Positions 1 through 64,000 of a stretch of DNA of 64,000 nt are shown here, piece after piece. The translations under genes were made by a program, and so were the position numbers. Every line of letters begins with the position of its first letter. The stretch's first letter is position 1. A model generated the notes under the pieces. That model worked only from the letters and a program-made list of their open reading frames with translations, did no database searches and was not told where the DNA came from. Source of the DNA: Torpedo marmorata (lineage: Eukaryota); NCBI GenBank assembly GCA_977017645.1, contig OZ360225.1:204042001-204106000 (forward strand). The letters are read 5' to 3'.

Positions 1-335
1 GACCTATATATTCCTACCAAAAAAAATACTAAACCCTCCCTACCCTGTAACCCTCTATTTTTCTTTCATACATGTGCCTGTCTAAGGGTCTCTTAAATGC
101 CCCAATGTTTCAGCATCCACCACCATCCTTGGCAAAGCATTCCAGGCACCCACAACTCTCTGTGTAAAAAATTACCCCTGATGTCTCCCCTAAACTTCCC
201 TCCCTTCACTTTGTACAGATGTCCTCTGGTGTTTGCTACTCCTGCCCTGGGAAAAAAGTGCTGAGGGTGCTGTCTACTTTATCTATGCCTCTCTTAATGC
301 CTCTATTAAGTTACCTTTCATCCTTCTTCGCTCAA
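1..335 (-). mobile_element. CR1 LINE 3' fragment
   Basis: Reverse complement of the CR1 3' end also seen at 16425-16680 and 43150-43440. Confidence 0.7.
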
Positions 336-904
336 TGTGAAGGCAAAAGCTTGACCCACATCAGAGGGCTCAAAGTGCATGCTTTTATTCACACCTGCAT
401 TATAAAGGGGTTCAATGGCCATTTGCTGAAGGTAGTTTTGTCACCCATACACTCAAATAATAGTGCAGCACTTACATGGAACCAAGGGGCTTTCTGGTAC
501 ACAAGAACATCACAATATAAGAAGTATGGGCAGAATTAGGCCATCCAGCCCATTAACACCAATTTGCCTTTCATTAAAATCGTGCTTGAGCTCCAACCTC
601 AACATTAGCCCCAAAGCCGTTGATGTCCTTAATGCCCAGGATCTGCTCTCTGTTCTGTATGACTGAGCTTCCACAGTTCTCCATGAAAAGGAATTCAAAA
701 GGTCATCCTCTTGAGTCATCATCTCAGTATTTCTGAAACTGTGCAGCCAGGTGCCTGAATAAAAAGGTGGGGGGGGAGGGGGGAGAGGAGAGGAGGGGAG
801 GGGAGGTGTGTAGTGTTAGTGGGCATGGTTTACAATCGCGTGATTGTGGCACGTGTGGCTGTGTTGCGGGCAGTGGGATTAGCGGAGCGTAAGAGTGATC
901 CAGG

Positions 905-1215
905 TCTCCGCCCATCCGAACTCCCGACGCCCTGGCCGCCCGCCCATCCGAACTCCCGACGCCCCGGCCGCCTGCCCTCTAGAGCTCCCGATGCTCCAGC
1001 TGTCTGTCCATCCAAGCTCCCAACACCCCAGCTGCCTGTCCATCCGAGCTCCCGATGCCCCAGCCTCATGCCCACTTAAGCTCCCAACATCCCGACCACA
1101 AACTCTCACCTAGGCCCCGGCTGCCTGCCCACCCATCGAAGTTCCCGACGTCTCAAACACGGACTTACTGCCCGGTCCCGGCTAGTCACCCATCAGAACT
1201 CCTGATGCCTCGTAC
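905..1215. repeat. Degenerate ~27-bp GC-rich tandem repeat, probably inside a pogo-type MITE remnant ending near 1322
   Basis: Repeated cccatccgaactcccgacgccccggc(c/t)g units; pogo-like terminus at ~1300-1322; no left TIR found. Confidence 0.55.
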
Positions 1216-1386
1216 GACTCAGGTACTTACCGCGGTCAAAAGTTGTATGTGTGTAATAATCGACCACCTAAATTTTACCCTAAAAATTGGTCGACAAAAT
1301 TCGACTATTATATGAGTATACAGTGTTCATTTTGATTATTGAAACCAATACAAATTAGCAGTTTAATAACTACATACATGAATAAA

Positions 1387-1640
1387 TTTAAATTTAGACA
1401 TACAGCACGGTAACAGGCCATTTCGGCCCCACAAGTCCGTGCTGCCAAATTACACCCAATTAACCTACACCCCCAGTACGTTTCGAACGGTGAGAGGAAA
1501 CCGGAGCCCCCGGGGAAAATCCACGCAGACCTGGGGAGAACGTACAAACTCCTTACAGACAGCGCGGGATTCAAACACAGGTCCTGATCGCTGGTGCTGT
1601 AAAGGCGTTGCGATAACTGCTACGCTAACCGTGCCGCCCG
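1387..1640 (-). mobile_element. tRNA-derived V-SINE (HE1-like) with CR1-like tail
   Basis: Minus strand reads gggcggcacggttagcgtagc (A box), tttgaatccc (B-box-like), the V-domain gtttgtacgttctcccc...ggtttcctc, then the tail ccgtgctgtatgtct; several other copies in the window. Confidence 0.85.
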
Positions 1641-1680
1641 AGTAAATATTATTACGTACATGTATTTCTTAAAACTTATA

Positions 1681-2013
1681 CAGGTAGTCCTCAACTTACG
1701 AGCATAATTGGGACCAAAGGGTTGGTCGTAACTCAGATTGGTCGTAAATTGGATTCACCCTACCGTGCATGTCTTAACGAGGTCTTAAAGCAATTTTTCA
1801 AAAACATTTTCAACAAATGAACCTTTAATGAAGAATCTCAACATATGTACTGTACAGTACCTTTAATAAAGATACTCATCATATGAACTTCAAGTAAATA
1901 CTGTAATAAAGAATCTCAACATACATACATACAGTACTTTTAATACAAAAAAAATTTTGGTCGTATGTGCGGGTGGACGTAGCTCACGTAGGTCGGAAGT
2001 CGAGGACTACCTG
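1681..2013. mobile_element. Tigger/pogo-type MITE
   Basis: 21-bp TIRs caggtagtcctcaacttacga / tcggaagtcgaggactacctg (2 mismatches); TA on both sides. Confidence 0.9.
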
Positions 2014-3910
2014 TATAAAACTTTTGTATCTAAATGTGCATGTAAGAGTAAAAACGTGTATGTAATATATTTTCATGTCTTGCGGCTCTCAAACATCTGA
2101 AGTGTATCATATGTGGCTCTTACGTTAAGCAAGTTGGGCCACCCCTGCACTAGATCATTGGCAGATTAACAACCAAGATGGTCGTGATTAGAACTGCAGG
2201 CTCAGAGTCATACAAATTGGAAACAGGCCTTTCAGTCCATCACATCACATACCCATTTGCACTAGTTCTATTTTATTCTCCCCCGGAGTCCACTGTACAC
2301 TCGGGCCAATGTACAGTGGCCAATCAACTGGCATGTCTTTGGGATGTGGGAGGAAACCAGAGCACACAGGGGAAACGTTATTCAATCACGGGGAGAACAT
2401 GCAAACTCCATTTGAGCATCACTAGGTGTCAGGATTGAGCCCAGATCACTGAATCTGTGCCACTTGACAATGTTAAGCCCACAGTGGGCATCAGATGATC
2501 TGGATGAAAATATGGGTAGGATGATTGGTAAATTTGCGACGACACAAAAATTGGTGGAGTTGTGGATAGAGTAAAAAGTTGTCCATGGCTGCAGCAGGAT
2601 ATAGAACTGAGAAATATGGGGGGAGAAATGGTAGGTGGCGTTTAACCCAAGCAAGTGTGAGGTGTGCACTTCGGGAAGTCAAGTGTGAGAGGATAGCATC
2701 CAGTCAATGGCAGGACTAGGTGCACTGATGTGCAGAGGGATGTTTGGAGCATTATATTGTGAGAGTGTGGCACCTTTGCAGGTACCATCATCCAGAGGCG
2801 TTGTTAAACCAAACAGTTGTGCACGCTCTCAACCAGACCCTATGCCCATTATGTAAAAGCAAGAAGTTGCCTTCAATGTCCTGGCCATTCTTTGTCCCTC
2901 AACCTTACCACATGAAAGCTGATAATCAGTGACATGTTTGTGGGAGACTTCTGTGTGAAATTTGCTCACTACACTGCAAGCATCACTGTATACCAAAAGT
3001 ACTTCACTGGTTTGGGAGATTCTGACAGCAACGGGAATTGCACCAAGGAAATGTAAGTCTTCCCCCTATACAGTGGGTGGACTCTTCCTTGGCCTAAAAC
3101 CTGGAATCTTTCCATCAGTTCCACATTCTTCCACAGATCTGGTTCGCCTGTGTGGAAGTGAATGCAACGCCAGCCAAGACTCTCGAATACATGGATCACC
3201 AAAGACCGAAATGGTGAATTACTCCCAACAGTGACCAGACTTCCTGATTCAGGCAAGAAAATACCTTGCAATGTTCCACTTCTTTAGTTTCTGAAGTGGA
3301 ACGTGTGCCTTGTAATATTTAGCACAGTTTAGCATGTCAGTGCATTGACAGCACCCTTTAATCTACATCAACACTTAATCCAAATTAAAGTGCTTAAAAT
3401 AATAGATATATTCAAAGGTCCAGAATGAATGGGAAGGTGGAATGAAAAGAGGGGTGAAATTTCTCTTTCAGCCAAATACAGAGAAGGTCTGTTTTCTCTG
3501 TAATTCATTGCTGCTGACCAAATCTTACAGTTTTGAGGTGTGGATATTGGAGAGTGTGCTCCCATTCGTGGGCTGGCAATTACAGAGAAAACAGTCACAT
3601 TTTTGTTTCCTATCGAAATGGTAATTTTTCTCAAAGCAAACCCTGAAACCAGACAGGCTGGGATTTCCGGTTTCTGCATTTAACTAGTTAGTAGTTCTTT
3701 CACAGTCTGTACCAGTCTCCTGGGTGTCCACAAAAAGAAAGAAAGCCTTGCATTTATATCACCTCCTCCATAACCCCTTTGAGGATGGCCAGTAGGTGTG
3801 TTTTAAAGTGCAGTTATCGCTGTGATGTAGAAAACATGGCAGCCAAAGTGGGCACTGCAAGCTCCCACAAATAGCAGTGTGCGACTGATAATCTGTACTT
3901 TGTGTACTTT

Positions 3911-4222
3911 GTATATCTGTCGTCGGGAAAATGTTTGAAGCCATCATTACAGAAGAAATAGCGAGGCATCTAGAGCGAGATGGATCCATCAGGCAGACGC
4001 AAAGTGGCGCTTGTATGACAAACTTACTGGAGTTCATTGAGGATATAACGAGCATGGTAGATAGAGGGGGGCAGATGGATGTTGTTTACTTGGATTTCCA
4101 GAAGGCGTTCGATAAGGTGCCGCATAAAAGAGATATAAATAAGTAAGAATACATAGAGTTGGGGGTGATGTATTAGCATGGATAGAGGATTGGTTAACCA
4201 ATAGAAAGCAGAGAATTGGGAT
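3911..4222 (+). mobile_element. CR1 ORF2 (RT) fragment, part 1 of an interrupted element
   Basis: Encodes CMTNLLEF and DVVYLDFQKAFDKVPH; the sequence resumes at ~10089. Confidence 0.85.
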
Positions 4223-4231
4223 ACAGGGCAC

Positions 4232-4494
4232 TGTGGTAAACCACTGTTATGTGTATTGTGGGCTGGGGATTAGTATGGGCATGTCCTGCTGTCTGTCCCG
4301 GTGGCTCCTCCCCTTTTCCTGGCTGTCCCGGTAACCCCTCCCCCTTCCTCCCCCGAATAAAGGCCCTTGTGCCACTGCTCCGCCCTCAGTCCGGGATAGA
4401 TCAGCAGGTCAACTGTAGCTTCCTTTATAGATAATAAAAGCCGACTGTTCGTGTTCTACTCACCGTCTATTGAGTATTATTGATAGGCCTATCA
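4232..4494 (+). repeat. 5' LTR
   Basis: tgtggtaaac...ggcctatca; matches 8534-8796; AATAAA at 4433-4438. Confidence 0.97.
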
Positions 4495-4517
4495 ATTTTA
4501 TTATCTATAAAAATCTG

Positions 4518-7500
4518 ATGGAGAGCGTCCTGACACCGGACAGGTTGGACATCAATCCTCTAGCTCCAGACGCCGGTAACGCTTTCGAACACTGGCTGCG
4601 TTGTTTCGAGTCCTTCTTAAGGACAATCAAGGTGGAAAGCGAGGATGAAAAACAGACGGTCCTCGTGTCCAGGGTAAGCCCTCGGGTATATTCGACGATT
4701 CTGGATTGCCAAACGTACGTGGAGGCTATGGACTCCTTGAAAAGAATATATATAACGCCCGTGAACGCGGTCTACGCGAGGCACAGGCTATCAACGCGGC
4801 ATCAGCGGCCCGGGGAGTCAATCATCGAGTTTGTCCGAGACATACAGTTGCTGGTGCGGGCGTGCGACTGCAAGACGCTGACGGCAGAGGAACATGCGGA
4901 ACTGCTGGGGAGAGATACGTTCGTCATGGGGATCAGGTCGGTATACGTGCGCCAGCGGCTGCTGGAGCACGCCGACCTGACCCTCCGTACCGCGGTTGCA
5001 ATGGCCCACATGCTGGAGGCCGCGCTGCGGAACTCTGATGCCATGCAGGCGCGCGACCTCCAGCCGGCCTCGTGGTCAGCCCCGTCCCCCAACCCTGCCA
5101 GCGATCTGACCGCCGCCGCCGTCTGCCGCGACCCGATCGCCGCCGCCACCATCCGCGAACTCACCACCGCAGCCGTTAACCGCGAGCCCGAGAAATGCTA
5201 TTTCTGCGGGCTCGAGAAGCACCCACGCAAACGCTGCCCGGCCCGAGACGCGACCTGCTCCAGCTGCGGCAAGAAAGGCCATTATGCAATGGCCTGCCGC
5301 TCTAAGCCGCGAGCGAGTCTGAGCAGCGCCGCGTGCGAGATATGGGAGCGGCCATCTTACCTTCCGTCACTTCCGGCGTCATATTCTCCCATGGTTGCCA
5401 CCTCGTGCGAGGAGTGGAGGCGGCCATCTTTGACACTGGCACTTCCGGCGCCGCCATCTTACAGCTCCACATCATCACTTCCGGCACTTCCGTCGCCGCC
5501 ATCTTGCAGCTCCAGCCGTGACACGTGCGACTCACGGGGGCGGCCATCTTCTTCAGCGCCGGATCAAGATTACGTCCCGACCCTAGCATCCGTCACCCTC
5601 GACCAGAGTGCGCCCCACCAGCTGTCCCGATCCATGATGGACATCCTGGTGGAGGGGCACAAGACCACCTGCCTGTTCGATACAGGCAGCACAGAGAGCT
5701 TCATACACCCGGACACAGTACAGCGCTGTGGCCTAACTACCGAACCGATGGCCATGGCGTCCGGGTCGCACACAACGGACATCCGGGGGGCTTGTGTGGC
5801 GAACATTGTAGTACAGGGAACAGAATATCGGCATTTTTCGTTATTTGTTATGCCTCGTTTGTGTGCGCCGGTATTACTGGGTCTTGACTTCCAGAGTCAC
5901 TTACGAAGTGTCACGATGCGCTACGACGGCCCCCACCCTGCAATCACGGTAGCTAACCACCAGTTCCTTGACAACACGCCTCAGACTACCTGTGGCCTCT
6001 CCACACTTAAGGTATCGCCCCCGTCGCTATTCGCCAACCTGACCCCTGACTGTAAGCCCGTGGCAACTAAGAGCAGGCGATACAGTGCAGGGGACAGAGC
6101 GTTTATCAAGGCGGAGGTGAAGCGACTGTTGCAGGAGGGGATCATCGAGCCAAGTAATAGCCCCTGGAGAGCCCAGGTAGTCGTGGTAAAGGGGGCCAAG
6201 AGCAGGATGGTGGTGGACTATAGTCAGACAATTAACCGATTCACACAACTGGACGCATACCCGCTACCACGAATAGCGGATATGGTGAATCAAATAGCCC
6301 AGTATAGGCTATTTTCCACTATAGACCTGAAGTCAGCGTACCACCAGCTCCCTATCGGTCGGGAGGACCGCACGTACACCGCTTTCGAGGCAGATGGCAG
6401 GCTGTTCCATTTCCTGCGTGTTCCCTTCGGGGTCACAAATGGGGTGTCCGTATTCCAGCGGGAGATGGACAGAATAGTCGATCAATTTAAACTTAAAGCC
6501 ACCTTCCCATACCTGGACGACATCACCATATGTGGTCATGATCGCCAGGATCATGATAACAACCTTCGGAGGTTCCTGCAGGCGGCCAAGGCGCTAAACC
6601 TCACGTATAACAAAGATAAATGCGTGTTCGGGACCACCCGACTCGCTATTCTGGGGTGCGTCGTCGAGAACGGGGTTATTGGACCCGACCCCGACCGTAT
6701 GCGGCCCCTGCTGGAACTTCCGCTTCCCCACACCCCCAAAGCCCTTAAACGATGCCTCGGGTTCTTCTCGTACTATGCGCAGTGGGTCCCTAATTACGCC
6801 GATAAAGCCCGACCCCTTGTCGTCCACCACGTTTCCCCTCCCATCGGAGGCACGTAAGGCTTTTGACCTTATAAAAGGGGACATTGCCCGAGCAACAATG
6901 CACGCGGTGGATGAATCAACATCTTTCCAGGTGGAGAGTGACGCATCGGACTTCGCGCTGGCTGCTACCCTCAACCAGGCGGGAAGACCGGTGGCGTTCT
7001 TCTCACGGACCCTCCAAGGCCCCGAAATTCGGCACTCCGCGGTTGAGAAAGAGGCCCAGGCCATAGTGGAGGCTATTAGGCACTGGAGGCACTATCTCGC
7101 CGGTAAGCATTTTACCCTACTGACAGACCAACGCTCTGTTGCGTTTATGTTCAACACCCAGCAGCGGGGTAAGATCAAAAACGATAAGATCATGAGGTGG
7201 AGAATAGAGCTCTCCACCTACAATTACGATATCCTGTACCGGCCCGGGAAGCTCAATGAGCCCTCCGATGCTCTATCCCGGGGATAGTGCGCCAGCGCGC
7301 AGATCGACTGACTGTACTCCCTCCACTGTGACCTCTGCCACCCAGGAGTTACCAGGCTGTTCCACTTCGTGAAAGCCAGGAACCTGCCCTACTCCCTGGA
7401 AGAGGTCAGGACAATGACCAGCAGTTGTCGGGTCTGCGCGGAGTGCAAACCCCAGTTCTACCGCCCCGACAAGGCACAGCTGGTCAAAGCCACCCGCCCT

Positions 7501-8421
7501 TTCGAACGACTCAGCATCGATTTCAAGGGCCCCCTCCCCTCCACGGACCGCAATGTGTATTTCCTCAATATCATTGATGAGTACTAGCGGTTCCCCTTTG
7601 CCATTCCCTGCCCCGATACTTCGGCCACCTCTGCCATTAAAGCTCTTCGCCAGGTATTTACGCTATTCGGCTTCCCCAGCTATATACATAGCGACCGGGG
7701 ATCAGCTTTTATGAGCGAAGAGCTGCGACAGTACCTGCAGGCCCAGGGCATCGCCACTAGTAGGACCACGGGGTACAACCCACGGGGAAACGGACAAGTG
7801 GAAAGGGAGAACGCCACTGTCTGGAAGGCCGTGCACTTGGCACTCAAGTCCAAGGGACTGCCGGTCTCCTGCTGGCAAGAGGTCCTCCCCGAAGCTCTCC
7901 ACTCTATCCGGTCCCTGCTGTGCACGTCCACAAACTCAACCCCTCACGAACGACTTTTCTCCTTCCCCAGGAAGTCGACCACCGGAACCACCCTCCCTGC
8001 CTGGCTGACGTCCCCGGGACCTGTGCTGCTCCGCAAGCACCTTCGGAGCAGCAAATACGAACCTATGGTCCAGAGGGTGCAGTTAGCCCACGCTAACCCT
8101 CAATACGCCTACGTGGTCTTCCCTGATGGGCGGGAAGACACCGTTTCAATTCGCGACCTGGCGCCCGCAGGAGCGCCGGGAGAAGCCCTCGACATCGAAG
8201 ACCACTTGTCGCAGCCCCTCCCCACCCCCCCCAGCACGTCAGCCCCAGCACCCTCGCCGGTGCCGAATGTGCCGCAAGAAGCCAGGCAGGAGGCAACTCT
8301 GCAGAGAACTAGGCAGGAGACAACCCTGCCATCTCCCCCATCACCACAACCCGCCCCGTCACCGCGGGTACTGCGCAGGTCGCAGCGGCGGATCAGACCG
8401 CCTGATCGGCTCGAACTGTAA
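4518..8421 (+). pseudogene. gag-pol polyprotein (Gag zinc knuckles, aspartic protease, RT, RNase H, integrase), disrupted
   Basis: CYFCGLEKH..C and CSSCGKKGH..C; LFDTGS; YLDD; ESDASD and LTDQ; SIDFKG and HSDRG. Frameshift near 6820; in-frame stops at ~7285, ~7308 and ~7585. Confidence 0.92.
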
Positions 8422-8517
8422 ATGTGAATGTATATATCTGTTTATATCTTCAGTTTTTTTTGCATTTGTATCTTGTAAAATAATCACAGTGGCCACGTCA
8501 CCCTGTTGGACTCTTTT

Positions 8518-8530
8518 AAAAAGGAGGGGT
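8518..8530 (+). promoter_or_regulatory. Polypurine tract
   Basis: aaaaaggagggg just upstream of the 3' LTR. Confidence 0.85.
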
Positions 8531-8533
8531 GAA

Positions 8534-8796
8534 TGTGGTAAACCACTGTTATGTGTATTGTGGGCTAGGGATTAGTATGGGCATGTCCTGCTGTCTGTTC
8601 CGGTGGCTCCTCCCCTTTTCCTGGCTGTCCCGGTAACCCCTCCCCCTTCCTCCCCCGAATAAAGGCCCTTGTGCCACTGCTCCGCCCTCAGTCCGGGATA
8701 GATCAACAGGTCAACTGTAGCTTCCTTTATAGATAATAAAAGCCGACTGTTCGTGTTCTACTCACCGTCTATTGAGTATTATTGATAGGCCTATCA
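8534..8796 (+). repeat. 3' LTR
   Basis: 263 bp; 260/263 identical to the 5' LTR by manual comparison. Confidence 0.97.
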
Positions 8797-10088
8797 GGCA
8801 CTAACTTCTACTGTGATGAAATGCTTTGAGAGGCTGGTCATGGCCAGAATTAACACGTACCTATGCAAAGATCTGGACCCACTGCAATTCGCCTATCGTC
8901 ACAATCGCAGATGCAATATCGCTGGCTCTCCACTCAGCTCTGGATCACCTCGAAAACAACAATTCATACATACGGCTGCTCTTCATCGACTACAGCTCGG
9001 CCTTCAATAACATTATTCCCTCAGTGCTGGTCAAGAAGCTACAAACTCTAGGCCTCTGTACCCAACTCTGCAACTGGATCCTTGACTTTCTCATCGGAAG
9101 ACCACAGTCAAAATGAATAGGAAACAACGTCTCCTCCTCACTGATTATCAACACAGGCGCACCCCAAGGATGCGTGCTTAGCCCACTGCTCTACTTGTTA
9201 TACACCCATGACTATGTGGCCAGGCACAATTCCAATGCCATCTACAAGTTTGCCGATGACACCACAGTTGTCGACAGAATCACAAATAGCAATGAGGAAG
9301 CGTACAGGAGGGAGATAGATCAGCTCGTTGAATGGTGTAATGACAACAACCTTGCGCTCAACGTTAGCAAAACCAAGGAGATGATTGTGGACTTCAGGAG
9401 GAAGTCAGGGGAACATGACCCAGTCCTCATCGAGGGCTCAGTAGTGGAGAGAGTCAAGAACTTCAAATTCCTGGGTGTCAACATCTCCGAGGATCTGTCC
9501 TGGAGCCTCCACATTGATGCAATCACAAAGAAGGCTCGCCAGCGGCTATACATTTTGAGGTGTCTGAGGAGATTCGGTATGTCACCGAAGACTCTCGTAA
9601 ACTTCTATACGTGTACCGTGGAGAGCATTCTGGCTGGTTGCATCACTGCCTGGTATGGAGGCACCAACTCCCAGGACAAGAGTAAACTCCAGAGGGTTGT
9701 TAACTCGGCCTGTGACATCACAGGCACCAGGCTTCACTCCATCGAGGACATCTACATGAGGCGGTGTCTTAAAAAAACAGCCTCTGTCCTCAAAGATCCC
9801 CACCACCCAGGCCATGCCTTTTCACTCTACTACCATCGGGAAAAAGGTACAGGAGCCTAAAGACGAGCACTCAATGGCACAAGGACAGCTTCTTCCACGC
9901 TGCCATCAGATTCCTGAATAATCAATGAACCAAAGACACTGCCTTACTTTTCGTGCACTATTATTTATATGTTTTTATAGTAATGTCGTAAGATGGTTAT
10001 AATTTGAATGTCTGCACTATGATGCTGCCGCAAAAACATCGAATTTCATGACTTGTTCATGACAATAAATTCTGATTCTGATTCTGAT
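8797..10088 (+). mobile_element. Rex1/Babar-type LINE, 5'-truncated
   Basis: [30 protein letters not shown] and KFADD motifs; 3' end aataaa(ttctga)n. Confidence 0.88.
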
Positions 10089-11790
10089 TTTTCTAGTTGG
10101 CAATCAGTGGTGAGCGGGGTGCTGCAGGGGTTGGCGCAGGGCCCGCAGCTGTTCACGATATACATTAACGATCTGGAAGAGAGGACTGTGTGTAGTGTAT
10201 CGAAGTTTGCTGATTACACTAAATTGAGTAGAAAAGCAAACTGAGCAGAGGATACCTGAGAGTCTGCAGAGAGATATAGATAGGTTAAGTGAGTGGGCAA
10301 CAGTCTGGCAGATGGAATGCAATGTTGGTAAATGTGAGGATATCCACTTTGGAAGGAAAAATGGAAGATCAGATTATTATTTAAATGGAAAGCGATCGCA
10401 GCATGCTGCCATGCAGAAAAAATTGGGAGTGCTTGTGCATGAATCACAAAAGGTTGGTTTGCAGGTGCAGCAGGCTATCAAGAAGGCAAATGGAATGTTG
10501 GCCTTCATTGCTGGAGGGATTGAATTTAGGAGCAGGGAAGTTATTCTGCAACTGTACAGGGTACTAGTGAGGCCTGTTACAAAATCAAACCAGCAACGAC
10601 AGAAGACGCAATGCAAAAGGGGTAAAATTGAAATTTATATTTATTAAACACAATTAAACATATAATTTCACAACAATTAACCCCACTATAAACGTCTATA
10701 AACACTATTCTTATCTAAAAGGTGTGTGTGTGTGTGTGTGTGTGTGTAAAGCCCAGACCATTACAGTCTGTGCCCAACCCTTATGTAAAAATGGAAAAAC
10801 TTTCCCCAAAAAACCCCAGGTCAGTCATAAAAAACAAGTCAGTCAAAAAAAAGAATAATACAGTCCACAAAATTCACTCTCTAAGTTCAGGTTTCAAATT
10901 CAGCTCTGTGTCTGGTAGAAGTACTTTTCAATGAACGTTGGAGAGAGACAATGACTGTTTATGCTTACAAATACTTGTTTTTCTTCTCTGATGACATTCT
11001 CTTCTTGTATTTTCATAAGGATTGCGAGTTCAGATCAGTATACCACTGATTAAGGCGTGTGCTTGGATCTCACAGCTAGTCTCGCTGATCTCACGCCTGT
11101 TCTCCACAGAAGTTGCTTTACCTCAGAATTTCTCTGAGACAGGAGGCCATGTGCTATCCTGCCAGTCTTTTCTCTGGGATGCACAAGCCTGGATTTGGCT
11201 GTGTTCTCTCTAGCCTTTGCAACTCCCAACTGTCTGCTTTTTGCAGAGGTCTGCACCTGCTTTTGCAAAAGTGCAACATCTGGCGTACAGAGTGCAGTTC
11301 TGGTCTCCTTACTTGAGGAAGGATGTACTGGCTTTGGAGGCGGTTCAGAGGAGGTTCACCAGGTTGATTCCAGAGATGAGGGAGCTAGCCTATGAGGAGA
11401 GATTGAGTTGTCTGGGACTGGACTCGCTAGAATTTAGAAGAATGAGCGGGGATCTGATAGAAATGTATAAAATTATGAAAGGCACAGATAAGATAGAGGT
11501 AGGTAAGTTGTTTCCATTGGGTGGGGGAGACTAGAACTAAGGGACATAGCCTCAAGATTCAGAGTAGTAGATTTAGGACGGAGATGAGGAGGAACTGCTT
11601 TCCCCAGAGGGTGGTGAATCTGTGGAATTTGCTGCCCATTGAAGCAGTGGAGGCGATCTCAGTAAATATATTTAAGCCAAGGTTGGATAGATTTTTACAT
11701 AGTTGGGGAAACAGCCATGATCTCATTGAATGTCATAGCAGGCTTGACGGGCTGGATGGCCTACTCCTGCTCCCATTTCTTATGTGTCAG
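10089..11790 (+). mobile_element. CR1 ORF2 and 3' UTR, parts 2-3 (interrupted at 10575-11278)
   Basis: SGVLQG, KFADYTK, VQFWSPYLRKD and VQRRFTR motifs; CR1 3' hairpin/tail near 11750-11790. Confidence 0.85.
10575..11278 (-). mobile_element. Putative solo LTR-like insertion
   Basis: Splits the CR1 motif gtgaggcc|acatctgg; ends tgttac...gcaaca; AATAAA on the minus strand near 10640; no clear TSD. Confidence 0.5.
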
Positions 11791-12306
11791 TAGAGAGATA
11801 AAGGTTAGTCAGCATATCGGGAAGGACTTGCTGCTTCTCTTTGAGCTCGCCTGGTGGAATCATCCATTGAAGATTCCAGAGAGCACCTCAATATAACATC
11901 TCATTCGAAGGATGGCACCCCTATCTGTGCAGTCCTCCTTCAGTGCTCCCCTGAAGCCTCAGCCTAAATTATTCCACTCGAGACTCTGGAGTGGGGCTCA
12001 AACCCTTAATTTTCAACTCGGAAGAAAATGTTCTACCCACCTCCTTCTTGATTACGCTGGTGGCAGCTGTTTCTGTGTAGACGTTCACTCACAGGAAACG
12101 GACGTCTCGAAATTTAAGGCCACTAATTAGCTTGCTCAGTCCCTTCCACAGGCAGTTAAGACAACCACAAAGGCCAGACAATAACGGACAGCAGATATTT
12201 TTTTCTTGTTTCCTTATTTATGCATAGAGCACGTTCTTGCCAAGGCCCACATTTACATCCCATCCCCTAAGTTTAAATTTATTTTTTAATTAAAACGTCT
12301 TTTTAA

Positions 12307-12552
12307 ATTTAGACAAACATCACGATAACAGGCCCGTTCGGCCCATGAGCCTGTGCCGCCCAATTACAACTAATTGACCTACAACCCCTGGTACGTTTTG
12401 AACAGTGGGAGGAAACCGGAGCCCCCAGGGAAACCCATGCAGACACGGGGAGAATGTACAAACTCCATACAGACAGTGGGAGTTTGAACCCTGGCCCCAA
12501 TCACTGGCGCTGTAACAGTGTTGCGCTAACCGCTACACTAACCGTGCTGCCT
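12307..12552 (-). mobile_element. V-SINE copy
   Basis: Similar to 1387-1640. Confidence 0.85.
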
Positions 12553-12632
12553 GAAGTTGCCCTTGAGAAGTTGATGGTGAAGGGAATTCCAGGGTTTAGA
12601 TCTATCAACCAAGAATGAATGGCAGTGAATTT

Positions 12633-13312
12633 AAACACGAAAATCTGCAGACACCGTAATTGAAGTAAAAACACAATGCTGGAGAAACTCAGCAGGTCAC
12701 ACAGTGTACTTTATGTAGCAAAGATATGTAATCAGGCAGAGGCAGCATTGTTAGTGTCTTTCCCCTCCCTTGCGCTGCCTGCTGTAGATTGGGCAAATCT
12801 CAGAAGCATTCAAGAGGGCATGGATCACTGCTCCCCGGTGTAGTGGTGAGGGTACAGGTAACAGATTCAAAGGGTAAAAACACAATGTTGGAGAAACTCA
12901 GCAGGTTAAACAGCATACATTATGTGGCAAAGATAAAGATACATAACCAATGTTTCGGGGTTGAGCTCTTCATCAAGGAATGAGCAAAATGTAGGCAGGC
13001 GCCTGAACAAAATGGTGGGGGGAGGGGCAGGGGGAGGGGCACAGTCCCACAGGCAGGAGGTAATAGGTGGATAAGGGAGGGAGGTCACACCAGCAAAAAA
13101 GGGAGGGGGAATGTCTCTGTGAATGGAGAGGGAAGGAGGTGGAGAGCTGGAGGAAAGGATGGGGACGAGTAGGAGAACGGGGAGTGGTCTGGCAGAAACC
13201 GGAGAAGTCGTTGTTAATGCCATCCAGTTGGAGAGCGCCCAGACGGAAAAGTTAGGTGTTGCTCCTCCAATTTATGGGTGGCCTGGGTTTGACAGTGCAT
13301 GAGGCCATGGAA
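12633..13312 (-). mobile_element. Penelope-like 3' fragments (two tandem tails; the second has the GIY-YIG C-terminus and a hammerhead motif)
   Basis: Matches the reverse complement of 46860-47330; hammerhead-like core at ~12948-12978. Confidence 0.8.
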
Positions 13313-13859
13313 TAGCAATGAATATTTTCCTCATCAGTACGATGTGCAACTCAAAGTGGAAACTCCATGTGGCGATGCTCTTAGGCATGTGCTGACCTTG
13401 TCCTTTGTGACAGAGCATGTCGGGTTAGGGGGTCGCTACAGCAGTAGCCTAGGCAAGTAGCTGAGGAGCGGTCTGGAGATGGACTCTACCTGTACTTCAC
13501 TCTTGATAGCAGTTTCATTGTCAACAAAGCAAGCAAATTTCCAAGGCCAGACACAATGCACAGCTATTATTATACAGTACACTTAGAGCAAGCAATGAAG
13601 TCCTGAATTCTGCTCTAATGGCCCTGAATATGTGGTGAATTCTTGCTTTAAAACAGGAGAAGTAATTAAATCTCATTTTATACATAATTAATGCACCAAC
13701 TATATTATATCCCATGTTTATTCTTCCACATGCAGTGTGGTCTGGGAACTGATCAGAAAGTCTAGGAGTACCTGCAGTACACCAGAGTGCTGGAGAAACT
13801 CAGCAGGTCATGCAGCATTCATAGGAAGTAAAAGGCAGTCAGCGTTTCAGTCCTGGGCT

Positions 13860-14555
13860 AAACCAAGGAGATGATTGTGGACTTCAGGAGGAAATCAGGA
13901 GAACATGACCCAGTCATCATCGAGGGATCAGCAGTGAAGAGGGTCAAGAATTTCAAATTCCTGGGTGTCAACATCTCCGAGGATCTGTCCTGGAGCCTCC
14001 ATGCCGATGCAATCACGAAGAAGGCTCGACAGTGGCTATACTTTATGAGGAGTTTGAGGAGATTTGGTATGTCATCAAAGACTCTCGAAAATTTCTACAT
14101 GGAGAGCATTCTGGCTGGTTGCATCACTGGCTGGTATGGAGGTGCGAATGCACAGGACAGGAAAAAACTCCAGAGGGTTGTTAACTCGGCCAGCGCCATC
14201 ATGGGCACCAGTCTTCACTCCATCGAGGACATCTACAAGAGGTGGTGTCTTAGAAAAACAGCCTCTATCCTCAAGGAACCCCCACCACCCAGGCCATGCC
14301 CTCTTCACACTGCTACCATCAGGAAGGAGGTACAGGAGCCTGAAGATGAGCACCAGTGGCACAAGGACAGCTTCTTCCCCTCTGCCATCATATTTCTGAA
14401 TGGACAATGAACCACAGAAACTACCTCACTTTATCCTCTTTTTTGCACTATTTATTTATTTTGAAATGTAATTTAATGCAATATTTGCACTGTAATGCTA
14501 CCGCAAAACAACAAATTTTGTGACATGTTCATGTCATTAAATTCTGATACTGATT
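13860..14555 (+). mobile_element. Rex1/Babar LINE 3' fragment
   Basis: KTKEMIVDFRR and FKFLGVNIS motifs; (ttctga)-like tail. Confidence 0.85.
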
Positions 14556-15796
14556 TTGATTCAACTCCTGACTAAGAGCTCGTTGATCGCCTTTTACTTC
14601 CTACAGACGCTGCGTGACCTGCTGAGTTTCTCCAGCACTTTGTGTATTGCACAAGACCCCAGTGTCTGCAGCTTTTCTTGTTTACCTCCAAGAGAACCCA
14701 AAATGCTGTTTCAGGTGGTGTGCGTGGGATTCGATCTGGGGCTTTAAGGGCAGAAAGATAATTCTCGGGGACTTCAGAGCAGATGGTAATTCCAAAAGGA
14801 TTGGAATAGGTAAACTATGCACATGGAAACATTCGAGTATGCGTGCAGGTTTTTGTCCATCTCTTTCCCTCCATGCATGTGCCTGACCCTCTGTGTCCCT
14901 CCAGTATTGTTTTTTGCTCCAGATTCCAGTATTTGCAGTCTCTTGTTTCTCCAAGTCCTTTTATCACAAGGGGCGGTGACCTGGAGCCACTGTGATTGAA
15001 GCAAATGCACAAAAGTGCTGGAGAAACTCAGCAGGTCTCACAGCGTCCATAGGAGAAAAAGATATTTATCTGCTGAGTTTCTCCAGCACTTGTGTATTTA
15101 CTATAATCACAGCATCTGCAGACTTTCTTGTTTCACTGAGAGTGAGTACCTAGCTTTGAATAGAGAGCTTTCCGAATTGGATGTTAGGTTCTGGGAGCAC
15201 AAGGGCTGAGTGGCTAGTTCTGCCAGTTCTCAGAGTATAAGATGGGAACAGAAAGTAAATGTAATAAGTTGATCTGGCAGTGAGAGACTAACAGAATGGA
15301 ACCCTGGCAAGGCACACCGAAAAAATATTGAAGGTCCCAACTCATCCGCGCTCAGCACACTTTGAGCACCAAACAACATGTAAAGAGCAATCAGAACTCA
15401 GACCCAGTTGTAAAGATTCTGCTGGAGGAACTTAGGGGCATCAGTGGGAGAAATCCTGGAACTCCCTACCCAACAGAACTGTGGGAGTAGCTTCAGCGGA
15501 AGGACTGCAACCAAGCAAAAAGATGGCTCATCACCACCGTCTCAGGGCCAATAATGGGCAATAAATGCTTGCCAACAATGCCCAGATCCTGAAAATAAAT
15601 AAACAAAAGGATGTCAGCTTTACTGCTGGTCAGGGCAGTACTTATTCCTCCTCTTTAATTGCACAAGAAAACATAGAACAGAGAACACTATAGCACAGTA
15701 CAGGCCCTTCGGCCATCAATGTTGTACCAACCTATATATTCATACCAAAGAAAAACTAAGCCTTTCCTACCTCGCATCCTTCTATTTTAATTTCAT

Positions 15797-16421
15797 TCAA
15801 GATTCAATTTATTGTCATGTAATAAAAACAGTGTCATATTACACGAAATTGCCTTTGTCTGCCGTAAGGCAAACAGATTTGCCATCGGCTGTAATTGCCT
15901 AAAGTGCCTCTTACAGTCAGAGAAAGAGAAGCAAAAGAGAGTTCCCCCCGGAGTCACCAAGTGTCCGTGGATTCGCCTCCAGCACTCCCGCAGCCCCCCG
16001 CAGCCACACATAGTCCAGTCCAAACCATCGGCAAACCGAGCTCCAGATCTGAACGTCTGATGTGATTAGGAATCCTTCAGCGCCCTCGGCACCCTCTCGC
16101 ATCCCATACCTGGTACCCCTTCAGCCAGTTTCGAGCCATACTCCAGCAGTCTGCAGCCTGGTGCGAGTCCCTTGACCGCAGTCTCCAGCAGCCCACAGCC
16201 TCTGTGGGTTCCTCGTCTTGAGTCACCAGCAGCCCACCGCCTGTGTGGGTCCTTCAGCCGCAGATCCCCTCACTGGTCTGCCGCCGTGTTCACCGCCCCA
16301 TGGGTCATCTCCTCTGCTTCTCTTTCTCAGATGGGGGTTGCACCAGTCCACCACTTCCCAGGAGTCTGCAACCCCTCAATGGCTGCTGCCGATCATAGGC
16401 ACCGTAATCTTGGGCGCAGAC
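15797..16421 (-). mobile_element. Non-coding LINE-tailed repeat family, 5'-truncated copy
   Basis: Homologous to 25979-26830 and 58126-58931; interrupts a CR1 3' tail (15670-15796 resumes at ~16424). Confidence 0.75.
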
Positions 16422-16423
16422 CT

Positions 16424-17200
16424 AAAGTCTCTTAAGTGCCCCTAATTTTTCATCCTCCACCACCACACCTGGCAAGGCATTCCAGGCACCCACAACTCTC
16501 TGTGTAAAACACTTACCCCTGATGTCTCCCCTAAACTTCCCTCACTTTGTACAGATGTCCTCTGGTGTTTGCTATTCCTGCCCTGGGAAAAGGTGCTGAC
16601 TGTTTACCCTATCTATGCCTCTCAGAATCTTGTAGACATCTATTAAGTCATCTCTCATCCTTCTTCGCTCCAAGGAGATAAGCCCTATCTCTGCTAACCT
16701 TGCCTCATAACCCTTTTCCAATCCAGGCAACATCCTGGTAAATCTCCTCTGCACCCTCTCCATGGCTTCCACATCCTTCCCATAATGAGGTGACCAGAAC
16801 TGAACACAATATCTTAAGTGTGATCTCACCAGAGATTTGTTGAGTTGCTGACCTCTTGACGCTTGAACTCAATCCCCCGACTAATGAAGCCCAGCATCCC
16901 TAGGCCTTCTTAAGTATCCTATCAACCTGCACAGCAATCTTGAGAGATGTATGGATTTGGACCCACGGTTCCTCTGTTCCTCCACATTGTTAAGTATCTG
17001 ACCATTAACCCTGTACTCAGCCTTCAGGTTTGACCTTCCAAAATGTATCAGCTCACACTTATCCGGATTAAACTCCATCTGCCACTTTTCCACCCAACTC
17101 GGCATCCTGTCTATATCCTTTTGTAACCTACGACAACCTTCATCATTATCCACAACCCCTCCAACCTTTGTATCATCCGCAAACCTCTGACCCATCCTTC
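16424..17200 (-). mobile_element. CR1 ORF2 3' fragment
   Basis: FADDTKVGG, WQMEFNPDKC and YCVQFWSPHY motifs. Confidence 0.88.
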
Positions 17201-17537
17201 CGCTTCTTCATTGTTGTTGGTGAATTGCCTTCTTGTGGTTCTTTGGGTGCATATACTCCCAAAATATTGCTCAATAGGGACTCCCAGGAGCTAGACCCAA
17301 TAGCAATAAAGTAACTGCATAATACTTCCAAGTTAGGATACCGTGAGCCCAGCAGGGGAACCTGAAGACCGTGGTGCTCCCATGTGCCCCCTGCCATGAT
17401 TTCCATTGGCTGTGGAGGTCACAGGTGTACCTCTGCGAGTGTCTGCAGTATGTTTTAAAACATCACGGCCACACTGTGCCGGCAGTGGAGATGATGAACT
17501 TTTAGGGTGATGGATGGGGTCTCAATCAGTTTTAAAC

Positions 17538-17775
17538 AAGAATGTCTGCAGATAATGGGGTCGAGTGCAATAGACAAATGTGCTGGAGAAACTCAGCAGG
17601 TCACACAGCATCCACAGGAAGTAAAGAGTGACCAACATTTCGGGCCTGAGCCCTTCGTCAGGTACTTCCATTGGTCACCCTTTAGTTCCTATGGATGCTG
17701 CGAGGCCTGCTGAGTTTCTCAAGCACTTTTGTGTATTGGACTACAATTACAGCATCTGCAGATTTTCTTGTTTAA
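17538..17775. mobile_element. Mini head-to-head Penelope tail insertion with hammerhead motif
   Basis: Minus-strand PLE tail followed by a plus-strand PLE tail; minus strand reads cctgacgaagggctcaggcccgaaatgtt. Confidence 0.75.
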
Positions 17776-18355
17776 CTTTTGCCTCGTTAAAAAATTCTGC
17801 TGACTATCATTCAGCGACTCATATTCCTCGGAGCAAGGAGGTTGAGACTTAACATTGTTAAATCAGGACATCAATAGCTTTCAGAGATTACATTGAACAT
17901 ACTTAGGAAGGAATTGTGTGGACTTTAGATGAATGCAAAAATGTCTGTGGACAACTTTAATTTTCCTTTATGAGTTTTGGATACAGTTTTGTTTCCTAAT
18001 TGGTTCAACAGTAATGAAGAGTGATGATGAGAAGGGAATAATGTGGTCATGTATATAATAACCTACACTTAAGGAAAAGTGCATTAAACTGCTCGGATTA
18101 ATAACGTAATCCCTTTTCAAACAATGTTACCCTCCAGTCTGGTTTTCAATATCCCAAGAAATAGGAAGATTGTTAAATTAAATTATCTGCTTTACATAGG
18201 TTTAAAGCTGTATCTTTTTAAACAATACTTGTGGTTAAGAAGGAAATGCACAGTAGACTTGGTGATGTGGGCACTCATCCTGTGCTTTCGGTTCTGTTTT
18301 CCACTGAAATGTAAAAGCTAGAAAGGTTATTTAGAACATAGAATATCACAGCACA

Positions 18356-18620
18356 GGGCGGCACGGTTTGCGTAGCGGTTCGTGCAATGCTGTTACAGCG
18401 CCAGTGGCCATGGTTTGAATCCGGCGCTGTCTGTAAGTAGTTTGTACGTTCTCCCTGTGTCTGTGTGGGTTTCCTCTGGGTGCTCTGGTTTCCTCCCACC
18501 TTACAAAATGTACGGGGGCTGGTTGTAGGTTAATTGATGTATTTGGGTGGCACGGGCTCATGGGCCGGAAGGGCCTGTTACCGTGCTGTACGTCTAAATT
18601 TAATTTAAGTTAAATTTAAA
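18356..18620 (+). mobile_element. V-SINE copy
   Basis: gggcggcacggtt...gtttgtacgttctccc...ccgtgctgta. Confidence 0.85.
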
Positions 18621-18756
18621 TTTACTGTACAGGCCCTTCAGCCGACAATGTTATGCCGACCTATGTAAACCTACTGCACTATAGTCTAATTTTCCCTCCC
18701 TCACATTCATAACCCTCTATTTTTCTTAGCTCCAATGATGCAAATCCATGCTCAAT

Positions 18757-19480
18757 GTTCAAGGTTCAAGGTTCCTTTTATTGTCATGTAATAACACATA
18801 AAAATGTAATATGCAGTACATGATATATTCCACTTTTGCCTGCCATAAGGCAAACAAAGAGTTGCCATGAGCATCGCCCTGCGACCCTAACAATAAGAGA
18901 AAGAGAAGCAAAAGATAGTCCCTTCAGAGACACTAAGTGTCCGTGGATTCACCTCCAGCGCGCCCGCAGCCTCTGCAGCCGCACAGACTCAGTCAGACCA
19001 TCGGTAATCCAAGCTCCATATCTAAACCTCTGATACGATCAGGAAGCCTTTAGCGCCCGAGGCCCTTCAGGCGCCCTTCTTACCCGCAGCACCCTCTCAG
19101 ATCCCGGTTCTGATACCTGGTTCCCATGGGCCATTCTCCAGCAGCCTGCAGCCTGTGTGGGTCCTTTGACTGCAAGTCGCCAGCAGCCCACAGCCTGTGT
19201 GAGTCCCTCGACCGCAAGTAGCCAGCCACCCACACCCAGTGTAGATCCTTCAGCCGCTGAGCCCCTCACTGGTTACCTTCCAAGGAAGTTGTTCCCCCAT
19301 CTCTGGTGCCCTGCACCAGTCCGTTGCTCTCCCTGTTTCTGAAACCCCTCGTGGTACACTGCTCAGATAAGGCGCCCCTATCTTGGGCACAGACCTCCAT
19401 GGTTGCAGTATTAAATAAAAAAACACCCTCGGCTCCTCTAAGAGGCTGTTTAAAGCCTGTACAGAGCCAAAGGCATCAGG
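18757..19480 (-). mobile_element. Non-coding LINE-tailed repeat family, diverged copy
   Basis: Shares the blocks gtgtccgtggattcacctccagcg and agaaagagaagcaaaaga, and the tttattgtcatgtaata tail. Confidence 0.65.
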
Positions 19481-19849
19481 ACATTGCTGATTGTATCAAT
19501 TCAAACCCTTTGTGAAGAACAGCCTCTTGCTTTCAATGGCTAAGCTTTAATTTTAAGATTATGGTTATAAGTTCCTTGATTCTTTATTCCTCACCAGAGG
19601 AAATACTTCCTGTTTGGTACATAATATATTGTGACATTATTTGGCCTGCACTGATTTCTACCCTGTTAAAATGTTGATTGTCTCAAATACTTTGGTCAAG
19701 TTTCGTTGCTGGCTGGATGGCTGCATTTGATCATTGATGGAGAATCTAAGTGATCTAAATTGTCTTTTTCTTTGGATATAATTCTCAGTGTAATCTAAAA
19801 GTGTAACAAAGGCAGATAAACATGATTCCAAAAGAAGGGTTCACAATAC

Positions 19850-20505
19850 CAGAACTTAACTAGAGACCAATCGTGGACACACAGCATCTCCTCACTTGTC
19901 AGGAAGGCACAATAGTGATTGCACTTCCTGAGAAGACTGAAGTGGGCAAGGCTACCGGCCACCATCATGTCAATCTTCTTTAGGAGCTATATCGAGAGCG
20001 TCCTGGCCGGCTGCATCACAGTGTGGTACGGTTGCTGCAGAGAAATGGATCCAAGGTCAATCCACAGAACCACAAGAGTGGCAGAGAGGGTCATTGGAAT
20101 CTCCCTTCCCTCCATCAACGAAATCTACCAGGATTGTTGACTGAGGAGGTCACACAAAATCATTGAGGACCCCTTCCACACCGCACACAGCATCTTTCAG
20201 CTGCTCCCGTCAGGAAAGTGATGCAGGAGTATCAGAGCCAGCACCACCAGGCTGAGGAGCAGCTTCTCCCCACGGGCAGTGAGAATGCTGAACGACCAAA
20301 GGAACTTCTCACACTAACCATCCGAAATTCTCGTATTTACGAAACAATTAGTGTATATGAATAGTTGTCCTGCATATGTATTGTTTGTCTGTATATGTGT
20401 TATGTCTAGTTGTGTGGCTGCATGTTTTACATCGAGGACCGGAGAACGCTGTTTCGTCGGGTTGTACTTGTGCAATCAGATGACAATAACTTGATTTGAC
20501 TTGAT
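19850..20505 (+). mobile_element. Rex1/Babar LINE 3' fragment (second subfamily)
   Basis: HFLRRLK..IESVLAGCITVWYG; tail (acttg)n; paralog at 60675-61486. Confidence 0.8.
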
Positions 20506-21719
20506 TGACAATTATGTAACTAGAGGCTTATTTTGAACATTAATAGCGAGCCCTTTGCTGAATCCATCAGGAAGGACGAGGGCATAAGAAGGGTGACGCT
20601 TTCAGGCAGTGGAGACACCCAGGTCAAAGTCTCCCAGGTCAAAGTCTTCCTGTACATGGACGACGTCGCCGTCTTCTGTTCAGACACACGATCGATCCAC
20701 AGACTGATCAGCATCTGCTGCCAGTTTGAGTTGGCATCGGACGCCAGGGTAAACCAGAAGAAGAGCGAGGCAATGCTCTTCGGTAACTCTCCGAAGGGGT
20801 TGCTCTCCACCATCCCCTTCACGGTCAGGTCCGACTAACTGAAGGTGCTGGGAATCTGGTTGCGAGGGTCGAGGTATGTAATAAAAATTGGTCAGAGGCG
20901 ATAGTGAAGGTCCACCAGAAATTGGGTCTGTGGGTGCGAAGCTCCCTCTCAATAACAGGGAAGAACCTATCATCAGGTGCGAGGTGCCTTCAGTACCTCT
21001 GCACATGGCACAGGTGTGGCCCATACCCCACACCTCCGCCCTGGTAGTCACCTGAGCAATCAGCTGGAGAACCAGGATGGAATGGGTCCAACAGGTGGCG
21101 ATGTACAAGTCACCAGACAACAGGGGCAAGGGCGTACCCAATGTGACACTCATCCTGATGACCACCTTCATGTGTGGCTGCATCAGGTTGTGCGTGGAAC
21201 CAAAGTATGAGGGCACTAAGTGCCGCTATGTGCTGAGGTTCTACCTGTCCCAGGTGTTGCGAAGGATGGACCTGGCCCTGGTGCCACTCAATGTCCCAGT
21301 CAGTTGAATGCAGCCACACCAACTATTCTTAGTGAAAAAGTTCTCCCAACAGCTTTAACCATGTTCATCAGGTAGTGGTCAGCACAGAACGTCCTGCAGA
21401 CACTGAGAGACGAGGACCTGATGGACATGGTGGGGTGGTTTCCTGAGCAGAACGTCCCGGTCATTTGGTGGAATGCCTCATCGCCAGTGCTCACTAACAA
21501 GCACGAGGACTCTGTCTGGCTGGCGGTGAGAGGAGCCCTCCGGCTATGACCGGAATGTCACCCCCAACTCATGCCCTCGAGACGACTGTGATGGGGGAGA
21601 AGACAGCTGCCACCTCTTTGCAGAAAGTGGATTTGCTCAGAGAGTGTGGAGAAGGGTGCAAGGGTTCTTGTCATGGTTCATCCCCAGCAGCCACATAAAG
21701 GAATCTATGATTTATTATT

Positions 21720-23042
21720 AAAACACGAAAATCTGTAGACACCTTGGTTGAAGTAAAAAACACAAATGCTGGAGAAACTCAGAAGGTCAAACAGTGTCTT
21801 CTATGTAGCAAAGGTAGAAATACATAACCGACATTTCGGGCTTGAGCCCTTCATCAAAGTATGAGAAAATGCCGGCAGGCGTCCGAACAAAGGAGTGAGG
21901 GGGGAAGGGGGGTGGCAAAGGCAGGAGATGATAGGTGGAGAAAGGAGGGAGGGGACAGCAGCAAAGAGGGGGAGGAGGGATGGCTGGGTGGGTGGAAAAA
22001 AACAGGAAGGACAGGTGAAGGGAAGGGAATGACAAGCAGGTTTAGTGGAAAGCAGAAAAGTCAATGTTAATGCCATCTGGCTGGAGAGTGCCGAGACGGA
22101 AAATGAGATGTTGTTCCTCCAATTTGCGGGTAGTCTGGGTGGGATAGTACATAAGGCCATGGACAGACATGTGAGTGTGGGAGTGTGACCCAGAATTGAA
22201 ATGGCTGGCTACTGGGAGGTCGCTGTTGTTGCGGACGGAGAGGAGGTGCTCAGCAAAGCGGTCTCCCAATCTACGACCGGTCTCTCCGATGTAGAGAAAG
22301 CCACAAAGGGAGCACCGGATGCAGTAAATAAGTTTCTCTGGATGTACAAGTGAAGTGTAGTTTCACTTGGAAGGCCTGTTTGGGGCCCTGGACCGTGGTG
22401 AGGGGGGAGGTGTGGACGCAGGTGTTGCACCTCCTGCGGGCACAGGGGAAGGTGCCAGGGGTGCGATGGGTGGGGAGGGATGAGTGCATCCGGTGCTCCC
22501 TTTGTGGCTTTCTCTACATCGGAGAGACCGGTCGTAGATTGGGAGACCGCTTTGCGGAGCACCTCCTCTCCGTCCTCAACAACAGCGACCTCCCAGTAGC
22601 CAGCCATTTCAATTATGGGTCACACTCCCACACTCACATGTCTGTCCATGGCCTTATGTACTATCCCACCCAGACTACCCGCATATTGGAGGAACAACAT
22701 CTCATTTTCCGTCTCGGCACTCTCCAGCCAGATGGCATTAACATTTACTTTTCTGCTTTCCACTAAACCTGCTTGTCGTTCCCTTCCCCTCCCCCCTCAC
22801 TCGTCCTTCCTGTTTTTCTCCACCTACCCAGCCATCCCTCCTCCCCCTCTTTGCTGCTGTCCCCTCCCTCCTTTCTCCACCTATCATCTCCTGCCTTTGC
22901 CACTCTTTTGTTCGGACGCCGGCCGGCATTTTCTCATACTTTGATGAAGGGCTCAAGCCCGAAACGTCGGTTATGTATTTCTACCTTTGCTACATAAAAG
23001 ACACTGTTTGACCTGCTGAGTTTCTCCAGCATTTGTGTTTTT
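21720..23042. mobile_element. Penelope-like element, head-to-head inverted insertion
   Basis: Both arms encode the GIY-YIG C-terminus (YIGETGRRLGDRFAEH; LEEQHLIFRLGTLQPDGIN); ~560-bp inverted arms; 14-bp TSD tatgattta(t/c)tatt. Confidence 0.9.
22935..22976 (+). ncRNA. Minimal type I hammerhead ribozyme motif (PLE-associated)
   Basis: TTGATGA, stem II gggc-tcaa-gccc, GAAA, CGTC; flanks catact/ggttatg can form a short stem I. Confidence 0.75.
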
Positions 23043-23490
23043 TATGATTTACTATTTCTGGGGTCGTACACAAAGACAGACCCCAGAGGTGCTGGAAGAT
23101 CATCAGCTCCGTGAAAGACGCCCGTTCGTCTTCCCGAAACTTGTTGGTTTGCCAGCACATGGAGATGTCGGTGTGGGAATACTGCCGACTAGCATATTCC
23201 AGTCTGCAGGATAGCGTGCTACGGGATGCACTTAGACTTGGCCCAGCCAACACAAGAGCGAAGTAGAGTCTGGAGTCCTTCGGTTCCTGGGCATTAAGTA
23301 GCAGAGGAAGCCCCTCAAACAACTAAAGGAGTGTAACCCCAGGGACTTCATTAGTGGCATTAGTGCTATGTCGTATAATAAATGTTTAACGCTAAAAGGT
23401 ACAGTAACAATTGTAAATGGAAATATGACACCAAGAATTTTAAATGACTTTGCACTGTTTTGCTTTGGGTATAATTTTTATTATGAATTA

Positions 23491-24526
23491 CCGTATTTGA
23501 TGGCATATAAGACCCCACTTTTTTTTCCCAAAAAATCACCTCAAAAACCACCCCGGGTCTTATACGCGAAGGTGACATTTTGGTGCCGCCATTTTGGGCA
23601 CCCAGTGGAGTCCAGGAAGCGGACCCGCAGCTTCATGGACCACCTTTCCTTGGGTGGCCCGTGCTTTCCGGAGTCGCCGCCGCCGCTCACTTCCCCCGGT
23701 AAGAAGGCTTGCTCTGTCCCTCCTTCCCGCCCGCCCGCTCGCTCTCTCCCTCCAGTTCGCTCCCGCCTACTCGCTCGCTCCCGCCCGCTCTCTCCCTCCC
23801 GTTCACTCTCTCCTGCCTGCCCGCTCGCTCTCTCCCTCCAGTTCGCTCTCTCCTGCCCGCCCGCTCGCTCTCTCCCTCCCACTCGCTCTTTCCTTCCCGC
23901 CCGCCCGCTCTCTCCTTCCCACTCGCCATCGCCCACTCGCCCGTCCTCACCCGCTCGCCTGCTATCTATCTCCCGCCTGCTCGCTCTCACCGCAGTGCTT
24001 TGAGGGGAGCGCTGGGCCTCGATGATCAGGCTTTGTTCGACGAGCACGGACCCTCAAGCAAATGGAATGAGGCATGGGGGTGGGTGGCAGTGAGCGAGCG
24101 GCCTGTCAAGCTCAGCTCAACAGGCCACTCGCTCACTGTCACCTGCCCCCACGCCTCATTCAATCTCTTCGGGGGGCTGTGCGCGTCAAACAAAGGCTCA
24201 GCGTGGAGCCTGATCACCAGCGCTCCCCTCAAAGCAAGCAATTGATCGTCTGCTCCCCGCAACAGTGGGCCTGGGCCCTGCCCGTTGTCCTGGCTTATCT
24301 CCCTCACACCCTCGCGCACCCGCGGGTCCCTGCACGCTTGTCAATCAATCGGCATTTGAACGGTGGGGGGGAATCAGCCTGAGCCTCAGCATGCGGCGGG
24401 CAAGAGGACGTGTTGCTGCTGTGAAGGTAAATACACTAAAACAAATTTTTCCTGAAATCTCACGCTAAAAATGCGGGGGAGTGGGGGTCCTATATGCCAG
24501 TGGATCCTATATGCCGTCAAATACGG
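23491..24526. mobile_element. Non-autonomous pogo-type transposon
   Basis: 19-bp TIRs ccgtatttgatggcatata / tatatgccgtcaaatacgg (1 mismatch); TA flanks. Confidence 0.88.
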
Positions 24527-24762
24527 TATATTTATTTTTTGAAAAGAATAATGAATAAATGTGATAAACATAACTGGTTTTAATTTAATTGTGTTTTGTT
24601 AGTTGAATATATGATTGGAAATGAATGAGAAATATGGATCGGAATGAGTTAGAGGGCTATGGGCTGAAGACAGGAAAATGGGACCAGCTTAGTCAGTATG
24701 AACGTCGGGCTGAAAGGCCTGTTTTGTGCTGTAGAAATCAATGACTCTGAACTTATTAATAA

Positions 24763-25200
24763 CACTGGACAACAATTTTTAATAGCTTTCTTCCTGTAAA
24801 AAAAATGGGGATTATGATAGACAATTTGAAGCTGAACAAAAAGATAATTTCAGATTTGATGTATCATGTAGGAAGATGGAGAAATATTAAATTAACTTTT
24901 ATTGAATTTAGCATGTTTATTCGCATAATGATGCTGACATATTGCGTTAGTTCAACTGACCTAAAAAGGTTTTGCCGCTGATTTTCGTTTGTACTCAGCA
25001 TCTGATGCCTCTTGTGTCAGTGTCCAACAATAGTCGGCCAGCATTGATGGATTCCAGTTGCCATGATAACGCTTTTCCATGGGCGCAATGTCCTGGTGAA
25101 AACTTTCACCATGTTCATGACTGACTGCACCAAGATCAGCAGGGAAGAAGTCAAAGTGCGATTGCATAAAATGAATTTTAAATGACATGTTGCACTTCAA
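24763..25200 (-). mobile_element. Chapaev3-like (CMC) DNA transposon 3' remnant
   Basis: Encodes CNMSFKIHF..SHFDFFP..LGAVS.EHGE.FHQDI..MEKRY.G.W...MLADYCW; CACTGG terminus at 24763 preceded by TAA. Confidence 0.7.
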
Positions 25201-25439
25201 GATGGCGGCGGCGCGAGCATCTCGCAGCGGCTCCTCCGGGCATGTGCACGTTGTATGTTAAGCTGAGAGCCGTGCACAATCGACAAGCAGGAGAAAGGAG
25301 GGAGGGGACAGCAGCAAAGAGGGGGAGGAGGGATGGCTAGGTAGATGGAGAAAAACAGGAAGGACAGGTGAGGGGGGAGGGGAAGGGAACGACAAGCAGG
25401 TTTAGTGGAAAGCAGAAAAGTCAATGTTAATGTCACCTG

Positions 25440-25870
25440 TCCTGTCTTGTTCCCTCATAGGAGATCCAGTGTTGTACTCTCTCTAGTTGGTACCTCTATA
25501 TATTGATTTAGAAATATATCAGTGTTTCCTGAACACATTTGACAAACTCCAAGCCATCCAGCCCTTTTACAATATTGGGGTCCCAGTCAACATGTGGAAA
25601 GTTAAAATCTTCTACTATCACAATCTTATGTTTCCTGCAGTTTTCTGCTCTCTCTACAGATTTGCTCCTCCAATTCTCATTGACTATTGAGCAGTCTATA
25701 ATACAACCACATGAATGTGGTCATACCTTTCCCATTCCTCAGCTCCACCCATATAGCCTCAGTAGACGAGCGCTCTGGTCTGCCCTGCCTGAGCACATCT
25801 GAGATATTTTCCATGATGAGCAATGCCACTCCTCTCCCTATCATGCCCCCCATTCTATCGCGTCTGAAAG
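25440..25870 (-). mobile_element. CR1 endonuclease fragment
   Basis: RGVALLIMENI and STEAIWVELRN motifs, similar to 55500-55870. Confidence 0.75.
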
Positions 25871-25978
25871 TGTTCAGGAAGCAAAATCTTCGATGTCCAG
25901 TGTAATCCAACATGCAATCACATGTGGCAAAATGTAAGCAGGAACATTTCATTCCTAAAACAAAATAATACACAGATA

Positions 25979-26830
25979 TTCAAGATTCAATTCAATTTAT
26001 TTATTGTCATGCAATAAAACAGTGTCATATTACACGAAATTGCTTTTGCCTGCTGTAAGGCAGACAGATTTGCCATCGGCAGAAATTGCCTGAAGCGCCT
26101 CTTATAGTCAGAGAAAGAGAAGCAAAAGAGAGTCCCCCCAGAGTCACCAAGTGTCCGTAGATTCACCTCCAGCGCTTCCGCAGCCTCCGCAGCCACAGAG
26201 TCCAGTCCAAACCATTGGCAACCCGAGCTCCAGATCCGAACCTCCGACACTGTCAGGAACCCTTCAGCGCCTTCGGCACCCCCTCGCATCCTAGTTCCAA
26301 TACCTGGTACCCCTTCAGCCAGTTCGAGCCAGTCGCCAGCAGTCCGCAGCCCGGTGCGAGTCCCCGACAGCAGTCTCCAGCAGCCTACAGCCTCCGCGGG
26401 TTCCTCACCTCGAGTCGCCAGCAGCCCGCTGCATGCATTGGTCTTTCAGCCGCAAAGCCCCCTCACTGGTCCGCCGCCGTGGTCACCGTCCCGTGGGTCG
26501 TCTCCTCTGCTTCTCCTTCTCAGACGGGGGATGGTCTCCCCATTTTCTGGTGCCCTGCATCAGTCCTCCGCTCCCCTGGAGTCTGCAACCCCTCGTGGCT
26601 GCTGCCGATCAGAGGCGCTGCCATCTTGGGCGCAGACCCCACGGTCGCGGGATTTTAAATAAAACTACCGTCGGCTCCTTTAACGGGCCGTTCAAAGCCT
26701 GTGCGGAGCTGATGACAGTTGACTGGGCGGTTGGACCCCGCGGGAGCGCTGTATCTCCGCTCCTCGCTCCCCGCGGGTCCTCACCAGCGGCAGCGCTGCC
26801 GTTACAGTGGCTCTGGCAGTGCCGCCATTT
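25979..26830 (-). mobile_element. Non-coding LINE-tailed repeat family, near full-length copy
   Basis: Minus strand starts aaatggcggc and ends tgacaataaataaattgaattgaatcttg; colinear with 58126-58931. Confidence 0.8.
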
Positions 26831-27339
26831 GCATTATCATATGCATTGATAATATAGAAAATGCTGTACATCTCCATGACACTGAAATCGTTCAGTAATT
26901 CTATACAGTTCACTGTATAAGCTAGACTTCTGCGGGACATACCTTATCAACATTTTCACTTATCAAACTTAGGTAAATTATTGTAGTATCTCAGTCTTGT
27001 ACTCCACCTATTGCCTTCTCTGGACTCTGTTCTGAGAATAAGATGATTAGATCTTAGTCTATCTCTCTCCTCATTTCTCCCCTTGGTACAGTAAGCTCAA
27101 ATATACGATTTTAACATCTGTAGGTTAACTATTAAATCCTTGCCTCTCTCTCCATCTTTCTCTCTGTTTAAATCTTCCAGTAAAATGATCCCAGTGGCAG
27201 TAAAGGTGCTGAGAACTCTCAACACCAATTCAGTTCTGCCACTAAAAGATTGGGAATCAGTGACAATACAAAAACGAGCTGGAGAAACTCAGCAGGTCAC
27301 ACAACATTCAGAGGGAGTAAAGGGTAACCAACATTTCAG

Positions 27340-27660
27340 AGGAAGAGGAGATTTACCAAGATGTTGCCTGGATTGGAAAATTTGTCTTATGAGGCAAGGT
27401 TAACAGAGCAAGGGCTCTTCTCTTTGGAGGGAAGAAGGATGAGAGGTGACTTAATAGAGGCGTATAAGATTATGAGAGGTATAGATAAGGTAGACAGCCA
27501 GTGCCCTTTTTCCCAGGAAGGGAGTAGCCAACACCATAGGACATCTGTACAAAGTGTAGGGAGGAAGGTTCAGGAGAGACATCAAGGATACGTCTTTTAT
27601 ACAGAGAGTTGTGGTTACCTCGAATGCATTGCCAGGGGTGGTGGTGGAGGCTGGAACAAT
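27340..27660 (+). mobile_element. CR1 3' fragment
   Basis: MLPGLENLSYEARL...RRMRGDLIEAYKIMRG. Confidence 0.8.
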
Positions 27661-28069
27661 TATTTCACAATGGCAATGGAATAGAAGGCCAGTTAGCAGC
27701 CATTTGTACAGGGTGAAATGCATTAGTGGGATGCATAAAAATCACTTCACTGCAGTTATTCAGAAATTCTATTGGCATGAATGTATCACATCTCATTGAA
27801 TAAATTGTATTTCAGTGATTAATATCCATGATTTCCTTATCAGAAAAACAGCAGGCATTTACTGCCAGCTATTTTACAAAAAAGAAATGCAATAAACGAG
27901 TGAATGATTTTATTTTCTTTAAAACACTGCTCAAATTATAACTTATATTGGAGCTGTGTTCACAGTGTCTGCACACTGCAGGAACTCAACATTTGACTGT
28001 TGGTCTGACTGCTCCAAAATTGAAATACTCGTGTGAAAAATACATCCCTCACCCTAAAATGTATTTTTT

Positions 28070-28297
28070 TAACCACACGGTCGAACCGATTCCGGCAATT
28101 GAGACCCGTACTGCACAATTACACCCGATTAACCTACAACCCAGTATGTTTTAGAGGGTGAGAGGAAACTGGAGCACCCAGAGGAAACCCAAGCAGACAT
28201 GGGGAGAATGTACAAACTCATTACAGGCAGCGCAGATTCGAACCCTGGTTGCTGGCGCTGTAATAGCGTTACACTAACTACTACGCTGACTGTGCCA
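28070..28297 (-). mobile_element. V-SINE copy (diverged)
   Basis: Similar to 1387-1640. Confidence 0.75.
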
Positions 28298-28422
28298 CAC
28301 ATCCTTAATGCAATAAAGTACAGTCTTGACTTTCCCCCCCACCCCCCCCCCCCATTTCATTCAACTTTCAATATATATCAGATGGAGGAGCAACACTGCA
28401 ACAGAAACGTTCTCACTGATGC

Positions 28423-29941
28423 AATTCCATGAGGTTCGGTTGCTGGGGACTAATCACATCTTGTAAATTCCATGAGGTTCGGCGTGCTGGGGACTAATCA
28501 CATCTCGTAAATTCCATGAGGTTCTGGTGTTGGGGACTAATCGCATCTCGTAAATTCCATGAGGTTCAGGATGCTGGGGACTAATCGCATCTCGTAAATT
28601 CCATGAGGTTCTGGTGTTGGGGACTAATCGCATCTCGTAAATTCCATGAGGTTCGGGATGCTGGGGACTAATCGCATCTCGTAAATTCCATGAGGTTCTG
28701 GTGTTGGGGACTAATCGCATCTCGTAAATTCCATGAGGTTCTGGTGCTGGGGACTAATCACATCTCGTAAATTCCATGAGGTTCTGGTGTTGGGGACTAA
28801 TCGCATCTCGTAAATTCCATGAGGTTCGGGATGCTGGGGACTAATCGCATCTCGTAAATTCCATGAGGTTCGGGTGCTGGGGACTAATCACATCTCGTAA
28901 ATTCCATGAGGTTGTGGGTGCTGGGGACTAATCACATCTTGTAAATTCCATGAGGTTCGGGTGCTGGGGACTAATCACATCTCGTAAATTCCATGAGGTT
29001 CGGGTGCTGGGGACTAATCACATCTCGTAAATTCCATGAGGTTCGGGTGCTGGGGACTAATCGCATCTTGTAAATTCCATGAGGTTCGGGTGCTGGGGAC
29101 TAATCACATCTTGTAAATTCCATGAGGTTCGGGTGCTGGGGACTAATCACATCTCGTAAATTCCATGAGGTTCGGGTGCTGGGGACTAATCACATCTCGT
29201 AAATTCCATGAGGTTCGGGTGCTGGGGACTAATCACATCTTGTAAATTCCATGAGGTTCGGGTGTTGGGGACTAATCACATCTTGTAAATTCCATGAGGT
29301 TCGGGTGCTGGGGACTAATCACATCTCGTAAATTCCATGAGGTTCGGGTGCTGGGGACTAATCACATCTCGTAAATTCCATGAGGTTCGGGTGTTGGGGA
29401 CTAATCACATCTCGTAAATTCCATGAGGTTCGGGTGTTGGGGACTAATCACATCTCGTAAATTCCATGAGTTTCTGGTGCTGGGGACTAATCACATCTCG
29501 TAAATTCCATGAGGTTCGGGTGCTGGGGACTAATCACATCTCGTAAATTCCATGAGGTTCGGATGCTGGGGACTAATCGCATCTTGTAAATTCCATGAGG
29601 TTCGGGTGCTGGGGACTAATCACATCTCGTAAATTCCATGAGGTTCGGGTGCTGGGGACTAATCACATCTCGTAAATTCCATGAGGTTCGGGTGCTGGGG
29701 ACTAATCACATCTCGTAAATTCCATGAGGTTCTGGATGCTGGGGACTAATCGCATCTCGTAAATTCCATGAGGTTCGGGTGCTGGGGACTAATCACACTC
29801 TCGTAAATTCCATGAGGTTCTGGTGCTGGGGACTAATCACATCTCGTAAATTCCATGAGTTTCTGGTGCTGGGGACTAATCACATCTCGTAAATTCCATG
29901 AGGTTCGGGTGCTGGGGACTAATCGCATCTCGTAAATTCCA
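28423..29941. repeat. Minisatellite, 43(-44)-bp unit, ~35 copies
   Basis: Unit aaattccatgaggttcgggtgctggggactaatcacatctcgt, head to tail with no spacers. Confidence 0.97.
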
Positions 29942-30436
29942 ATAAATGTTTAAAAGCACGAAAAATATTCGTTGGATCAAATATTTTCTGACCCTGAGAA
30001 TTCCATCTGGTTACATAATGTGTTCCACTGGCATGATGAACAGAGGTCAGATCTGGTCTTCATTTATTTCAATTGTAATGGACGGCTTAGTATTGAATCT
30101 GTGACATCTGTTGGCAACTGCCTGATTTCAGAAACGAACTTGGTGAACCACACTGCTTCTCTGGGTAGAGAATGCCACTGATTCACTTCTCCCTGGGATA
30201 AGCAGTTCCTCATTCAGATTTATTGTCAGAGTACATATATGACATCACATACAACCCTGAGATTCTTTTCTCTGCGGGCCAGGCAGAATTTCTATTTATC
30301 GGTCCTGCAAACTCAAGAAAAGATACGTATACAAAAGAGAAAATCTAAACAAAGAAGGAAGTGCAAACAAACTGACTGTGCAATACAGAAAATAAATATT
30401 CAATAATAAATAACGTTATATAACGTCAATAAATTT

Positions 30437-30655
30437 GGGTGGCATGGTTGGCATAGCGGTTAGTGCAACGCCTTTACAGTGCCAGCGATCGGGACCGGAG
30501 TTCGAATCCCGCGCTGTCTGTAAGGGTGTTCCCCAGGGGCTCTGGTTTTCTCCCACCGTTCGAAATGTACCGTGGGTTGTTGGTTAATTGGGTGTAAATT
30601 GGGCGGCACGGACTCGTGGGCCGAAATAGACTGTTACCGTGCTGTATGTCTAAAT
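30437..30655 (+). mobile_element. V-SINE copy with internal deletion
   Basis: A box, B box gttcgaatccc, and the shared tail. Confidence 0.8.
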
Positions 30656-31319
30656 TTTTTTTTAAAAACTAAAATTTTAAATGTAAATTAAGCATTCTAA
30701 ATCTACTCCTACAAATTTTGAGGCTATATCTAGTTCTAGACTCACCTGCCAGTGGAAACAACCTCACTCTTTCTATTTTAACATGCAAAAGTGCTGGAGA
30801 GCAAAATGTAGGCACGCCTGGGTGAAGAGCTCAAGCCCAAAACGTTGGTTATGTATCTTTACCTTTGCTATATAAAGTACACTGTTTGACCTGCTGTGTT
30901 TCCCCAGCATTGTGTTTTTACTTCAATCACTGTGTCTGCAGACTTTTGTGCTTTACTCCTGAATCTCCTCCAAAGCCAGCATATCCCTCCTAAAGATTGG
31001 ATGAATTCTGGTGGTCTTTGACCTGAAACGTTTGCGCCGTTTCTCTTTCCACAGACACTGTCTGAACAGCTGTATTTTCAGCATTTTGGGTTTTTTTTAA
31101 ATTTCAGATTTTCTGCATCTGCTGCTTGTTTGAAATTCCCACAAATCGGAAAGCCTGGATTGTGGCAAAGGGCAAGAGCAATGGAATGACAAAACAGGGC
31201 ACAATGGGACAAACAAAGAAGCAAAAGATGGATCAAGAGGAGCTGTGACTGGTCAGAGCAAAGTTGGACTTACACAAGCTGTGGAATATACCAGACATTC
31301 GTTTAGGGCAGTGGTTTTC

Positions 31320-33023
31320 TTTTCTTTTTATAATATTTTTATTGATTTTACACACATAAATATGTATGTACATAACATTTATGGAATGCACAATAAAAGT
31401 TACAGATTACATAGTTCAGCAAAATATAAAAGCACGTAGAGCGCATCCATAATACAGAAATACATCTAATAATTTTAACACGGATAGACGTGTCTCTAAA
31501 CCCCTTCCCCTTACCATCGTTGTATGGCTAAAAAAGAAAAAGAAAGATGTATTTCTTTCCTGGAGTGAAATGGGAAAGTACTGAAGTTTAGGATTTCTAT
31601 TATACCTAAAGATTGTGGAAATAATTCAGGAATGGTCCCCACAACATTTGAAACCTTATATTTGAGTTACTAATTGATTAACAAATCTTTTCTAAATTTA
31701 AGCAGGACACAATGTCCCTGAGCCACTGAGCATGAGTAGGCAGGGCAGCATCCTTCCGTCTAAGCAATATTACACGTCTGGCCAGAAGAGAGGCAAAAGA
31801 CAAAGTACGACATTTGATTGGAGTTAAAAGAACATCATCCTCTCCAGTTGTACCAAAAAGAGCAACCAAAGGATTAGGCTCCAGATTTAAATTAAGGAAT
31901 AAGGATAAAGTATGAAATACATCCCTCCAGTATTTTTCAAGGCTAGGACACGTCCAAATCATATGGATTAAAGAAGCCTCTCCTCTCTTACATTTATCAC
32001 AACAAGGATTTACATCTGAATAGATGCGAGATAACTTAACTTTAGACAATTTAACTATGTACAACTTTAAATTGTAACAAACAATGATGTGCACATAAAG
32101 ATGTGGTATTAACCATCTTAAAGATTGAATCCCAAACCTCGTCCGATATTGAAAGGCTTAAATCCTGTTCCCAGGCATTTTTAATTGTAACTAGAGGGGC
32201 GTGTCTCAAACCCACCAACTTATCATAGATAATGGATATTAAGCCTTTGCGAAAAAATTGTAAACTAAAAAATACATCAACAATGTTCACATCAGGTGCC
32301 CTGGAAAAATCAGGTAACTGAGATTGAAGAAAATGCCTGATTTGCAAATATCTGAAAAAATTAGTATTTGGTAAATTGAACTTTTCAGAAAGCTGCTCAA
32401 ATGACGCAAAACTGTTGTCAATAAAAAGATATTTGAAACATTCAATACCCAATCTGTACCAATCATGAAAAGCAAAATCATGTAAAGAAGGTTGAAAAAG
32501 ATGATTGGATAGAATAGGACTTGAAAGAGAAAAACCATGAAGTCTAAAATGTTTTCTGAACTGCACCCAGGATCTCAAAGTCTGCCTGACAACCAGATTA
32601 TCAATTGATTTATTTAAAGAAAAAGGAAGTGAGGATCCAAGAAGTGCTGAAATGGAAAAGTTTTTAGCAGAATTCAGCTCCATTGCTACCCATGCTGGAC
32701 AGTCCACTCGATTATGAAAATGTAACCAAAACTTAAGGTTAGTATATTGACCGCCCAATAATAAAATCTGAAATTAGGTAGAGCCATACCTCCGTTCCTT
32801 TTGGATTTTTGAAGATGAACTTTATTTAGATGAGGGCGCTTACCTTTCCATATATACAATGATATAGCCGAATCAAGTGGATCAAAAAACGATTTGGGAA
32901 TGAAAATTGGTATAGATTGAAAAAGATATAAACATTTAGGTAAGATATTCATTTTCAATGGAATTAATACGACCAACCAGAGATAAAGATAGGGGCAACC
33001 ATTGCATTAGGGATTGTTTCACA
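31320..33023 (-). mobile_element. L1-clade LINE ORF2 3' part (host of the plus-strand L1)
   Basis: KMNILPKCLYLFQSIP, GGMALPNFRFYYWA and CDKC..ASLIHMIWTC motifs; continues at 38597-39090. Confidence 0.85.
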
Positions 33024-35489
33024 AAGCATCTAAAGCCACTCTTGCTTTTATGAAGGAACTGAATTTAATGGATATATGGAGACAAATTCACCCTAAAGTT
33101 AGAGATTATTCATTTTTTTCTAATATTCATGATTCACATACTAGAATTGATTTTTTTTATTATCAACGCAATTAACTTATAGAGTAATAGAAACTGAATA
33201 TCTATCTAGGATGTTATCAGACCATTCTCCATTAACTTTGTCTATCTTGATACCAGAGAAGAAAATGAATGTGTATAGATAGCAGTTAAACCCGACCTTA
33301 CTTCATAAATCAGATTTCTGTAAATTTATTAGGGATCAGATACAATTATTTAGTGAGACAAACTGTGCCTCTGCTCCAAACAGTTTTATTTTATGGGACA
33401 CATTAAAAGCATATTTAAGAGGACAAATAATTTCATACACTAAGGGTGTTAAAAAGAAATATATGGCAGAATTGGAAACTTTAGAGAAGGAGATTTTAAT
33501 AATGGAAAAAGAATATCAACAAACTAAATCTAAGGATACATATCGACATCTGGTGAATAAAAAACTTAAATATAACACTATGGATACATATCGAGTTGAG
33601 AAAACAATTTTGAGAACAAAACAAAGATATTATGAACTAGGTGAAAAAACACAAAGTTTTAGCATGGCAATTGAAAGCACAAGAAAGTTCAATGACTATC
33701 AATGCAATTCAAAATGTACAAGGGTTGATTACATATAACCCATCGGAAATTAATAAGGCATTTCAAAAGTTTTACATAGACTTGTATACTTCTGAAATAA
33801 CAAGTGATGATTCAAAGATTGATAATTTTTTAACTACTTTAAATTTACCTACAGTTGATAGAGATAGTCAAATGAGACTTGATCGTCCTTTCACACAGGA
33901 AGAAGTTGAAAAGGCCTTGAGCTCGCTACAGGCGGGGAAATCACCGGGGGAAGATGGTTTTCCACCAGAATTTTATAGAGAATTTAAAGATTTATTGATG
34001 TCTTTTATTATGGATGTAATTGATAGAGCAGCACAAACACAAACTCTGCCTGAATCATTTTCCTCTGCAATAATTACAGTAATTCCAAAAAAAATAAAGA
34101 TCCTTTGAAATGTTCTTCATATCGCCCTATTTCACTTTTAAATGAAGATTATAAGATAATCTCTAAAATATTGGCAAATAGACTTAGTGATTGTTTACCG
34201 AGATTAATTAATCCAGACCAATGTGGTTTTATTAAGAAACGGTTTTCTTCCAATAATTTATGTAGATTTTTTAATATAATACACTTAGCAAAATCTAGAG
34301 GTGAACCAAGTATAGCAGTTACACTGGACGAAGAGAAGGCTTTTGACAGATTGGAATGGCCGTATTTGTTTAAGGTTTTGGATAAATTTGGATTTGGACA
34401 ATCATTTATTAATTGGGTTAAAACACTTTATTATAAACCACAAGCGAGGGTTACTACTAATGGACAGACTTCGGAAAGGTTCTCTTTGAATAGATCCAGT
34501 CGGCAAGGTTGTCCTTTGTCCCCTGGACTTTTTGTTCCAGCAATTGAGCCACTGGCAGAAGCGATTAGATTAGATTCTGAAATAAAAGGTTTTAAAATGG
34601 GCCAGGTGGAACATATAATAAATTTATTTGCCGACGATGTGATTCTGTATTTGACTTATCTGGTTAATTCTCTTACTAAATTACAAATATTGTTGAAAAA
34701 TTATGGTGATATTTCAGGGTACAAGGTGAATTTTGATAAATCCGAAGTCATTCCATTGGTTAAATTTGACTGTATGGAATGTAAATGTATAGGTTTGTTT
34801 AAATGGATTAAAGAGGGTATAGAATATCTTGGTATAATGGTAGATACTGATTTTAAAAATTTATATAAGCTTAATTATTCTCCACTTCTTCTTAAAGTTG
34901 AAGCAGATTTAATGGGATGGATGTCATTACCTATTACCTTGATTGGTAGGGTTAATTGTGTTAAAATGAATATATTACCAAGAATACAATATTTATTTCA
35001 GTCTCTACCTATTTTTTTACCAAAAAACGTTTTTTCAAAATTTGGATAAAATTATTGGGCGATTTATATGGAGAAATAAAATAGCTAGAATGGCTACACG
35101 AAAATTAACATGGGATTATAGACTGGGGGGGGTCTCCATTTACCTAACTTTAGAAACTATTATCTAGCTGCACAGATGCGATATATTATATATATTTTTT
35201 GAAGGGGTTAATACACCATCTTGGATACAACTTGGTCTGCATCCCTTGAAAGAAGAAGTTTATAGTGATTTTATATATACCGTATATTTCGGCGTATAAA
35301 TCGACCCGCAGATAAGTCGACCCCCCCTTTTTCAGCCTCATTTTAATGGATTTATTATATATCGGGTGTATAAGTCGACCCCCAAAAAATCGCGATGCCT
35401 GAGATGTTGGGCGTTGACCGGCGTATAAGTCGACCCACAACAATCGTGATGATTGAGCTGCTGGGCGTTGGCTGGAGGTGATTGTTATC

Positions 35490-36814
35490 ATGGAGGGTCC
35501 ATTGAAACGACAAAAGTATGAGGCGAGTTTTAAATTAAAAGTGATAGAAATGGCAAAGAAAACCAACAACTATGTTTCTGCAAGAAAAATTGATATATAT
35601 GAGAAGTTGGTAAGAGATTGGAGGAAGAAAGAAGAAACTTTAAGAAAAATACCTGAAATGCAATGTTCGATGAGAAGATGAATCACTCGTTGGCCAGAGT
35701 TGGAAAATCATGTCGCAGCATGGGTACGTGAACAGAGGCAAGATTGCCACATAGTCACCCGAAATAAAATAAGAACATTTGCACTGAAGTGGGCAAAGTC
35801 GCACCTAGAACTCAGTAATGATTTTGAAGCTACAGTAGGCTGGTGCAACCGTTTCATGAACAGGAAAAATCTGGTATTACGACAAAAAACAAAAATTGCT
35901 CAGAAACTACCAAAAGATCTTGATCATAAAATTGTAAGTTTTCACCAGTTTATTATATGTAACCGGCAGAAACACAAGTTTGCATCGGCAAATATTGGAA
36001 ACCTGGACGAAACCCCCATGAATTTCGACATGATAGGCAATAGAACAGTGGAATGGAAAGGTGTGAAAACTGTGCAAACCAGGAGTACAGGCCATGAAAG
36101 AACCATGTTTAACGTGGTTTTATCGTGCATGGCCGACGGGACAAAGTTAAGACCCATGGTAATCTTCAAACGCAAATTTAAACCTAAAATAAAATTCTCT
36201 GCGGTATTTTTGTACATTTTCATGAAAAAGGATGGATGGATGAAAATGGTGTAAAAGTATGGATAGACAATGTGTGGAACAGGCGGCCAGGCGGTTTACG
36301 CAAGGAACTGAGTTTGCTGGACTGGGATATGTTTCGTAGCCACTTAACTGAGAACACTACAAGTAGATTAGCACAACATATTACTTACATGGCGGTTATC
36401 CCGGGTGGTTTGACGTCTCTATTGCAACCTCTCGATGTCTGCTTCATCAAGCCATTCAAAGACCATGTGCGTGAAGAGTGGAATACATGGATGACAAGTG
36501 CAGAAAAATCCTTTACAAAAGACGGGGCAATGCATGCTGCATCGCTTGATGTGCTGTGTGACTTCGTGCTCAAGGCATGGGACAAAGTGAAAGTAGAGAC
36601 TGTAATAAAATCATTTAAAAAGTGCGGTATCTCTTGTGCAATTGATGGTACGGAAGATAATTTATTGTGGGACACTGACGACGAAGCTGAAGCCGCCTCA
36701 TCAGATACAGACTGGGACCCGTATGATGACTGTTTAAACAGTGAGACCCCGGATGTGCTTGCCGAGATCTTTGCCTCAGACGATGAGAGCGAAAGTGATT
36801 TTGAAGGGTTCTAA
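35490..36814 (+). pseudogene. pogo transposase (Brinker-like DBD, CENP-B HTH, DDE_1), disrupted
   Basis: YEASFKLKVI, GWCNRFMNR, NLDETP, LDWDMF and LQPLDV motifs plus an acidic tail; stop/frameshift near 35680 and frameshift near 36200. Confidence 0.9.
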
Positions 36815-36875
36815 ATGTGTTGTTGATTTCAATAAAAATTTCAATGAAAATTTGTTGTAGTCGGTTTTTTTTTTG

Positions 36876-37096
36876 GTTTTTCAAGGGTCGACTTATACGC
36901 CGAATCGGGTTTTCAAGGGCCGACTTATACACCGAATCGGGTTTTCAAGAGTCAACTTATACGCCGAATCGGGTTTTCAATGGTCGACTTATATGCCGAA
37001 TCGGGTTTTCAATGGTCGATTTATACGCTGAATCGGGTTTTCAAGGGTCGACTTATACGCCGAATCGGGTTTTCAAGAGTCGACTTATATGCCGAA
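36876..37096. repeat. Seven 32-bp subterminal tandem repeats in the pogo element
   Basis: Unit caagggtcgacttatacgccgaatcgggtttt. Confidence 0.92.
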
Positions 37097-38449
37097 ACGG
37101 CATGGAGCGGTTTTTGAGCTGAATTTAAGGTCTCAAAAGTATATCTGGCGTATGTCGACCCCCATTTTTTGAGAGATTTTTGAGGGTTTCAAGACTTGAC
37201 TTATACGCCGAAATATACGGTAAATGGAATTTTAAAACTATAACTAAAAGAACTGATAATTCAATTTTAAAACATTTGCTTAAGATTTGGTGGGATACCC
37301 ATGAAAGTTTGGGAATTAAAAAGATAGTGTTACCTAAACCATCCTTAAGAAAGAATGAACTTATACCTATGACTCTTAATAATAGAGCAATGGAAATTTG
37401 GAATAGTAAAGGAATTAGATATATAGAAGACTGTTATGAAAATGGACTTCTTATGTCTTTTGAAGGACTGAAAGAGAAGTATAATTTACCTAATAGAACT
37501 TTTTTTTGCTATTTTCAGTTACGTTCATATCTCAGGAATACTTTAGGACCTGACATGGTCCTACCCTCATTGACAGATGTGGAAAAAATACTTCAAGAAG
37601 GAAATACGTATAAATTTATTTTGAGAATGTATTTATTGTTACAAGATCAAGAGCCTAAATTGGGACATAATAAGTCCAGGATAAGATGGGAATCAGACTT
37701 AGGTATAGTAATTGATGAAAAATTATGGTCAGAATTGGGTCAGAATAGTATGTTAATTACTATAAATGTACATTATAGATTGGTCTCCTATAATTTTCTT
37801 CATCAATTATATTTGACTCCACAGAAATTATATACATTTAAACCAGAATTATCAGAGATGTGTTTTAGATGTGGAATGGAGGTTGGTTCTTTTTTACGTT
37901 CAACATGGATGTGCTGTATGATGAGACAATTTTGTCATAATCTCTGTGACATCTTATCTAAAGTTATTGGAGTTACTCTAATTTTAGATCCAGAGATATG
38001 CCTTTTGGGAAATTTTACTACTATTAAGGACACCCTAACCAGATATAAAATTATATTTTTGGGAACAGCTTTTTGTGTGGCTAGAAAGTGTTTAATGACT
38101 ACTTGGAAGTCAGATTCCCCATTATCTATTGATAGATGGACCTCAGAAATAAATAGTTGTATTCCATTGGAGAAAATTACGTATAACATTAAAAACAAAC
38201 AGGTTATTTTTTATAAAATTTGGCAACCTTATTTAGATTATCTGGGATCAGGATAAATTAAATCAAAGAAGATTTGTTATTAATTTGTTTTGGGTTCCTT
38301 CATGCGACAAGCCCTGTTGCCGGGAAGCCTTGGAGTTTTTCTTTTATATATTTGAAATTAGTAATTATATAAACATTGTCGACCATTTGTTTTGTTTAGT
38401 TTGGGGTTTTTTTCTCTTGGGGGGGAGGTTTAGGGTAATTGGTTTTTTT

Positions 38450-38486
<37 letters not shown>

Positions 38487-38596
38487 GGTATATATATATG
38501 TTACTTTTATTGTATTACTATATAATGTGATATCTGCTTTTGAAGTATTTTGTTTCATTGTTTGTTAAAATGAAAGTAAAAAAATTTTTTTTTTAA

Positions 38597-39090
38597 AGAG
38601 ACCGTTTCACATAAGGCGAGGAAATTTTCTTTAAAAAGATACTTATGATTCTTTGTAACTGTAATACCAAGATAAGTAAATTGATTTCTCAAAATCTTAA
38701 AAGGAAGACTAGTGTACACTGAAACAGGAACATTCAAAGGGAGAAGTTCACTTTCATGCAGATTTAATCCATATCCTGAAAACTGACTAAACTGAGAAAG
38801 TAATGACAGCATGGAAGGCAAGGATGTGTCAGGGCTTGATATGAAAAGCAGGAGATCATTCACATAAAGGGAAACTTTATGTTCAATTCCCTTCCTACAA
38901 ATCCCTGAAATATCCCCACACTCTCGAAATGCAATCGCCAATGGCTCAATGGCCAAATCAAAAAGTAATGGACTTAGAGGACACACTTGACGGGTTCTCC
39001 ATTGGAGATTGAAAGGCTGTGACTGTTGAAAGTTAGTGAGAATTGAAGCCGTAGGGCATGAATACAGTAATTTGATCCATGCAGTAAAAC
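38597..39090 (-). mobile_element. L1 ORF2 RT segment (continuation of 31320-33023)
   Basis: TRQVCPLSPLLF, SLYVNDLL and FTYLGI motifs. Confidence 0.85.
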
Positions 39091-39094
39091 ATGG

Positions 39095-41385
39095 CCGACT
39101 ACTACGAAGAAACACACACATGCAGTGTGGAAGGTTAAGCTCTCTCCTTTTATTGAGGCTGGAAATGCTTCTTTTATACAGTTGGAGTTCCCGCCGTCTG
39201 GTTGATTGGTTGCCATCAGCCGCATGAATAACAATAGTGGGCGGGAACGTTCTTGCATATGAATACCCTTCTTCCCCAGCCTGGTATTGATCTGTTAGCT
39301 GGGCAGCTTGGCCAGTGCCATTTTAGGGTGTCGGTCCACAGGCTGGTGGTAAATTGTGCACCTCTGTCGGAGGTTATGAGGCGTGTTAGCCAGAACCTTG
39401 CTACCCAGGACGAGACGAGTGCCTTGGCACAGGACCTGGTGGATGTGTCAGCCAGGGGGATTGCTTCTGGCCACTGGGTGAAACGGTCGACCACCATGAA
39501 CAGGTATCGGAAACCCTGTGAGACTGGTAAGGGTCCCACTATGTCCACGTGAATGTGGTCAAACCTTCACTCCGTTGGCTCGAAAGGCTGCGGGGGGACC
39601 TTGGTGTGCCGCTGTACCTTGGCTGTTTGGCACTGTGTGCATATCTTGGCCCATTCGCTGACTTGTTTCCGCAATCCATGCCACGCGTACTTGCTGGCCA
39701 CCATCCGGATCATGGTCCTGATTGCTGGATGTGCCAGCCCGTGGATGGAGTCAAAGACTCGTCGCCTCCATGCCATTGGGACGATAGATCGAACCTGCCC
39801 AGTGGCCACGTCGCACAAGAGGGTAGTGTTACCTGTGCCGACTGGGATGTCCTGAAGCTGCAGACCCATGACGGCGGTCCTGTACTGAGGCATCTCGTCG
39901 TCCTGCTGCTGTGCCTCCGCCAGTGCCACGAAATCCGGTCCGTTAGCCAGAGAGTGGATGCTCTGTCTCGACAAGGTGTCCGCAACCACGTTGTCTTTTC
40001 CCAAGTTGTGCCTTACGTCGGTGGTGTACTCCGAGACGTAAGGCAAGTGTCTCTGCTGGCAGACTGACCAGGGATCGGAGATCTTGGCCAGGGCAAACGT
40101 CAGTGGCTTGTGGTCCGTGAAAGCCCTTCCCTCTAGGAAGTACCGGAAGTGGCGGATGGCTAAGTACAGTCGAAAGCACTGTACTTTAGCTCAGGGGGCC
40201 GCAGTTGTTTGCTGAAGAAAGCTAGTGGACGCCAACTTCCTTCTATCTGCTGCTCCAGAACTCCACCAATCACCGTTCCTGAGGCATCGACCGTAGGGTT
40301 GTGGGTGCGTCTGACCTGGGGTGGGCCAGGAGTGTGGCATTAGCCAGGGCTTCCTTCTCTTCCACGAACGCTCATGCGGAGTCATCGTCCCAGATCAAGT
40401 CGTTCGCCTTGCCGGTTATCAGGGTGAAGAGTGGGCGCATGGTTCGAGAAGCTGCGGGGATGAATCTGCGATAAAAGTTGACCATCCCCATGAACTCCTG
40501 CAGTCCTTTGGTCGTACTGGGCCTCGGGAAGTTGTGGATAGCCTCCACCTTGCTGGGTAGTGGCGTGGCCCCGCATTTAGTAATCCTGTGGCCAAGGAAG
40601 TCAATCATGCTCAGCCCGAACTGGCATTTAGCCAGGTTGATAGTAAGGCCAAACTTACGTAGGCGAGTGTAGAGGCTTCAGAGGTGTTGTAGATGTTCCT
40701 GCCGGGTTCTGCTCACCACCAGGATATCATCTAAGTAGACGAAGGTGCCATCCAGGTCTCGGCCCACCGGGTCCGTCAGTCGCTGGAAGGTCTGTGCCAC
40801 GTTCTTGAGCCCGAATGGCATCCTCAGGAACTCGAACAGCCCGAATAGAGTGATGATGGCCATCTTGGGGATGTCGTCAGGGTGCACCACGATTTGGTGG
40901 TACCCTCGCACCAAATCCACTTTGGAGAAGATCGTCGCTCCGTGCAGGTTTGCTGCAAAGTCCTGGATATGCGGCACGGGGTAACAATCTGGAGTGGTGG
41001 CCTCATTAAGCTGGCGGAAGTCGCCGCACAGTCTCCAGCCTCCAGATGCTTTGGGCACCATGTGCAGGGGAGAAGCCCATGGACTGTCCGACCGCCGAAT
41101 GATGCCTAACTCCTCGAGCTTGCGGAACTCCTCCTTGGCCAGTTGAAGCTTCGCCGGGGAAAGTCGTCTCGCCCTTGCATGGAGAGGTGGACCCTTGGTA
41201 AGGATGTGATGCCTGACGCCATGTCGGGGCGCCCCACCATGAACTGAGGGGAAAGGATTGCCGGGAACTCGGCCAGCACTTTGGAGAACTCATCGTCCAA
41301 GCTGTGGACGGAGTCCAGGTGCAGTGCCGGGAGCCCGGCGCCCCTCAGTGCGAAGGTTTGGAACGTTTCCGCGTGCACGAGTCTT
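39095..41385 (-). mobile_element. Gypsy (CsRn1-like) pol remnant with probable partial 3' LTR
   Basis: YLDD RT, HGLAHP..C..C, DIVGPLP and ITSDRG motifs; related to 50575-53430. Confidence 0.85.
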
Positions 41386-41572
41386 GCCGCCCAAATACAT
41401 CAATTAACCTACAACCCCGTACATTTTGAAAGATGGGAGGAAACTGGAGCGCCCGGAGCAAACCCACGCAGGTCACGGGAAGAATGTACAAACTCCTTAC
41501 AGACAGTGCTAGATTTGAACCCGGGTCGCTGGCGCTGTAATAGCGTTGCGCTAACTGCTACGCTAAGTGTGC
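41385..41572 (-). mobile_element. V-SINE copy
   Basis: Similar to 1387-1640. Confidence 0.8.
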
Positions 41573-41856
41573 TTTTATTTTCAGCATCTGCTGGTTTGTT
41601 TTGTTTGAACAATTGAACCTTCATAGATAAATATTTTAAAAATATTGAAATGCATTTGTTCAATTGCATCGTGGTTTTACCAAGTTATTGCAGAAGGAAA
41701 GGATTATTCACCCTATTTTCCATGCTTGAGGAAGTGCAGAATTTAGAAGTTAGATTATCCAAATACAAGCAGCAACAAGCATAGATTAGAAAATAATTTA
41801 AGATTCAGGTACCTGATCGAGGCTCAAATGTAAAGAGTAGGTCTCTTTATTTAACT

Positions 41857-42230
41857 CAGTGGTTTTCAAACTTTTTCTTTCCACTCACATACCACCTTAA
41901 GTAATCCCTATGCCATAGATGCTCTGCAATTAGTAAGGGATTACTTAAGGTGGCATGTGAGTGGGAAGGGAAGGTTGAGAACCACTGCTCTTGACCCAAT
42001 TGCTACTGAAATATTTTGCTTGAGAAAAATTGTCATTGGCCCATTTCCTTTTGAGTTATGAAACCGTGCACATAACGAGTCAATTAGGTACGATTAAAAC
42101 AGTGGTTTTCAAACTTTTTCTTTCCACTCACATACCACCTTAAGTAACCCTTACTAATTACAGAGCACCTATGGCATAGGGATTGCTTAAGGTGGTATGT
42201 GAGTGGAAAGAAAAAGTTTGAAAACCATTG
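41857..42230. mobile_element. hAT-type MITE (two palindromic modules)
   Basis: TIRs cagtggttttcaaac / gtttgaaaaccattg; perfect 8-bp TSD ATTTAACT. Confidence 0.92.
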
Positions 42231-42844
42231 ATTTAACTGATGTGAGCACAGACGGAATTTTCTGCTTAATTGACACTCTGTCCCAAGCAGACAGCATTGG
42301 TGATGGTTGTTTGTTTTTGGACAGATGGTGAGATTTTGTCCCTCAGCAGAATGAAGAGTATATCTCAGAATCAGAATTTATTGTCATGAACAAGTCATGA
42401 AATTCGGTGTTTTGCGGCAGCATCATAGTGCAAGCATTCATATTATAACCATCTTACGACATTACTATAAAAAATATAAATAATGGTGCATGAAAAGTAA
42501 GGCAGTGTCTTTGGTTCACGGGGCCAGAAATGTGAGAAACTTATGCAAACTGGTCACAAAGTTTTTCACTTTTGTGTTGATAAAAGTCATGAACACAAAC
42601 AATTAGCCAACCATTTAGAAACTTGCTTTCAGTGGAAGCAGTGATTAAAGATTGTTTTAGGTAGTAGTTTTTATCGTTATCATGTTTCATGTTTTGAAAC
42701 ATTAAGCGGTTTTGTAATGGCACAGTCATTAACTTAATACAGGGATGGCCGAAATATAAGATGCATCATAATGTACTAATCTAACAATGTGTTGGATATT
42801 CCTGTGAGTGTTAAACATAAGATGCTCAAAAATAAATATAAAGA

Positions 42845-43450
42845 GACCTCGCAAGTTGATAGGGTGGTTAAGAAGGCAGATGGTGTGGTGGCCTTCATTA
42901 GTCAGGGGATTGAGTTCAAGAGTCATGAGGTAATGTTGCAGCTCTTTAAAACTCTGGTTAGACCACACTTGAAGCATTGCATTCAGTCCTGGTTGCCTCA
43001 TTACAGGAAGGATGCAGAGGAGATTTATCAGGATGTTACCTGAATTGGAGAACAGGTCACATGAAGTAAGGTTAACAGAGCAAGGGCTTCTCTTTATTGA
43101 GTGACAAATGATGAAAGGTGACTTACCAGAGGTATATAAGATTATGAGGGGTGCAGATAGGGTGGACAGCCAGTACCTTTTCCTGGGGCAACAATAGCAA
43201 ATACCAGAGGACATCATTTTAAGGTGAGTGGAGAAAGGTTTAAAGGAGATGTCAGAGGTAAGTTTTTTTTTACTCAGAGAGTGGTGGGTGGTGAGGAAGC
43301 ATGTACAATATGGATATTAAAAAGACTGAGATAGGCACATGGATGTAAGAAAAATAGAGGGTTATGGGTGTGAGGTAGGGAAGGATTAGATTGTTGTGAT
43401 GTAGGTTTACATAGGTCGACATAGGCCTGTACTGTGCTGTAATGTTCTAT
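42845..43450 (+). mobile_element. CR1 3' fragment
   Basis: QVDRVVKKA and LVRPHL motifs; CR1 tail ggcctgtactgtgctgtaatgttcta. Confidence 0.82.
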
Positions 43451-43703
43451 CTTCTAGGTCAAGACAAACACCTTTACTAAGAGAGTGGTGTGAATGTGGA
43501 CTTCTCCCATATTGGGTCAGTGAGGCAAAAAGGATGCCTAGTCTAAGATCAGGAACCTGTTAGAGACCTGAAGCATATGGATGAGTTCCTGATACTTTTC
43601 AGGTATAGGACACTGAACAGCTGAAGTGAACAGTTTAGGTGTCACCATCACAGATACCAGATTGGCCACTGAACCCACTGACAGTGATTGGCTAGCATGA
43701 AGT

Positions 43704-44762
43704 TCAGAATCAGAATCAGAATCAGAATTTATTGTCATGAACAAGTCATGAAATTCGATGTTTTGCGGCAGCATCATAGTGCAAACATTCACATTATAAC
43801 CATCTTACGACGTTACTATAAAAAATATATAAATAATAGTGCACGAAAAGTAAAGCAGTGTCTTTGGTTCATTGATTATTCAGGAATCTGATGGCAGCGG
43901 GGAAGAAGCTGTCCTTGTGCCGTTGAGTGCTCATCTTTAGGCTCCTGTACCTCTTTCCCGATGTTAGCAGAGTGAAGAGGGCATGGCCTGGGTGATGGGG
44001 GTCTTTGAGGACAGAGGCTGCTTTTTTAAGACACCGCCTCATGTAGATGTCCTCGATGGAGTGAAGTCTGGTGCCTGTGATATCACAGACCGAGTTAACA
44101 ATCCTCTGGAGTTTATTCTTGTCCTGGAAGTTGGCGCCTACATACCAGGCAGTGATGCAACCAGCCAGAATGCTCTCCACGGTACACCTGTAGAAGTTTA
44201 CGAGAGTCTTCGGTGACATACCGAATCTCCTAAGACACCTCACAAAGTATAGCCTCTGGCAAGCCTTCTTTGTGATTGCATCAACGTGGAGGCTCCAGGA
44301 CAGATCCTCAGAGATGTTGACACCCAGGAATTTGAAATACTTGACCATCTCCACTACTGAGCCCTCGATGAGGACTGGGTCATGTTCCCCTGACTTCCTC
44401 CTGAAGTCCACAATTATTTCCTTGGTTTTGCTGACGTTCAGCGCAAGGTTGTTGCCATTACACCATTCAACGAGCTGATCTATCTCCCTCCTGTACGCTT
44501 CCTCATTGCCGTTTGTGATTCTGCCGACAACTGTGGTGTCATTGGCAAACTTGTAGATGGCATTGGAATTGTGCCTGGCCACACAGTCATGGGTGTATAA
44601 CGAGTAGAGCAGTGGGCTAAGCACGCATCCTTGGGGTGCGCCTGGGTTGATAATCAGTGAGTAGGAGACGTTGTTTCCAATTCGCACTGACTGTGGTCTT
44701 CCGATGAGAAAGTCAAGGATCCAGTTGCAGAGTGGGGTACAGAGGCCTAGAGTTTGTAGCTT
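43704..44762 (-). mobile_element. Rex1/Babar LINE, 5'-truncated, with an open RT C-terminal frame
   Basis: ORF 43869-44795; highly similar to 9040-10088; (ttctga)n tail. Confidence 0.9.
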
Positions 44763-47700
44763 CCCAGCTATGTCCCCAGATCCTGCGCTCACCAACTGAC
44801 AGGAGTATTCATGGACATCTTTAACCTCTCTCTACTACAGCCTGATGTTCTCGCCTGCTTTAAGAAGACCACTATGATCCCAGTGCCAAAGAAAAACAAG
44901 GTAATGTGCATCAATGACCTCCTCCCAGTGGCTCTGACATCCTTCATCATGATGTGCTTTGAGAGGCTGATCATGGCTCACATTAACTTGAGCCTTTCAG
45001 GCAACCTCGATCCACTACAATTTGCCTATCAACACAACAGGTTCACAGCAGATGCCATCTCAACGGCTCAACACTCAGCCCTGCAACATGAGGACAAGAA
45101 AGCCTATGTTAAACCTCTACAGCTCCATCAACACCATAGTCCCAAGCAAGCTCATCTCCAAACTCCTGGACCAAGGTCTCAGCATCCCCTCTTTAATTGG
45201 ATCCTTGACTTCCTGACCTGCAGACCTCAATCTATGAGGATTTTCGGCAATACCTCCATGAGAATCTTCAATACTGGACTCTGCAAGGCTGTATACTCAG
45301 CCTCTTACTATACTTATACACGCTTAACTGTATGGCCAAAGACTACACTGACAACATCTATAAGTTTGTAGATGACACCATTGTTGTAGGCCGAATCTCA
45401 AACAATGAAGAAACGGTGTATTGCAGGGAGATATAGAATCTGGTGCATGAATCTGGTGCATCTGGTGCAGACCCATTGTTTCTGCCTGCTCTTTCCCCAC
45501 CGAACTAGTTTCATCTTACCTTGACTCCATCTTTTCTCCCCTGGTCCAATCCCTCCCCACCTACATCCGCGACACCTCATATGCCCTCCATCTCTTCAAT
45601 GACTTCAGATTCCCCAAACCGGACCGCATCATCTTCACGATGGATGTCCAATCCCTTTATACCTCCATCCCCCACACAGAAGGTCTGAAAGCACTTCGCT
45701 TCTTTCTGGACCAAAGACCCAACCAGTCACCTTCTACCACCACCCTCCTCCGCCTGGCAGAACTTGTCCTCACTTTAAATAACTTCTCCTTTAACTTGTC
45801 TCACTTCCTCCAAATTAAAGGAGTAGCCATGGGTACCGCATGGGTCCCATTTACGCCTGCCTGTTTGTGGGCTTTGTGGAGCAATCCATGCTACAAGCCG
45901 ACACAGGCAAGACCCCTCAACTCTTCCTCCAGTATATTGACGACTACATCGGGGCTTCCTCATGCACCCACGATGAGCTTGTCAACTTCATCCACTTCAC
46001 GGCCAATTTCCACCCCAATCTCAAACTCACCTGGTCCATCTCCGACAATACTCTCCATTTCCTGGATCTCTCTGTCTCCATCTCGGGAGACAAGCTTTCC
46101 ACCGACATATACTACAAACCCTCCAACTCTCACAACTATCTGGACTACACTTCCTCACACCCTGTCCCCTGCTAGGATTCCATCCCCTTTTCTCAATTTC
46201 TCTGTCTCCGCCGCATCTGTTCCCAAGATGAGGTCTTCCAGTCCAGATCTTCTGAAATGTCTGCCTTCTTCCACAAATGTGGCTTCCCCTCCACCACCAT
46301 CAACTCAGCCCTCACCCGCATCTCCTCCATTTCCCACTCATCTGCCCTGGCCCCCTCTGCCCCCAGATGTAACAAACATAGAATCCCCCTCAGCCTCACC
46401 TACCACCCCACCAGCCTCCGCATCCAACACGTTATCCGCCGAAATTTCTGGCACTTACTACAGGATCCCACCGCCAGACACATTTTTCCTTCTCCTCCCC
46501 TCTCTGCCTTCTGTAGGGACCGCTCCCTCCGTGATTCCCTCGTGCACTCATCCCTCCCCATCTATCGACCCCCCCGGCTCCTTCCCCTGTAGCCACAGGA
46601 GGTGCAACACTTGGCCCACACCTCCTCCCTCACCACGGTCCGGGGCCCCAAACAGGCCTTTCAAGTGAAGTAACACTTCACTTGTATACCCACAGGACTG
46701 ATTTACTGCATCCGGTGCTCCCTTTATGGCCTTCTCTACATCGGAGAGACCGGTCGCAGATTGGAAGATCGCTTCACTGAGCACCTCCTCTCCCTCCGCC
46801 ACCACAAAGACCTCCCATTAGCCAACCATTTCAATTCTGAGTCACACTCCCATGCTCACATGTCTGTCCATGGCCTTATGCACTGTCCCACCCAGACCAC
46901 CTGCAGATTGGAGGAACAACACCTTATTTTCCGTCTGGGCACTCTCCAGCTGGATGGCATTAACATTGACTTCTCTGCTTTCTGCTAACCAGCTCGCCTT
47001 TTCTTTCCCCTCCCCCTTTCCAGTTTTTCCAGTTCTCCCCTCCCTTCCCCCTCCACCCACCCAGCCATCCCTCCTCCCCCGATCGCTGCTGTCCCCTCCC
47101 TCCCTTCTCCACCTATCATCTCCTGCCTTTGCCACCCCCCCTTTCCCTCCCCCCATCCTTTTGTTCGGACACCCGCCGACACTCCTTCATACCTTGATGA
47201 AGGGCTCAAACCAGAAACGTCGGTTATGTATTTCTACCTTTGCTACATAAAGGATACTGTTTGACCAGCTGAGTTTCTCCAACATTTTGTGTTTTTACTT
47301 CAACCACGGTGTCTACAGATTTTTGTGATTTACTTCTGGTACATGTCACCTGGACAACGACTTTTCCTTCATTGTCAACAAAACAAAAGAGCTGACCATT
47401 GATTTCAAGAAAGGGGTGGATGGAGGATAACACACCTCTGCATATCTATTAATGGTGCTAAGGTAGAAGTAATAGAGGGCGTAAAGCTTTTAGGTGTAAA
47501 TGTCACCAACGTTCTGGCCTGGCCCAACCACATTGATGCTATGTTCAAGAAACTGCACCAAAGTCTCTACTTCAGGAGAACCCAAAAGAAATTTGGCATG
47601 TCCTTCATGTCACTTACCCATTTTTATGGATGCACCATAAATGTATCCTGTCCAGATGTGTCACAGCTGGGTACAGGAACTGCTGTGCCCAAGACCACAA

Positions 47701-48120
47701 GAAGTGGCAGAGTTGTGAATGGAGCTCAGGCCATCGTGCAGAGCAGCTTCCCCTCCATCGACAGTCTGTAACTCTCATTGTCTCAGGAAAGCTGCTAACA
47801 TATTAAAGACCAATCCCACCTGGTTACATTTTCTTTGCCCCCCTCACCCCCCACCCCTCTTTGGGCAGAGAATACTTGAGCTTAAAAAAAAAGACACTAC
47901 CAAAATCAAGGACAGTTTCTTCCTCACTTTTGCCAGACTATTGAATGGACCTCACCCTTGAACTGTTTTAACTTAACTCATTCTCTGTAACACTATACTC
48001 TGCATCTTCGTTTTATCTTGCTCTTAGTATCAAAAGATTGGTTAACTTGACTGGATAGCACGCAAAACAAAGTTTTTCACTGTATCTCAGAATGTGACAA
48101 TAACTAATTCAGTTCAGTTG
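44763..48120 (+). mobile_element. Older Rex1/Babar LINE, interrupted by a PLE at 45470-47334
   Basis: DIFNLSL, PVALTS..MMCFERL and LDPLQFAY motifs; resumes after 47335. Confidence 0.78.
45470..47334 (+). mobile_element. Penelope-like element (RT + GIY-YIG), 5'-truncated and decayed
   Basis: MDVQSLYTSIP, GVAMG, YIDD, FLD, IYYKP and YIGET motifs; hammerhead at 47194-47221; candidate TSD tctggt(g/a)ca. Confidence 0.9.
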
Positions 48121-48329
48121 TGTTTCCAGTAGACAAAGATGCAATTACTAACCACATTTTTACCTGGCCTTTATCGATGTGGAGCACTAGAGAAAGGCAT
48201 GAAGTAGACAAAAATAAGCCTGGCCACTAGTTCTAGGGGAAGGGTGTGTGTGAAGAGCAGTAGGAGGAGATATCATACGCTCTGTAGCAAATGGGCAAAT
48301 GGCCTGTTTCACTATGCCCATTGAATGCA

Positions 48330-48745
48330 AGTGATTCAATATAATCATCAAGGATACATACCACCCAGTACACGCTCTGTTCTCGCTGCTGCCATCAGGA
48401 AAGAGGTATAGGTGCCACAAGACTCACACCACCAGGTTCAGAAACAGCTGCTACCCCTCCACCATCAGACTCCTCAACAACGAACTCAATCAGGGACTCA
48501 TTTAAGGACTCTTACTTTGCATATTATTTATTATTGATTATTTATTTTCTAGATTGCCCAGTATGTTTGCATTTCTTTCTTGTTTACATTATTCTTTTTT
48601 GTACACATATCTTTTCTTGAGTACAGTTTTATTTTGCGCAACCAATAAGTAGAAATTCTGCCTGGCCCCCAGGAAAAAGAACTGCAGGGTTGTATGTGAT
48701 GGCATGTATGCACTCTGACAATAAATCTGAAATCTGAACTTTGAA
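48330..48745 (+). mobile_element. Rex1/Babar-type 3' end
   Basis: HHPVHALFSLLPSG..YR-like segment; tail tgacaataaatctgaaatctg. Confidence 0.65.
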
Positions 48746-48944
48746 CTTTATACAATGCAGTAAAAAATACACTTCCCATAGATTAAAGGCCGGTCTTCGG
48801 TTTTGGGTTTGAATTCTACTCATTGGTGCTATTTTTTCAAATATAAAGCAAATCCCAGACATAGTGTTCCTGTATTATACTGTTTTATGTCCTATGGCTT
48901 ATATAACAAGATGAGGGGCATAAATAGGGTAGACTGCAGGGAGA

Positions 48945-49586
48945 TTTTCTATTTCAATATTTTTATTGATTTTATTAAATAAATGGTACATAAGTACATG
49001 ACAATAAAATAAAGTATTAACAAATCTTGTGTAACAATACAAATACAAATAATGTTAAAACCTATGTTACATTAAAAGGAAAAATAAAAGAAAACCACTA
49101 TACTAATTTCTTTCTTTTTCTTTTTAAAATATTTTTATTGTGTTTCATTAAGAAACTTATATACAGAGTAACAAGATTAAGAAAAACATTCAAAAAATCA
49201 GCTGGTATTCATACATGTATATAAAAAAAAACTAAGTAAATTGTCGTAACTAAATTCTTAATATACGGTAGGTTAAAACTCTAGTTCCTTATAATTATCT
49301 TTAAAAAAATACTAATTTCTAAATATCGATCCCCTACCTTCGGAGGCTACTGGCTTAACACAAACAATCCACTACTAATAATAAAAAAAGGGAAGGTAAA
49401 CATTGGGTTCAAAAACCAGAAACTAATTGATCTTACAAATTTTGAAAGTAATGAAGAAAAGAACCCCATAAAGAAACAAAATTAAGATTCATATCAGTAG
49501 TGGAACATCAAATTTTTTCCAAAGTCAGACATGCCATCATATCGGACAACCATTGAATATGAGTGGGATGGACAGCATCTTTCTAT
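48945..49586 (-). mobile_element. L1 3' end remnants
   Basis: T-rich tails with tttattg at ~48960 and ~49135; ORF2 C-terminus-like sequence near 49450-49586. Confidence 0.5.
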
Positions 49587-49931
49587 TGTAGCAGTACCCG
49601 CTCTGGGCAAGCGAACCAGTGCCCGCAATGGCGGCTGCGCAAGTACACGTGGCAACAGCAGGGGCCGGCGCAAAGATGGCACCGACCCCGCTTCTTCTTC
49701 AACCAGGAGAAGAAAGACAGGAGACCCGCACACGGGAAGTTCCCATTGTATTGTACAGCTCCCATTGTCATGTAGACGACAGCGATTAAGCGGCAATGGT
49801 CAGGTAAACGACAGCAATTAAGCTCACAGCCCTGCCTAAAAGCCAGGGTTGCGAGACCCGATTAAACAGTCTTGCTTGCAACCCACCGACTGTGTGTTGT
49901 TCTTCAGAATTCTGTGTAGCTCACGCTACAT

Positions 49932-49944
49932 TGGTGACCCCGAC
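49932..49944 (+). promoter_or_regulatory. Primer-binding site, tRNA-Trp
   Basis: TGGTGACCCCGAC one base after the LTR-ending CA. Confidence 0.88.
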
Positions 49945-49969
49945 AAGTCCAAATGAATTTGGACCTACA

Positions 49970-50668
49970 ATGACCGACTCCACGGCCATCAGCGCAGTTG
50001 CTGTCAAGCTGCCGACCTTCTGGACCCACGGACCCCATGTGTGGTTCGATCAGGCAGAAGCACAGTTTGCACTCCGCAGCATCACCAGAGATGCCACCAA
50101 GTACTACCATGTGGTCAGCTCACTCGGAGAGGATGCAGCCGCACATGTGGAAGATTTCCTGCACCGACCACCGGAGGAGGGTAAATACCCCGCTTTCAAA
50201 GCCCTGTTGATGAACACGTTCGGGCTTTCACGATGGGAGCGGGGTGCCCGCTTGCTGCGGCTGGACGGGCTGGGAGACAAATCGCCCTCACAGCTCATGG
50301 ACAAGATGCTGGGCCTCACAGGAGGCCACATGTGCCTTTTCTTCGAGCAGGTTTTCTTAAAGATGATGCCACTCAACGTGCGCCTGGCACTCGCAGAGGC
50401 GGATTTCTCCACGCCCAGGACAGTGGCAACTCGAGTGGACACTCTCTGGGAAGCAGGAAGGATGAGTCAGACAATGGTCGACCAAGTGGTCAAACCAAAA
50501 ACCCAACACCCCAACCCTGCTCGTCCCACCGAACACACAGCCCACGGTAGCAGCAGAAACGACGCCAACCTCGATTGGTGTTTCTACCACCGTCGTTGGG
50601 GCCCGAAGGCCCGCCAGTGCAGGTCCCCCTGCAAGTGTCCGGGAAAAGACAAGGCCAGCCGTCGCTAG
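49970..50668 (+). CDS. gag: Gag (CsRn1-type)
   Basis: [17 protein letters not shown] and [16 protein letters not shown] motifs; frame open. Confidence 0.85.
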
Positions 50669-53432
50669 AGGCTACGATGACTGGCCACAGAGACAGCCAA
50701 CTGTACGTCAGGGACAAGAATTCCAGACGGCGGTTCCTCGAGGACACAGGATCCGAAATCAGCATTATTCCCCCGACACCTTACGAAACCAGGACCTGGT
50801 CACAGGGACACGCGCTGCGGGCCACCAATGGCAGCTCCATTCCGACATTCGCCCTGAGGACGGCATACCTCCGCTTCGGCGACAGCCATTTCTCGTGGGA
50901 GTTCACGCTCGCAAGCGTCTGGATGCCCATCCTAGGGGCCGACTTCCTCAGGGCACACAGCTTACTGGTAGACCTGCAGGGTAAGCGGCTGGTCCACGCA
51001 CAGACTTTCCAATCCTTTGCCCTGCAAAAATCCAATCACCACTCCACCCAGCTGAGCTCCGTAGTGCAGCCAGAGGACGATTTCACCCGCTTGCTCGCTG
51101 ATTTCCCGTCGATTTCCGACCCCAAGTTCACGGCAGAGATGCCCAAGCACGGCATCAGGCACCACATCACCACCCAGGGGCCACCGCTCCATGCCCGCGC
51201 ACGCCGCTTGCCCCCGGATAAACTCCGACTAGCCAAAGAGGAGTTTAGCAGGATGGAAGCCTTAGGGATAATCAGACGCTCCGATAGTCCCTGGGCAAGC
51301 CCACTGCACATGGTGCCCAAAGCATCCAGCGGGTGGAGGCCATGCGGTGACTACCGCAGGCTTAATGAAGCCACCACTCCCGACCACTACCCTGTACCCC
51401 ATATTCAGGAATTCGCCGCCAACCTGCATGGGGCGACTATATTCTCAAAGGTTGACCTCATCCGAGGTTATCACCAAATCCCCGTGCTACCGGAGGATGT
51501 GCCCAAAACAGCCATCATAACCCCTTTTGGCCTGTTCGAATTCCTCCGCATGCCATTCGGGCTAAAGAACGTGGCCCAAACCTTCCAACGCTTAATGGAT
51601 GCGGTAGGGCGGGATTTGGACTTCCCTTTCATTTACTTGGATGATATACTTATCGCCAGTAAAACCCGCCAGGAGCACATAGCACACCTCCGCCAGCTGT
51701 TCAACCGCCTAAACCAATGTGGCCTTACAGTCAACCTGGCCAAATGCCAGTTCAGCCTCTCCACAATTGACTTCCTGGGCCATAGGATCACACGCCATGG
51801 CGCAACTCCCCTACCCGACAAAGTGGATGCGGTTTGCAAATTCCCCCGGCCGTCCACCGTCAAGGGCTTCCAGGAGTTTGTGGGGATGGTCAATTTTTAT
51901 CACAGATTCCTGCCAGCAGCAGCCCGCATCATGCATCCGCTTTTCACCCTCGTGGCTGGCAAAGCCAAAGCGCTGGTTTGGGACGCGGAATCCATGGCGG
52001 CTTTTAACAAAGCCAAAGAGGCCCTGGCTGATGCCACGATGCTGGTTCACCCCAGAACCGACGTGCCAACCTCTCTCACGGTGGACGCTTCAAACACAGC
52101 GGTCGGCGGGGTACTGGAGCAGTTTAGTGAAGGCAGCTGGAAAACCTTGGCCTTTTTCAGTAGACATATACGGCCACCCGAGCTTAAATACAGCACTTTC
52201 GATACTTTCTGGAAGGTAGAACATTCACCGCCTTCACTGACAACAAGCCGCTCACTTTCACGTTCTCTAAAGTCTCCGACCCCTGGTCGGCTCACCAACA
52301 GCGCCAGTTGTCCTACATATCTGAGTTCATGACACAGATTCAGCATGTCTCAGGAAAGGACAACGCTGTAGCGGACGCACTATCCCGGCCAACTATCCAA
52401 GCCTTAGCCCAAGGGATCGACTACACCACCCTGGCAGAGGCGCAGCAGGCTGATGAAGAGACGCATTGTTTCAGAACCGCGACCACCGGGCAGCAACTAC
52501 AGGACATCGCCATCGGGACAGGTGAGCAAACTCTCCTATGTGACGTCTCCACAGGCCACCCCCGACCCATTGTCCCAGCCGCGTGGCAGAGGCAGGTTTT
52601 CAATTCCATTCACGGCTTATCCCACCCGTCCATCAGAACTACTGCTAAGCTGATTTCCAGTATATTCGTCTGGCACGTTCTCCGCAAGAAAGTCACTGAA
52701 TGGGCCAAGAACTGCGTGCAGTGCCAGACCTCAAAAGTCCAAAACCACACAAAGACCCAGCCACAAAGGTTTGAGCCAACAACCAGGCGATTTGACCACA
52801 TACACGTAGACCTGGTAGGCTCCAGAGGAGCGCGATACCTCCTCACCATGGTGGACCGTTTCACTTGCTGGTCCGAGGCAGTCCCTCTCGCGGACATCAC
52901 CACCGAAGCCTGTGCCAGAGCCCTTATCACCACGTGGGTCGCACGCTTTGGGGTGCCAGCCCACATTACCTCGGATGGGGGGCCCAATTTACATCAGCCC
53001 TGTGGACAGCAATGGCCAACTTGCTGGGCACACTGTTCCACAAAATGACTGTTTACTACCCACAATCCAATGGTTTAGTGGAACGTTTCCACCGCCACCT
53101 AAAAGCTGCTCTAATGGCCCGCCTAGATGGTCCGAATTGGGTGGACGAGCTGCCGTGGGCCCTCCTGGGGATCCGCACAGCGCCTAAAGAAGACCTCAAT
53201 ACCTCGTCAGCAGAATTGGTCTACGGAACCCCCCTGGTGGTACCAGGGGAATTCCTACCTGCCCCAAGGGGGCAAGATGCCAGCACAGCAGAGATGCTCA
53301 ACAGATTCCGCGAGCAACTCGGCAACCTAGCACCGATCCCCACGTCGCAACATGGACAGCGGCCCGAGCACATCCCCAACAAACTGCGGAGCTGTGAGTA
53401 TGTGTTCGTCAGAAGGGGAGCACACAGGGCAC
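50641..53432 (+). pseudogene. pol: Pol (PR, RT, RNase H, IN), disrupted
   Basis: EDTGS, YLDD, TVDAS and YPQSNGLVERFH motifs; deletion/frameshift near 52200 and frameshift near 52980. Confidence 0.88.
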
Positions 53433-53621
53433 CTTTCCCCTCCTGTCCTCCCATCCATGTCCAATGGTGGCCTTTTGCCTGTTGGCCTGTGCTCCTCCCC
53501 CTGCCCTTTCTTCCCTCCTCCCCCAGCCTTTTTATTCCAGAGCCTGCCTGCTGTTTGCTCATACTTCAAAGAAGGGTTCAGACCCGAAGCGCTGGTTATA
53601 TATATTTTCTTCCTATAGATG
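53433..53621 (+). mobile_element. Penelope tail fragment (continues at 58930-58975)
   Basis: Degenerate hammerhead at ~53563-53592; ends ttcctatagatg, and the expected continuation gatgctgcgtga.ctgctgagtttctc lies at 58930. Confidence 0.7.
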
Positions 53622-54156
53622 TTCAGTTGCGTTGGAGTGTTGGAGTGGGAGGAGTGACTGGTGACTGGTGCTTGGTGAGTAATTTGGAATTGTTAGTTTA
53701 GTTTAAAAAGGACGTGGAGGGCAAAGGGTTAGGTTAAGTGGTGATCAGTAGTAGTAAGTAATTGGGTATTTGAGTAAATTAGCAGTGACCTATAACAGGA
53801 AGGGAAGTTGAGGGAGTGGAACAGGGAAGGAGTGGGGGGCACCGAGAAGGAGTGGGGGGCACCGAGAAGGAGTGGAGGGCACCGAGAAGGAGTGGAGGGC
53901 ACCGAGGAGGAGTGGGGGGCACCGAGGAGGAGTGGGGGGCACCGAGGCTTTGGCTCGAGTGGAACAGGGAAGGAGTGGGGCACCGAGGCTTTGGCTCGAG
54001 TGGAACAGGGAAGGAGTGGGGCACCGAGGCTTTGGCTCGAGAGGCTTCGGCGAACAGAGGCTGAGGTCGAGCTTGTCAATTTAAGGTAAGACTGTTTAAT
54101 TGCTTCCTTATTCTTTTGTAATTTCTACTTATTTGAGGAAGGGGGAGAGAGTAGGG

Positions 54157-55095
54157 ATGAGTGTGAGAGCAGTTTTCTGTTCTCAGTGCCGGATGTGGGA
54201 GGTCATGGAGTCTTCTAGCCTCCCGGACGTCCATATCTGCGCCAGGTGTGCTGAGCTGCAGCTCCTCAGGGACCGTGTTAGGGAACTGGAGCTGCAGCTC
54301 GATGACCTCGCTCTGGTCAGGGAGAGTGAGATAGTCATAGATAGGAGTTACAGCCAGGTGGTCACACCAAGACTACGGGAGGAGGACAGGTGGGTCACGG
54401 TGAGGGAAGATAAGAGGAAGAATAAGGTGGTAGAGAGGACCCGTGTGGCTGTAACCCTCAGCAACAGGTACTCCTCCTTGGGTACTGTTGGGGGAGACAG
54501 CCAAGCTGGGGAAAGAGTCAATGGCTGTGCCTCGGGCACTGGGTTGGCCTCTGAGGCTCAGAAGAAGGGTAGAGAAAGGAAGAGGAGGGCAATAGTCATA
54601 GGGGACTCAATAGTCAGGAGTACAGATAGGGGATTCTGTGGACAGAGCAAGGAGAACTGGATGGTGGTTTGCTTCCCTGGTGCCAGGGTCTGGGATATTG
54701 CTGCTCGAGTCCAGGACATCCTAAAGGGGGAGGGAGATGAGTCAGAGGTCATGGTACATGTAGGTACCAACGACATAGGGAGGAAAGGAGAAGAGGTCCT
54801 AAAAAGTGAGTATAGGGAGTTAGGTAGAGAGTTAAAAAGAAGGACCACAAAGGGAGTAATCTCGGGATTACTGCCGGTGCCACGCGACAGTGAGAGCAGG
54901 AATAGAATGAGGTGGAGGATGAATGAGTGGCTAAAGGGGTGGAGCAAGGGGCAGGGATTCAAGTTTGTGGATCACTGGGACCATTTCTGGGGTAGGTGTG
55001 ACCTGTACAGAAAGGACGGGTTGCATTTTAACCCCAGGGGGACCAGGATTCTGGCGGGGACATTTGCTAGGGTTACTCAGGAGACTTTAAACTAG
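54157..55095 (+). CDS. CR1 ORF1p: zinc finger/leucine zipper plus SGNH esterase
   Basis: CSQC..ICARC, LELQLDDL, IGDSI, HVGTND and DGLH motifs; frame open. Confidence 0.9.
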   Translation: MSVRAVFCSQCRMWEVMESSSLPDVHICARCAELQLLRDRVRELELQLDDLALVRESEIVIDRSYSQVVTPRLREEDRWVTVREDKRKNKVVERTRVAVTLSNRYSSLGTVGGDSQAGERVNGCASGTGLASEAQKKGRERKRRAIVIGDSIVRSTDRGFCGQSKENWMVVCFPGARVWDIAARVQDILKGEGDESEVMVHVGTNDIGRKGEEVLKSEYRELGRELKRRTTKGVISGLLPVPRDSESRNRMRWRMNEWLKGWSKGQGFKFVDHWDHFWGRCDLYRKDGLHFNPRGTRILAGTFARVTQETLN

Positions 55096-55299
55096 AATGG
55101 CTGTGGGGAGGGAACCAAATGAAAGAGAACTGCAAGGAGAAGTTTAGAGTGCAATCAGTGAAAGCTTGTAGACAGTGTTCGAGGGGGGAAAGGCAGGAGA
55201 TAGAAAAGGGGGATGCTCTATGCGTGGATGGAAGGAAGTCGATTGCAAAAAAACATAATAGAGCTGTTGGTAAAGATAGGGGCATACAGGATGTAAAAA

Positions 55300-58042
55300 G
55301 TGGGAAATCTCTAAAATGCATATATTTTAATGCAGGGAGCATTGTAAGGAAGGTGGATGAGCTGAAGGTATGGATTGACACTTGGAAGTATGACGTAGTG
55401 GCGATTAGTGAATATGGTTACAGGAGGGATGTGACTGGCAGCTCAATATTCCTGGATGTCGTTGCTTTAGGTGTGATAGAAATGGAGGGTCAAGAGAGGG
55501 TGGAGTTGCATTACTTGTTAGAGAAAATATCACAGCGGTGCTTAAGAATGATAGAATAGAAGGCTCGTCCAGGGAGGCTATTTGGGTGGAGTTGAGGAAT
55601 GAGAAAGGGGAAGTTATACTTATAGGGATATATTATAAACCACCAAATGGGGAACGTGAACTAGAGGAGCAAATTAGTAGGGAGATAGCAGATATTTGTA
55701 ATAAGCACAGGGTAGTGATTGTGGGGTACTTTAATTTTCCCAATATTGATTGGGAAACCCATTCCATGAAAGGGCTGCATGGTTTGGAGTTTGTAAAATG
55801 TGTGCAGGATAGATTTTTACAGCAAATTGTGGAGGTACCAACTAGAGAGGGAGCTGTGTTGGATTTACTGTTGGGAAATGAGATAGGTCAGGTGACGGAG
55901 GTATGTGTTGGGGAGCACTTCGGGTCCAGTGATCATAATGCCATTAGCTTTGATATAATTATGGAAAATGATAGGTCAGGGCCCAGAGTTGAGGTTTTCA
56001 AGTGGGGAAAAGTTAGGTTTGAGGAGATGCGAAAGGATTTACAAGGGGTGGATTGGGACAATTTGTTTTCTGGGCAGGATGTAGGAGGGAAATGGAGGTC
56101 TTTTAAAGGAGAGATTTTAAGAGTACAAAATCTTTATATACCTGTTAGGTTGAAAGGTAAGGTCAAAAGTTTGAGAGAGCCATGGTTCTCAAGGGAGATT
56201 GGAAATTTGGTTTGAAAAAAGAGGGAGGACTACAATAAATATAAGAAACAGGGAAAAAAGGAGATGTTCGGACACTATATTGAAAGTAAAAAGAATCTTA
56301 AGAAAGAAATTAGAAGGCTAAAAAGAAGGTATGAGGTGGCTATGGCAAGTAGGGTGAAAATAAATCCAAAGGGTTTCTATAAATATGTAAATAGCAAAAG
56401 GAAAGTGAGGAATAAAATTGGTCCCACAGAGAATCGGAGCGGACAAATATGTGTGGAGCCAAATGAGATGGGGGGGGAGATCTTGAACAATTTATTTTCC
56501 TCAGTATTTACTGAGGAGAAGGGTATTGAACTGTGCAGGGTAAAGGAAGCAAAGGGGGTAAATATGGAGACTTTAGTGATTAAGAAAGAGGAAGTACTGC
56601 AGCTTTTGAAGCATATAAAGGTGGATAAGTCTCCAGGCCCTGTCGGGATTTCCCCCAGGACCTTGAGAGAAGTTAGTGAGGAAATAGCGGAGGCTCTGGC
56701 AGGGATTTTTCAAATGTCATTAGAGACGGCTATAGTGCCGGACGATTGGCATGTTGCGCATGTGGTTCCTTTGTTTATAAAGTGTTCGAGGAGCAAGCCT
56801 AGCAATTATCGGCCTGTAAGTTTGGCGTCTGTGGGGGGTAAATTAATGGAAAGCGTTCTTAGAGATAGTGTGTATAAGTATCTGGAGAGACAGGGTCTGA
56901 TCAGGGACACTCAACACGGATTTGTGTGTGGAAGGTCATGTTTGACCAATCTTGTTGAATTTTTTGAAGAGGTGACTAGGAATGTTGATGAAGGTAGAGT
57001 AGGAAGGCTCAGTCGTTAGGTATTAATTTGGAGATAGTCAATTGGATTCAACAGTGGCTGGAAGGAAGGTGCCAGAGAGTAGTAGTGGATAATTGTTTGT
57101 CAGGATGGAAGCCAGTGACAAGCGGTGTGCCTCAGGGTTTGGTATTGGGACCATTGCTGTTTGTCATATACATTAATGATCTGGAAGATGGAGCGGTAAA
57201 TTGGATTAGTAAATATGCAGATGATACTAAAATAGGGGAAATGGTGGATGATGAAGAGGGTTTTCAAAGATTGCAGAGGGATTTGAACTGCTTAGAGGAG
57301 TGGGCTGAAAGATGGCAGATGGAGTTTAATGCTGATAAGTGTGAGGTGCTTCATTTTGGAAAGAATAATCAAAGCAAGACATACGTAGTAAATGGGAGGG
57401 CATTGAAGAATGCAGTCGAGCAGAGAGATCTAGGAATAACAGTGCATTGTTCCCTAAAGGTAGGATTGCATGTGGATAGGGTGGTGAAGAAGCCCTTTAG
57501 TATGCTTGCCTATATAAATCAATGCATAGAATATAGGAGTTGGGAAGTGATGATGAAACTGTACAAGGCATTGGTGAGGCCAAATTTGGAGTACTGTGTG
57601 CAGTTCTGGTCACTGAATTATAGGAAGTATATCAACAAAATAGAGAGAGTGCAGAGAAGATTTACAAGAATGTTGCCTGGGTTTCAACATCTGGAATACA
57701 AAGAAAGATTGAACTAATTAGGTCTTTATTCGTTGGAACATAGAAGGCTGAGAGGAGATTTGATAGAGGTGTTTAAGATTATGAGTTGATGTGGATAGAC
57801 TTTTTCCATTGAGAGCAGGAGAGATGGATACAAGAGGTCATGGGTTGAGGGTTGACGGGAAAAGGTTCAGGAGTAACATGAGGGGGAACTTCTTTATTCA
57901 GAGAGTGATTGATGTGTGGAATGGGCTTCCGGGAGAGGTGGTGGAGGCAGGGTCAATTCTGTCATTTAAAGAAAAATTGGATAGGTATATGGATGGGAGG
58001 GGAATGGAGGGATATGGGAAGGGTGCTGGTAGGTGGGATTAG
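55300..58042 (+). pseudogene. CR1 ORF2 (APE endonuclease + RT), disrupted
   Basis: YFNAGSI, SDH, NYRPVSL, SGVPQG and KYADD motifs; several stops and frameshifts, and a deletion near 57000. Confidence 0.9.
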
Positions 58043-58125
58043 AGGAGGGTACTTGGATCGGTGCAGACTAGAAGGGCCGAACTGGCCTGTTTCCGTGCTG
58101 TAGTGGTTATATGGTTATGATGCGT

Positions 58126-58931
58126 AATGGCGGCGCTGTAGCGGCAGCGTTGGTGTGGACCCGCGGGGAGCGGAGATACAGCGCTCCCGCGGGATCCAGC
58201 CACCCAGTCGACCCCCGTCGGTTCCGCACGGGCTTTGAATGGCCCGTTAAAGGAGCCGACGGTGGTTTTATTTAAGATCCCGTGACCATGGGGTCTGCGC
58301 CCAAGATTCCAGCACCTTTTAACCAGCAGCAGCCACGAGGGGCTGCAGATTCTGGGGAAGTGGAGGACTGGAGCAGGGCACCAGAGGACGGGAAGATCAC
58401 CCCCCCGTCAGTGAAGCAGAGGAGACGACCCATGGAACGGTGACCACGGCGGCAGACCGGTGAGAGGCTCTGAGGCTGAAGGACCAGTGCATGTGGCGGG
58501 CTGTTGGCGACTCGAGGCGAGGAACCCGCGGAGGCTGTGGGTTGCTGGAGACTGCTGTCGGGGGACTCACGCCGGGCTGCAGACTGCTGGAGACTGGCTC
58601 GAACTGGCTGGAGGAGTACCAGGTATCAAAACCGGGATGCGAAGGAGTGCCGAGGGCGACCTGACCGTGTTGGAGGTTCGGATCTGGAGCTCGGGTTGCC
58701 GATGGTTTGGACTGGACTCTGTGTGGCTGCGGAAGCGCTGGAGGCGAATCTATGGACACTCGGTCACTCTGGGGGGACTCTCATTTGCTTCTCTTTCTCT
58801 GACTGTAAGGAATGTTAGAGGCGCATAGGCAATTTCTGCCGGTGGCGAATCTGTCTGCCTTGCAGCAGGCAAAAAGAAATTTCATGGAATATGACACTGT
58901 CGTATTACTATGACAATAAATTGAATCTTGA
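58126..58931 (+). mobile_element. Non-coding LINE-tailed repeat family, near full-length copy
   Basis: aatggcggcg start; tgacaataaattgaatcttga end. Confidence 0.8.
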
Positions 58932-60674
58932 TGCTGCGTGATCTGCTGAGTTTCTCAAGCATTTTTGTGTTTTTACAGAAATAGTTGTTATTGTGTTTTG
59001 AACTGAAAATAATTGATTATCTGTTGCATAAAGGTGAAAAGATGATGAAATTGAATTTCCAAGCCAATGGGTGGATATTGAGGAGGTTGCCAGCAGCTGG
59101 TTTCCTGCTGTCCCGTACCACCAAATGTTCCTGGATTGTGCAGGAGAGCCAAGCCATGGGTATTGATATTGAAAATTCCTATGACTAAGTATAAGTGAGT
59201 ACTAGGATGCTGAACATCTTCACCGGCGCACTCAATACTTGAAACAACAATCCACTGTGAACAGGTCATCAGTTGTGGACGGAGCTTCTTGTTTCTGAAA
59301 CACCAAATAACACCACAGCACAGAAACAGGCCCTTTGGCCCTTCTAGTCTGTGCTGTACTATTATTCTGCCTAGTCCTAATGACCTGTAGCCGGATCATA
59401 GCCCTCCATCCCCTCCCATTCAGGTACCTATCCAATTTTTTCCTAAATATCAAAATTGAGCCCAAGCTCACCAATTCAGCTGGCAGCTCGTTCCACACTC
59501 TCACCACTCTGCGTAAAGAAGCTGAAGCCTGAGTAACATGTTTATGATTGAAAACACCAACAATGGTTGTTAATTAAATTTGGTGCCTTCCACTTTGTGA
59601 ATAATTCAGTAGTCTGCATGCTCATTGGCCAGGAGTCAAACTCAGAACTGATTCTAAAGGAACTCACACACGCTAAAAACAGCAAATAGAAAAAAATGAC
59701 GGACCACTTGCCTTTATTCTAAAAGAATGGCAGACACAGAAGAATTCAATTGGCACCCATTGGACTAAAGAGACTAACCCAAAAAACCGTGAAATCACAC
59801 GTATGAATATCAGCAATTCATTCTGCACCAACACGTAACAGCCAGAAGTGCCCGGGGTAGAACTTTTCCCTGCCATCGTCACTTGGAAGCAGAAGATTCA
59901 AGCCATTGTATCTATGCTGGATCCTTGAAGGGGTTTTCCAATTAATCCCTTTCACATCCCCTTTCTGCTGAGTCCTGCCATTCTCTCACCTTTTCATTTT
60001 TATCAGTTCCCTTTTGAAATTTATCACTGGATCTTCACCCTTCAATTTTTAGGTCATAAATTCCAGATCTCAGCAACTTGCTGTACAACAAAATTTCTCC
60101 TCAACTCACCTCAGGCTTTTGGACCTTAAGAGTCTGGAGCTGAATTAGGCCATTTGACTCATCGAGTCTGCTCCACCATTCGAATTGTGGCTGATGTACT
60201 TTTTCATCTTCTGCCTTCTCCCTGTAACCTTTGACACCCTGGCTAATCAAGAAACTATCAACTTCTGCTTTAAATCTACCCAATAACTTGACCTCCACAG
60301 CCGTCTGTCAACAAATACCACAGATTCACCACCTGCTGGCGGAAGAAATTTCTCCTCATCTCTGTTCTAAGGGAACTTTATTTTAAAGGGACTAATTATT
60401 TTAAATCTGTCACCAATTGTTACAGATACCAACTTAGTCAGTGGTTACGTTTCCACAATGATCCATCAATTTGAACATCTTGATTAGATCTCCCTGTTTA
60501 TTTGGATAACCCCAACCTCTCTGGCCTTCCTGGAGAGGTTAAGCCCCCATCCCTGAAACAACTTAAGTAAATCTCATCTGCACACTGCCTAAAACATTGA
60601 ACTCCTATTGAGAGTGTGGTTCTTGAATTAGATACAATTATCCAGCTAAAATCTGACCAGTGATTTATATCTGA

Positions 60675-61486
60675 GTCGCAACATGGACAAGATGAAGGAG
60701 ATGATCGTGGACTTCAGGAGGACCAGGAACGACCACCCTCCACTACACATCAACAACTCTGTAGTAGAGAGAGTGAAGAGAACCAAGTTCCTTGGAGTTC
60801 ACTTAACTAGTGACCTATCGTGGACACTCAATATCTCCTCACTTGGTCAGGAAGGCGCAACTGCACTTCCTGAGAAGACTGAAGCGAGCAAGGTTACCGG
60901 CCACCATTATGTCAACCTTCTTCAGGAGCTCTATTGAGAGCATTCTGGCCGGCTGCATCACAATGTGGTACAGCTACTATAGAGAAATGGATCGGAGGTC
61001 AATCCACAGGACCATAAAAGTGGCAGAGAGGATCACTGGAGTTTCCCTCCCTTCCACCACCCCCCACCCCCCCCCCCCCACAACGATGTGATCTACCCAG
61101 ATCGTTGTCTGAAGAGGGCGTGCAAAATCATTGAGGATCCCTTCCACCCTGCACACAGCATCTTTCAGATGCTCCCATCGGGAAAGTGATACAGGAGTAT
61201 CAGAGCCAGCACCACCAGGCTGAGGAACAAGCTCTTCCCACAGGCAGTGAGAATGCTGAACGACCAAAGGAACTGCTCACACTAACCATCCGAGACTCTC
61301 ATATTTATGAAACAATATTTATTTATTTATTTGTATATATGAATACTAGTCCGCATTATGAATTGTTTGTCTGTATGTGTGTTATGTCTGGTTGTGTGTC
61401 TGCGTGTTTTGCACCAAGGACCAGAGAACGCTATTTTGTCAGGTTGTACTTGCTCAATCAGATGACAATAAATTTGACTTGACTTG
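60675..61486 (+). mobile_element. Rex1/Babar LINE 3' fragment
   Basis: KEMIVDFRR and KFLGVHL motifs; (acttg)n tail. Confidence 0.85.
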
Positions 61487-62191
61487 TTGTTGGTTTTAAT
61501 TGCACATGTTTTACTGTGATGTATATAGCACTATTTTTTAACTTCTGGTTGGATGCTAATTGTATCTCATTGGCTTGTTTTGCACTGGTACAATGACAAT
61601 AAAGTGTATCCAATCTATTCTAATAATCTAAACTTTACATAAAGTTTTGTCATGGCTTCAAGTGTTTGATCTCTTGCTCTACCAATGACGCAAAAGATTC
61701 CTTAAAACACTTGTACACCATATTCCGAGATCCCTGTCTCTCCACAGACCTCTCTGCCACCCTTTGTTTCCCTTTCCACATATACTGCCTGACCTGCTGA
61801 GTGTTTCCAGCATTTTCTGCTTCCATTTCAGACTTCCACCATCTGCAGTATTTTTGATTTTCGGACCCCCAGGTCTCTCGTACCATTTTACTTCATTTAT
61901 TTTGCCTGTCCTCGTTCCTCCTTCAAAATGCAAAACTCCCCTGTGTGAATCACACCTGCCCTGTCAGTCCGAATGATCACATTCGACATTCCTTTCCTAC
62001 ATTTCTGAGTTTAGTGTCAACTGCAGACTTTGGAATTAAGCCCAGTATCCTATGCCTATGGTTCTAATCCTGGGGACACCCTCGTGCTTTTTCCACAATT
62101 ATGGCAAACATTCATTGACTCAAGGACACGAGAAAATGGGAGCAGGAATAAACCAGCGACTTCCTGAAGCTTGCCTGACATTCAGTTAGAT

Positions 62192-62271
62192 CAATGCCAT
62201 AGGTGCTCTGTGGTCAGTAAGGGATTACTTAAGATGATAGGTGAGTGGAAAAAAAAGGTTGAGAACCATTG
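62192..62271. mobile_element. Internally deleted hAT MITE of the 41857 family
   Basis: caatg...gagaaccattg, flanked by 8-bp TSD AGTTAGAT. Confidence 0.75.
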
Positions 62272-62444
62272 AGTTAGATCATAGCTGATCTAAACTGGCC
62301 TCAACTCATCTCCTGTGTCAGTTCCTCATGACCTTCAATACCTTCATCTTCTACCCTCCCATGTGTATCCACCTCTTACCTATCAGCCTGTGCTTCTCCC
62401 CTTGCCCCTTCCTCCCTCCTCTCCTCTCCTCCTCCCATCTCCCT

Positions 62445-63109
62445 TGTATTGTGAAGGGTCATGGCTGTCACGTGACAGCACTGCCCACTACCTGGTCGGA
62501 AGACACACCGCCTGCCAATCAAGGTTTGGCCCCGCCCCACCCACTAGTGCACATCTTGCCGTTGGCTAATTTAAATTCCTTTGTACTTGGCCTTGGGCCA
62601 TTGGCTTTTGTAGTCGACTTAACCTTGCTGGTGCCGAGCTATTGGCCCCCTGTAAAGGACCTGGGCTGGACCCCGCAGCCCTCCAGCACTATAAAGGGCG
62701 TGTGCTCAGCTCGCCCTCTTTGCCATCTTCGAGGGACCACCCTGCTTCACTCCAGGCCGAGTACCGTGGAACAGCGCTGGAGAAATCGTTGGTAAGATGT
62801 GCACTGTTAAAGGGTTGGGAGCGTTTTAGTTAGTGTCCCTAATAGCATAGAGCCATGCCTGCACTGAGTCAAGGGGTGGCGGGTATCATATTGTTTTTTT
62901 CCTTGATTGTTGTATGTACCAGTTCATTGTGTGTGTATGTTATCCCCATTGCGATTTTCCCACGCTCGTCTACAAATTGTGCACGTATGTGTTTTATTCC
63001 CGTTACCATTTTCCCACACTCGTCTTTTGTTAATAAAATCATTTACTACCAGACGGTGTTCAGAGTCCTTGCTTTTGAGACCATCTAATCTTTTTTCTCA
63101 CTCACAACA
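62445..63109 (+). mobile_element. Solo LTR inserted in a Penelope tail
   Basis: TG...CA ends, 5-bp TSD TCCCT, TATA-like tataaag near 62690, AATAAA near 63032. Confidence 0.85.
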
Positions 63110-63469
63110 TCCCTCCACCTGCTAGCTTTTGCTTGCACCTGACGAAGGACTCTGGCCTGAAAAGTTGGTTACCCTTTATTTCCTATGGTGGCTGCATGAC
63201 CTGCTGAGCTTCTCCAGTATGTTTGTGTATTGCAATGCCTTCGTCTGTCAAAGAATTATTCCTTTTCCACTTTAACTACTTCTTCTGATCCAGCCTACAC
63301 AACCCTCAGGAGTACAGGATACCAGAGGTCCACCACACTCAGTGTAAATATGTTTCTACTCTGCTTTAAATGCCAAGCCACTTTTCTTGTAATTGTGTCT
63401 TCTCTTTGAGACTCTCCCACTGGTATATAAAAAAAATCTCAACGTTGACCTTGTCATTCCCTCTTAGGA

Positions 63470-64000
63470 TAAAAACACACCGAAATGCTGGAGGAACTCA
63501 GCCGGTCTTTCACCGTCCATATAAAGCAAAGACATATTGCCGACGTTTCGGGCCTGAGCCCTTCTTCAAGGTATAAGCAGAATGAGCCAGAAGCAGGAAA
63601 TCTCAGAAAATCACAGAATTCAGACAATGCCGACTGGGGGAGGAATCCAGACCAACAAAAAGTGTTAATTGGATATGATGAGGTGAGAATTTATCATGTC
63701 TGTGCGACAGGAGACAGGGAAGGGAGAGACAGAGCTGGGGAAAGGCGATGGGGGAACAAGTGGCGAGGGGGGGTGGTTTAACGAAAGCCAGAGAAGGCAA
63801 TATTAATGCCATCTGGTTGGAGGGTGCCCAGTCGGAAGATGAGGTGTTGTTCCTCCAATTTGCGGGTGGTCTCAGTCTGGCAGTGCATGAGACCATAGAC
63901 AGACATATCAGCAAGGGAATGGGATGGGGAATTGAAACCCATTTCAATTTCGGTGTGTTTTTACCACAATCACAGCGTCTGCAGACTTTTATGTTTCACT
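63470..64000. mobile_element. Penelope-like fragment (minus arm with hammerhead motif, then short plus arm)
   Basis: Minus strand ccttgaagaagggctcaggcccgaaacgtcg at 63541-63571; GIY-YIG C-terminus at 63780-63940. Confidence 0.78.

Follow-up and report, generated by a model that had tools for sequence, protein, structure and literature searches.

A conserved LTR–leader duplex suggests self-priming in an animal Gypsy clade outside the chromoviruses

A Ty3/gypsy element of Torpedo marmorata carries, at the position of its primer-binding site (PBS), the complement of a segment of its own LTR, and the pairing recurs throughout the clade to which the element belongs. It is a trait of the clade and not damage of one copy. 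Tf1-like self-priming from the 5′ LTR is the best reading of this arrangement and, as judged from sequence, a probable one. The sequences show a duplex that covaries and keeps a fixed register relative to the LTR end, no TGG, and a clade in a separate position. The feature is real and clade-wide, and the comparative support is strong for self-priming through a predicted cut within the LTR. In the available parts of the literature, Tf1 provides the experimental demonstration of tRNA-free priming, which among Gypsy elements is taken to characterise the Tf1/sushi group.

Architecture of the element

The window, a stretch of 64,000 nucleotides from contig OZ360225.1, contains a Ty3/gypsy element of 4,565 bp (4232-8796). 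Its two LTRs are 263 nt each, with three differences between them. The domain order PR-RT-RH-IN, the TG..CA LTRs and the target site duplication (TSD) are those of Ty3/gypsy (Metaviridae), and the closest solved relative of its RT is Ty3 RT (E 1e-35). The element is composed of the following features.

4227..4231 (left) and 8797..8801 (right), + strand: target site duplication GGCAC, 5 bp, a repeat seen at both flanks
4232..4494, + strand: 5′ LTR, 263 nt, TG..CA ends
4356..4362, + strand: AATAAAG, TATA-like, 32 nt before the initiator-like site; putative promoter element, with the same spacing in four sister families of the T. marmorata genome
4386..4391, + strand: initiator-like site TCAGT, recognised by motif, with the A at 4388 as predicted RNA start
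4424..4439, + strand: LTR arm, the predicted self-primer, whose 3′ end carries the poly(A) hexamer AATAAA (4433-4438)
4440..4443, + strand: RCCT-type motif directly 3′ of the predicted cut; starts a second short stem with partner 4486-4488, just 3 bp in the window copy
4480..4495, + strand: U5-terminal hairpin, a perfect 16-nt palindrome in the window's family (sequence and fold)
4495, + strand: one-base spacer between LTR end and paired site; no Watson-Crick pairing to the arm in 27/27 families
4496..4511, + strand: PBS position, complement of 4424-4439, without TGG (sequence)
4518..6857, + strand: Gag, protease and RT ORF, two CCHC at about 5196-5297; the frame stops early
6598..7287, + strand: RNase H piece in a different frame (ORF and Pfam)
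7588..8421, + strand: integrase core and C-terminus, without chromodomain (ORF and Pfam)
8518..8529, + strand: polypurine tract, followed by 4 nt and the 3′ LTR (sequence)
8534..8796, + strand: 3′ LTR, 263 nt, with an identical arm copy at 8726-8741

The motif at 4386-4391 is a putative initiator. The reading frame of the window copy is broken, a point missed in the earlier note. The two CCHC knuckles and the lack of a chromodomain described there are confirmed: the knuckles are found at aa 227 and aa 247 of Gag, and Pfam finds no chromodomain in the window.

The LTR arm pairs with the leader

The 16 nt at 4496-4511 are the exact reverse complement of LTR bases 4424-4439 (16/16), as first noted from the window alone. 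No TGG-starting PBS follows the LTR end at 4494, and the gag ATG at 4518 comes 23 nt past the LTR end, again as described before. None of 5,000 shuffled leaders matched the LTR over more than 12 nt, versus 16 nt for the real leader.

The duplex dominates the predicted fold (z-score -2.95), with pair probabilities of at least 0.83 for 4425-4438. The earlier note had also placed the primer end at the pair 4439:4496. The duplex is predicted as proposed, but this terminal pair has a probability of only 0.29, so that the exact cut could lie a base earlier. Two features had been overlooked: the arm includes AATAAA at 4433-4438, and upstream of it AATAAAG (4356) and TCAGT (A at 4388) are spaced 32 nt apart.

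A 421-nt junction query of the 6.2-Gb genome gave 3,246 first-look candidates, of which 40 were scored and 30 loci fetched. The same 16 nt are present in 28 of these 30 close loci, the window included; the other two were mis-anchored.

After the polypurine tract, an AA in most cases stands right before the TG of the LTR (8518-8533 in the window; loci L063-L143). This AA suggests a 2-nt overhang at the left end of the DNA, while at the right end a single unpaired base lies between the LTR and the paired site. The cut may be one base earlier than 4439.

Conservation and covariation of the duplex

The comparison included 134 loci: the window, 90 further loci of the same genome found with divergent Gag queries, and 43 foreign loci with enough DNA upstream of Gag (of 85 fetched), which come from metagenome and MAG contigs of animals. 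They fall into 29 families at 85% identity, six of them from the T. marmorata genome. In 27 of the 29 families, perfect pairing extends over a median of 10 nt or more, and the best member pairs over at least 12 nt in 26. In contrast, pairing of 10 nt is reached by none of 108 control positions in the ORF (maximum 9), by 2 of 580 shuffled leaders and by 31 of 812 cross-family combinations of arm and site. Of the two exceptional families, one (L096) pairs at 15 of 16 positions with a single mismatch. The other (L137/L140) is without pairing and has apparently lost the middle of the LTR arm, both ends of which remain. L137 and L140 are the earliest-branching loci of the clade and keep its leader type; they are probably one decayed copy in two assemblies.

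The register of the duplex is fixed. In all 27 representatives, each the best-pairing member of its family with two families dropped, pairing starts 2 nt past the CA of the LTR, the LTR end having been placed near the pairing in loci without a second LTR. Offset +1 is Watson-Crick in none of them. At offsets +2 to +13, 321 of 324 positions are Watson-Crick, versus 218.5 (maximum 246) in 5,000 partner permutations; the variable part, offsets +7 to +13, gives 188 of 189 versus 108 in permutations. With motif-only anchors, which were available for 106 of the 134 loci, the duplex contains 1,213 Watson-Crick, 10 G.U, 8 A.C and 41 other cells, whereas a neighbouring short stem has 14 G.U in 103 cells. 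Among relatives, complementarity is conserved while the letters change (27 of 29 families by the median criterion of 10 nt), the behaviour that the earlier note had sought, and a normal tRNA PBS is absent, none of the 27 representatives showing a TGG at 7 nt or less from the LTR end.

One G-C pair, 4430/4505, is kept in 26 of 27 families while the adjoining pairs vary. It is located 10 nt upstream of the predicted cut on the arm side and 11 nt downstream of the LTR end on the site side, and could be a recognition or positioning signal. A TSD of 5 bp was found at 10 of 15 foreign loci scored and in 16 of 26 own copies scored.

Coupled change of arm and site

A large sister family is polymorphic at one pair of the duplex, which is either C-G or T-A. 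The pattern occurs in 3,338 copies genome-wide, of which 3,236 (by subtraction) are Watson-Crick, 56 are U.G and 46 are CxA. Wobble is not preferred over mismatch (p=0.37). Across 61 copies, LD between the arm letter (-8) and the site letter (+63) is complete. Each state is found on both of two backgrounds defined by markers flanking the site (+34, +76), with C-G/T-A counts of 21/7 and 11/12. The two letters therefore switched jointly on more than one occasion, or travelled as a block past the marker that separates them.

Coupled, Watson-Crick-only change would be expected under self-priming because plus-strand copying of the primer would rewrite the site from the arm. Recopying would predict coupled change free of wobble, while selection on a mere RNA helix would predict wobble intermediates. 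Strong selection combined with recurrent mutation is a possible alternative for the coupled letters. Joint change of arm and site without wobble can serve as a sequence signature in screens of other clades for self-priming.

Discordant copies number 39: 19 lack a readable 3′ arm, 13 have a 3′ arm that pairs, and 7 have both LTR arms alike. The 13 copies with a pairing 3′ arm have changed after insertion. Six of the 7 with both arms alike are U.G, a small hint of tolerated wobble. An LD scan for the end of the strong-stop DNA gave no sharp break at the predicted cut. Two elements (L279 and L312) each combine LTRs that differ in their U5 subfamily, which points to recombination or conversion between copies.

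Lineage and hosts

A FastTree phylogeny of 170 RT segments places the element in a clade of 57 tips (the window, 25 loci and 31 homologs) with a support of 1.0 and a branch of 0.57. Three chromodomain-bearing proxies, which stand in for Tf1 and sushi as these are themselves absent from the tree, fall outside the clade, in agreement with the earlier proposal of a lineage separate from the chromoviruses. RT identity to chromodomain-bearing proteins is 32-35%. No chromodomain was found in 38 aligned clade members or among the 120 near homologs listed, and two CCHC knuckles are present in 67 of 71 full-length homologs. The separate RT clade and the lack of a chromodomain place the element outside the Tf1/sushi group.

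The earlier assignment as Mag-like holds for Gag, but the RT sits on its own long branch (0.57). The best Gag matches outside the clade, P0043 and P0113 (E 1e-15 and 1e-13), stand together in the RT tree; their Mag label depends on the RT motif of P0113, which we take to be Mag-type. The RT branch of the clade joins near tips with the presumed Mag motif at a weak support of 0.75, in a tree without named Mag or Cigr-1 references. Like Mag sensu lato, the clade has two CCHC, a 5-bp TSD, a length of about 4.0-4.5 kb and a single ORF of about 1,200 aa, and it differs in its separate RT branch. The size, the single ORF and the Mag-like Gag of the element fit Cigr-1 of Ciona. The clade possibly belongs to Mag sensu lato, and perhaps to the Cigr-1 clade of Ciona. 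Cigr-1 is filed under Mag in the available part of the PMC6238403 supplement.

A motif search found no labelled clade member in the available parts of the PMC6238403 and PMC11673190 supplements, the accessible text of PMC2774666 holds no passage on Cigr, and the Atlas gives only generic names for the clade. Two named groups were considered and rejected. Troyka has CG..CG ends and a 3-bp TSD according to the accessible text of PMC12440569, versus TG..CA and 5 bp here; Kuafuorterviruses carry IADD/VADD/LADD motifs in the part of their description available, versus YLDD in the element. A pattern search of viral contigs gave 27 matches, none of them related.

Homologous proteins number 2,017, the full-length ones being about 1,200 aa in one ORF. 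The closest are from rays and sharks (RT identity 73-87%), followed by those of cnidarians, a damselfly, Trichuris, a cockroach and hagfish (55-65%). A Gag search of the T. marmorata genome yielded 68,095 first-look candidates, of which 150 were scored. Some clade members (L141-L145, P0129 and P0191) are in bacterial MAG assemblies or have bacterial labels, most likely host contamination.

Proposed self-priming mechanism

In the folded RNA, the arm at 4424-4439 would pair with 4496-4511. A cut just past AAA, at about 4439, probably by the element's own RNase H as in Tf1, would free a 3′ end that could start minus-strand DNA across U5. The resulting strong-stop DNA would span 4495 back to about 4440 and would jump to the RNA 3′ end through roughly 20 nt, from the poly(A) hexamer to the poly(A) site. 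Plus-strand synthesis would then copy the primer, replacing the site with a sequence templated by the arm. The duplex would incidentally hide the poly(A) signal of the 5′ LTR.

Directly past the predicted cut, 22 of 27 families can form a stem of at least 4 bp (null 0.30), the partner strand of which is close to the LTR end in no more than about a third of families. A third duplex as in Tf1 is not seen above the null (6.59 versus 6.68). The 16-nt palindrome at 4480-4495 was considered as the priming element of the clade and rejected; a 6-bp stem occurs there in 6 of 27 families, all from T. marmorata.

Promoter-like motifs suggest where the RNA probably starts. In five own-genome families, the TATA-like AATAAAG and the initiator-like CAGT are 31-32 nt apart, which puts the likely start some 51 nt upstream of the cut (74 nt in one family), or about 35 nt upstream of the arm. 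Contigs from two runs of one sample contained no information on RNA starts or ends. No TATA-like motif was found in 26 families at -58..-36, where a start at the arm end would need one; with a motif list picked after the sequences had been viewed, one is present at -92..-70 in 6 of 26 families, five of these six being own-genome families. An RNA start upstream of the arm would make the primer internal, unlike that of Tf1, and its 35-nt unpaired 5′ part makes the stop point of plus-strand copying a problem.

It is a possible but somewhat doubtful extension that this metazoan-wide Gypsy clade evolved self-priming independently of Tf1, with a primer that is cut inside R and ends in the poly(A) signal. 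If so, one duplex would supply the primer and set the strong-stop end just upstream of the poly(A) site. The duplex would also silence premature polyadenylation in the 5′ LTR, and each cycle would rewrite the site.

Alternative roles for the duplex

The arm that primes might instead come from the 3′ LTR copy (8726-8741) or from a co-packaged second RNA, cut after the hexamer. The 3′ arm copy is identical to the 5′ arm, and with an RNA start at about 4388 the part of R upstream of the cut would still permit strand transfer. Such priming would account equally for covariation, register and Watson-Crick purity. It makes the same predictions for sequence as priming by the 5′ LTR arm, from which it cannot be told apart on that basis. 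However, only 56 nt separate the 5′ arm copy from the site, with which it pairs in the predicted fold at probabilities near 1, so it would take the site first, and Tf1 uses the 5′ copy in the accessible text of PMC7175516 and bioRxiv 2022.12.06.519325. We consider this origin of the primer unlikely. A similarly low probability is given to the view that the duplex serves to hide the 5′ LTR poly(A) signal while something else primes. The partner of the arm lies outside the LTR, so only the 5′ copy would be masked, and in 19 of 27 families AATAAA or ATTAAA forms the end of the arm. In HIV-1, the 5′ poly(A) signal is occluded by RNA structure. However, in the other 8 families the duplex persists although it contains no canonical hexamer, and two of these (L062 and L063) have the hexamer in the loop instead, making masking poor as a sole cause. 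Occlusion requires no fixed +2 start and no avoidance of G.U, and it gives no account of the primer. Masking is plausible as a side effect of self-priming.

Priming at the site by a host tRNA, a tRNA half or another small RNA, with the LTR match being secondary, is very improbable. Half-tRNA priming does occur in copia lineages (available text of PMC6317226), and the tRNA screen was partial, but TGG is absent in 27 of 27 representatives. In agreement with the earlier note's reading of a tRNA-free site, the longest match between the six own-genome leaders and 32 host tRNA genes, covering only 9 anticodons, is 7 nt. Moreover, the six families within this one host differ in site sequence, and each site matches its own LTR. 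Least credible of all, and close to negligible, is chance pairing or a tRNA PBS deleted from one damaged copy. The arm is AT-rich and the window copy has a broken frame, but 28 of the 30 closest loci share the same 16 nt, shuffled leaders do not exceed 12 nt and the trait is clade-wide.

Comparison with known systems

The Tf1 primer is the first 11 nt of the RNA, released by an RNase H cut within a three-duplex structure, according to the available parts of PMC7175516 and of bioRxiv 2022.12.06.519325, the latter on S. osmophilus. Like Tf1/Tf2, Tj1, Tosmo1-3 and the Tf1/sushi chromoviruses, as far as described in the accessible text of these two sources and PMC4600332, the clade has a PBS position complementary to an upstream LTR segment. 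The geometry directs the cut 3′ end into U5, a stem adjoins the predicted cut and a tRNA site is lacking, as in the available descriptions of that group. However, the clade is without chromodomain and its RT clade is separate. The pairing extends over 13-18 nt, versus 11 nt in the Tf1 text available. Unlike in Tf1, the arm ends in a poly(A) hexamer (19 of 27 families), the RNA start is probably upstream of the arm and a third duplex is at null level; the clade is also known from sequence alone.

Self-priming has been predicted for the Tcn1 clade and for the plant Ty1/copia TAR lineage, Houba and Osr-1 (PMC6317226, in the part available). Self-priming outside the chromoviruses therefore has precedent as a prediction for TAR/Houba/Osr-1, likewise made from sequence. 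TAR belongs to another superfamily (copia) and Tcn1 is a chromovirus clade, both being compared here by their description in that text. The fungal GalEa elements also lack a tRNA PBS and have a conserved structure at the LTR end, the Conserved Hairpin Site, but in the available text of PMC5445492 this hairpin lies wholly past the LTR without an LTR complement, whereas the clade described here has a covarying partner within the LTR. Outside most subscription papers and Repbase Reports, the literature searched, which included the available parts of PMC3601003, PMC5371799, PMC8556966, PMC3670739 and PMC13524379, yielded no description of self-priming in a non-chromovirus Gypsy clade.

If self-priming is correct, a second, unrelated Gypsy clade, present in sharks and rays, hagfish, cnidarians, insects and nematodes, would prime itself, and the switch away from tRNA would be recurrent. 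The switch may free such elements from regulation through tRNA supply and tRNA fragments. It would also account for the fact that a family with tens of thousands of Gag candidates in the T. marmorata genome is overlooked by PBS-based annotation.

Surroundings of the element

The element is flanked by two different LINE-like RT remnants, at about 3930-4226 on the left and 8797-9860 on the right (ORF 9117-9860). The left remnant presumably resembles CR1 and the right one Rex1/L2. A second copy of the right-hand LINE is located at about 13860-14430. Short tandem arrays with 32-nt and about 42-nt units occur at 908-1067, 16180-16277 and 19133-19273, and many SINE-like repeats surround the element.
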